A DNA stretch of 42,239 nt from Candidatus Woesearchaeota archaeon (GTDB lineage Archaea > Nanobdellota > Nanobdellia > Woesearchaeales > WAPY01): assembly GCA_049700835.1 (NCBI GenBank), contig JBNAUL010000003.1, positions 73,775-116,013 of the forward strand, written 5' to 3'. Both the position numbers and the translations under genes were made by a program. Positions 1 through 42,239 of this stretch are shown here, one piece after another. The notes below the pieces were generated by a model. That model made no database searches, was not told where the DNA came from, and worked only from the letters and a program-made list of their open reading frames with translations. Numbering within the stretch: the first letter of the stretch is position 1; every line of letters starts with the position of its first letter.

Positions 1-413
1 GCATACTTGTAATCAGCATATTTTTTTAAATATTCTTTGCACTTAAAACCATTTAAGTCCTTGCAGTCATACAATACAAAGCAAGGAACTTTGTCCTCGC
101 AACTTAGTATTGCTCCGTAATCAAGAATTCCATTGTAAAGCCCGTCTCCATTCCAATCAATCTTTTCTGTTTTAGAGCAGAACTCTACTATGCTGTTGAT
201 AGAGTTTCCTGATTCATAATCACTCAACTCGCAAACCTGCATGCACTCTCTCTTTGCATTCTCAATTTCTTGCAGGTTTGTACTCCCAGGATTTGGTTTT
301 GGAATTATTATTGTTTTGTAAAACACAGCAAGGAGTATTCCGCTTACTATTACTAACACAACTATGGTAAATATGATTCCAATGGTCATTTCCATTCCTT
401 TTTTTGATTTCAT
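1..413 (-). CDS. Pilin-like protein with class III signal peptide (3' end runs off the window); paralog of 451..1026
   Basis: Not in the ORF track. Hand translation from ATG at 413 (AGGTGA SD upstream): MKSKKG/MEMTIGIIFTIVLVIVSGILLAVFYK...IVEFCSKTEKIDWNGDG...SCEDKVPCFVL...NGFKCKEYL, open to position 1. Basic leader ending KKG followed by a hydrophobic helix. Confidence 0.75.
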   Translation of the reverse strand, partial: MKSKKGMEMTIGIIFTIVVLVIVSGILLAVFYKTIIIPKPNPGSTNLQEIENAKRECMQVCELSDYESGNSINSIVEFCSKTEKIDWNGDGLYNGILDYGAILSCEDKVPCFVLYDCKDLNGFKCKEYLKKYADYKY

Positions 414-450
414 CGTTTCACCTTTGTTAAATCTTATTGAGTTTCAACTT

Positions 451-1026
451 TTATTGACTTTTTCCTTCTTTATAATAACCGTACCTTACAACCCAGTTTG
501 GCGAGTTTGGATAATCTTTTGGATCATTTGGAACAGGCAAATCGCAATCCCCATCAGGAGTATCATACATTAACTTTTCAAGCGAGTCAGGCCTGTGTTG
601 GCTTAAGATTTTCTTGCAAATCGCACCATTGTATTTATTTTCTTCTTCCTCAGAAATTAATAAGAAGCATGGTATTTTGTCTTGGCAAAAAATATATCTC
701 CCCTTATCATATTTTTCTCCTAAAGTGTTTTTATTTCCATCAAAATCTATCTGCACATATGATTTGCAGAAATCTATTATGCCGTCAATGTTTTTTGCGC
801 TATCCAATTTTGTTTTACACTTGTCTATTGCCTCATCAACTTTATTCTGAGCGAACCAATCTTCTTGAACCTTTGTCATTGTTCCTGTTCCACTCCTTGT
901 GAACCGAAAAAACAAACTCAAAACAACCAACGATATTATTAAGAGAACAAATAATCCAAAAATCATTTGCAAGGACTTATCATCGCCTTTTTTATTTTTT
1001 ATTAATCCTAAAAAGAATTTTTTCAT
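451..1026 (-). CDS. Pilin-like membrane-anchored Cys-containing protein
   Basis: Basic leader ending NKKG, one hydrophobic helix, GAGGT SD; Cys pattern FC..ID.DG..CQDKIPCFLL..NGAICK shared with 1..413. Confidence 0.7.
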   Translation of the reverse strand: MKKFFLGLIKNKKGDDKSLQMIFGLFVLLIISLVVLSLFFRFTRSGTGTMTKVQEDWFAQNKVDEAIDKCKTKLDSAKNIDGIIDFCKSYVQIDFDGNKNTLGEKYDKGRYIFCQDKIPCFLLISEEEENKYNGAICKKILSQHRPDSLEKLMYDTPDGDCDLPVPNDPKDYPNSPNWVVRYGYYKEGKSQ

Positions 1027-1323
1027 AACACATACCTCTTTTTCCAGGGCTTGCTAGTTTTTTAAGCATTTGTTTTTTATTTGTTGTTAATTATCCTTAA
1101 CTATTCTTTTATCAATATTTAAATTTTTCTTTTTTTTGATTTAATATTTTATTAAAAATTTATAGGAAAGCATATAGTTTTTTCTTAAATAATTGTTTGA
1201 TTGCTATGATTTTATGCTAAACATTTCTACACTCTTTTAATTCATAAATTTTGTGCAAAAATAAAAAACAAGGATTTATAAAATAATCAAACCTATTATA
1301 AACTATTTTCACGCTTAAATACA

Positions 1324-2094
1324 TTATTTATAATAAATCCAATCATGTGTCGAATATTTTTCCTTATAAATTTCTTCTGCAAGAGTCAGCTCTTCCTTTG
1401 TTAGCTCCTCTTTCTCTAAATCTGTTTTGAAGATTTTAGGAAAACTCTCTATTAATGACTTCTCAACATCTTTCTGCTCAATCCTGTTCTTTGTTTTTTC
1501 ATCTAATGAAGTTAGTCCTTTGTCTAATAATCTTGTGTTTATAAGAAACTTCTTGATTTCTTCCTTATTTAATGATATTAAAATGCTGAAGTTGAATAGA
1601 ACAACTCCTTTTTTCCTGAATTGAACTATTAATGCAATTCTCATTTTGTTGACCAGAACTTCATTCAGGGGTTTGAATTCTGCTTTTATATTATAATTTT
1701 CCAAGGTCTTTGAGATTAAACTGAAAATCCTTTCGTAAGAGCCTATTAGGTCAAGGGGAATGTTAATGTTAGAATCATTGACTATTAAAGAGCAGTTGAT
1801 TTCAGAGTTTGGTTCTTTGTAGAATGTATCTGCATTGTTTAATGTTCTACAAACATCAACATTGAATCTTTTGCAATTTTCAATATTTATCTCTTCATTT
1901 ATCCTCTTAAAAAATCCAAAAACAACTGCTGGTTTTTTGAAATAATTTATTCTCAATGTTGGTTTTATCTTTTCTTGTTCTAACAAATGCATTTGGCATT
2001 CATCCAATGCCAACTGCTCAAGAAAAGAGTTTGTTTTTGAAACAATCAACCTGAATTTTTCTTCTTTTGAATCGCTTATCTGCTCTTCAGCCAT
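1324..2094 (-). CDS. Lipoate-protein ligase A (BPL/LplA fold), apparently with degenerate catalytic motifs
   Basis: LplA-like scaffold (QLALDE, PTLRIN..PAVVFG, EEINIENC, LTKEELTLAEEIYKEKYSTHDW) near gcvH; RRxxGGGAVYHD, KKIxG and HGT motifs are not conserved. Confidence 0.75.
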   Translation of the reverse strand: MAEEQISDSKEEKFRLIVSKTNSFLEQLALDECQMHLLEQEKIKPTLRINYFKKPAVVFGFFKRINEEINIENCKRFNVDVCRTLNNADTFYKEPNSEINCSLIVNDSNINIPLDLIGSYERIFSLISKTLENYNIKAEFKPLNEVLVNKMRIALIVQFRKKGVVLFNFSILISLNKEEIKKFLINTRLLDKGLTSLDEKTKNRIEQKDVEKSLIESFPKIFKTDLEKEELTKEELTLAEEIYKEKYSTHDWIYYK

Positions 2095-3426
2095 TTAACT
2101 GCCCTTTTTTGAGGTTATCTTTTTTAAGCAGTATTTTGCAGCAATTGATAACGGTTCTATCGCAGGGCTTGTCAATGGGGAATAAGCATTTTCAAAGTAT
2201 ATCAAATCCTTTAATCCTGAATCTCTTTTTATTGCCAAAGCAACAATATCTGCTCTCAAAGCAACATCCTCTTTGCTTATTATTTGAGCGCCTATTATTT
2301 TTTCATCGTAATCGCTTATTATTTTTACAGCGATTTCCTCTCCATTATAATATGGTTCCTTTGTCCTTGACCATATTAATGCAGATTCAAACTTGATTTT
2401 ATTTCTCTCTGCTTCATCTTCTGTTATCCCTACAGAAGCAATTTCCATTCCAAAAATCTTTGTTATAGAATTTATTATTTTTGGTTCAAAAATTATTTTT
2501 TTATCAGAAAGAGCATTGCTTGCTGCAATTTCAGATGTTTTCAATGCAATGTTTGCAAGCTGCATTGGCATTGTTTTCCCAGTTATTTTGTTTTTTATTT
2601 CAATGCAATCTCCACAGGCATAGACATCCTTTTCAGAGGTTTCAAGTTTTTCATCAACTATTATTCCAATGTTTGTTTTTATGTTTGTTTTTTTTACGAT
2701 GTTAATGTTTGGCACAACTCCTGCTGCAAGTATGAGCATATCAAAATCATAAACTCCTTTGTTGGTGAATAATCTTCCCTGCTCAACTCTAAGTATTTTT
2801 TCATTCAATTTAACCTCAACACAGTTTCTTTGCATTTCTTCAAGAATGATCTTTGACATATCGTCATCAAGCATTTGAGGCAGCACCCTGTTTTTCAATT
2901 CAATTATTTTTACCTCTAATTTTTTCTTGACAAGCGCTTCTGCGATTTCTAATCCAATGAAACCTGCGCCGATTATAAGAACTTTTCTCTTGCTGTTTTT
3001 AAGCATGAATTCAATTCTCTTTTCCAATGCTTCAAAATCCTCAAGGGTTTTAAGAGTTAGAAAATTGACATCCTTTAAACCTTCTATTTCAGGAACAAAA
3101 GCCCTGCTGCCACTGGCTATTATTAATTTATCGTACGTAATTTTTTCATTATTGTCTAATATAATGCTCTTTTCTTTTGTTCTCAATTCTTTTATTTCCC
3201 TTCCTAAAACAACCTTTATTTTGAGCTCTTCTAAGAACTCCTGCTTAAACTCAAAAATCTTTTCCTTCTTTATTTCTCCAGACAAAACATAAGGAAGAGC
3301 ACAAGGAGAATAACCTATGTTTTTTCTATTTTCTACTAATACGACTTCTGCATTTGGATTTATTTTTTTTGCTTGTACTGCAGCGTTTATTCCGCTAACT
3401 CCTGCTCCTAGGATTACTAATTTCAT
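2095..3426 (-). CDS. FAD-dependent pyridine nucleotide-disulfide oxidoreductase (CoA-disulfide reductase/NADH oxidase family)
   Basis: GAGVSG FAD motif, single redox Cys in YSPCALPY, IIGAGFIGLE NAD(P)H motif, VYACGDC, C-terminal AYSP. Confidence 0.9.
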   Translation of the reverse strand: MKLVILGAGVSGINAAVQAKKINPNAEVVLVENRKNIGYSPCALPYVLSGEIKKEKIFEFKQEFLEELKIKVVLGREIKELRTKEKSIILDNNEKITYDKLIIASGSRAFVPEIEGLKDVNFLTLKTLEDFEALEKRIEFMLKNSKRKVLIIGAGFIGLEIAEALVKKKLEVKIIELKNRVLPQMLDDDMSKIILEEMQRNCVEVKLNEKILRVEQGRLFTNKGVYDFDMLILAAGVVPNINIVKKTNIKTNIGIIVDEKLETSEKDVYACGDCIEIKNKITGKTMPMQLANIALKTSEIAASNALSDKKIIFEPKIINSITKIFGMEIASVGITEDEAERNKIKFESALIWSRTKEPYYNGEEIAVKIISDYDEKIIGAQIISKEDVALRADIVALAIKRDSGLKDLIYFENAYSPLTSPAIEPLSIAAKYCLKKITSKKGS

Positions 3427-3442
3427 AATTGAATTTTTTTGT

Positions 3443-3784
3443 TTAATCTATTTGTTTTTCTTTATTTTTTTTTATTTGGTCAATTGCTTCCTTTACAAGC
3501 TGCATGTACATTAAACTTGGGCCTCCTCCCATCATAACAGCAACCCAGCATGCTTCGAGCATTTCTTCTTCTTTTAGCCCTAAGTCCAAGCAATTCTTGA
3601 CATGGAATGCTATGCAGTACTTGCATTGAGATTTAACAGCAAGAGCCAAAGCAATCAACTCCTTTGTTTTTTTATCCAAAGCTCCATCTTCTAATGTTTG
3701 TCCGATAAAATTGTGGAACAGAGCAAGGTCTTTTGGATTTTTGCTTCCAATGTATTCTAAATTCTTATTTATTTTATTTAGCAT
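3443..3784 (-). CDS. AhpD/carboxymuconolactone decarboxylase family protein
   Basis: GALDKKTKELIALALAV..QCKYCIAFH and MGGGP motifs. Confidence 0.9.
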   Translation of the reverse strand: MLNKINKNLEYIGSKNPKDLALFHNFIGQTLEDGALDKKTKELIALALAVKSQCKYCIAFHVKNCLDLGLKEEEMLEACWVAVMMGGGPSLMYMQLVKEAIDQIKKNKEKQID

Positions 3785-3860
3785 TTTATTAAAGTCCTCA
3801 GCTATTTTCTCACCTTTTTTATTTTTTTATTTTTTTATTTTTATTTGAATATTTTGTCCT

Positions 3861-4265
3861 TTATTTTTCTTTCTTTTTTATTGTTTCTATTACTTGCTCT
3901 GCACTCTTTAAATCATTTAATTCATTTTTATCTTTTAATTTCACTTTCATAATCCATCCCAGTCCATAAGGATCCTTATTTATTAACTCTGGATTATCAA
4001 AAACCTTTCCATTAACATCCACTATTTTTCCGCTTACAGGGCTCTTTAAGCTTCCAGTCCATTTTATTGCTTCCAAGGTTACATAATTCTCTCCTCTTTT
4101 TATCTCTTTGTTCTTTTCTGGCAAATCAACAAATACAAATTGCTTCACCATTTTTGCGCCATAATCATTTACTCCAATGACTGCAACATCATTTTCCAAC
4201 CTAACCCAAGAATAATCTTCATTGTATTTTAATGATTCTGGAAATTCAAATTCTCTAAACTTCAT
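3861..4265 (-). CDS. gcvH: Glycine cleavage H-like lipoyl carrier protein
   Basis: WVR..VIGVNDYG..FVDLP, LEAIKW with the lipoyl Lys, SPVSGKIVDVN, PELINKDPYGLGWI. Confidence 0.9.
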   Translation of the reverse strand: MKFREFEFPESLKYNEDYSWVRLENDVAVIGVNDYGAKMVKQFVFVDLPEKNKEIKRGENYVTLEAIKWTGSLKSPVSGKIVDVNGKVFDNPELINKDPYGLGWIMKVKLKDKNELNDLKSAEQVIETIKKKEK

Positions 4266-4283
4266 GCTCTCTCGCCTCCTGAT

Positions 4284-5633
4284 TCAAGCTCCAAAAGATA
4301 GCAAGCTTGGTTTTAAAAGCATTATCAGCGCTAATGCAATCATCACTATTCCGCTAATGAATTTAAGTATTCTTCCTGTTCTTTCGCTTATCTTTGTGGC
4401 TCCAAGAGTTATAACAAAAATTAAAACTATGAGCAACAAAGGAATAACATAAAATATGTTGTATAAAACAAGATATAAATAATAAACGATTTTTGGAAGT
4501 TGTTTCAATGTTAGAATATTAGTATAAACTGCTGGAAAACCTGCTGTGCAAGCAAGTTCTATGAAATTAACAGAAACAGCAAGTATTATTGTCTGTAATA
4601 TTAATAGTAAAGTTATTCCTTCCTCTTTGACTGTTTTTACAATGCTCCTCATCTTTTCAATGAGTTTTGGTTTTTTGGAATCGTCTATTGTTAGTGAAAT
4701 TCCTTTTTTGTAGAAAAATGCATCTTTGACATTTACTATTCCTGCAAAGAGTGCTAACAATACAATAATAATTCTTACAAATTTTTGATATCTTAGGACC
4801 AAAAATAAGTTTAACCATGCTGCCATGAACATGAAATAAACAACTCCGGAAGCAATAACAAATATTAATCCAACAATAAGCATCTTCTTCCTTGATTTTG
4901 AATAAATTAATAAAGATAATAAAAAAGTCAATACCCAAAGAGCACAGGGGTTAAAACTGTCAAGTCCTGCAATAATTATTGTAAATATTGGCAACGATAT
5001 GCTTGAAATTTTAAAATCTCCAAGAACAGGTATTGTAACTATCTTTTCTGAACTGAGATTTTCTGATGTTTTTGTTTCGTTTGGCTTGCTGCATTCAAAG
5101 AAATTAAATTTTTTTTTGTCATAAGAATATATTGGAGCAATGTTTATGCTTATTTTTTGATTATAAGATTTTTCAACATTTGACAATGCATCTTCATAAG
5201 CATTGCAGTTAGTTGTGTATTCTTCAACAACATTCTTTATTTTTAATGCTATGCTGTCATTTTCCTTAACAAATCCAGAAATAAATTTATCACCAATAAA
5301 GGTGTTTGGAACTCCTTTTGGCTTTTGATTGTAAGCATTGCAGAATTTTTCCCATAAGTCATAGTTTTCTTGTTGAGTTACCTCAAAATAATAAACATTT
5401 ATTGGATATTCCTTGCTTAGTTTTTCCAAGTATGGTTTCTCAGCAGCACAATGTGGGCAATTGTAAGCTCCAAACATATAAACATTTATTTCCCTTGAAA
5501 AACTCTTATTGCTTGCAAAAACAGAGAGAGAATTGAGTAACATCATTAGCGTTAAAACAAAAACCATTGTTAAACTAAATAGTCCTATTATTTGCCTTTT
5601 TGTTTTTCCTTTCTTATTTTTTATATTAAACAT
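4284..5633 (-). CDS. Glutaredoxin/thioredoxin domain fused to a CcdA/DsbD-like transmembrane thiol-disulfide domain
   Basis: Signal/TM segment, CPHC redox motif with GVP cis-Pro loop, then multi-TM domain with DSFNPCA and ELACTAGFP membrane cysteines. ATG 5633 chosen as start. Confidence 0.8.
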   Translation of the reverse strand: MFNIKNKKGKTKRQIIGLFSLTMVFVLTLMMLLNSLSVFASNKSFSREINVYMFGAYNCPHCAAEKPYLEKLSKEYPINVYYFEVTQQENYDLWEKFCNAYNQKPKGVPNTFIGDKFISGFVKENDSIALKIKNVVEEYTTNCNAYEDALSNVEKSYNQKISINIAPIYSYDKKKFNFFECSKPNETKTSENLSSEKIVTIPVLGDFKISSISLPIFTIIIAGLDSFNPCALWVLTFLLSLLIYSKSRKKMLIVGLIFVIASGVVYFMFMAAWLNLFLVLRYQKFVRIIIVLLALFAGIVNVKDAFFYKKGISLTIDDSKKPKLIEKMRSIVKTVKEEGITLLLILQTIILAVSVNFIELACTAGFPAVYTNILTLKQLPKIVYYLYLVLYNIFYVIPLLLIVLIFVITLGATKISERTGRILKFISGIVMIALALIMLLKPSLLSFGA

Positions 5634-5685
5634 AATGACTACCAGCAATTTTTATTTTTTTATTTTTGAATAGTGTATTCGTTAT

Positions 5686-5736
5686 CATTTCAAAAGTTGA
5701 AACAGAATATAAATCTTTGTTTCAAAAATTGAAACA
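5686..5736. promoter_or_regulatory. Minus-strand promoter (TATA) flanked by two palindromic operator-like sites
   Basis: CATTTCAA-AAG-TTGAAACA (5686-5704) and perfect TGTTTCAA-AAA-TTGAAACA (5718-5736) flank the minus-strand TTTATAT. Confidence 0.75.
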
Positions 5737-5749
5737 TGCTTTAATTCCT

Positions 5750-6262
5750 TTATTTAACAAAATCCAGAAATTCATCTGAAAGATAAAGAATATTTTTTCC
5801 ATTTTTTCTTTCAACTCTTAAAACGTTTTTTTGAACAAGCTTTTTAATTGTTCTTGTAATTTTAACCCTGCTCAAATCAGTGTTCTTATTTAGTTCTGAC
5901 TGTTTTAGAATTCCACTATTTTTTATAAGTTCGTTAAGTACTATTCTCTCATCATGTTCAGCCAATTTCAGAAAAGCAGCGATTTCATTTTTGTTAGTTT
6001 TACCATTCTTTATTTCTTTTTCTTCTTGGTTTATATTCTTGTTTTTATACAAGGATGTAAACAATACTACAGAAGCCCCTAAAAATATTCCAAGGACAAC
6101 TAAACCTATGAGAACCAATTGAACAGGAGTTTTGCAGCTGCAGCTGCTTATTGTATAATTTTGTTGTATATAATAAAAAAGGTATATTAAAATTCCAATA
6201 AAAACAGCAAACATTCCTGTTAAAAAAAATATTTCTTTCAACTCCTTGAAAAATTTGCTCAT
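5750..6262 (-). CDS. Membrane-anchored winged-helix (MarR-like) transcriptional regulator
   Basis: Two N-terminal TM helices with a CSC loop; C-terminal wHTH (ERIVLNEL..G.LKQSEL..LSRVKITRTIKKL..VERKNGKN). Confidence 0.75.
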   Translation of the reverse strand: MSKFFKELKEIFFLTGMFAVFIGILIYLFYYIQQNYTISSCSCKTPVQLVLIGLVVLGIFLGASVVLFTSLYKNKNINQEEKEIKNGKTNKNEIAAFLKLAEHDERIVLNELIKNSGILKQSELNKNTDLSRVKITRTIKKLVQKNVLRVERKNGKNILYLSDEFLDFVK

Positions 6263-6390
6263 AAGTTAAAAGTGTTTAAGCTATTATAAAAATCTTTTTA
6301 ATTTTTAGTTAGCTTTATAAATAACTTATAACTCCTTAATAATTCGGTTGCAAAAACCAAAAATCAAAAACAAATTTAAAGGTGTTTATC

Positions 6391-6819
6391 ATGATAGCAG
6401 TTATAAACTTTACAAAGATTTGTGCTGAAAAAAAATCAGTTAAAATACAAAAATTAAACATAAACAACAACATAAAAATTTTATCTGTTGAAGAAGCAGA
6501 AATTGAAGTAAAGCCGGGAAATTCTGCCCTCAAAATAGGATTTGAATTTGAATCTAATTATGAACCTGAAATAGCAAATTTGAAAATAACAGGAGAAGCG
6601 ATTGATATTGAGGATAAAAAGAATGCAAAAACAATTCTAAATGATTGGTCCAAAAACAAGAGAATTCCTGAGACTTTTTTAACAGACATCATGAATGTTA
6701 TATTGAGCAAGTGCAATGTGGAAGCAATACTGCTTAGCAAGGAACTAAATTTACCCCCTCCATTGCCGATGCCAAAAGTAGGGGTGAAGAAAAATCAAGA
6801 GAACAATTACATAGGATAG
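6391..6819 (+). CDS. Conserved archaeal hypothetical protein (possibly SecB-like fold)
   Basis: AGGTG SD before ATG 6391; beta-strand-rich N-half, helices and C-terminal LNLPPPLPMP resembling SecB-like proteins. Confidence 0.65.
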   Translation: MIAVINFTKICAEKKSVKIQKLNINNNIKILSVEEAEIEVKPGNSALKIGFEFESNYEPEIANLKITGEAIDIEDKKNAKTILNDWSKNKRIPETFLTDIMNVILSKCNVEAILLSKELNLPPPLPMPKVGVKKNQENNYIG

Positions 6820-7017
6820 TTCCTCAACTTCTTGATTTTACTTCTTGCTTTTTATTATTTATTTATTTTTTGTTATTTACTTATTTTTTATTTTGTTTGA
6901 ATTTTAGTGACAAGGAACGCACAGAACCTTTTTATTAGAAATCTTTTTATATTGGTTATATAACTTCTCAAATGAAACAAGATTGCTCTTATTTTATATT
7001 CAACGAGGTGGTTTTTT

Positions 7018-9324
7018 ATGAGCGAAGAATCAAACGACAGCAAGGAAAATAACAATATTTCAATAAAGCTAAAGGTTGCAGAAGCAGTTCAGGATGATGT
7101 CAATAAAGGCATAGTAAGGATTGACTCTCCGTCAATGAAAAAATTAGGAGTTAGGGAAGGAGAGGTTGTAGAAATAAAGGGAGCTCGTGAAACAGCAGCC
7201 ATTGTAGGAAGGGCCTATCCAGGAGACATGAATTTGAACATAATAAGGATGGATGGAATTACAAGGAGAAATGCAGGAACAAGCACAGGAGAAATAGTTA
7301 CAGTAAAAAAAGCAGATGCCAAGGAAGCAAAGAAGGTTTACATAGCCCCTGCAAAAAAAGGAATTTTTGTAAAGGCATCCCCTGAAATATTCAAGCAGAG
7401 CTTGCTGGGAAGGACTGTTGTCAAGGGCGATATAATTGCTCTTGGAGGAACAAGAAACAGAAGGCCTATAATGAGCGAGGCAAATTATTTTGAAGATGTT
7501 TTTTCAATGTTTGATGAACATCTTTCAGCAAGCCCATTTGGTTTTTCTGATTTAAAATTCATTATCGTAGATGTAATTCCAAAGAAGATAGGAATAATAA
7601 CAGATCTTACAGAAATTGTTCTAAGACCAGAGGCAGTTGAAGTTGCAGAGGAGAGATTGCCTGATGTAACCTATGAGGACATCGGCGGATTAACAGACGA
7701 GGTAAAAAAGGTTAGGGAGATGATAGAACTTCCGTTAAAGCATCCTGAGATATTTGAAAGATTGGGCATAGAACCTCCTAAGGGCGTTTTGTTGCACGGG
7801 CCTCCTGGAACAGGAAAGACCTTGCTTGCAAAGGCAGTTGCCAATGAAACAAATGCTCATTTCATTCTAATAAACGGGCCTGAAATCATGAGCAAGTATT
7901 ATGGCCAAAGCGAGGAAAACCTAAGAAAGAAATTTGAGGAAGCTGAGAAAAACGCTCCTTCAATAATATTTATTGATGAGATTGATGCGATTGCCTCAAA
8001 GAGAGAGGAAAGCAAAGGAGATGTTGAGAGAAGGGTGGTAGCGCAACTGCTTGCTCTGATGGACGGTTTGAAATCAAGAGGAAAGGTTATTGTAATTGCA
8101 GCAACAAATGTTCCAAATCTATTGGATCCTGCATTGAGAAGGCCTGGAAGGTTCGACAGAGAGATAGAAATCAAAGTTCCTGACAAGAACGGCAGATTAG
8201 AAATCCTGAAAATACACACGAGAAATATGCCGCTTGCAAAGGATGTTGATCTTCAAGAGATAGCAGCAGTAACTCATGGTTTTGTTGGAGCGGATTTAGC
8301 AGCGCTTGCAAAAGAAGCTGCGATGATTGTTCTAAGAAGGGTTCTCCCTGATTTGAAAACAAAAGAGAACGAACCGCTTTCAGAGGAAATTTTAGAAAAA
8401 TTAGTTATTACAAAGAACGATTTTAAGGAAGCATTGAAGAGCGTAAGGCCAAGTGCTATGAGAGAGGTTCTTGTTGAGGTTCCTAATATAAAATGGAATG
8501 ATGTAGGTGGCTTGGAATCTGTAAAGCAGGAATTGAAAGAAGCAGTTGAATGGCCTCTTAAAAATCCTGAAGCATTTTCAAGAATGGGCATAAGGCCTCC
8601 CAAAGGAATACTTCTTTATGGTCCTCCTGGAACAGGAAAGACCTTGCTTGCAAAGGCAGTTGCCAATGAATCAGAAGCAAATTTTATCAGCGTAAAAGGG
8701 CCAGAGTTATTGTCAAAATGGGTTGGAGAATCAGAAAAAGCAGTAAGGGAAGTGTTTAAGAAGGCAAGGCAGAATGCTCCGACAGTTGTTTTTTTGGACG
8801 AGATTGACTCGATAGCCCCAAAGAGGGGCTTGAGCGCTGACTCTCATGTTACAGATAGGGTTTTAAATCAGTTGCTCACAGAGATTGATGGTTTGGAGGA
8901 ATTAAATGATGTTGTTGTTATCGCAGCAACCAATAGGCCTGATATTCTTGATGATGCATTACTAAGGCCAGGAAGGTTTGACAGAATAATCTTTATTCCA
9001 ATACCTGATGAAAAGGCAAGATTGGAAATCTTTAAGATACACACTTCAAGGATGCCTTTAAAAGGAGTTGATATTGAGGAATTAGCTAAGAAAACAGAAG
9101 GTTACACTGGCTCTGACATAGAAGCTGTGTGCAGAGAAGCAGCAATGCTTGCCCTAAGAAAGAACATAAAGACAAAGGAAGTTACAAAGAAGGACTTTGA
9201 AGAAGCATTGAAGGTTGTCACTCCTTCTGTTTCAAAAGAAGTTGAAAAGAGATACAAGGATTTCAAACAAGTGCTTAGGAAGGTCAGGGTGCCTAGTGAG
9301 GAAAAACCAGGATACTTTGGTTAA
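7018..9324 (+). CDS. cdc48: CDC48/VAT family AAA+ ATPase
   Basis: N-domain plus two AAA modules (GPPGTGKT twice, [23 protein letters not shown] twice); GAGGTG SD. Confidence 0.97.
7801..8670 (+). repeat. 48-nt perfect direct repeat inside cdc48 (7801-7848 and 8623-8670)
   Basis: CCTCCTGGAACAGGAAAGACCTTGCTTGCAAAGGCAGTTGCCAATGAA is present twice. Confidence 0.95.
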
Positions 9325-9683
9325 AACTATTAAGAAATAAGAAAGAAATAAGATTAAGAAATAAAAGCGAGCAGAATACAAAAAGCAAAAGGAGCGCGAA
9401 ATAATACAAAACAATAAAATAAACAAAATAAAGTTAAATAAAGTAAAAAGTAAATAAGAATAATATGGGTAAAACATTAGCATAAAATTAGCAAAGCAAA
9501 TGCTAAATGACTCTAATTTAAATTAATAAGAATGCAAAATAACAAAGAACAATTAACAACAATAAAATAACAACAATAAAAGCAGATAGAAAAAAAGAAC
9601 AGAAAAAAATAAACCAAAGAATTAAATAAAAATAAAATAGTAAATAATAAAATAGTAAATAAGCGGTTTATTATTTTTGACTT

Positions 9684-9983
9684 TTATTTCTTTGATTGCC
9701 TTTCGCTTTTCAAAATCGATATTTCCTCTCTTAAAAGCTTTGTTTCAATGATGTGCTCTTTTAAAAGTTCTCTCACGTCTTCATCCAAATCCTCAATCAA
9801 GGCAGCAATTATTATAACTATCGTTGCTATTATCCAAACCATCATCAGCATCAACAAATCAGTGTTTGTAAATATTGTGAGAAGATAGATTATTATTCCT
9901 CCTAAAATCATTGTTGCAAGACCAAATTTCACTATTTTGCGGAAAAGCTTGTTCTTCTTTATGACCAAATCCTTCTCTTCCAT
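9684..9983 (-). CDS. Small 2-TM membrane protein with coiled-coil tail
   Basis: GAGGTGG SD before ATG 9983; two hydrophobic helices. Confidence 0.6.
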   Translation of the reverse strand: MEEKDLVIKKNKLFRKIVKFGLATMILGGIIIYLLTIFTNTDLLMLMMVWIIATIVIIIAALIEDLDEDVRELLKEHIIETKLLREEISILKSERQSKK

Positions 9984-10116
9984 AGAACCACCTCTTTTAA
10001 ATTTATTTTTAGTCAATTTTACTTAATTTTTAGTTTTTTATTTATTTTACACTATAAAAACATTTCTAATCTTTAATACAAAAAACTTAAAAACTCTTTA
10101 ATTTTTATTGTTTTTT

Positions 10117-11523
10117 ATGAAAAGAAAAGAAAAACCGAATTTTAGAGATTCTTGTAAAACAGAAGAAAATAAAAAAATTAGTTTTATGGATGAAGTAGCT
10201 GTTAGGCTTAAAGACAAAACAGAGTTTAAGGGAATTATGATGCAAAGCCCTGAGAATGATAACAGAGTTTTCATAAAGTTGGACAATGGATATAACATAG
10301 GGTTTAATCCTGAAAACATTGAAGAGATTTCCATTTTAAGAAAAGCAAGCAAGCACAACGAAGAAGAAACATTAAAAAAGCAGGAAGGAATAGAGCAAAT
10401 CGCAATGGAAAAGGATGATAAAAAACCTTTGATAACAATAATACACACAGGAGGCACGATCGCTTCAAGGATTGATTATAAGACAGGAGCTGTTGTTGCA
10501 AATTTCACCCCAAAAGAAATTTTATCTCTTTTTCCTGAGATAAACTCATTTGCAAGAATAAAATCAATTTTTCTTGCAAATATATGGAGCCAGGACATCA
10601 GGTTTAGTCATTACAATCTAATCTCAAAAGAAATAAAAAAGGAGATCGATTCAGGAGTTGATGGAATAATAGTTACTCATGGCACAGACACTTTGCATTA
10701 CACCTCAGCAGCGCTTTCGTTTATTTTAGAAGATTTAGGGGTTCCTGTGATTTTGGTCGGCTCGCAAAGGAGTTCTGACAGGGCAAGTTCTGATTCTGCT
10801 CTGAACTTGATGAATGCTGTTTTTTTCATAGCAAGAACAGATTTCTCAGGAGTTGCGATTTGCATGCACAACTCAACCAATGATGACTTTTGCGCAATAC
10901 TTCCAGGACTTAAGGCAAGAAAGATGCATACAAGCAGGAGGGATGCTTTTAAACCGATAAATTCAAAACCAATAGCATTGGTTGATTACAAGAAGGATGA
11001 AATAAAATTCTTAACAGAGAACTATTCAAGAAAGGACAAAAAAAAGAAGGTTAATTTAAAACTTTTTGACGAGAAAGTTAGGGTTGCGGTTTTAAAGCAG
11101 CACACCAACATGTTTGCTGAAGAGTTTGGTTTTTTCAAGAATTATGACGGTTTGGTTATAGAATCAACAGGACTTGGAAATCTTCCAATATCTTCAAATG
11201 ATAACCTGACTTCGGAGCATAAAAAAATCTTTGAAACTTTAAAGGAAATGATAAAAAATGGGGTTGTTGTTGTTTTAGCCCCGCAGACAATCTATGGCAG
11301 GATAAACATGAATGTCTATGAGAACCAAAGAAAGCAAAAGGATATTGGAATACTTGGAAATAACATCGACATGACTCCTGAAACAACTTTTATAAAACTT
11401 GCTTGGCTTTTGAGCAACTATTCAAAAGCAGAGATAGCAAAAAAGGATTTGATTTCTAAAAATTTTAGAGGAGAAATCTCAGAAAGGACAGGATTAGAGT
11501 TTGATGTTTATGATTGCAATTAA
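10117..11523 (+). CDS. gatD: Glu-tRNA(Gln) amidotransferase subunit D
   Basis: IKLDNGYNIG N-domain, HTGGTIASR, HGTDT, QRSSDR, RKMHTSRRDAF; upstream of gatE. Start uncertain. Confidence 0.96.
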   Translation: MKRKEKPNFRDSCKTEENKKISFMDEVAVRLKDKTEFKGIMMQSPENDNRVFIKLDNGYNIGFNPENIEEISILRKASKHNEEETLKKQEGIEQIAMEKDDKKPLITIIHTGGTIASRIDYKTGAVVANFTPKEILSLFPEINSFARIKSIFLANIWSQDIRFSHYNLISKEIKKEIDSGVDGIIVTHGTDTLHYTSAALSFILEDLGVPVILVGSQRSSDRASSDSALNLMNAVFFIARTDFSGVAICMHNSTNDDFCAILPGLKARKMHTSRRDAFKPINSKPIALVDYKKDEIKFLTENYSRKDKKKKVNLKLFDEKVRVAVLKQHTNMFAEEFGFFKNYDGLVIESTGLGNLPISSNDNLTSEHKKIFETLKEMIKNGVVVVLAPQTIYGRINMNVYENQRKQKDIGILGNNIDMTPETTFIKLAWLLSNYSKAEIAKKDLISKNFRGEISERTGLEFDVYDCN

Positions 11524-11758
11524 ACAATTGCTTAACAAAATATTTTGGGATAAAAGGGAAAACAGAAACGATTATGCACTTTTAATTTACGACAGAATAG
11601 AAAAAAAGCTCGTCAAGATAGAGTTTAGCCAAATAGAAGGGTTGGACAGGAATTTTTTGAGGATTAAAAATAAGGAAGGTTTTGCTTACATTCCACTACA
11701 CAGGATAAAATTTGTTTTGAAGAACAACGAGGTCTTTTGGAGGAGAAGAAGTTTTTAA
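11510..11758 (+). CDS. DUF504/MJ1316-like small RNA-repair-associated domain protein
   Basis: LLNKIFWD...YDR...YIPLHRI....VFWRR signature. Confidence 0.85.
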   Translation: MIAIKQLLNKIFWDKRENRNDYALLIYDRIEKKLVKIEFSQIEGLDRNFLRIKNKEGFAYIPLHRIKFVLKNNEVFWRRRSF

Positions 11759-11813
11759 GAAGAAAAGATGTTTGCAAAAGATATTTTCAGACGCTTACGG
11801 AGTTTTGATAAAA

Positions 11814-13679
11814 ATGAAGGATGAGAAATTTTACAAGGAAATAAACTTGAAGGTAGGTATTGAAATACACCAACAGCTTGATGCAAAAAAACTATTTTGC
11901 AACTGCCCTTCTCAAATAGTTGATGACTCTAAAAAACCAGATTTTACAGTTGAAAGGTTTTTAAGGGTTCAGGCAGGAGAAACAGGGACTGTAGATAAAG
12001 CAGCGATGTTTGAGTTTAAAAAAGGTAAGAAATTCATCTACAATTTCTACAACGAGAGTTGCTGTTTGGTTGAGCTGGATGAAGAACCTCCTCATGAAAT
12101 CAACAAGGAAGCGTTAGAGATATCGCTTCAATTTTCAAAACTCGTTAATGCAAGAATAAACGATGTTATTCAAGTAATGAGAAAAACAGTTATTGACGGA
12201 TCAAACACTTCTGGTTTCCAAAGAACAGCATTGATAGCAGTCAACGGTTTCATAGAAATAAAAAATAAAAAAATTGGGATTCCAACAATCTGCTTGGAAG
12301 AAGATGCTGCCAAAATAATAAGCAACGACGAAAATTCCTCAACATACAATCTCTCAAGATTAGGCATTCCTTTGTTGGAAATAGCAACAGAACCATGCTT
12401 GAAAACACCAAAGGAAGTCAAAGAAGCCGCAGAATACTTAGGCATGCTGCTCAGGAGTTTAAAAGTAAAGAGAGGAATAGGAACAATAAGGCAGGACATA
12501 AATGTCTCAATAAAGAATGGTAGCAGAGTTGAGATTAAAGGAGCTCAGGATTTAAACGCTCTTCCAATTATAGTTGAGTTTGAAGTGGAGAGGCAATTAA
12601 ATTTATTGAGAATAAAAGATCTTTTAAAGGAAAGAGGTTTGAACAAGGAAGATAATGTAAAAATTTATGAGAAGGAAATTACTGATTTGTTTAAAAACTC
12701 AGAATCCAAGATAATTAAGAGCAGTTTAGAAAATAAAGGTATTGTTCTTGGAATAAAGGTTGAGAAGTTTTCCGGAATTTTAGGTTTTGAGCTTAATCCG
12801 AATAAACGCTTGGGAACAGAACTTGCAACTCACTGTAAGCTATTCGGTTTAAAGGGCTTAATCCATAGTGATGAACTACCCAACTATGGAATAACAGAAA
12901 GCAATGTTTATAATATAAAAAGAGAACTTGAATGCAAGAAAGAAGACGCTTTTATCATAATAACAGGCCCTAAGGAAAGGGTTTTGAGAGCAGCAGATAG
13001 CGTTATTGACAGGATAAGAAAATGCGTTTTAGGAGTGCCTGAAGAAGTTAGGAAGGTTGATGAGGATTATAAAACATCCTACTTGAGACCAATACCAGGA
13101 TCTGCAAGAATGTATCCTGAAACAGACATTCCATTCATAATTCCGTTTGATGTGGAAACTCCAAAAACGCTCTTTGAAGTCATAAGTGATTATGAAAAAA
13201 TTGGTTTGAGCAAGGATTTGGCAAGGATTTGCGCATTGTCAAAGAAAAGACATTTTTTTGAAAAATTAATCAATGATTACAATAAGATTCCTCCAAAAAC
13301 AATCGCTCAAATTTTATTCTTGACAACAAAAGACTTAAAAAAAAGATTAAAACTTGATGTTTCTAAAATAAATGATTCTGTTATTGAGAAGGTGATTTCT
13401 GCTTTAAACCAAGAAATTATTTCATTGCAGGGCGTTGAAAAGATTCTTGAAAGCTTTATAAGAGGGAAGAGCATAGAGGATGCTATCAAGGAGAATGAAG
13501 TACTAAGCGATTTTGAACTTGAAAGAAAGGTGAATGAAATAATGAGCAAAAACCCTAATGTCAAGAATGAAAATGCAATGATCGGAATAGTGATGCAAGA
13601 GTTGAGAGGAAAAGCAGACGGCAAGAAAATAGTTTCGCTGATTAATAAATTTTTTAATAAAACCAAAAACAGAGATTAA
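11814..13679 (+). CDS. gatE: Glu-tRNA(Gln) amidotransferase subunit E
   Basis: GIEIHQQL, KLFCNC, MRKTVIDGSNTSGFQRT, RGIGTIRQD, HSDELPNYGI, RMYPETD. Confidence 0.97.
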   Translation: MKDEKFYKEINLKVGIEIHQQLDAKKLFCNCPSQIVDDSKKPDFTVERFLRVQAGETGTVDKAAMFEFKKGKKFIYNFYNESCCLVELDEEPPHEINKEALEISLQFSKLVNARINDVIQVMRKTVIDGSNTSGFQRTALIAVNGFIEIKNKKIGIPTICLEEDAAKIISNDENSSTYNLSRLGIPLLEIATEPCLKTPKEVKEAAEYLGMLLRSLKVKRGIGTIRQDINVSIKNGSRVEIKGAQDLNALPIIVEFEVERQLNLLRIKDLLKERGLNKEDNVKIYEKEITDLFKNSESKIIKSSLENKGIVLGIKVEKFSGILGFELNPNKRLGTELATHCKLFGLKGLIHSDELPNYGITESNVYNIKRELECKKEDAFIIITGPKERVLRAADSVIDRIRKCVLGVPEEVRKVDEDYKTSYLRPIPGSARMYPETDIPFIIPFDVETPKTLFEVISDYEKIGLSKDLARICALSKKRHFFEKLINDYNKIPPKTIAQILFLTTKDLKKRLKLDVSKINDSVIEKVISALNQEIISLQGVEKILESFIRGKSIEDAIKENEVLSDFELERKVNEIMSKNPNVKNENAMIGIVMQELRGKADGKKIVSLINKFFNKTKNRD

Positions 13680-13744
13680 ATAAAAATTTAAATTACCACC
13701 AAACAATAGTAAAATTTTTATACTAGTCCTTTATACTTTTCTTT

Positions 13745-14734
13745 ATGAACAGGAAAAGTATAATAGAGGCACTCTCTAAGAACTCGCAAGATTATTGGAA
13801 GATTATTAAAGAAGAAAATAAAAGATGCATAGATAATTACAAAAACAAAGTATACACAGATATAAAAAAAGGATTAAAGAGCGTAATTGAAAACTTTAAT
13901 TTAGAAAATATAGTGATAGGAGTTACAGGAAGCAATGGCAGGTTAGAATCTCATCGTTCTGAAACAGACCTTATAATTCTAAGCAAAGAGAACATATCAA
14001 GCAAACTGAGCAAGGAAATATTAAAAGAATTAAATCCGCTATTATTAGAAATAAAAACGCTTGATCAAACATTGAGTTTTTATTCAAACAATCCAAAAAT
14101 AGTTTATCCAACAAGAATGATTGATTTCTTAGAATTGAATGGAGATAGGTGCAAGAAATGCTATGACGATTTTATGGAAAAATTTGCTGAGGAACTTGTT
14201 GAATCTAAGAGAATACGAGATTCTGCAAATGAAAAATTTAAGGAGTACTTAAAAATCAATAGCACAGGGAAGCAGATTTGGAAAAGAAATGAAATTGAAC
14301 ACTACAATCTTGAACAAGGTTTCTTCTATTATGATGAAAATCCTGAAAATGGGAAGTACGGTCCAAAGTATGGGCCGTTGAGAACAATACAATTCTTTAT
14401 AGCAAAGAACATACTAAAAAAGCCGTATGTCCTATTATCTCAGGATAAACAAAAATTAAAGGAATTCTACAAAAAACTCTTCTACATAATGCCAAGGACA
14501 ACAGTTGAAAGAATAGATTTTTTGAGCAATGAAGTTATTTGCAAAGAAAAAATTCTTGATTTATCAGAAAACTCAAAAAATGATTTAAAGGATAACTACA
14601 ACTACTTTTTAATACTCTATCACAAACTGCAGGAGATGCACTTCATTAATAAAAACCTGATAATAATAAAAACTGAAAGTAAGGAATTGAAAGAAAGGAT
14701 AAACTCTATTGAAAGAATTGTCTCTCAAAACTAA
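13745..14734 (+). CDS. Putative nucleotidyltransferase (Pol beta superfamily, GlnD/DUF294-like)
   Basis: VTGSNGRLE...SETDLIIL resembles G[GS]xGRxE..SDxD; KYGPLRTIQ resembles the helical substrate-binding domain. Confidence 0.6.
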   Translation: MNRKSIIEALSKNSQDYWKIIKEENKRCIDNYKNKVYTDIKKGLKSVIENFNLENIVIGVTGSNGRLESHRSETDLIILSKENISSKLSKEILKELNPLLLEIKTLDQTLSFYSNNPKIVYPTRMIDFLELNGDRCKKCYDDFMEKFAEELVESKRIRDSANEKFKEYLKINSTGKQIWKRNEIEHYNLEQGFFYYDENPENGKYGPKYGPLRTIQFFIAKNILKKPYVLLSQDKQKLKEFYKKLFYIMPRTTVERIDFLSNEVICKEKILDLSENSKNDLKDNYNYFLILYHKLQEMHFINKNLIIIKTESKELKERINSIERIVSQN

Positions 14735-14855
14735 ATAAAATAAAAACTAATCATTATAAAGCATAAAACAAAAAATTTAAAATAGGCGCAAAGATCCTTC
14801 TTAAGCTTAAGCATAATTTTATTGTTAAGATGACAAATATGAGAGAGGTGTTTTT

Positions 14856-17504
14856 ATGAAAGAATACGCTTATTTGTTTGAGGAAGCTGAATTTGGAAAA
14901 GAAATTCTTGGAGGAAAAGGATTTGGTCTTGCAGAAATGGCTCGACTTGGAATTCCAGTTCCTCCTGGATTCATAATAACAACAGATGCTTGCAAGGAAT
15001 ACTTCGAGCAGAGGAAGGAATTCTTAGATAAACTTTGGATTCAGGTTTTGGAAAAGCTTGAACAGTTAGAAAAAAAGGTTGGCAAGAAATTGGGTTCAAA
15101 AGAAAATCCATTGCTTGTTTCTGTTAGAAGCGGAGCTCCTGTTTCAATGCCTGGAATGATGGACACAATACTAAATTTAGGATTAAATGAAGACACTGTA
15201 AAAGCGCTTGCTCAAAAAACAAAAAATGAGAGATTTGCATACGATGCTTACAGGAGATTTATCCAAATGTTTGGAAATGTTGTTTTAGGGATAAAGCATG
15301 ATTACTTTGAAAAAGCGCTTGAAGAAATAAAGGAAAAGAAAAAAGCAAAGTTTGATTACGAGTTAAATGCTGAAAGTTTGAAAGAATTGATAATCAAATA
15401 TAAAAGAATCATAAATGAACAGACCAACGTTTTCTTCCCAGAAGATGCTGAGAAACAATTGAGAATGGCTGTTGAAGCTGTATTTAACTCTTGGAACAAT
15501 GAAAGAGCAAAGACATACAGAAAGCTTAACAAGATTCCAGAAGATATGGGAACAGCAGTAGTTGTTCAAGCAATGGTTTTTGGAAATTTCAGTTTTGATT
15601 CTGGCACAGGGGTTTGCTTTACAAGAAGCCCAAGCACAGGAGAAAAGAAAATCTATGGAGAATACTTGCTAAATGCTCAGGGAGAAGATGTTGTTGCAGG
15701 AATAAGAACCCCAAAACCAATAGATGAATTAAAAAAAGAACTTCCAGAAACATATGAACAATTGATAAAAGTTTGCGAAAAACTTGAAAAGCACTTCAAG
15801 GACATGCAGGACATTGAGTTTACAATAGAAAACAAGAAGTTGTACTTGTTGCAAACAAGGAACGGGAAGAGAACAGCAGAAGCTGCTGTTAAAATAGCAG
15901 TCGATATGTGCGAAGAAGGATTGATAACAAAAGAAGAAGCAATTCTTAGAGTTGAGCCAGAGCATATTGAAAAATTGATGCATAAGAGAATAAACCCTGA
16001 TGCAAAGTTAAAAGTTATTGCAAAAGGGCTTCCAGCATCTCCAGGAGCAGCTGTTGGAAAAGTTGTCTTTGATGCTAACAAAGCAGAAGAACTTTCAAAG
16101 AAAGGAGAAAAGGTTGTTCTTGTAAGAAAGGAAACATCTCCAGATAATATTCACGGGATGGCAGCAGCCCAAGGAATACTAACAGCACGAGGAGGGATGA
16201 CAAGCCATGCAGCAGTAGTTGCTCGTGGAATGGGAAAGTGTTGTGTTGCTGGTTGCGAGGAAATAAAAGTAGTTGAAGAAAAAGGATACTTTGAGGTTGG
16301 TGATTTGAGAATAAAAGAAGGAGATGTTATTTCGTTAAACGGAAGCACTGGAGAAGTAATTCTTGGAGAAGCACCTTTAATAGAGCCAGAACTAAGTGGA
16401 AACTTCAAAAAAATACTTGAATGGGCTGATAGTATTAGGAAGTTAGGAGTAAGAGCAAACGCTGATTTGCCAAGGGATGCAAAAACAGCAAGGGATTTTG
16501 GTGCAGAAGGAATAGGGCTTTGCAGAACAGAACACATGTTCTTTGATGATGGAAGAATTACAATAATGCAAGAAATGATAATGGCAGAGAATACTTTTGA
16601 GAGAAAAAAAGCGCTTGATAAGTTATTGCCATTGCAAAGGCAGGACTTTAAGGAAATCTTTGAGGTGATGCATGGTTTGCCTGTAATAATAAGATTATTA
16701 GATCCTCCTCTTCACGAGTTTCTGCCAAAGAGAGAGGAATTTATGGTTGAAATTGCATTGTTAAAAGAAAGAAAAGCTGACAAGAAAATAATTGAAGAGA
16801 AAGAAAAGATACTTAAGAGAGTTGAGGAGTTATTCGAGTTTAACCCAATGCTTGGTCATCGCGGTTGCAGATTGGGAATAACATATCCTGAAATCACAGA
16901 GATGCAGGCAAGGGCAATATTTGAAGCAGCATGCGAAGCAAAAAAGAAAGGAATTAATGTTATTCCAGAAGTTATGGTCCCGTTAGTCGGAGATGTCTCA
17001 GAGTTCAAGCATCAGAAGGAAATAATTGATAGAGTTGCTGAAGAAACTTTTGATAAATACAATTTAAGAATTGATTACAAGGTTGGAACAATGATTGAAC
17101 TTCCAAGAGCAGCAATAACTGCTGACAAAATAGCAGAACAAGCAGAATTCTTCAGTTTTGGGACAAACGATTTAACACAAACAACTCTTGGTTTTTCAAG
17201 AGACGATGCTGGAAAGTTCGTAAAAGTTTATCTTGAATTGGGAATACTTAAAGAAGATCCTTTCAAAACAATAGATGTTGAAGGAGTTGGAAGTTTAGTG
17301 GAAAGAGCAACAAAACTTGGAAAGCAGAGAAGGCCAAACTTGGAAGTTGGAATTTGCGGAGAGCATGGCGGAGATCCAAAGAGCGTAGAGTTCTGTCATA
17401 AGGCAGGGCTTGACTATGTTAGTTGCAGCCCTTACAGGGTTCCGATAGCAAGATTAGCAGCAGCTCAAGCAGCGATTAAGGAGAAAATGAAGAAAAATAA
17501 ATAA
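14856..17504 (+). CDS. ppdK: Pyruvate, phosphate dikinase
   Basis: LGGKG, LLVSVRSGA.SMPGMMDT, GGMTSHAAVVARG phospho-His, GLCRTEHMF, SFGTNDLTQ, GICGEHGG. Confidence 0.98.
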   Translation: MKEYAYLFEEAEFGKEILGGKGFGLAEMARLGIPVPPGFIITTDACKEYFEQRKEFLDKLWIQVLEKLEQLEKKVGKKLGSKENPLLVSVRSGAPVSMPGMMDTILNLGLNEDTVKALAQKTKNERFAYDAYRRFIQMFGNVVLGIKHDYFEKALEEIKEKKKAKFDYELNAESLKELIIKYKRIINEQTNVFFPEDAEKQLRMAVEAVFNSWNNERAKTYRKLNKIPEDMGTAVVVQAMVFGNFSFDSGTGVCFTRSPSTGEKKIYGEYLLNAQGEDVVAGIRTPKPIDELKKELPETYEQLIKVCEKLEKHFKDMQDIEFTIENKKLYLLQTRNGKRTAEAAVKIAVDMCEEGLITKEEAILRVEPEHIEKLMHKRINPDAKLKVIAKGLPASPGAAVGKVVFDANKAEELSKKGEKVVLVRKETSPDNIHGMAAAQGILTARGGMTSHAAVVARGMGKCCVAGCEEIKVVEEKGYFEVGDLRIKEGDVISLNGSTGEVILGEAPLIEPELSGNFKKILEWADSIRKLGVRANADLPRDAKTARDFGAEGIGLCRTEHMFFDDGRITIMQEMIMAENTFERKKALDKLLPLQRQDFKEIFEVMHGLPVIIRLLDPPLHEFLPKREEFMVEIALLKERKADKKIIEEKEKILKRVEELFEFNPMLGHRGCRLGITYPEITEMQARAIFEAACEAKKKGINVIPEVMVPLVGDVSEFKHQKEIIDRVAEETFDKYNLRIDYKVGTMIELPRAAITADKIAEQAEFFSFGTNDLTQTTLGFSRDDAGKFVKVYLELGILKEDPFKTIDVEGVGSLVERATKLGKQRRPNLEVGICGEHGGDPKSVEFCHKAGLDYVSCSPYRVPIARLAAAQAAIKEKMKKNK

Positions 17505-17542
17505 AAAATTTTGTTTTTCTATTTTCATTCTATTTTTATTTT

Positions 17543-18808
17543 TTATGGAATTACTATTGTTAAATCCTGCCAATCTTTGTTTCCTGTTTGGTCTGAGATT
17601 ATTATTTTAAAATTATAAGTTCCTTGTGGCAATGAATGTACAATAAAGCATCTCTTGTCTTCAATTACTTTTGTTACAGGGTTTTCGCAAGCTTCATAGT
17701 TGTAATTGTTTTGGTTTAATCCTTCAATTGAATAAGTGACTTCTTCTTCGTCAGGATCAAAACCCAACGGTTCTATTTCATAAGGCAGATTTATTGGATT
17801 ATTTATTTCAATATAATCCAGAGCAGGAGCTCTGTTTTTTATTAAAAATCTGAAAACAAAATTTTGGCTTTTAACTTTTGAATTTTTGTCTGTTATTGTA
17901 ATTAAATAATCATTCAGTCCATTAACAAATTCCTTTTTCAGCAGAATATTATCATCAAACTTATAATATTTTTTATAATCTTTTGAAAGGTTAAATGTTA
18001 TATTTGTATATTCTTCTTTTAAAATTTCTATTAATCCAGAATATATTTTTAGAATTCTTACAGGAACCTTTACTTCAAAATTATTGATTACCCTGCTTGA
18101 TTGTTTGTTGCTTATGGTTATTTCAAATTGCATTCTTACATTGACATTATCTTCTGCAAATACAATATCAAATTTTGGAGTTTTTTTAAAAACAATGTTG
18201 TAACCATAATCTTCTTCTAAAGTTTTAAGGTTTATCTCAAGCATTTTTTTCTCTAAAAAACCTTTTAGTTGTTCTTCGACTGAAAAGCTTGCTTTTGTTT
18301 CTTCACCCATGCACTCATAATATCCAAACTCTGTTTTATAGATTGTAGTCCTGCAAACATACTGCGGAGTATAGTATCCAAAAGCATATTTATTTTCGTG
18401 ATTGAACTTGCAATCAGGATTAACAAAATAACAAGGATAATAAGGTGGTTCATTTAAAACCCCGTAGCTGATTTCTTTTAATTGATATACAACTCTGCTT
18501 TGTTTTCCATCGTTATTTTTCAAAATGGCTGTTTTTATAGCGCTTGGTTTTATAGTTCCTCCTTGGTTTTCAAAGATATATCCGCCTTGAGAACCTATTA
18601 AATAAAGAGCTTCCTCAACATTATTCTTTAAGTAATTATTTACAAACTCCTTAACAACTTCAACATTAATCTCTTCTTCTTTCATTTTCTTTTCTTGAGC
18701 ACTGTTAATCATAAAAAAGTAAAGCAAGCCAATCATAAGAAATATGAATGCTCCTAAGAATATGAATAAACTCAATTGCGATTTCTTGCTTTTTATTTTT
18801 AAAATCAT
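17543..18808 (-). CDS. Surface protein with class III signal peptide (pilin-like), C-terminal Ig-like segment
   Basis: KSKKS/QLSLFIFLG leader; QGGY motif; NRAPAL..DPDEEEVTYS Ig/cadherin-like end. Confidence 0.7.
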   Translation of the reverse strand: MILKIKSKKSQLSLFIFLGAFIFLMIGLLYFFMINSAQEKKMKEEEINVEVVKEFVNNYLKNNVEEALYLIGSQGGYIFENQGGTIKPSAIKTAILKNNDGKQSRVVYQLKEISYGVLNEPPYYPCYFVNPDCKFNHENKYAFGYYTPQYVCRTTIYKTEFGYYECMGEETKASFSVEEQLKGFLEKKMLEINLKTLEEDYGYNIVFKKTPKFDIVFAEDNVNVRMQFEITISNKQSSRVINNFEVKVPVRILKIYSGLIEILKEEYTNITFNLSKDYKKYYKFDDNILLKKEFVNGLNDYLITITDKNSKVKSQNFVFRFLIKNRAPALDYIEINNPINLPYEIEPLGFDPDEEEVTYSIEGLNQNNYNYEACENPVTKVIEDKRCFIVHSLPQGTYNFKIIISDQTGNKDWQDLTIVIP

Positions 18809-18850
18809 TATTAAAATAAAAAAAGAAGAGAATTTAAAAAAATATCGGTT

Positions 18851-21378
18851 TTATTCCCAGTCAGGATATCTTCTGTAAAGCGCTAAATCATAACCTTTAT
18901 CTTTGAATTTTCCTTTATCGTCCAATGCTCTTCTTAGAACAATTCTATAATCTTTGTAGAAAACAAAATCAATGATTGGTGTTTTTGTTGTATAAACTGA
19001 TATTTCTAAGTTCTTAGTTTTATCTTCATAATCTTTTTTATCATCTGGTTTCAAGCTTGTAATTTGTGGTTTGTGCTTTAATTCTTTGAATTCATTTATC
19101 CTAAAACTATACTTCATTAAACCAGAATTCTTTTCATCAACAATGCTGTTTCCAGAAATCTTTCTCAATGCAAAATACACACCATGGTCAGTATAATAAG
19201 CGCTGTAAAACTCAGGCGTGTTTGATGCTAGTAAATAAGCCAATTTTCCCTCTTTGGTTGTTGGCACCACAACATTTTTATCTCTAACTCCTATCGCTGA
19301 AATATAATATTCATCTCTCAAACCGTCCTTTGTGTCAACAACAAAGAGTGCCGTAGGTTCAAATGTTGTTTCTTTCTTATCAAGAATTTCATTTATATTT
19401 TTTATTTCTGGTAATACACCGTAAATACTATTAAACCCTCTTCCATAAACTGTGCAATCAAATTTGTTTTCATTATCTTTGCATCTTAATATTTCCTTGT
19501 TTCCAGAGTTTGCTACATAAATGTAATTATTATAAGCTAAAATTCCTTTTGGACTATTAAATTTGTACATTGGTATTAAGCTTGAATCTGCTTTATAACA
19601 ATCAATGTATTTAAACATCTTTTTATTTTCATCAAATGTTATTTTGTGAATACAATTTTTATCAACATCGCTTATGTAAATGTTGTTGTTAATCATTGCC
19701 GCAGAAACCGGTTTTTTCATGTCTTCAAAGTATTGTTTGTAAAGTTCTTGTTCAGTTCCAACAACTCCTTCCTTAAATCCTAATTTTGTTATTGTAAATT
19801 CTGATTGAACAGGCCAGACCTTGGTATTAGTGCTTTTTCCTTGAATGCTAGAAATACTTGGTCTTGGATCTCCTATTTTCCATTTAATGTTGTAGTATGA
19901 AAGCTCTATTTCCGTAATTTTGCAAGTGATTTCATCTGCTGTTTTAACATAATCAACCAACTTATTTGAATCAAATTCCGCGCTGCATGTTTGTACGAGA
20001 TCAAAGTTATCCAACTTTAATTTTGAATTTTTATTTTGTTCAAGTTCAAGATTTATTGTTTCTGTGTAATCACCACAGTCTAATTTTGCAGTAACATAGC
20101 TTACGTCATTTAAATTATATGTGTTATCTTTTGGTTTATTAAAGAAATTTTCACTTGCAATTATTCTTGTTTCAATCTTAAATTTGGCTCCTAAAGAATC
20201 CTTTGCAGGATTAACTCTTAGGTTTAATATTTTTGGGTAGTTTTGATTATAAAAGTCTTCTATATTTTTAAGCATCCAAGCGTATTCTTTGCAAGTTACA
20301 TAAGAATCAGGTTTAAGAGTTCCATCAGGATATCCAACTATTAATACAACATACAACGCATATTTTAAATAGTCCGAAGCCCAGTGGTTTTCAGAATCAG
20401 AGGGCAACTCAACATATTTTAATTCATCTCTCTTTATCCCTCCATACTCGTCCTCTTTTAAATAAAGAGATTTGAGAATTATTACAACAATCTCTGCTCT
20501 TGTTATCTTGTTTTCTGGTTTGAAAGTTTCATCAGGATAACCTTCTACTATTTCTTCCTTATAAGCTTTTAGGATATAAGGATGGTAAATGTTGTCTTTT
20601 CGAACATCTAAGAAAGGAGAGTTTTTATCTTTATAGTTATCTAAATCATTTGCAGTCTTTTTTATTTCAATCAATTTATCTACCAATCTTTTAGTGGCTT
20701 CTGCTCTTATAATATAATCAGAATTCTTAACGCAAGGTTTATATCCTAATTGTTTTCCAGGACCGACCAAAGCATTCCACCTATTATAACAACTTTCCCC
20801 CCAACCTCGGGATAAAAAGTTACTTCCTTTATTTTGTTTGCGCCAACATCGCTTGATTGTTTTAAGGAATCGCAATACAGTCTATAAACTCCTGTGTTGT
20901 ATTCTTTTGAATTTTTCTTTGGATAATAATCATAAGTTTCATCATTGTATTTAATTATGCAGCATCCTTTAGCGCATTTTTCTATATCCTCGCAATTTGG
21001 ATGAAGAGGATTAAATTCGTTATTCCCGCAATCTTCTTTTGTTTGGCTTGGAACGCACTCTGTTTGCTTAATGCAACAACCCAATTGTGGAGGACAAGGA
21101 TTAGAATTCTCAACATTACTTAAATCAGTAGTTGAGGTTGTTTTTATTTCTCCATCACAGCACCAATAAACAGTCCATACTCTTCCTGAAGAATCACTTG
21201 TATATGTGGTGTTTATTGTTTGAGTTCCGCATTTGCAAGGAAGCTTTGTTATACCTAATAAATATTTTCCTTGTGGGCAAAGATCTTCGCTTTTAACAAT
21301 TCTTACTTCCAAAACAATAATTGTCAGAACCAAAACGAACAAAATTGTTTTATAGAAATCGTTTTTTTGTTTTTTCAT
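18851..21378 (-). pseudogene. Secreted surface protein (Cys-rich repeats + SLH domains + beta-propeller-like C-terminus), frameshifted at a G6 tract
   Basis: The 5' part starts at ATG 21378 (AGGTGA SD, signal peptide, GCC repeats) and stops at 20746; the 3' part carries GYPDETFKPENKITRAE and HWA..GYPDGTLKP. One extra G at 20797-20802 joins them. May be phase-variable or a sequence error. Confidence 0.7.
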
Positions 21379-21419
21379 AACATCACCTATATAAATTTTT
21401 CCATTTTTTACTTTAGGAT

Positions 21420-22622
21420 TTATAATTTCTTTAAAACTCTTGCCTTGCATAGGGTATAAACAATCATTCCAGAACTCCATGCAAAAGGGTGTTCTGATTT
21501 GTAGTAGTCAGTGAAAACAGGTTTTCCTTTATTGTCGTAAACTTCATAAACTTCATCAAATTCTATTAGTTTGTTTATTATTTTATTCATTATTTTTTCT
21601 GCTTTCTCGTCTTTAATTTTATTTCTTGCAAGAAAATCTAAGCAGCCGATCCATAACCAAGCATGTTCAAAATTATGATAACCCTTCATCCCAATCAGCC
21701 TATTGGCCCAAAAAACAAGTTCTTCAGGATACTCTGGATGGTTTGTTTTTGATGGAACAGGATAATTAATTTTGTTTTTATCAATATAATCTATGATTTT
21801 CCTGCTTTTTCTGTCATCAGCAACATCAAATATTATTGCTAAGAGGTTTCCTTCTGTTGAAAAGTAGTTTTTCCCTGCTGGCAGGAAATCAGAATAGAAT
21901 TCTTTTTCTTCATTCCAAAATTCTTTGTTTATCTGTTTTTTAAGATTAATTGCTTTTTTGTAGTATTCTTTTGCTTCTTGTTTTTTGTTCAGCAAAATGT
22001 TGATTTCTGAAAAATCTTTCAATGCTTTGTAATATAGCAAGTTGCTGTATAATACAAATCCTTGTTTTTTTATTGAATCAGCCCAACTGCAGTAATTATT
22101 CTCCATAATAAACCCAAACTTGTTTTTATTGCAGAAATTATACCATTGAATGCTCTTTCTTATCTTATCATAATTTTTTAACAAGAATTCTCTGTCCTTT
22201 GTTTTATTATAGTATTTAAGGCAAACAATAACAAGCAATGAGTTGGGATCAACGCTCTTTGCTTTTTTGAAAATTATGTCTTTGTCATTATAATATGTTG
22301 GGAACAATTTTCTGTTTTTAGTTTTAGATATTCCAAATGCATCCTCAATTAGTTTTGTTATAACAGACTGCCCAATCGATATTCTCAATGGAATTTGGCC
22401 GTCTGCTCTTTGATAGTTAAAAAAAAGTTCTATGTTTTTTCTAACAATCTCAAAATCTTTAAGTTCTAAAGCTCCAAAACTTGCAAAAAAAGAATCCCTT
22501 GCCCAGTAATCAGAGAAGTGCTGTTTTCCAGCGATTATTCCATTTTCTAAATAACAATTTCTTAGTGATCTTTTTGCTATTTCAAAAGCTATTTTAATAT
22601 TTTTTGAGTTAATCTTTTTCAT
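21420..22622 (-). CDS. (alpha/alpha)6 glycoside hydrolase (amylo-alpha-1,6-glucosidase/GH100-like)
   Basis: DYWARDSFF, WADS, YHN...WLWIG, YEVYD, FAWSSG motifs. Confidence 0.8.
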   Translation of the reverse strand: MKKINSKNIKIAFEIAKRSLRNCYLENGIIAGKQHFSDYWARDSFFASFGALELKDFEIVRKNIELFFNYQRADGQIPLRISIGQSVITKLIEDAFGISKTKNRKLFPTYYNDKDIIFKKAKSVDPNSLLVIVCLKYYNKTKDREFLLKNYDKIRKSIQWYNFCNKNKFGFIMENNYCSWADSIKKQGFVLYSNLLYYKALKDFSEINILLNKKQEAKEYYKKAINLKKQINKEFWNEEKEFYSDFLPAGKNYFSTEGNLLAIIFDVADDRKSRKIIDYIDKNKINYPVPSKTNHPEYPEELVFWANRLIGMKGYHNFEHAWLWIGCLDFLARNKIKDEKAEKIMNKIINKLIEFDEVYEVYDNKGKPVFTDYYKSEHPFAWSSGMIVYTLCKARVLKKL

Positions 22623-22633
22623 TTTTTATTTAA

Positions 22634-22776
22634 CGCGCTCAGGGGGATTTGAACCCCCGACCTACAGCTTTCTTAGGATTCTCAGATAACTCTCTTCTTA
22701 CCATTTCAGGTATTTTTAAGTTCTCCTCATAAAATCCTTAGGAGGCTGTTGCCCTTCCAGACTAGGCTATGAGCGC
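22634..22776 (-). tRNA. tRNA-Arg(CCT) with ~69-nt intron at 37/38 (22670..22738)
   Basis: GCGCTCA/TGAGCGC acceptor stem, ACAGC/GCTGT anticodon stem, GGGGG-TTCAAAT-CCCCC T-arm; anticodon at 22742-22740. Confidence 0.9.
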
Positions 22777-22839
22777 TTTTAAAAGCAATGCTTTCTTTTT
22801 ATTTTAAATATTTTTGTTTTTTGTTATTTTTATTTTGCA

Positions 22840-23265
22840 ATGAATAGAATAATTTTTATATTAAAAGTTTTTTTAAAACTCATCATGAGGGTGCATACTG
22901 ATGCAAATTTCAGTTTTTTAATAATAATTCTTTCAATAACTTTGCTTAGTTTGATAACAGGATTTGAGATGGCAAGATTAGTTGGCTCTCCTTTCCAAGA
23001 TTCAAAGTTCATGTTTTCAGTTCTCTTTCTGGTTTTGTCTATTCTCATAATAAGCGTTGCAATAATGGTTCCTTATTCCCTCTATGTAATCTCCAATTTT
23101 TCAATAATAATTGGAATTCTGAAGTTCATGGAATTGGCTTTTTATTTTGTTTTTAGGAGAAATATTCTCTTAAAAAACTTTGGCATGAGCATTGTTTTAG
23201 GAGAGGTTTTAAGCGCTCTACTGCTTGTAATTGCAGGAATACTGCTGTCAAGGGTTAATGAATAA
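22840..23265 (+). CDS. Hypothetical 4-TM membrane protein
   Basis: 141-aa ORF with four hydrophobic segments; start uncertain. Confidence 0.55.
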   Translation: MNRIIFILKVFLKLIMRVHTDANFSFLIIILSITLLSLITGFEMARLVGSPFQDSKFMFSVLFLVLSILIISVAIMVPYSLYVISNFSIIIGILKFMELAFYFVFRRNILLKNFGMSIVLGEVLSALLLVIAGILLSRVNE

Positions 23266-23380
23266 AGCTTTTGAAAGATTTTCGCAAATTCTAATGCTTT
23301 CTTATAATGCTTTCTTATGTTTAAGTCAATTAAAAATAGATTATTTTAAGCGTATTTTAAGCATTGGTTAAGCCATGCTG

Positions 23381-23479
23381 AAAAATACGAAAAGGCAAGA
23401 ACTTAAGTCAAGGAATGCAGAGCGTCGCAATACTCATGCTCTTTTGGAAATTTTTTGTGCAAAACTTTTTCGTATTTTT
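23381..23479. repeat. 13-bp perfect inverted repeat with 73-nt spacer
   Basis: AAAAATACGAAAA (23381-23393) / TTTTCGTATTTTT (23467-23479). Confidence 0.7.
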
Positions 23480-23546
23480 GTATAAACTTAATAATGCGGC
23501 TTTGGTTTAATAGTTGTTATTTAATTTTTTATTTTTTTAGGTTTAT

Positions 23547-24227
23547 TTAAGATTTATGCTGCATCTTTGAATTTTCCAAGAGTTTTTTCATTATTTCCTT
23601 ATGCACATCTTCAATGCTCTGATAACCATTTATTTTTACCAAGAGCCCTTTTTTTTTGTATATTTTAAGAACCGGCTTTGTTTCCTGATTATAAACCTTT
23701 ATTCTTTGTTTTATTGCTTTTGGCTCATCATCAGCCCTCCTTACTAATGGAACCTTGCACTCATTGCACAAAGGAGGTTTTTTAGGATTATAATTCTCAA
23801 TTACATACGGTTTTCCGCACTTAGGGCATTGCATTCTTTTTGATAATCTCTTTATGATTTCCTTTTCAGGAATGTCTATGAGCAAAACAACATCAGGAGT
23901 TATTCCTTTGTTTTCAATTGCTTTGTACTGTTCTAAACTCCTTGGATAACCATTCAGTATGAAACCATTTTTGCAGTCCTTCTTTTTCAATCTTTCAAAC
24001 AAAACATCGCTTACAATCTCTATTGGAAGCAACTTGCCTGTTTTGAGGAGTTTTTCAATTTTTATTCCTAATCTGTCATGTTTCTTTGCCCTTTGCCTAA
24101 GTAGTTCTCCCATTGAAAATTGGGGAATTTTTAATCTTTTAGATAATTTTATTGCTTGTGTGTCTTTTCCAGAACCCTGAGGTCCTAAGATTATTATCTT
24201 TTTTATCTTTTTAGCCAAAATACTCAT
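23547..24227 (-). CDS. adk: Adenylate kinase, bacterial type with Zn lid
   Basis: ILGPQGSGKDTQA, SMGELLR, GFILNGYPR, CPKC..CNEC lid, RADD. Confidence 0.92.
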   Translation of the reverse strand: MSILAKKIKKIIILGPQGSGKDTQAIKLSKRLKIPQFSMGELLRQRAKKHDRLGIKIEKLLKTGKLLPIEIVSDVLFERLKKKDCKNGFILNGYPRSLEQYKAIENKGITPDVVLLIDIPEKEIIKRLSKRMQCPKCGKPYVIENYNPKKPPLCNECKVPLVRRADDEPKAIKQRIKVYNQETKPVLKIYKKKGLLVKINGYQSIEDVHKEIMKKLLENSKMQHKS

Positions 24228-24687
24228 ATTTTTTTTCTTCATTTTCATCTTTCACCCAAGAGTCCTTTATTTTGTCAATCAATTCTATCATCTGATCTTT
24301 TATGCTCAAATACCTTTCAAAACTCATTTTTATAAATTCTGCATCCTTTTCTTCATTTGTTTCAATACTCAGTTTAAAACCACTCCTCTTTATGTACATT
24401 AAATTTTTGAATATCTTAAACATTTCATTTTTTTCTTTTTTACTAAAATTTCCCGCTTCATAAACTGAATAAGATTCAGAATCAAAGTATATTACGCTTG
24501 AAAAGAAATCTATTAATAACTCAATCTTTAATAGAATATTTTCTCTTATGTTTTTCAGGATTTTTTTATTATTTACTTCCTTATCCTTTAAGTCAATCTC
24601 GTTTATGTCAAAATACTTGTCGAGCTCTTCAAATTCCGGAAGATTATACTTCTCCTTTATTTTCTCGTAATTCTCTTTTATACTCAT
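24211..24687 (-). CDS. Conserved hypothetical helical protein
   Basis: Typical codon usage; KYNLPEFEELDKYF start; stop overlaps the adk start; ends EYFG. Confidence 0.7.
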   Translation of the reverse strand: MSIKENYEKIKEKYNLPEFEELDKYFDINEIDLKDKEVNNKKILKNIRENILLKIELLIDFFSSVIYFDSESYSVYEAGNFSKKEKNEMFKIFKNLMYIKRSGFKLSIETNEEKDAEFIKMSFERYLSIKDQMIELIDKIKDSWVKDENEEKKYEYFG

Positions 24688-24759
24688 TTTCTTATTGTAA
24701 GTTTTAAATTTTTATAAACATTTGTTTGTTTTTATTTTTAAATCTTTTCAATCAGTCCA

Positions 24760-25872
24760 TCAATTCTTTAAGATTTGTTTTAAAAAAACAGTTGCATAAC
24801 AGCCCTTTTTTAGTTGGAACTCTAAAATAGCATTTCTCTTATTGTTTTCTTCAAAAAATGAATAATTAAAGTTTTCTACTCTTTCAACAGCATTTCTGAA
24901 CGAGCCCGCGCTACTAATCTCAGGAATCTTTCTTATTATGAAATCCTCTTCATTCAATTTATATTCTGCTAAAATCTCTTCAACAACATCCTTAAACTCG
25001 TAGTTTTCATTCATGCCAAAACCTACCAACGGCAATTTTAAGTTTCTTATCTTCAAGAGCTCTTCTTGCTCGGCAAAGTAGAATCTTCCAAAGTTGTAAC
25101 TCACTGTAAAGGTATTATTCAAATTTTCAAAAATAACCATTGAAAGAGCTTTGTTAAATATTAAACTTTGAACGCTGTGCACATACATCATCAGCAATTC
25201 CTTTGGAATGTTTTTCAGCGCTCCGACAAAATCATTTTTGTTCTCAATCAGGCGTTCAAGAATTTTCTTTTCAAAAATGTTCTTTGTTTTTTCTTTCAAA
25301 AGATTCTTTTGCTCCCAAAACTGATTTAGGGTTGCTTCTTCAAAACTGAATTTTAGTATAGATTTTATTGCGTTTTCAAATTCGCCTCTAAGTATGAACA
25401 GCCCAATCTCAAAATTTCTTTTTGAGAACCTCTGCTCACCGAAATAATTTGGAAACAGAACGCTTTTACTTTTGCTGCTCTCTATGTTTTTCATTTCCTC
25501 TTCGCTTAAATCCCTTGCAATGATTTTGAATTCATTCCTAATCAAATCCCCCAATAAAAGTTTCTTTTCGCAGTATCCAAGAAATTCAAGCCTGAAATTT
25601 CCAAAATCAAAATTCCTGTTCAGTCCGTTTCTCTTTTTTATTGTTATGTATTGTTCAGTAATTGCCTTTTTGTCCTTGCTTCCGCTGAAACCTATTTCAG
25701 AGTTTTTCAACCTTAAAGTTTTTCTTATACGGTATAGTGCTTCGTGGGTTGAGCAATTTTGTTTTTTTAAGAGATAGAGCATGTGAGCCCCTTTACCGCT
25801 ATCATCAATTTTTTTTATATTGCTTATCTCCTTTACCAAAAAGTCCTGTGCATTTTCTTTTATGACTGCCAT
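24760..25872 (-). CDS. truD: tRNA pseudouridine(13) synthase
   Basis: DFLVKE, GSKDKKAITEQ, NEFKI, FPNYFGEQRF, FQLKKGCYAT. Confidence 0.95.
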   Translation of the reverse strand: MAVIKENAQDFLVKEISNIKKIDDSGKGAHMLYLLKKQNCSTHEALYRIRKTLRLKNSEIGFSGSKDKKAITEQYITIKKRNGLNRNFDFGNFRLEFLGYCEKKLLLGDLIRNEFKIIARDLSEEEMKNIESSKSKSVLFPNYFGEQRFSKRNFEIGLFILRGEFENAIKSILKFSFEEATLNQFWEQKNLLKEKTKNIFEKKILERLIENKNDFVGALKNIPKELLMMYVHSVQSLIFNKALSMVIFENLNNTFTVSYNFGRFYFAEQEELLKIRNLKLPLVGFGMNENYEFKDVVEEILAEYKLNEEDFIIRKIPEISSAGSFRNAVERVENFNYSFFEENNKRNAILEFQLKKGCYATVFLKQILKN

Positions 25873-26042
25873 TTTTATCAGATTTTTCATGCATTTCATA
25901 TAACTTTTATTCTTTTTGCTATATTTTATCTTAAGTTGAGCTTGCTCATTTTTAAATCTTTATTGCACAAATTAAAAACAAAAAGTTTTAAAATGTGGTT
26001 GAAATATCATTCTAAAATCAAATAAAAACAAAATTCGACTTT

Positions 26043-26128
26043 GCGGGGGTAGCAAAGCCTGGTCAAATGCGCAGGACTTAAGATCCTGTCCCTTAGTGGG
26101 TTCCTGGGTTCAAATCCCAGCCCCCGCA
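26043..26128 (+). tRNA. tRNA-Leu(TAA)
   Basis: GCGGGGG/CCCCCGC acceptor, CAGGA-CT-TAA-GA-TCCTG, long variable arm, TTCAAAT loop. Confidence 0.97.
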
Positions 26129-26191
26129 TAATATTCACATAATCGCACAATATTTATTTTTAAAATTTTAAATCCAATTTTGCCTCTGTTT

Positions 26192-26263
26192 GCCTCTGTA
26201 GCTCAGTGGTAGAGCACCACCTTGGTAAGGTGGGGGTCGCGGGTTCAATCCCCGCCAGAGGCT
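26192..26263 (+). tRNA. tRNA-Thr(GGT)
   Basis: GCCTCTG/CAGAGGC acceptor, CCACC-TT-GGT-AA-GGTGG. Confidence 0.97.
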
Positions 26264-26485
26264 TTTATTAAGATTGCTTTTACTAAGATTTTTTAACTAT
26301 AAAAATCCAAGAATGCTGCATGAAACCAAAAGCATTATTTTCTTTTTTATTTAATCTTATTTTCTCTTATTGCGTTGAAAATGCTTTCATTGGCTTTGAA
26401 TTTTTAAAATCTCTCAATCGAAATCTTTAAATAAGCATTTAATTTTTCCTTTAACAAAATTTGATTTAAATCGTTGTTTGTTTTA

Positions 26486-26590
26486 GGGCCCGTGGTTTAG
26501 TGGCTATAACGTCACCTTGACGATAAAGTATGCTAACAAAATATTTTATCAAAATGGTGAAAGTCCCCGGTTCGAATCCGGGCGGGCCCA
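26486..26590 (+). tRNA. tRNA-Val(GAC) with 32-nt intron (26523..26554) and canonical BHB
   Basis: GGGCCCG/CGGGCCC acceptor, TCACC/GGTGA stem; BHB central helix TTGA/TCAA; intron stem TAAAGTAT/ATATTTTA. Confidence 0.95.
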
Positions 26591-26655
26591 TTTGAATTTA
26601 AGTTTAAATTTTGAGTTTAAAAGCATAAGAATTCAAAATTGAAAATAAAAAAGGG

Positions 26656-27705
26656 GTGGTTTTCATAAAAAAGATTAATCTCTTTTTTTTGGTGTTTGCG
26701 CTGGCCCTATTCATACTCATTTTTTTAATGCTGATTCCGTATACAAAGACAATAATCGCTTCTGCAACGATCGCTTACATATTTTACCCTCTTTACAAAA
26801 AACTCTTAAAGTTGATAAAAAACAAAAGTTTAACATCTCTGTTTATGCTAATCATAGTTTTCATGATCGTCATAGTACCATTGTTTTTAATATTTGCAAA
26901 TTTGATTTCAGAAGGAAAGAGAGTTTACAGCGATTTTAAATCTCAAGTTATTGAGGTGCAAACCCTGAATTTTATGGAAAAACTGAATCTCAGCGAAAGA
27001 TTTTCTTTTATAAATTTTGAAAAGATAATTGAACAGATAAGTGCTAATTTTCAAAAAGTTTTATTTTCATTAACCTCAAAGGTGCTAACAGCAATTCCAA
27101 ATCTTCTACTCCATTTGTTCATAGGACTTTTTGCCATGTTTTTCTTTTTTAAGGATGGAGAAGTAATGATTACTAAGTTCAAAGAAATTCTTGGTCTGCC
27201 AAAGCACCACCATGATTTTTTGAGCAAAGAAGTTTCTGATATGGTTTATTCAACAATCTATGGAAACATAATTGTTGCTTTAATACAATCAATCGCAGCA
27301 TTGATTGGTTACTTTATTTTCGGGGTTAAAACACCTGTTTTATTTGGAGTACTAACCTTTTTTGTTTCTGTTTTGCCTTATGTCGGAGCTCCCCTTGTTT
27401 GGTTTCCTATAAGCGCGCTGATGATTGTTGAAGGCTTGTTATTCAATTCTCCAAAGTTTTATAATGGAATAGGATTGATGCTTTGGGGCTTTTTTATTGT
27501 AAGCACGATAGACAACATAACAAAACCAAAAATTATTGGGGACAAGGCAAAGCTTCATCCTCTCTTGGTGCTTTTGGGAATAATAGGCGGAATAAGGGTT
27601 TTTGGATTCATAGGAATTATAATAGGACCTGTTGCCTGCGCTTTGGCTTCAGCAATAATAAAACTACAACTAAAACACGGTTTTGAACTATGGTTAAAAG
27701 AATAA
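26656..27705 (+). CDS. AI-2E family transporter
   Basis: Multi-TM; FFFFKDG, LPYVGAPLVW, DNITKP, HPLLVLLGIIGG..FGFIGIIIGP. Confidence 0.92.
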   Translation: MVFIKKINLFFLVFALALFILIFLMLIPYTKTIIASATIAYIFYPLYKKLLKLIKNKSLTSLFMLIIVFMIVIVPLFLIFANLISEGKRVYSDFKSQVIEVQTLNFMEKLNLSERFSFINFEKIIEQISANFQKVLFSLTSKVLTAIPNLLLHLFIGLFAMFFFFKDGEVMITKFKEILGLPKHHHDFLSKEVSDMVYSTIYGNIIVALIQSIAALIGYFIFGVKTPVLFGVLTFFVSVLPYVGAPLVWFPISALMIVEGLLFNSPKFYNGIGLMLWGFFIVSTIDNITKPKIIGDKAKLHPLLVLLGIIGGIRVFGFIGIIIGPVACALASAIIKLQLKHGFELWLKE

Positions 27706-27724
27706 AAAATTTTGGGGTGAATAG

Positions 27725-29212
27725 ATGATTCTAAAAACAAGGTGTCTAAACATAAGAACAGGAGGCGCTTTGGTTTGCATACTAAACGAGAAGGATGCAG
27801 AAGCAATGAACATTTACAATGGAGACAGAGTTATTCTGAAGCATAGAAACAGGGAGGTTGTTGCAATAGCGGATGTTAGTTCAGAGATAATAAAGAAGGG
27901 AATGGTTGGTTTGTTTTATGAAACATTCAAGGAATTAGGAGTAAAGAACAATCAGAATATCTTTCTTTTGATAGCGCAGAAACCAGAATCAATAAATTAC
28001 ATAAAGGAAAAGCTTGATGGCAAAAAATTGGATTTTGACAAGATAAAGAGCATCATCAAGGATATAACAGAAAAAAAGCTTTCTGATACAGAGATAACTT
28101 ATTTCATAAGCGCATGTTATCCGAACAGACTTTCCAAAAAGGAGATAGTTTATTTAGCTCAATCAATGGTTGAGACAGGTGAAAGAATAAGTTTTAATTC
28201 AAAGTATGTCATGGATGTCCATTGCATTGGAGGAGTTCCTGGGAACAGGACAACTATGCTGATTGTTCCAATAATCGCTGCTTACGGCCTCAAGATTCCA
28301 AAGACCAGTTCAAGAGCAATAACCAGTCCTGCAGGCACAGCAGATACTATGGAAGTTTTATCAGATGTTGCTTTTGGCATAGAAAGAATAAAGAGAATTG
28401 TAGAGGAGGTTAATGGTTGCATTATTTGGGGCGGATCTGTTGCGCTTGCTCCTGCTGACGATAAAATAATAAAGATTGAAAAACTGTTGTCCATAGATTC
28501 AGAAGGGCAGATGACTGCAAGCATACTTGCAAAGAAAAAATCTGTTTCAGCAAACAATGTTTTGTTGGATATTCCTGTTGGTCCTGGATCAAAAGCAACG
28601 AACCTTAAACAGGCATATGGGCTAAAGAAGAAATTTGAATTCACTGCAAGTAATTTGGGAATAAATCTTAAAGTTGTTTTCAGCAATGGCTCTCAACCTA
28701 TAGGAAACGGCATAGGCCCTGCATTGGAAGCAAGGGATGTTCTTTGGTGTTTGGAAAAGGATGAGAGAGCTCCTAAGGACTTGATTTTAAAGTCCCTAAA
28801 GATGAGCGCGCTTATGATTATGATGGTCAAAAGAATGAGTTTCAACTATGCTTTTAGCATAGCAAAAAAATTGCTTGATTCAGGAGTTGCTCACAAAAAG
28901 ATGTTGGAGATTATTGAAGCGCAGAAACCTAAGATAAAGGAAAGCTCTAAAATAAAACTCGGAAATTTCAGCAAGGATGTTGTTGCAGAAAAATCAGGCA
29001 GGGTTGTTGGCATTGATAACATTTTGATTTCAAGAGTTGCAAGAGCAGCAGGTTCTCCTTCTGATGCGCGGGCAGGAATTTATCTTTACAAACATTTGAA
29101 GGATTTTGTCAGGGAAAAAGAACCTTTGTACACAATTTATGCAGAGAACAAGGAAAAGCTTGAATTTGCATTTTCAATAGCAGAGCAGAACAAAGGGATT
29201 TTGATAAAATAA
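27725..29212 (+). CDS. deoA: AMP phosphorylase (thymidine phosphorylase family)
   Basis: N-terminal double-psi-barrel-like extension, HCIGGVPGNRTT, PKTSSRAITSPAGTADTMEVL, LAPADD, QPIGNGIGPALEARD. Confidence 0.93.
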   Translation: MILKTRCLNIRTGGALVCILNEKDAEAMNIYNGDRVILKHRNREVVAIADVSSEIIKKGMVGLFYETFKELGVKNNQNIFLLIAQKPESINYIKEKLDGKKLDFDKIKSIIKDITEKKLSDTEITYFISACYPNRLSKKEIVYLAQSMVETGERISFNSKYVMDVHCIGGVPGNRTTMLIVPIIAAYGLKIPKTSSRAITSPAGTADTMEVLSDVAFGIERIKRIVEEVNGCIIWGGSVALAPADDKIIKIEKLLSIDSEGQMTASILAKKKSVSANNVLLDIPVGPGSKATNLKQAYGLKKKFEFTASNLGINLKVVFSNGSQPIGNGIGPALEARDVLWCLEKDERAPKDLILKSLKMSALMIMMVKRMSFNYAFSIAKKLLDSGVAHKKMLEIIEAQKPKIKESSKIKLGNFSKDVVAEKSGRVVGIDNILISRVARAAGSPSDARAGIYLYKHLKDFVREKEPLYTIYAENKEKLEFAFSIAEQNKGILIK

Positions 29213-29498
29213 TTTAAAATAAAAGAAATCAGGGTTTTAATTTGTTTGCTGTTTATGATTTAAGATATAAAGTAAGAATGTTAAATTAAGAATGAGCAGA
29301 TTAGATGATTAGACTTAGATGATTAGACGTTACAATTAATGTAAAAAAAGATAAAAAACAAAAAATAAAATAAGATCATGCCTTTTCTATTTGATTTTTT
29401 ATTAATTTTTATATTTTTAAGAAAGATTTAAAAAGATTTGATTTCAGTTTTAATTTTAGGAGATAATAAACAGTTAATTTTAGTTTTTATTTTGTTTT

Positions 29499-29582
29499 GC
29501 CGGGGTCGCATAACCTGGTAGTGCGCCAGCCTTGAGAGCTGGTGCCCGCAAGGGCTTCAGGGTTCAAATCCCTGCCCCGGCG
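29499..29582 (+). tRNA. tRNA-Ser(TGA)
   Basis: GCCGGGG/CCCCGGC acceptor, CCAGC-CT-TGA-GA-GCTGG, GCCC-GCAA-GGGC variable arm. Confidence 0.97.
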
Positions 29583-29607
29583 TTTCTACGATGCTTTTAC
29601 TACGCTT

Positions 29608-30255
29608 CTACTTGCTTCTACTTACTTTTATATTAATAATCTTTATAGTTTTCAAGACATCCTTAACAATTTGATCTATGCTTAATCTTTCTTCTTCTCT
29701 CATTATAAAATTTAAATCTGATTTTGTAGCAGGATTTCTTGGCACAGCAGAACAACCGCTTGTTTTTATTGTTGAAATTTCATAAGTTTCTATTTCCTTA
29801 GCAATCCTTATCGTTTCTTCTTTGTCATAAGTCAACAAAGGCCTTAAAACAAATAAATTTACAGCAGAATCAATTACCTTGAGGTTTGATTTTGTTTGAG
29901 AAGCAACTTGAGACAGGTTTTCCCCGCTCAGCAAGAAATCAGCATTTTCCATCAACGCGATTTTTTCAGCAACTCTGAACATGGTTCTCTTGCAAATCAA
30001 ACAGTGATATTTTCTGATTTCTATGCCAATGGTTTTTTTGTGAAACAGTTCAAAATTGCATGCATAAAGCTTGAATTCTCTTTTAAATTTTTTTGAGAAT
30101 AAACTTATAACGCTCTTAACCTTTTTAATTTCTTTATTGTCATAAAATATTCCGTTGTTAAAATGCAGGAAAACAACATCAATTTTGTTTTTTAAGGCAA
30201 GATATGAAGCCACAGGGCTATCTATTCCTCCAGAAATCAATGAGAGCGCTTTCAT
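29608..30255 (-). CDS. thiI: ThiI-like tRNA 4-thiouridine synthase, stand-alone PP-loop catalytic domain (no THUMP)
   Basis: LISGGIDSPVA, CLICKR, GENLSQVASQT, RPL, DKEE, GTYE-like ETYEIS, GC..P..PAT. Confidence 0.85.
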   Translation of the reverse strand: MKALSLISGGIDSPVASYLALKNKIDVVFLHFNNGIFYDNKEIKKVKSVISLFSKKFKREFKLYACNFELFHKKTIGIEIRKYHCLICKRTMFRVAEKIALMENADFLLSGENLSQVASQTKSNLKVIDSAVNLFVLRPLLTYDKEETIRIAKEIETYEISTIKTSGCSAVPRNPATKSDLNFIMREEERLSIDQIVKDVLKTIKIINIKVSRSK

Positions 30256-30596
30256 GATTTTTATTTTAACCTTTAATTTTATTGAAATTTTATCCTAAAA
30301 TTTTAGAGTTTTATTTTGTTGTTTTTATTGTTTTGTGTTCTATTGTCTATTTGAATTCTGAATTGAATTTTGAATTTTTAAATATAGCTTTATCTTCTGC
30401 TTTATTTATTCTTTTATTTGCTATATTTAATTCTAAATTATATCTGTTATTATCTATCTTTCGCATTATTTTTTCTTCGCCATTAAGTGTTATTATCAAT
30501 ATCTTAATATTTTCATTATTCTTTCTTCTTGAATTTTTATTCTTGCTATTTTGCAATCTTTCTATTTTTTAAATCCTTATTATTTTCTTGTCTTAT

Positions 30597-31577
30597 TTAT
30601 TCGAGCATTCCCTTGACTATCAAGTTTATTGCCTCTTCTCTTGTTAGACACCTTGCCTGCAATGTTTGCAACTCTTTCTTGTCAACGCTGCCTATGGCTG
30701 CTTCATGAGTTACCCTTGCTTTCTTGTTAATGACTTTTAGTTTTGGAATTGTTTTAGCAAAGCCGTTATCCATTATTATTTCCTTGCAATCAACATGCCC
30801 TCTGCTCTCATCTCCGATTCCAACAATCTCTCCCTTAAAAACCGCTCTTGAGTTCTCAGAACTTATCAATCTTGATTTTATGACAGCAGAAGAATTTTGC
30901 CCTGAAAGCTTTGCATTCTCAACCACAATTATTTTATCATCTTTGCTGCCCTTTATCTTTGATAGAGCAGCGCACTTTGAGTTCTTTTCAAGATTTACAT
31001 CTACAAGGTATTTTATCTTTCCTATAACCCCATACAAAGAGGTTATTGATGTGTTAAAGCTTGAGTTTTCCTTGCAAGAGACAATTATCTCTGGAATTAC
31101 CAAGGCGCCATTCTTGCCGTGGTAGTGGAATTCATGATAATCGATCTTTGAGTTCTTTTTGAGCAAGTATTTTGCTTTCATTATGTGGCTTACATTTTCA
31201 GCATTTGGAAATGTGCAAAAGGCATAAATCTTTGCCTCAGAATTTTCTTCTGCTACAAGTTCAATATTTATTCTTTGGTCATATTTCTTTTCCAAGACCC
31301 CAAAACAAAGATAGATTGGAAGTTCAATTCTTTTCTTTACAACAATCCTTGCCCTTATTCCGTTCTTTGTTTCGCTGGCATCAACTATTAAGCCATTAAC
31401 AACTTTTTGTCTAACAATTCTGTTTTTGTGGAGCAAGAGTTTTGGAAATTTTTCATCGTGTATTGCAGATGTATCTATCTCTGAGAATTTTGCTGCCTTT
31501 TCAGCATTTGAGATTAACTGCCTGACAACATCTTCATTGTTCCTGTTTAACTTTGAGTTCTTATTGTTCATTTTCAA
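30597..31577 (-). CDS. sufB: SufB/SufD family Fe-S scaffold (minimal SmsB type)
   Basis: PIYLCFG, HCTFP-like FCTFPNA, RGHVDCKEI, THEAAIGSVD; adjacent to sufC. Confidence 0.9.
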   Translation of the reverse strand: MKMNNKNSKLNRNNEDVVRQLISNAEKAAKFSEIDTSAIHDEKFPKLLLHKNRIVRQKVVNGLIVDASETKNGIRARIVVKKRIELPIYLCFGVLEKKYDQRINIELVAEENSEAKIYAFCTFPNAENVSHIMKAKYLLKKNSKIDYHEFHYHGKNGALVIPEIIVSCKENSSFNTSITSLYGVIGKIKYLVDVNLEKNSKCAALSKIKGSKDDKIIVVENAKLSGQNSSAVIKSRLISSENSRAVFKGEIVGIGDESRGHVDCKEIIMDNGFAKTIPKLKVINKKARVTHEAAIGSVDKKELQTLQARCLTREEAINLIVKGMLE

Positions 31578-32265
31578 AACCCCTGTAAGCTTTTATAACT
31601 TCTCTTGTGCTTCCTGATTTTATTATCCTACCATTGAAAAGCAGAACAGCGTTCTCTGAAAGCATTGACAATTCTTCGCTGTGCGTTATGAGCACAACAG
31701 AACTCTCCCGGCTCATTTTTGATATGAATCTTTTTATTAGTTTAAAACTCAAGATGTCTATTCCAGAATCTGGTTCGTCCAGTAAAGCTATTTTTGGTTT
31801 CATCAGATAAACGCTCAAAAGCTCAACTCTCTTTCTCTCCCCTCCACTCAACTCTGAAATTTTTTTCTTCAAATAATCCCTTTTTAATCCTATCTCTTTT
31901 AGCAGATTATCTAATAGAGAATTCATATTTTCCTTGTCAAGATTTTGGCATTTGCAACTCGCTATCAAGTAATCCCTAACTTTTAAACCTTCAAATTCAG
32001 CAGGAATTTGCCATGCAAGGGTTATTCCAAGTTTTGCCCTTTCAGTTATTGATAGTTTTGTTATGTCTCTGTTGTTGAAGATTATCTTACCTTTTGTCTT
32101 GTATTCACTCAATCCCATTATTGTATATGCAAGAGATGTTTTTCCAGAGCCGTTAGGCCCAATAATTCCAAAAATTTTTCCATTTGTTTTGAAAGAGATG
32201 TTGTCAATAAGCAAAGCACTGTTCTTTTTTACGCTCAGGTTCTTTATGATTAATTGATTTTTCAT
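31561..32265 (-). CDS. sufC: Fe-S assembly ABC ATPase SufC (SmsC)
   Basis: GPNGSGKTSLAYTIMG, ERAKLGITLAWQ, LSGGERKRVE, LDEPDSGID, ITH. Confidence 0.92.
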   Translation of the reverse strand: MKNQLIIKNLSVKKNSALLIDNISFKTNGKIFGIIGPNGSGKTSLAYTIMGLSEYKTKGKIIFNNRDITKLSITERAKLGITLAWQIPAEFEGLKVRDYLIASCKCQNLDKENMNSLLDNLLKEIGLKRDYLKKKISELSGGERKRVELLSVYLMKPKIALLDEPDSGIDILSFKLIKRFISKMSRESSVVLITHSEELSMLSENAVLLFNGRIIKSGSTREVIKAYRGFENEQ

Positions 32266-32310
32266 CAGCATCAGCCCTTGCAATTGCATCGCAATTTCGC
32301 AATTTCTTTT

Positions 32311-32664
32311 TCACGAAATTCTCTTGCAAAAATTGCACACTTTTTTAATGTTTGAATCGTATTCTCTATGAAATCTGCAGAGCAGCCCTTTATTCCTTAC
32401 GAGCAAGCAAAGTCTTTGAATTTCCCTTGTTGCGCATTCGCCGTTTGCTATCCTTTGAGCGGATTTTTTTAGTTCAGTGTTAAGACCCTTAACCTTTATT
32501 GAATACCCTCTCTTTTCTCCTATATAATGCGAAACAGCGGCTTTTGTAATGTCAAGCTTTTTGGCAATTTCTGATTTCTTAACTCCTAATCTTAAGAGTT
32601 CTTTTGAAAGATTTCTTCTTATTGCAGGAAGAACATACCAAACCTCGATTTCCTGCGGTTGCAT
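32311..32664 (-). CDS. HTH transcriptional regulator with C-terminal Cys/His cluster (COG2522-like)
   Basis: PQEIEVWYVLPAIR, EIAKKLDITKAAVSHY...KRG HTH, C..LCRFH..CNFC; first gene of the suf operon. Confidence 0.85.
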   Translation of the reverse strand: MQPQEIEVWYVLPAIRRNLSKELLRLGVKKSEIAKKLDITKAAVSHYIGEKRGYSIKVKGLNTELKKSAQRIANGECATREIQRLCLLVRNKGLLCRFHREYDSNIKKVCNFCKRIS

Positions 32665-32687
32665 GAACTTCTAAGCATGTAAGTTAA

Positions 32688-32724
32688 GTATTTAAATCTT
32701 TTTAATTTGTTAACTATTGTTAAC
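32688..32724 (-). promoter_or_regulatory. TATA box of the suf operon with upstream GTTAAC-N4-GTTAAC site
   Basis: Minus-strand TTTAAATA about 25-32 nt before ATG 32664; GTTAACTATTGTTAAC at 32709-32724. Confidence 0.55.
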
Positions 32725-32877
32725 CAAAATAGAACATTTAAAAACAAAAAGTGAATCAAGCAAGCAAAAGTTTTAAATACTCTTCTTAAGTTCAAAGAAA
32801 AAATAACAGGCGTTTGTAAAAATTAGAAAGTTTTACAAATGAAAGCGTTGAAAACTAAAATTTAAAGGGGTGGTTTT

Positions 32878-34626
32878 ATGTCAAGGCATCCTAAACACAC
32901 GAAGCATGAAAACTTGAAAAGCGAGAAAGGCGAAAAGATTTCTGAAGAAAGTGAGAAGAAAGAAAAAGTTAATTTCAAACAGGCTAAGAACATTAAAAAT
33001 CACATTGGAAGGCATATTAAGCATATTAAAAAGAATTCAAAATATATACTGTATGCTTTGGGAATAATTGTTGCAGTTGCTCTTTTCTTATTTTTAAAAA
33101 ATTATTTTTCAGGAATGAAAACTGCTTACAAGTCAGAGGTTGACATCTATGTTATGAGCATGTGCCCATACGGGGCTCAGGCATTGAATGGCCTAATTCC
33201 CGCTGTGAAGGAACTCAACAGTAAAATAAGGGAAGTAAAATTGAATGTATATTTCATAGCGTCTGAACAAAATGGGGTTTTTTCAAGTTTGCATGGAGAA
33301 GAAGAAGTCAAAGAGGATTTAAGGCAGGTCTGCGTCATTAAATACTATCCTAAAAACTGGCAGGACTATGTTTACTGCATTGCCCAAAATTACTATGCTT
33401 CAAACAAAGCCCCTAAGGATGTTTGGCAGGAATGCGCTAAAAATAACAAGATTGATGTTAAGAAGATTGAAAAGTGTGCAAATTCAGAAGAGGGCAAAAA
33501 ACTTCTTTCTGAGAGCATTAAAAAATCAGAAGAAGCCCAAGCGCAAGGAAGCCCAACTATATACATCAATGGGAATTTATACTATGGAGGGAGAGATATA
33601 CTTTCCTTCAAGAGGGCTATATGCACCAATTCCAACAACTCGCTTTCAGAATGCGCAAATATTCCAAAGCCAAAAAGAACAAACATGATTGTGCTGAACG
33701 ATAATAGGTGCAAAGAGTGCGATGTCACGCAACTAGTTCAATCCCTGGAATCTCTCTTCTATAACCTCAATACAACATATTTGGATTACAGTTCTGAAGA
33801 AGGGAAAAAACTCTACAATGATTTGCAAGTGATTTATCTTCCTGCAATAATTTTTGACGATAGCGTGAAAGAAGGAGAAGGGTATTCAACAGTGCAAAGA
33901 TACTTGACAACATTGAATGACAACAAGCACTACCTTTTGAGGATAGGCGCAAGTTTTGACCCAACAAAGGAGATTTGTGACAACAAGATTGATGATGACA
34001 ACAACGGAATGATTGACTGCAAGGATCCTTACTGCAGCGAACAAATCATATGCAGGGAAGAGGTAAAGAACAAGATTGATTTGTTCGTCATGAGCATGTG
34101 CCCTTATGGCGTTACAGCAGAGAGGGCATTGAAGGATTTTCTGAATGTTGTTAAAGGAGTAAATGTAAGCATACATTTCATTGCTTCAGAAAATGCTGAC
34201 GGAACATTCTCAAGCTTGCACGGAGCAAAAGAGGTTGATGAGGACATAAGGCAGGTTTGCATAATGAAGTACTACCCTGCAAAATACTTTGACTACATGT
34301 GGTGCCAAGCAGACTATTATTTGTCTGGAAAGGACATATCAACAACATACCAAGATTGCCTACAGAGCAATTCGATGGACTTGCTTTTGATTAAAAAATG
34401 CGCAGAAGGAAAAGAAGGCAAGGAATTGTTAAGGGAAAACATGAAACTCACAGATGCGTTGGGAATAGGAGCATCTCCAACATGGCTTGTGAACAACAAG
34501 TATGAATTTTCAGGATTGGACGCTTCAACTATTCAGAAAAACTTTTGTGCTTACAACAATGTTTCAGGTTGCGAGAAACAGATAAATGGATCTGCAACGC
34601 AGACCACAACAGGCTCTTGTGGTTAA
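32878..34626 (+). CDS. Membrane-anchored exported protein with two GILT-like/thioredoxin-fold domains
   Basis: N-terminal TM; duplicated VMSMCPYG...FSSLHG..EV.ED.RQVC..KYYP...SPT..N; intervening EICDNKIDDDNNGMIDCKDPYC motif. Confidence 0.8.
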   Translation: MSRHPKHTKHENLKSEKGEKISEESEKKEKVNFKQAKNIKNHIGRHIKHIKKNSKYILYALGIIVAVALFLFLKNYFSGMKTAYKSEVDIYVMSMCPYGAQALNGLIPAVKELNSKIREVKLNVYFIASEQNGVFSSLHGEEEVKEDLRQVCVIKYYPKNWQDYVYCIAQNYYASNKAPKDVWQECAKNNKIDVKKIEKCANSEEGKKLLSESIKKSEEAQAQGSPTIYINGNLYYGGRDILSFKRAICTNSNNSLSECANIPKPKRTNMIVLNDNRCKECDVTQLVQSLESLFYNLNTTYLDYSSEEGKKLYNDLQVIYLPAIIFDDSVKEGEGYSTVQRYLTTLNDNKHYLLRIGASFDPTKEICDNKIDDDNNGMIDCKDPYCSEQIICREEVKNKIDLFVMSMCPYGVTAERALKDFLNVVKGVNVSIHFIASENADGTFSSLHGAKEVDEDIRQVCIMKYYPAKYFDYMWCQADYYLSGKDISTTYQDCLQSNSMDLLLIKKCAEGKEGKELLRENMKLTDALGIGASPTWLVNNKYEFSGLDASTIQKNFCAYNNVSGCEKQINGSATQTTTGSCG

Positions 34627-34737
34627 TCTTAAGATTAATCTTGCGTTAAACTAAAATCTTTTTTATTTTTTAATAATTTTTTTTGTTCTTTAATTATTTG
34701 TTTAATATCTGTTAAATCTATTCAATTAAATTTATTA

Positions 34738-35763
34738 ATGCAATCAATATTTCTTAATTCTATGTGTAACTCTATATGCAATTCCACATGTAATTCCATA
34801 ATAATCCGTTATGGAGAAATAGGAATTAAGGGAAAAAACAGAGGATTGTTTGAAAAACAGCTTTTAAGCAACATCAAAGAAATGCTTATTTATGATAAAA
34901 TAAGATTCAAAATGGTTTACAGAGCCCAAAATCGTGTTATCGTTGAGTTTGATGCAGAGAAAAAGAATGAGAAAGATAAAATAAATAATGAAATCTTAAA
35001 GTCATTGTGCTCTTTGAAGAAAATCTTTGGAATCATAAGTTTTAGCCCTGCTCTGAGAACATGTTTAGATTTGGATGAAATAAAAAGAAATGCACTCTTA
35101 TTTTACAATTTAAGGAATTGTGAGATAAACGAAGGGGAAAAAGATAAGAACAGAAAGAATGAGAGCACATTTAGGATTACAACCCAAAGGATAAACAAGA
35201 GTTTTCCGCTTAATTCCCAAAGAATAAATGAGGAAGTAGGGGCTTTTGTTGTTGAAAGAACTGGCGCGAAGGTTAATCTTAAAAAACCAGAAATAAACAT
35301 AGGAATAGAGATATTAGACAATGCCTATGTTTTTTTGGAAAGAATTAGAGGATTGGGAGGACTTCCTTTTTCCAAAAAAGATTTTTTTGCAATAGAACTG
35401 AAAAATAAAAATTCGTTAATAGCATCCCTTTGCATGATGAAAAGGGGATTAAAACCAATTTTTATCTTAAAAAATAAGAATTATGAGAAACGAAGAAATT
35501 TGCTTTTCCTCATCGCACCTTTTCTATCTGGAAAATTGAACATCGAAGCGATTGAAGGAGATTTTGATTATGAAAATAAAATCGTTGAGATTTTAAACTC
35601 AAAGAATGCTATTTTTGTTTCTGAAATTGCAGAAGTCAGCGAAAAAAATATTGAAGAACTGCAGAAATTAAAAAATTGTTATGGTAGTGTTTTAGCACCA
35701 TTGATTTTAATGGAAAAAGAGAAAAAGAACTACTATAAAAAACTCTTGATGAAAAAAAGGTAA
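34738..35763 (+). CDS. ThiI-like N-terminal ferredoxin-like + THUMP protein with degenerate PP-loop domain
   Basis: IIRYGEIGIKGKNRGLFE, FGIISFSP, TFRITTQRINKSFP, VNLKKPE, GLGGLP; the SGGxDS motif is replaced (IELKNKNS..MMKRG). Confidence 0.85.
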   Translation: MQSIFLNSMCNSICNSTCNSIIIRYGEIGIKGKNRGLFEKQLLSNIKEMLIYDKIRFKMVYRAQNRVIVEFDAEKKNEKDKINNEILKSLCSLKKIFGIISFSPALRTCLDLDEIKRNALLFYNLRNCEINEGEKDKNRKNESTFRITTQRINKSFPLNSQRINEEVGAFVVERTGAKVNLKKPEINIGIEILDNAYVFLERIRGLGGLPFSKKDFFAIELKNKNSLIASLCMMKRGLKPIFILKNKNYEKRRNLLFLIAPFLSGKLNIEAIEGDFDYENKIVEILNSKNAIFVSEIAEVSEKNIEELQKLKNCYGSVLAPLILMEKEKKNYYKKLLMKKR

Positions 35764-35781
35764 AAGAATTTTTAATTTAAA

Positions 35782-36687
35782 ATGAGTAGAAAGCAAAGAT
35801 TTGTTGAGGAAATAGAAAGGAAAGTTTTTAGAACAATCAAGGATTATAAACTCATTGACAAGAACGATCACGTTCTGATTGCTTTATCAGGAGGCAAAGA
35901 TTCAATGAGTTTGTTAGAAATCCTTAATGAAAAGTTCAATGTTGAAGCAATTTTCATTGATTTGGGAATTGAAGATTTTTCAAGCAATTCAAGAGAAAGA
36001 ATAATAAATTACTGCAAGGAAAAATCAGTGAAGCTAAAAATATTGAATTTAAAAGAAGAGATTGGATTTTCAATTCAAGAGATAGTCCCAACATTGAAGG
36101 AATTGGGTTTGAACGCATGCAATTCATGCGGAATAATAAAGAGGTATGTTTTGAACAGGAATGCAAAAGGTTATGAAAAATTGGTAACAGGGCACAACAT
36201 GGATGACGAGATAAGCTCAATATTTATGAATATTTTCAAAGCAAACATCAGGGCAAACGCCTCTTTGGGCCCAAAAACAGGAATATTTTCTAATGAAAAG
36301 TTTGTTCAGAGGATAAAGCCATTGTATTTCTGCACAAACGAAGAGATGAAAAAGTATGCGCTGCTGAAGGGAATTCTATTTTTTGAAGAAAAATGCCCTT
36401 TGAGAGAAGGCGCTTTTAGGGTTTTTGTTTCTGAAGAGCTGAAAAACCTTTTCAGGTCAAATGAAAAGTTTAGGAATGCAAAACAAAGAATTATAAAATC
36501 TTATTTGAATTATTTAAAGCCTTGGAGTTTGGAGATTTTCAAAAATAAAAAACTTGAAATGAATTATTGTTCAGAGTGCGGAGAACCGAGCTCTAAGCAA
36601 GTTTGCACTGTCTGCAAAACAATAAAAATGATAAAGGAAAATTATTCAAAAACATTAAGCGCCAATAAACAAGTAAAAAATAAATAA
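35782..36687 (+). CDS. tRNA 2-thiolation protein, TtuA/Ncs6 (TIGR00269-like)
   Basis: ALSGGKDS, ACNSCG..KR, TGHNMDD, RIKPL, CP, C-terminal CSEC..CTVC; N-terminal Zn finger absent. Confidence 0.88.
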   Translation: MSRKQRFVEEIERKVFRTIKDYKLIDKNDHVLIALSGGKDSMSLLEILNEKFNVEAIFIDLGIEDFSSNSRERIINYCKEKSVKLKILNLKEEIGFSIQEIVPTLKELGLNACNSCGIIKRYVLNRNAKGYEKLVTGHNMDDEISSIFMNIFKANIRANASLGPKTGIFSNEKFVQRIKPLYFCTNEEMKKYALLKGILFFEEKCPLREGAFRVFVSEELKNLFRSNEKFRNAKQRIIKSYLNYLKPWSLEIFKNKKLEMNYCSECGEPSSKQVCTVCKTIKMIKENYSKTLSANKQVKNK

Positions 36688-36848
36688 AAAAATAAAATTT
36701 TAAATAAATTAATATAACTAATAAGGAATATAACTAATAAGCACTGTGAGCTTATGAGAGCATGAATTGGCAGGCAAAATAAAGTTTTGCAGTTCAGCAA
36801 ACCTTGATTGAAATGGTTTAAGCAAAAAGTTTAGAATGCAGAGGCAAG

Positions 36849-37583
36849 ATGTTTATTGACATAGCATTTCCAGGAAACAATGAAGAAGAATTTTTAAAAG
36901 TTCTTTCTAAATTAGAAACAAGAGCAGTTTGTTTTGCATACAGAAAAGAAGATTTCAGCAAAAAGGATTTTAGCAAACTGAAAAATAACAGCATAAAAAT
37001 TTACAAGGCTCTTTTCTTGGAGAATTCTGAAATTAACAAGGCAAAACAACTTAGGGATAAACTAAAACCAGATTTGGTAATAAGCAACAGCGTTGCAAGA
37101 ACAGCTTTTTCAAAGAATGTTGATGTGGTATTTGAACTTGAAAATCAAGAAAAAGACTACTTAAGATACATAAATTCTGGTCTTGATTCTGCAAAGGCAG
37201 TTTTGGCTTTAAAGTATGACATTCTTATTGGAATATCTTTTTCACTTGTTTTGAACTCTCAAAACTCAAAAATCCATAGAATAATTTCAAGGATGATGCA
37301 GAACGTAATGCTATGCAGAAAGAAAAAGATAAATGTTGTAATTGCTTCCTTTGCAAGAAAACCATTTGAGTTGAGGGCTTATCACGAGCTCTTCAGTTTT
37401 GGTTTTACTCTAAAAACAGAGAGCAGGCAATTGAAGCAATCATTAAAGAATAATCTCTACGAAAGAATAATGTTCAACAAAGGGATTAACGAAGGAAAAA
37501 TCATAGAAAAAGGAGTTGAAATCCTAAGTCAAGAGGAAATAAATGAAATACTTAAAAAATCAAAGCATAAAAAAATGAATTAA
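36849..37583 (+). CDS. Ribonuclease P protein subunit p30 family
   Basis: PHP-barrel-like; SGLD..A.LA, IGISFS, N..LCRK, VIASFA..PFELRA..L.SF motifs. Confidence 0.8.
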   Translation: MFIDIAFPGNNEEEFLKVLSKLETRAVCFAYRKEDFSKKDFSKLKNNSIKIYKALFLENSEINKAKQLRDKLKPDLVISNSVARTAFSKNVDVVFELENQEKDYLRYINSGLDSAKAVLALKYDILIGISFSLVLNSQNSKIHRIISRMMQNVMLCRKKKINVVIASFARKPFELRAYHELFSFGFTLKTESRQLKQSLKNNLYERIMFNKGINEGKIIEKGVEILSQEEINEILKKSKHKKMN

Positions 37584-37760
37584 AATCTTAATCTTAAATT
37601 TTGAATATCTTGTTTTGAATATCTTGTTTAGAAATATTAAAAGATAAAATTGATAAAATGAATGAAAAATTTTTCAAGAAGCAAGAAACAATAAACCTTT
37701 GGCAGAATTGACTGATTTGGCTTGTTTGGCTGAAAACAGCATCGCAAAAAGTGAGGTATT

Positions 37761-39245
37761 ATGAAAAAAAAGGGTGAAAACAAAAACAAAGGCACAAAAT
37801 TAAAAATAGATTCAGTTCTTGCAATTTTTCTAATAATAATCTTCTTATCTTCTGCAATAAAAATTTTGTCATATAGCACAAGACCGGTTCATCACGACGA
37901 GGCAGTTTATAATTTCTTATCAAAGAAATTTTTGGAAAAAACATACTCTTATGATCCAGAGTATCATGGGCCTTTGATGTTCATGCTTCAAGGTTTGGGA
38001 ATAAAAATTTTTGGAGACAACATCAACGGTTTAAGATTGATTTATTTAATATTCAGCATATCAAGCTTGATTTTTCTTATCTTATTGAAAAATGATTTTG
38101 AAACAGAAAAATTTTTGACTCTAACAATCCTCTTTTCATTTTCTCCGGTAATAAATTACTATTCATCTTATGCTTGCTGGGAATCAGGATTCCTGTTTTT
38201 TTACATTCTCTTTTTGGTTTCAACAATAAAAATAATTAGAGGTAAAACCAACTTTATTTTTCTATTATCCGCAAGCTCTGCGCTCATGATAGCAACATAC
38301 GAATCAGCAATAATAATTCTGCTCGCAACAATCTTTCTTTTTATGCTTTTTTTCAATAACGAGATTAAGAGCAAAATTAAGAGCATTCTCAAGAACAAAA
38401 AAGAGAAGAGGATTTTTTTTATAAAAGCGCTCGTTGCATCAGCAATCTTTGTTTCAACGATTTTGTTATTGTTTTCAGTTTTTTTCACGCAGAACCCAAT
38501 TAATAACATTTCAAAAATGATAAGCTACAACCTTAAAAAAACATACACAACAGGCCATAACAAACCATTCTATTACTATTTTGTAAAAATACTTCCTTTG
38601 GAACTGCCTGCCCTTGTTTTATTCATTTACTCTCTAATGCTTCATGCTGAACTCTTTTTCAAAGCCAGGAAAAATTTCAGAAAAAAAGAGATCAGGGAGA
38701 ATGAAATTTTTTTCTTTCTTGCCATCATTATTCTTGCTGTCTTGTCGATAATGCCTTACAAAGTCCCTTGGCTCTCTTTTCTTTATTTGCCGCCCTTTAT
38801 CTTTTTTTCAGCAACAGCATTTAAACAAGATAAAAAATCACAATCCTTGTTTAGATTACTGCTTATATTGACAGCATCATTCTTGTTTATTACGACAATA
38901 AGATTGAACTTTTATGATTATGACAGCATTGAGAATACTCTTGCTTATGTGCAAGCAACAAGAGAATTGCCAAAAACAATAAACAAAATAATGTTAAAAA
39001 ATCCTCAGATTGGATTAATAATAAGCAAAGAGTATTGGCCTTTGCCATGGTATTTCAGAAACATAACAGTTGACTATTACTCAAAAAAACCAGAATACAA
39101 AATAAATTACGAGAAATTTGATTTCGTAATAACAGACAAAGAAACATACGATGAAATAAAAAACGAAAATTCTTTATCTGCTTTCAATGTTGAAACCTTT
39201 GAAATAAGACCATATGTTTGGCTTTATCTGTTTTTGAAGGTTTAA
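37761..39245 (+). CDS. GT-C fold membrane glycosyltransferase-like protein (Agl23/TIGR03663-like)
   Basis: RPVHHDEAV, YSYDPEYHGP, HNKPFYYY, PYKVPW, YVQA, YWPLPWYFR. Confidence 0.8.
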   Translation: MKKKGENKNKGTKLKIDSVLAIFLIIIFLSSAIKILSYSTRPVHHDEAVYNFLSKKFLEKTYSYDPEYHGPLMFMLQGLGIKIFGDNINGLRLIYLIFSISSLIFLILLKNDFETEKFLTLTILFSFSPVINYYSSYACWESGFLFFYILFLVSTIKIIRGKTNFIFLLSASSALMIATYESAIIILLATIFLFMLFFNNEIKSKIKSILKNKKEKRIFFIKALVASAIFVSTILLLFSVFFTQNPINNISKMISYNLKKTYTTGHNKPFYYYFVKILPLELPALVLFIYSLMLHAELFFKARKNFRKKEIRENEIFFFLAIIILAVLSIMPYKVPWLSFLYLPPFIFFSATAFKQDKKSQSLFRLLLILTASFLFITTIRLNFYDYDSIENTLAYVQATRELPKTINKIMLKNPQIGLIISKEYWPLPWYFRNITVDYYSKKPEYKINYEKFDFVITDKETYDEIKNENSLSAFNVETFEIRPYVWLYLFLKV

Positions 39246-39830
39246 TCAAACTTCTTCAGATTTAACTGCTGAAGCTGAATTAGAAGTTGGAGAGCATAGA
39301 GAACAGTATTTAGTGTGGTTCAACATTATTAAACAAATTATATTAACAAATTATGTTAATAATGAAATAATAAAGTAAACGAATTGCCTTGCAAAGAATA
39401 GGCTTTAAGAATTAGCATAGCATTTTAGTGTTATTATGTTTATTTTTTTAAAGAATTTTTAGATTGCAATAAATCAAAGATAAATACAAAAATTCTTTTA
39501 TATTAATATTCTTTGATTTATTACTGTTTAATTTTGGTATGTGCTGAAGAAATTCACAAAAATCTTAAAAGTTAGAGAAACATTTAAATGAGTAAAAATA
39601 ATAACAATGGTGGTTCTTTAGAAGGGAAGTTTTAAAGTAATTTATAAACTTTTATTAAATTTTTATAGTTATATTCTATCCAAACTCATTATTAAATTCT
39701 TGCCTAAACTAAATTTACTTTACATTGAAATTTACGAAACCTTTAAATATTAAATGCTTTTTATTTTTGGTTAATGATTAATAATACTATGCAATGTTAC
39801 TAAAATATTATTATAAAAAGAGGTTTTAAG

Positions 39831-42239
39831 ATGAAGATTAAGTTTGAGCATGCAAGCTTTTTAAAGAGTGGATTAGTTTTTATTTTGTTTGTTTTTGTTC
39901 TTTTCTCAGGTTTTTTGGTTTTGGCTGTTGATAGTAGTCCTCCTGTTACTAGCATTAAGGGAGTTCTTCCTAATGGTTCTTTGTATTCTTTTGGTTCTTT
40001 GGCTTATGCAAATTATGTTAATATTAGTTTGAATTGTTCTGATACTGGGGGTGGTGTGTGTAAAAAAACTTTATATTGTACTGATACGCAAAACACTTGC
40101 AATCCAGATCTTAATTATTCCAATCAGATTCAAATTTATACTAATGAGTATGCTGTTCGTTATGTAAGGTTTTATAGTGTTGATTCAGCTAATAATGCTG
40201 AGAATGTTAGTTACAGAATTGTTAAGTTATGGGCTCCGGATTATTGTCCTTATTTGAGGGTTGGTTGGGATGGTGTTTCTGTTGGTTGTTGTTTGTCTGC
40301 TGGTCAGTGTTTGGTTAGTTCTGGTGGTGATGTTGGTAAGCATTTGGCTAGTGATTATTTTTCTGCTGTTAGTGTTTCTGATTTGCCTAGGTGTGTTGAT
40401 TCTGGGGAGTTTATTGGTGATTTTTATTGTGATGGTGGTGTTTGGTCTTCTAGGACTAAGTTTGTTGCTTTGGCTTTGTTGAATTTTACTAGGGAGAGGA
40501 ATGTTGGTGATTATAGTTTGTTTTGTGATTCTCCTGATGTTGTTGGTAATTTTTTGGATTATGAGCCTTTTAGTAATTTGGTTGGTTTGGATTGTGTTAG
40601 GGGTTTGAGGGGTGTTTCTTGTTTTAATAGTTTTTGTGTTTTGAGGTTTAATGATTCTGGTGTTGAGCGTGTTTTGGTTGGTACTGCTTTGGCTTATCCT
40701 GTTAATAATAGGAGTGATTTTTTGCCTTTTAATTTTTTGAGGGATGTTTTGAATAAGAGTGTTGATTATTGTGATGGTGCTGTTGGTGGTGTTGGTTGGC
40801 GTAGGTGTAGGTTTGGGGATGTTTGGTATAATTCTGAGTTGGAGAGTGTTGTTTTTTCTGATTTTAATTTTTCTTTTGTGAGGCCTAGTTTTTGGGAGAA
40901 TCCTTTTTTGTTTTTGGTTGGTTTTGTTAGGGGTTTGTTTGGTGGTAGGGGTGGTGGTTTTGGTGTTGGTTCTTTGGGTGGTGTTGTTAGGTTTGATAGG
41001 TTGTTTGTTTTGGAGCGTGGTGTTGATCCTGGTAGGAGGGTTTTTGTTTTTGCTGATAGGTTTGGGAATGTTAGTTTTTTGGTTGGTAATTATTCTGGTT
41101 TTGTTAGTGATTTGTGTTCTGATTTTAATAGGTTGAGTGAGGGTAGTTGTGTTAATTTTGTTGGTTGTGAGTTTGATGTTTTTGATTTTGAGCGTGATTT
41201 TGAGGATAGGGTTTCTTTGTTGGATTTTTGGGTTAATATTACTGGTATGTTGAGGGTTGGTGATGTTTCTTATTCTTCTGATAGTTGTTTTAATTGTAAG
41301 AAGGATGTTGGTGAGGTTGGTGTTGATTGTGGTGGTTCTTGTAGGCCTTGTAAGTGTGTTGATTGGGATGGTGATGGTTTTGGTGTTTATTGTGTTAATG
41401 GTGCTGATTGTGATGATTTTAATCCTTTTGTTAATTTTGGTGTGAGTGAGGTTTGTAATAATGGAATTGATGATGATTGTGATGGTTTTGTTGATTTTGA
41501 TGATTCTGATTGTAAGTTTTGCGGTAATGGTGTTGTTGATTCTGTTAGTGAGGAGTGTGATGGTTCTGATTTTGTTGGTAAGAGTTGTGTTGATTTTGGT
41601 TTTTCTGGTGGTGTTTTGGAGTGTAAGAGTGATTGTAAGTTTGATTTTAGTGGTTGTTTTGTTAGTGTTTGTGATAATGATGGTGTTTGTGAGTTAGATA
41701 GGGGTGAGAATTCTAGTAATTGTGCGAATGATTGTGGGCAGCAGGAGGTGTGTGCTTTGAATAATGAGTTTTGTCGTAGTGCTGCTGATTGTTGTTCTTT
41801 TTATGCTTTTGGTAGTACTTGTTTTTATGGTGCTGTTTGTAATTTGAATGGTAGTGGTAGGTGTAGTTTTGTTAGTAAGGTTTGTGGTGCTGGTGAGGTT
41901 TGCACTGCTAGTGGTTGTAATTCCTCTCAGCCAAGCACTTGTGGTAATGGAAAGTGTGATTCTTCTAGTGGAGAAACTCCTGCTAATTGTCCTAAGGATT
42001 GCATAAGGTGTGAAAATATTAATATTATTAGTGATTATCTTGATTGTTATCGTTATCATCCTAGATGGGGATGGGGATGTATTATTATTCATCATCATAT
42101 TGATCATCCACGTTGTGTTTATTCTTGGAAGAGAAGTTATTCCTATTATTCTCCTTTTTGTTGGACTTTTTATGAAGCTACTCCTTATTATAATGGTTAT
42201 TGTCCTGATGGAGGAGTTTGTTGTTATACAAAATCAACT
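39831..42239 (+). CDS. Large secreted Cys-rich surface protein (3' end runs off the window)
   Basis: Not in the ORF track. GAGG SD, ATG 39831, frame open to the window end. Signal peptide; Ig-like DSSPPVT..RFYSVDSANNAE; DVGEVGVDCGGSC; DGDGFG..DCDD..EVCNNGIDDDCDG; CGNGVVD..EECDG; CGNGKCD..GETPANCPKDC. Confidence 0.88.
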   Translation, partial: MKIKFEHASFLKSGLVFILFVFVLFSGFLVLAVDSSPPVTSIKGVLPNGSLYSFGSLAYANYVNISLNCSDTGGGVCKKTLYCTDTQNTCNPDLNYSNQIQIYTNEYAVRYVRFYSVDSANNAENVSYRIVKLWAPDYCPYLRVGWDGVSVGCCLSAGQCLVSSGGDVGKHLASDYFSAVSVSDLPRCVDSGEFIGDFYCDGGVWSSRTKFVALALLNFTRERNVGDYSLFCDSPDVVGNFLDYEPFSNLVGLDCVRGLRGVSCFNSFCVLRFNDSGVERVLVGTALAYPVNNRSDFLPFNFLRDVLNKSVDYCDGAVGGVGWRRCRFGDVWYNSELESVVFSDFNFSFVRPSFWENPFLFLVGFVRGLFGGRGGGFGVGSLGGVVRFDRLFVLERGVDPGRRVFVFADRFGNVSFLVGNYSGFVSDLCSDFNRLSEGSCVNFVGCEFDVFDFERDFEDRVSLLDFWVNITGMLRVGDVSYSSDSCFNCKKDVGEVGVDCGGSCRPCKCVDWDGDGFGVYCVNGADCDDFNPFVNFGVSEVCNNGIDDDCDGFVDFDDSDCKFCGNGVVDSVSEECDGSDFVGKSCVDFGFSGGVLECKSDCKFDFSGCFVSVCDNDGVCELDRGENSSNCANDCGQQEVCALNNEFCRSAADCCSFYAFGSTCFYGAVCNLNGSGRCSFVSKVCGAGEVCTASGCNSSQPSTCGNGKCDSSSGETPANCPKDCIRCENINIISDYLDCYRYHPRWGWGCIIIHHHIDHPRCVYSWKRSYSYYSPFCWTFYEATPYYNGYCPDGGVCCYTKST

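Follow-up and report, generated by a model that had tools for sequence, protein, structure and literature searches.

Organization of the locus

Six co-oriented genes occupy positions 1324 to 6262 on the minus strand of the window, the whole 42,239-nucleotide stretch of DNA that was analysed, and all six open reading frames are present where an earlier note had placed them. In order, they encode a membrane-anchored winged helix-turn-helix (wHTH) regulator, the membrane Trx/2-Cys protein MemGrx, the H-protein GcvH, an AhpD-type protein, a flavoprotein and a protein of the LplA fold, with intergenic gaps of 101, 18, 76, 16 and 0 nt. Profile matches agree with the identities proposed in that note, GcvH and AhpD being above their cut-offs and the LplA-fold gene degenerate. 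Cys-rich membrane-anchored proteins are encoded just downstream on the same strand, at 451-1026 (6 Cys) and 3-413 (7 Cys), and the same survey of Cys-rich proteins found an 803-aa protein with 62 Cys. The host genome (1.07 Mb, 4 contigs) is 98.66% complete. The DNA is matched in hot-spring metagenome runs, and the host is a small hot-spring archaeon.

GcvH and its lipoylation

GcvH (3861..4265, minus strand; PF01597, 2.6e-37) scores 133 bits against NF002270 in the NCBIfam profile search, above the cut-off of 117, and keeps the lipoyl-lysine (EAIKW), which is Lys in 53 of 53 aligned homologues. It is the sole GcvH/lipoyl-domain match in a profile search of the whole genome. The earlier note had seen no gcvP, gcvT or 2-oxoacid dehydrogenase genes in the window, and the same is true of the whole genome, where GcvT, GcvP and E2 gave no PF01571, PF02347 or PF00198 match at E≤0.01 and no classical Lpd-type enzyme is among the Pyr_redox_2 matches. 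Because these four are absent, GcvH is an orphan and the only lipoyl protein of the genome. In the GcvH tree it lies apart from the clade of canonical glycine cleavage system (GCS) proteins, and it is presumed to be a lipoyl carrier.

An intact LipA-LplA-LplB operon with contiguous genes lies on another contig, C1 (G000:C1:196912-198840), and its LipA scores 317 bits, above the cut-off of 310. Among 44 loci of relatives, lipoylation genes are found within the cluster itself (LipA in 15, LplA in 22, LplB in 16). Lipoylation in the host would be dedicated to GcvH, with the LipA-LplA-LplB genes elsewhere in the genome here and in the cluster in most relatives. The LplA-fold gene of the window (1324..2094, minus strand; LplA-B_cat PF21948, 4.3e-23), which the earlier note had listed as an LplA-fold gene, is degenerate. 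Aligned with seven intact homologues, it lacks the conserved ligase motifs, here named as in the LplA literature, and has a 12-residue deletion: CRTLNNADTFYKE stands in place of RRxxGGGAVxHD, KMRIALIVQ in place of KKISGNAQ and FNFS in place of QHGT. The protein is far below the cut-off in all NCBIfam ligase models, and its identity to the relatives' cluster LplAs is about 30%, versus 46-60% for the copy on C1. This paralogue is probably inactive as a ligase.

Flavoprotein and AhpD

The flavoprotein (2095..3426, minus strand, 443 aa) is a one-Cys FAD/NAD(P)H disulfide oxidoreductase of the CoADR/Nox/Npx group, with Pfam matches to Pyr_redox_2 (3.5e-57) and Pyr_redox_dim (3.6e-11). Its best NCBIfam model is CoA-disulfide reductase TIGR03385 (319 bits, below the cut-off of 578.8), and it falls under every NCBIfam equivalog cut-off. 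The closest relative in the PDB is P. horikoshii CoADR (3kd9, 8e-56), with Cys42 aligned; this Cys (YSPCALPY) is kept in 24 of 25 cluster homologues. The solved relatives, which are named CoADR, NADH oxidase or NADH peroxidase and also include the CoA-persulfide reductase 8a56, are known as NAD(P)H-consuming reductases. The protein is presumed to be an NAD(P)H:lipoyl-GcvH oxidoreductase, with lipoyl-GcvH as the putative substrate; alternatively, it could be a simple NADH oxidase. A DUF169 protein takes its place in two loci.

AhpD (3443..3784, minus strand; CMD fold, PF02627, 1.8e-18) matches the TIGR00778 core model at 45.6 bits, above the cut-off of 27.8, and has the active-site motif CKYC. 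Among solved structures it is closest to 5dik, 'Alkyl hydroperoxide reductase AhpD' (4e-21), and all 13 homologues keep the CxxC. It is read as an accessory thiol-disulfide adaptor. The earlier note had made it a fixed link of the chain, a position that it does not hold: AhpD is found in only 11 of the 44 GcvH loci of the phylum, adjoins MemGrx without a neighbouring GcvH in L190, L191, L198 and L084, and occurs in wHTH-MemGrx-AhpD mini-clusters. The host peroxiredoxin (365 bits, cut-off 211) is encoded outside this cluster; its operon also carries genes for a rubredoxin-flavin reductase and a desulfoferrodoxin. Also encoded in the genome are a thioredoxin and, at 322 aa, a Pyr_redox_2 protein with the size of a thioredoxin reductase.

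The membrane protein MemGrx

In MemGrx (4284..5648, minus strand, 454 aa), a signal-anchor at the N-terminus is followed by an extracytoplasmic Trx/Grx-fold domain that carries a CPHC motif, then by a linker and a 6-TM domain. Two Cys residues in the TM domain, in the motifs FNPCA (TM1) and ELxCTAGFP (TM4), are invariant in 46 of 46 homologues. The prevalence of CPHC in the external domains is 16/24, 63/75 and 17/22, the first two being counts of MemGrx homologues in which it is the first CxxC. An exported CPHC lipoprotein replaces AhpD in many relatives. DsbA/GILT-like proteins adjoin MemGrx in L086 and L145.

The whole protein has no Pfam match at E≤0.01, while TIGR02196 matches at 2.8e-5. 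None of 17 members has a Pfam match to its TM part at E≤1, DsbD_TM and DsbD_2 included, and the membrane domain is a large family without a Pfam model. The AF2 models (pLDDT 77 for the whole protein; pLDDT 85.6 and pTM 0.82 for the TM domain) have six TM helices, and in TM1 as in TM4 the Cys is placed where the helix breaks. In Foldseek the best match of the TM domain is CcdA 5vkv (E 0.044, prob 0.95; the next match has 0.20). The VIA fold comparison with CcdA gives Z 7.8-8.2, a value that partial matches to LeuT-fold and Rnf/Nqr proteins equal and that lies inside the quoted helical-bundle noise, and hhalign against the CcdA profile gives E 0.009 and a probability of 4.5%, with both Cys in register. 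The named neighbours in the ESM Atlas are SfLAP, DsbD_2 and DsbD_TM clusters (0.89-0.91). No internal 3+3 sequence repeat is detectable in the TM domain. CcdA is the best match, and the resemblance is weak by each single measure. The CcdA/DsbD-like label of the earlier note is plausible, short of established membership of that family. A search of the host genome for canonical DsbD_TM and for VKOR found neither.

Regulator and putative operator

The regulator (5750..6262, minus strand, 170 aa) has two TM helices, a short outer loop with a CxC (SCSCK) and a C-terminal cytoplasmic wHTH. Residues 104-161 match DUF7343 (4e-6), MarR (2.6e-4) and HTH_24 weakly, and ArsR, Lrs14 and Sta1 are matched as well. 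Of 24 aligned homologues, 20 keep the outer-loop CxC and all have one Cys or more. At 18 of the 44 phylum loci, the membrane protein has a regulator homologue beside it.

The putative operator/promoter (5686..5736) lies between the genes for the regulator and MemGrx. An exact palindrome, TGTTTCAA-N3-TTGAAACA, is located at 5718-5736 and a copy with two mismatches at 5686-5704; read on the minus strand, a TATA-like TTTATATT sits between the two. At up to three mismatches the palindrome has 6 matches in the window against 2.16 expected, a number reached in 0 of 100 shuffles. The same architecture, TTTCA-N6-TGAAA, a TATA-like box and a TTTCA half-site, is found in 14 of 14 relatives' intergenic regions examined between regulator and membrane protein, which bears out the dedicated membrane-bound regulator of the earlier note. 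The regulator probably binds this palindrome.

Conservation of the neighbourhood

Linkage was assessed in 401 genomes of the phylum, which gave 44 strong GcvH loci. The earlier note had proposed a neighbourhood search for gcvH, ahpD, CoADR and lplA; synteny of gcvH with the membrane protein, the flavoprotein and lipoylation genes proved to be conserved: MemGrx adjoins GcvH in 28 loci, the CoADR/Nox-type flavoprotein in 26 and both in 21. At least one of MemGrx, flavoprotein and AhpD is present in 33 of the 44, always co-directional. The eight informative loci without partner genes are exactly those with canonical gcvT-gcvH adjacency, and GcvT is absent from every genome of the phylum set that bears the cluster. 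Since the linkage recurs across many families of the phylum, it is far beyond chance. In a second collection it was found in 9 of 17 archaeal-labelled loci, one of them an Undinarchaeota record, and in 0 of 63 bacterial-labelled loci, where MemGrx homologues occur without GcvH. Where a genome has a canonical GCS, MemGrx homologues are likewise encoded at a distance from GcvH. An adjacent GcvH is therefore not required, and MemGrx may be fed by thioredoxin instead. Conversely, FDR-AhpD-GcvH is found apart from MemGrx in L057, L062 and L074, the contigs of the first two ending inside the stretch examined. The literature search found no description in print of this combination of genes, and the earlier note knew of none.

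Proposed relay and alternative readings

We give about an even chance to the reading in which the operon encodes a lipoyl-protein-based transmembrane thiol-disulfide relay, from NAD(P)H through the flavoprotein, lipoyl-GcvH and, where present, AhpD to the membrane Cys pair and the external CPHC domains. GcvH, which has no GCS or dehydrogenase partner, would be lipoylated by the LipA-LplA-LplB module, and its dithiolane would be reduced with NAD(P)H by the one-Cys flavoprotein. The lipoyl arm would then reduce the TM1/TM4 Cys pair of the CcdA-like domain directly from the cytoplasmic side or, in AhpD-bearing variants such as that of the host, through the AhpD CxxC. Because AhpD is found in a quarter of the loci and AhpD-MemGrx mini-clusters occur without GcvH, the chain through AhpD is one variant rather than the general case. 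AhpD may also serve the host peroxiredoxin, as in the mycobacterial Lpd-DlaT-AhpD-AhpC chain. From the membrane, electrons would pass to the fused CPHC domain and, in many relatives, to a separate CPHC lipoprotein, and these external domains would maintain correct pairing or repair in exported Cys-rich proteins. The external CxC of the regulator probably senses the thiol redox state outside, and the wHTH would control the operon through the operator that brackets the TATA box.

The relay is favoured because an orphan GcvH with dedicated lipoylation genes is combined with conserved linkage, conserved redox residues, a resemblance to CcdA in a host without DsbD_TM or VKOR, an operator kept in all loci examined and a flavoprotein whose solved relatives consume NAD(P)H. 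The analysis shows which genes these are, that GcvH is an orphan, that the genes are linked in relatives, which Cys and Lys residues do not vary, what topology is modelled and that the operator is conserved; the electron-transfer steps, their direction, the pairing of regulator and operator, and the clients are inferred. Two precedents exist: in mycobacteria electrons run from NADH to Lpd, DlaT, AhpD and AhpC (PMC12028322), and in S. aureus GcvH-L, a non-GCS H-protein lipoylated by a dedicated ligase, confers oxidative-stress resistance (PMC12440151). The earlier note's relay thus keeps its orphan GcvH, linkage and regulator and loses its fixed AhpD step, and the in-window LplA-fold protein is probably no active ligase; new relative to it are the MemGrx family, the outer-loop CxC and the palindrome-TATA operator before the operon. 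If the relay is right, a lipoyl H-protein most likely links cytoplasmic NAD(P)H and cell-surface cysteines without a GCS or dehydrogenases.

The reducing direction would fit these features, and external CPHC is also compatible with an oxidising one. CPHC is the active-site motif of the oxidase E. coli DsbA, and the same parts could form a quinone-independent disulfide-forming (oxidative folding) pathway, which we consider unlikely. Electrons of exported Cys would enter at the CPHC domains, pass the Cys pair in the membrane and reach oxidised lipoyl-GcvH, and the end step would be re-oxidation of dihydrolipoyl-GcvH by the flavoprotein with NAD+ (E3-like) or O2 (Nox-like). In H and E2 proteins the oxidised lipoyl group normally takes electrons and is re-oxidised with NAD+; the predominance of CPHC, the absence of VKOR, the Cys-rich proteins downstream and the 62-Cys protein, the DsbA/GILT-like neighbours and the Nox enzymes in the flavoprotein group point the same way. 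Against it, redox potentials make it uphill for a DsbA-like centre to pass electrons to lipoyl, and the potential is not set by the CxxC dipeptide alone; the AhpD and peroxiredoxin context favours reduction, and to our knowledge all characterised DsbD/CcdA-type proteins export reductant. It is improbable, too, that two separate modules share only a stress-responsive promoter, a cytoplasmic peroxidase chain (NAD(P)H, flavoprotein, lipoyl-GcvH, AhpD, peroxiredoxin) and a thioredoxin-fed membrane reductant exporter. The host does have a thioredoxin and a peroxiredoxin, bacterial MemGrx is solitary, FDR-AhpD-GcvH stands alone in three loci and the mycobacterial chain is a precedent (PMC12028322). 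However, two of those three loci are near contig ends, and about 20 of the 28 loci in which MemGrx directly adjoins GcvH are without AhpD, so that a peroxidase chain through AhpD cannot account for the commonest arrangement.

DPANN-type organisms are expected to scavenge cofactors, and GcvH might have no defined electron-transfer partners in the cluster and instead keep scavenged lipoate in a protected store, carry it or act as a sacrificial antioxidant. Despite the parallel with S. aureus GcvH-L, for which such a role has been proposed (PMC12440151), this is very unlikely: the genome has no E2 or other lipoyl acceptor, LipA is present and the cofactor is therefore made on the protein, SirTM and macrodomain families are absent among the cluster ORFs scanned, and the linkage to the flavoprotein and the 2-Cys membrane protein would stay unexplained. 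Sulfane-sulfur or polysulfide handling, in which the CoADR-like enzyme would reduce persulfide or sulfur and GcvH would carry sulfur in the manner of LbpA, is most improbable. It draws on 8a56 among the solved relatives, on the hot-spring runs that contain this DNA and on the lipoate-binding, GcvH-like LbpA with its dedicated ligases, reported in sulfur oxidation (PMC6067878), but Hdr-, DsrE- and TusA-like families are absent among the neighbours scanned, the flavoprotein has no rhodanese domain, and the external Trx domains and AhpD would be left without a role.

Comparison with known systems

Among the closest known relays are the DsbD/CcdA/ScsB systems, in which electrons pass from thioredoxin through two membrane Cys to periplasmic Trx-fold domains. 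MemGrx shares with them the 6-TM core, one essential-looking Cys each in TM1 and TM4, the predicted topology and an extracytoplasmic Trx-fold CxxC domain, fused or as a separate lipoprotein. It differs in that Pfam DsbD_TM and DsbD_2 do not recognise its TM domain, its motifs diverge from those of the CcdA profile built here and its external motif is CPHC. In DPANN-type archaea the neighbour that presumably acts as donor is a lipoylated H-protein accompanied by a flavoprotein of its own, in place of thioredoxin. In the pneumococcal CcdA-Etrx-MsrAB system, a membrane electron transporter with thioredoxin as cytoplasmic donor feeds surface-anchored thioredoxin-family lipoproteins, to which the relatives' CPHC lipoproteins are comparable, whereas an Msr gene is absent among the cluster ORFs scanned.

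LbpA of the sHdr system (PMC6067878) and the H-protein here are both GcvH-like, bind lipoate, have maturation genes of their own and are used outside the classical complexes; unlike LbpA, the H-protein has other partners, with no Hdr-like genes among the neighbours scanned, and exceeds the NF002270 cut-off. The GcvH-L-LplA2-SirTM-macrodomain operon of S. aureus and Streptococcus also combines a second-function H-protein with dedicated lipoylation and oxidative stress (PMC12440151). Here, in contrast, the cluster ORFs scanned include no sirtuin or macrodomain, the host has no other lipoyl proteins to serve, and GcvH is partnered by a flavoprotein of the disulfide reductase type and by a membrane thiol protein. 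With the mycobacterial Lpd-DlaT-AhpD-AhpC chain (PMC12028322), the operon shares a co-encoded flavoprotein, lipoyl-protein and AhpD CxxC adaptor and the same proposed electron order. The carrier, however, is a free H-protein rather than an E2, a single Cys of the CoADR/Nox type takes the place of the CxxxxC of Lpd in the flavoprotein, peroxiredoxin is encoded elsewhere, and AhpD is optional, while the conserved partner is the membrane protein.

Genome and operon organization

The window has a G+C content of about 31% and is archaeal. Among its genes are those for GatD/GatE, CDC48, RNase P p30 and TruD, and for one of its proteins the closest relative that bears a name (73% identity) is labelled Candidatus Woesearchaeota. 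Its genome (G000) consists of 1.07 Mb in four contigs and is 98.66% complete. Two public sequencing runs from two studies, both of hot-spring metagenomes, contain the stretch; both are DNA, and no RNA run is among them.

All six minus-strand open reading frames claimed in an earlier note are present. The operon starts with a two-TM protein that has a C-terminal winged helix (wHTH; 5750-6262), followed by MemGrx (4284-5648), a 454-residue membrane protein whose external domain is Trx/Grx-like and carries CPHC. Downstream of these lie GcvH (3861-4265), an AhpD-type CMD protein (3443-3784), a one-cysteine pyridine-nucleotide disulfide oxidoreductase of the CoADR/Nox group (the flavoprotein, 2095-3426) and an LplA-fold protein (1324-2094). 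The gaps along the operon are 101, 18, 76, 16 and 0 nt.

An H-protein without a glycine cleavage system

GcvH scores above the cut-offs of PF01597 (127.9 bits against 22.2) and NF002270 (133.1 against 117), and slightly under that of TIGR00527 (108.9 against 115.85). Its lipoyl-lysine lies in the sequence EAIKW, and the aligned column is Lys in all 53 of 53 sequences. The profile searches of G000 covered all six frames at E<=0.01, and control genomes matched each of the GcvT, GcvP and E2 families. In G000 they gave no GcvT, no GcvP and no E2 catalytic domain, and the operon's GcvH is the sole lipoyl-domain match. The Pyr_redox_2 matches in G000 are the cluster flavoprotein, a 322-residue protein about as large as a thioredoxin reductase, and a 461-residue protein that matches weakly and is not an Lpd; Lpd was not found among them. 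With no T-, P- or L-protein found in G000, GcvH lacks the partners that would make it part of a glycine cleavage system, and the complete system elsewhere in the genome that would have spoken against the earlier proposal is not there. In a tree of GcvH sequences the canonical copies group together in a single clade (support 100/98) that contains none of the copies from the cluster.

G000 has thioredoxin and peroxiredoxin genes. The peroxiredoxin gene lies between a flavin-reductase-rubredoxin fusion and desulfoferrodoxin on contig C1 (G000:C1:261899-263714, equal to L003:731-2546), a typical anaerobe-type oxidative-stress operon, here in a DPANN-type genome.

Conservation of the gene cluster

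In a sample of 401 genomes of the phylum, 82 have a match to PF01597, and 46 strong places (E<=3e-22) lie outside the window. The census covered 8 kb on either side of 44 of these 46 places, and its open reading frames were searched with the window proteins as well as with queries from relatives, LipA and LplB among them. Two unpublished genomes (G359 and G243), which are included in the PF01597 and GcvT tallies, were left out of the census and of all alignments. Because several contigs end inside the cluster, the census counts are lower bounds and, related genomes not being independent, they measure recurrence across families and are not statistics: within 6 kb of GcvH, MemGrx is found at 28 of the 44 loci, the flavoprotein at 26, the two together at 21, and at least one of MemGrx, flavoprotein and AhpD at 33. 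Over the same distance and loci the membrane wHTH protein is found at 18, LplA at 22, LplB (Lip_prot_lig_C) at 16, a LipA-like radical-SAM protein at 15, AhpD at 11 and a small CPHC Trx protein at 15. The conserved neighbourhood that the earlier note had called for is thus borne out by the recurrence of MemGrx and flavoprotein with GcvH. Eight loci have no partner gene, and these are exactly the loci at which gcvT adjoins gcvH. GcvT matches occur in 18 of the 401 genomes, none of which is a cluster genome.

A second survey, of 80 GcvH loci in a species-level genome collection, included 17 loci labelled archaeal and 63 labelled bacterial. GcvH adjoins MemGrx at 9 of the 17 archaeal-labelled loci, the labels being Woesearchaeota, Undinarchaeota, 'uncultured archaeon' and some 'Methanosarcinales', taken only as recorded. 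It does so at none of the 63 bacterial-labelled loci, where the neighbouring genes are not conserved.

Phylum genomes with a canonical glycine cleavage system also have strong MemGrx orthologues, but these are distant from GcvH. Mini-clusters of wHTH protein, MemGrx and AhpD occur in three genomes (G116, G214 and G363). The loci L190, L191, L198 and L084 are of this kind, the three genes standing together without GcvH or flavoprotein, in some cases in genomes with canonical gcvT-gcvH elsewhere. This shows that GcvH next door is not obligatory for MemGrx. Since MemGrx can be distant from GcvH and the mini-clusters exist, the stable core is the regulator and MemGrx; this core recruits either GcvH, together with its flavoprotein and the genes for lipoylation, or AhpD, or the two combined. 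The mini-clusters and the linkage support a functional tie of both AhpD and GcvH to MemGrx. In one relative a Tn3-family transposase fragment (PF01526, 3e-22; L073:10772-11134) directly adjoins the regulator gene of the cluster.

The membrane protein and its family

All structural statements made here refer to predicted models. The AF2 models of MemGrx consist of a signal-anchor, a Trx fold and six TM helices, with a pLDDT of 77 for the whole protein and a pLDDT of 85.6 and pTM of 0.82 for the TM domain. Four cysteines are invariant in the alignments. Two of them form the external CxxC, which is CPHC in 16 of the 17 sequences of alignment A1, while the first CxxC is CPHC in 16 of 24 and 63 of 75 sequences of two locus sets. 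The other two belong to the TM-domain motifs FNPCA and ELxCTAGFP, one to each (46 of 46). In the TM-domain model these residues, C31 and C163, are placed at breaks of TM1 and TM4. The loop between TM3 and TM4 is rich in Lys and Arg and would therefore be cytoplasmic by the positive-inside rule. As modelled, this architecture is that of CcdA/DsbD.

Comparisons of the TM domain point to the same relatives. In Foldseek the CcdA structure 5vkv ranks first (E 0.044, probability 0.95; next 0.20), and VIA aligns 184-187 of 224 residues with CcdA at Z 7.8-8.2 (rmsd 4.6 for Z 7.8 and 187 residues), tied with partial LeuT-fold and Rnf/Nqr matches. Alignment by hhalign with a profile of 17 canonical CcdA frames from the phylum puts both cysteines in register (E 0.009), but with a probability of 4.5%. 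The named neighbours of the domain in the ESM Atlas are SfLAP, DsbD_2 or DsbD_TM (0.89-0.91). When its two halves were aligned by hhalign, no internal 3+3 repeat was detectable (E 0.32-0.47), and in a PDB profile search with the whole-protein alignment the best 60 of 181 matches were only of Trx, Grx and DsbA types, to the N-domain. The TM part has no NCBIfam match, none of 17 family members matches any TM Pfam family even at E<=1, and the DsbD_TM profile (PF02683) gave no match on the MemGrx gene in the search of G000. The domain shares with CcdA/DsbD the six modelled TM helices and the TM1/TM4 cysteines; CcdA is its best but weak match in fold and profile comparisons, and the profiles of DsbD_TM and DsbD_2 (PF13386) match 0 of 17. 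Because each line of similarity is weak, a distant CcdA-like domain is a likely assignment and not an established membership.

The family is large: 790 homologues of MemGrx at E<=1e-5 were found among 8000 scored candidates, and the TM-only profile finds 4556 clusters at 50% identity (E<=0.001). Those homologues that bear a name in their sources are called only 'glutaredoxin domain-containing' or 'thiol-disulfide isomerase'. The phylum-wide search for MemGrx and its TM family, which also includes the unpublished genomes G359, G243, G395, G242 and G321, gave some matches reported with in-frame stops. A paralogous TM-domain subfamily with EFVCSAAIPA instead of ELxCTAGFP (L199-L202 and many other places) is common in the phylum; the three full-length tblastn alignments (L199-L201) run on without a break as far as about query residue 246, and that of L202 stops at residue 203. 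Proteins of about 240-280 residues carry the same TM domain without the long N-terminal Trx region.

Neither canonical DsbD_TM nor VKOR is found in G000. DsbD_TM occurs in 207 genomes of the same 401-genome sample, unpublished genomes included, and in none of the four genomes of the window's family. A distribution complementary to that of canonical CcdA was considered, and no clear pattern emerged, with DsbD_TM in some 12 of about 31 cluster genomes.

The flavoprotein and the lipoylation genes

The flavoprotein falls below the cut-offs for CoA-disulfide reductase (TIGR03385, 319.4 bits against 578.8; PRK09564, 283 against 458), and by sequence it can be placed only in the wider one-Cys CoADR/Nox/Npx group. 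Its single redox cysteine, near residue 42 in YSPCALPY, aligns with that of 3kd9 and is present in 24 of 25 homologues. The Lpd/E3 model TIGR01350 matches only from residue 65 (119.6 bits against 408.8), and Cys42 is the only N-terminal cysteine, where Lpd needs CxxxxC. At two loci of the census (L055:8378-9142 and L067) a DUF169 protein (PF02596, 3e-30) takes the flavoprotein's place within 6 kb of GcvH, between GcvH and LipA, and might reduce lipoyl-GcvH in its stead.

The LplA-fold protein of the window has the catalytic-domain fold (PF21948, 82.8 bits, cut-off 27), and the NCBIfam ligase models give 68-101 bits against cut-offs of 280-550. It has NNADTFYKE in place of the GGGAVxHD loop and KMRIALIVQ in place of the Lys of KISGxAQ; the QHGT motif is also gone and there is a 12-residue deletion. 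The same losses occur in the LplA-fold protein of a genome of the same genus. Seven aligned homologues have kept every one of these features, including the copy on contig C1 of G000 (C1:197214-197972), which lies between LipA and LplB in an intact minus-strand operon outside the window (G000:C1:196912-198840). Given this intact copy and the motif losses of the window gene, the latter is probably not the ligase. Lipoyl synthase in G000 scores above its cut-off. In most relatives the LipA-LplA-LplB order sits inside the GcvH cluster; in the window's genus the trio is detached and a degenerate LplA paralogue is left in the cluster.

The regulator and its putative operator

In homologues of the regulator a short outer loop joins two TM helices; this loop has a CxC in 20 of 24 sequences and at least one cysteine in all 24. 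In the intergenic region between regulator and MemGrx, an exact palindrome at 5718-5736 (TGTTTCAA-N3-TTGAAACA) is accompanied by a TATA-like box and, at 5686-5704, by another copy of the palindrome that is imperfect. The layout of palindrome, TATA box and half-site is found in 14 of 14 matching intergenic regions from several families. The regulator presumably binds the palindrome, and its outer-loop CxC may sense the external redox state. Tethered to the membrane, with a CxC on the outside and a clear operator, the regulator makes a compact candidate for a redox sensor of the archaeal envelope.

Partner proteins and candidate clients

AhpD belongs to the AhpD/CMD family (PF02627, 66.7 bits, cut-off 23; TIGR00778, 45.6 bits, cut-off 27.8); its motif is CKYC, and all 13 of 13 homologues have the CxxC. 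In relatives its position is taken by small Trx proteins, which were considered as cytoplasmic substitutes for AhpD, a role ruled out by the lipoprotein-type signal peptides that all of them have. They are taken instead as extracytoplasmic partners, and 17 of 22 have CPHC.

The cluster is followed at once, still on the minus strand, by the genes of two paralogous small proteins (3-413 and 451-1026), with seven and six cysteines, each with an N-terminal TM or pilin-like anchor. They have the motif FC..(I/V)D..G...C.DK(I/V)PCF in common and are possible clients of the relay, with further candidates elsewhere in the window. The plus-strand gene at 32878-34626 encodes a 582-residue membrane-anchored protein with two GILT/DsbA-like domains and 21 cysteines in total; each domain has SMCPYG, a single Cys where CxxC is usual. 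Similar GILT/DsbA-like genes adjoin MemGrx at two loci of relatives (L086 and L145). At 39831-42239 (plus strand) there is an open-ended frame of 803 residues with 62 cysteines (7.7%) and a MopE-like metal-binding motif, in a stretch of extreme GC skew (0.65) and an AT skew of -0.45.

The proposed relay and its direction

The best-supported reading is an outward reductant path. NAD(P)H would reduce the one-Cys flavoprotein, which would pass electrons to lipoyl-GcvH and from there, directly or by way of AhpD, to the membrane cysteine pair of MemGrx. This pair would in turn reduce the external CPHC domains and lipoproteins, and through them exported Cys-rich proteins; a side branch from AhpD to peroxiredoxin is possible. 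The redox potential of lipoamide is close to that of thioredoxin, and the lipoyl arm is therefore a chemically reasonable donor. The same parts could also carry electrons inward, in a disulfide-forming relay that ends on NAD+ or O2. The CPHC of the external domains, which is the motif of DsbA, would fit this bolder but less likely alternative. A wider proposal, which we regard as rather unlikely, is that in DPANN-type archaea without quinones, VKOR or canonical CcdA the lipoylated H-protein replaces thioredoxin or quinone as cytoplasmic partner of a new CcdA-like family, its lipoyl arm reaching the membrane cysteine pair. In the boldest form of that proposal the inward relay would be the missing disulfide-generating system, the external CPHC domains oxidizing surface proteins and the flavoprotein passing electrons to NAD+ or O2.

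If such a relay exists, the H-protein and lipoate would have a role beyond the glycine-cleavage and 2-oxoacid dehydrogenase complexes across a whole archaeal radiation, which would explain why LipA, LplA, LplB and GcvH are kept in reduced genomes without a lipoate-dependent enzyme. It would also delimit a large two-cysteine membrane family, so far without annotation, that many bacteria and archaea possess, and would make it testable how ultrasmall, surface-dependent archaea keep cysteine-rich envelope proteins without quinone-based Dsb systems.

Full-text literature searches that combined GcvH, AhpD, lipoate ligase, DPANN lineages, DsbD/CcdA and disulfide formation brought up no description of the gene combination. 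The main text of a comparative-genomics paper on Woesearchaeota (PMC8421398) lacks the relevant terms, and its supplements may hold annotations of these genes. The relay draws on two established systems, of which one is the DsbD/CcdA relay and the other the mycobacterial chain from NADH through Lpd, DlaT and AhpD to AhpC (PMC12028322). A further model for it is GcvH-L of S. aureus, an antioxidant H-protein (PMC12440151). A DsbD/CcdA-type relay and a lipoyl-AhpD chain are known kinds of system; what is new here is which donor, which membrane family and which regulator take part.
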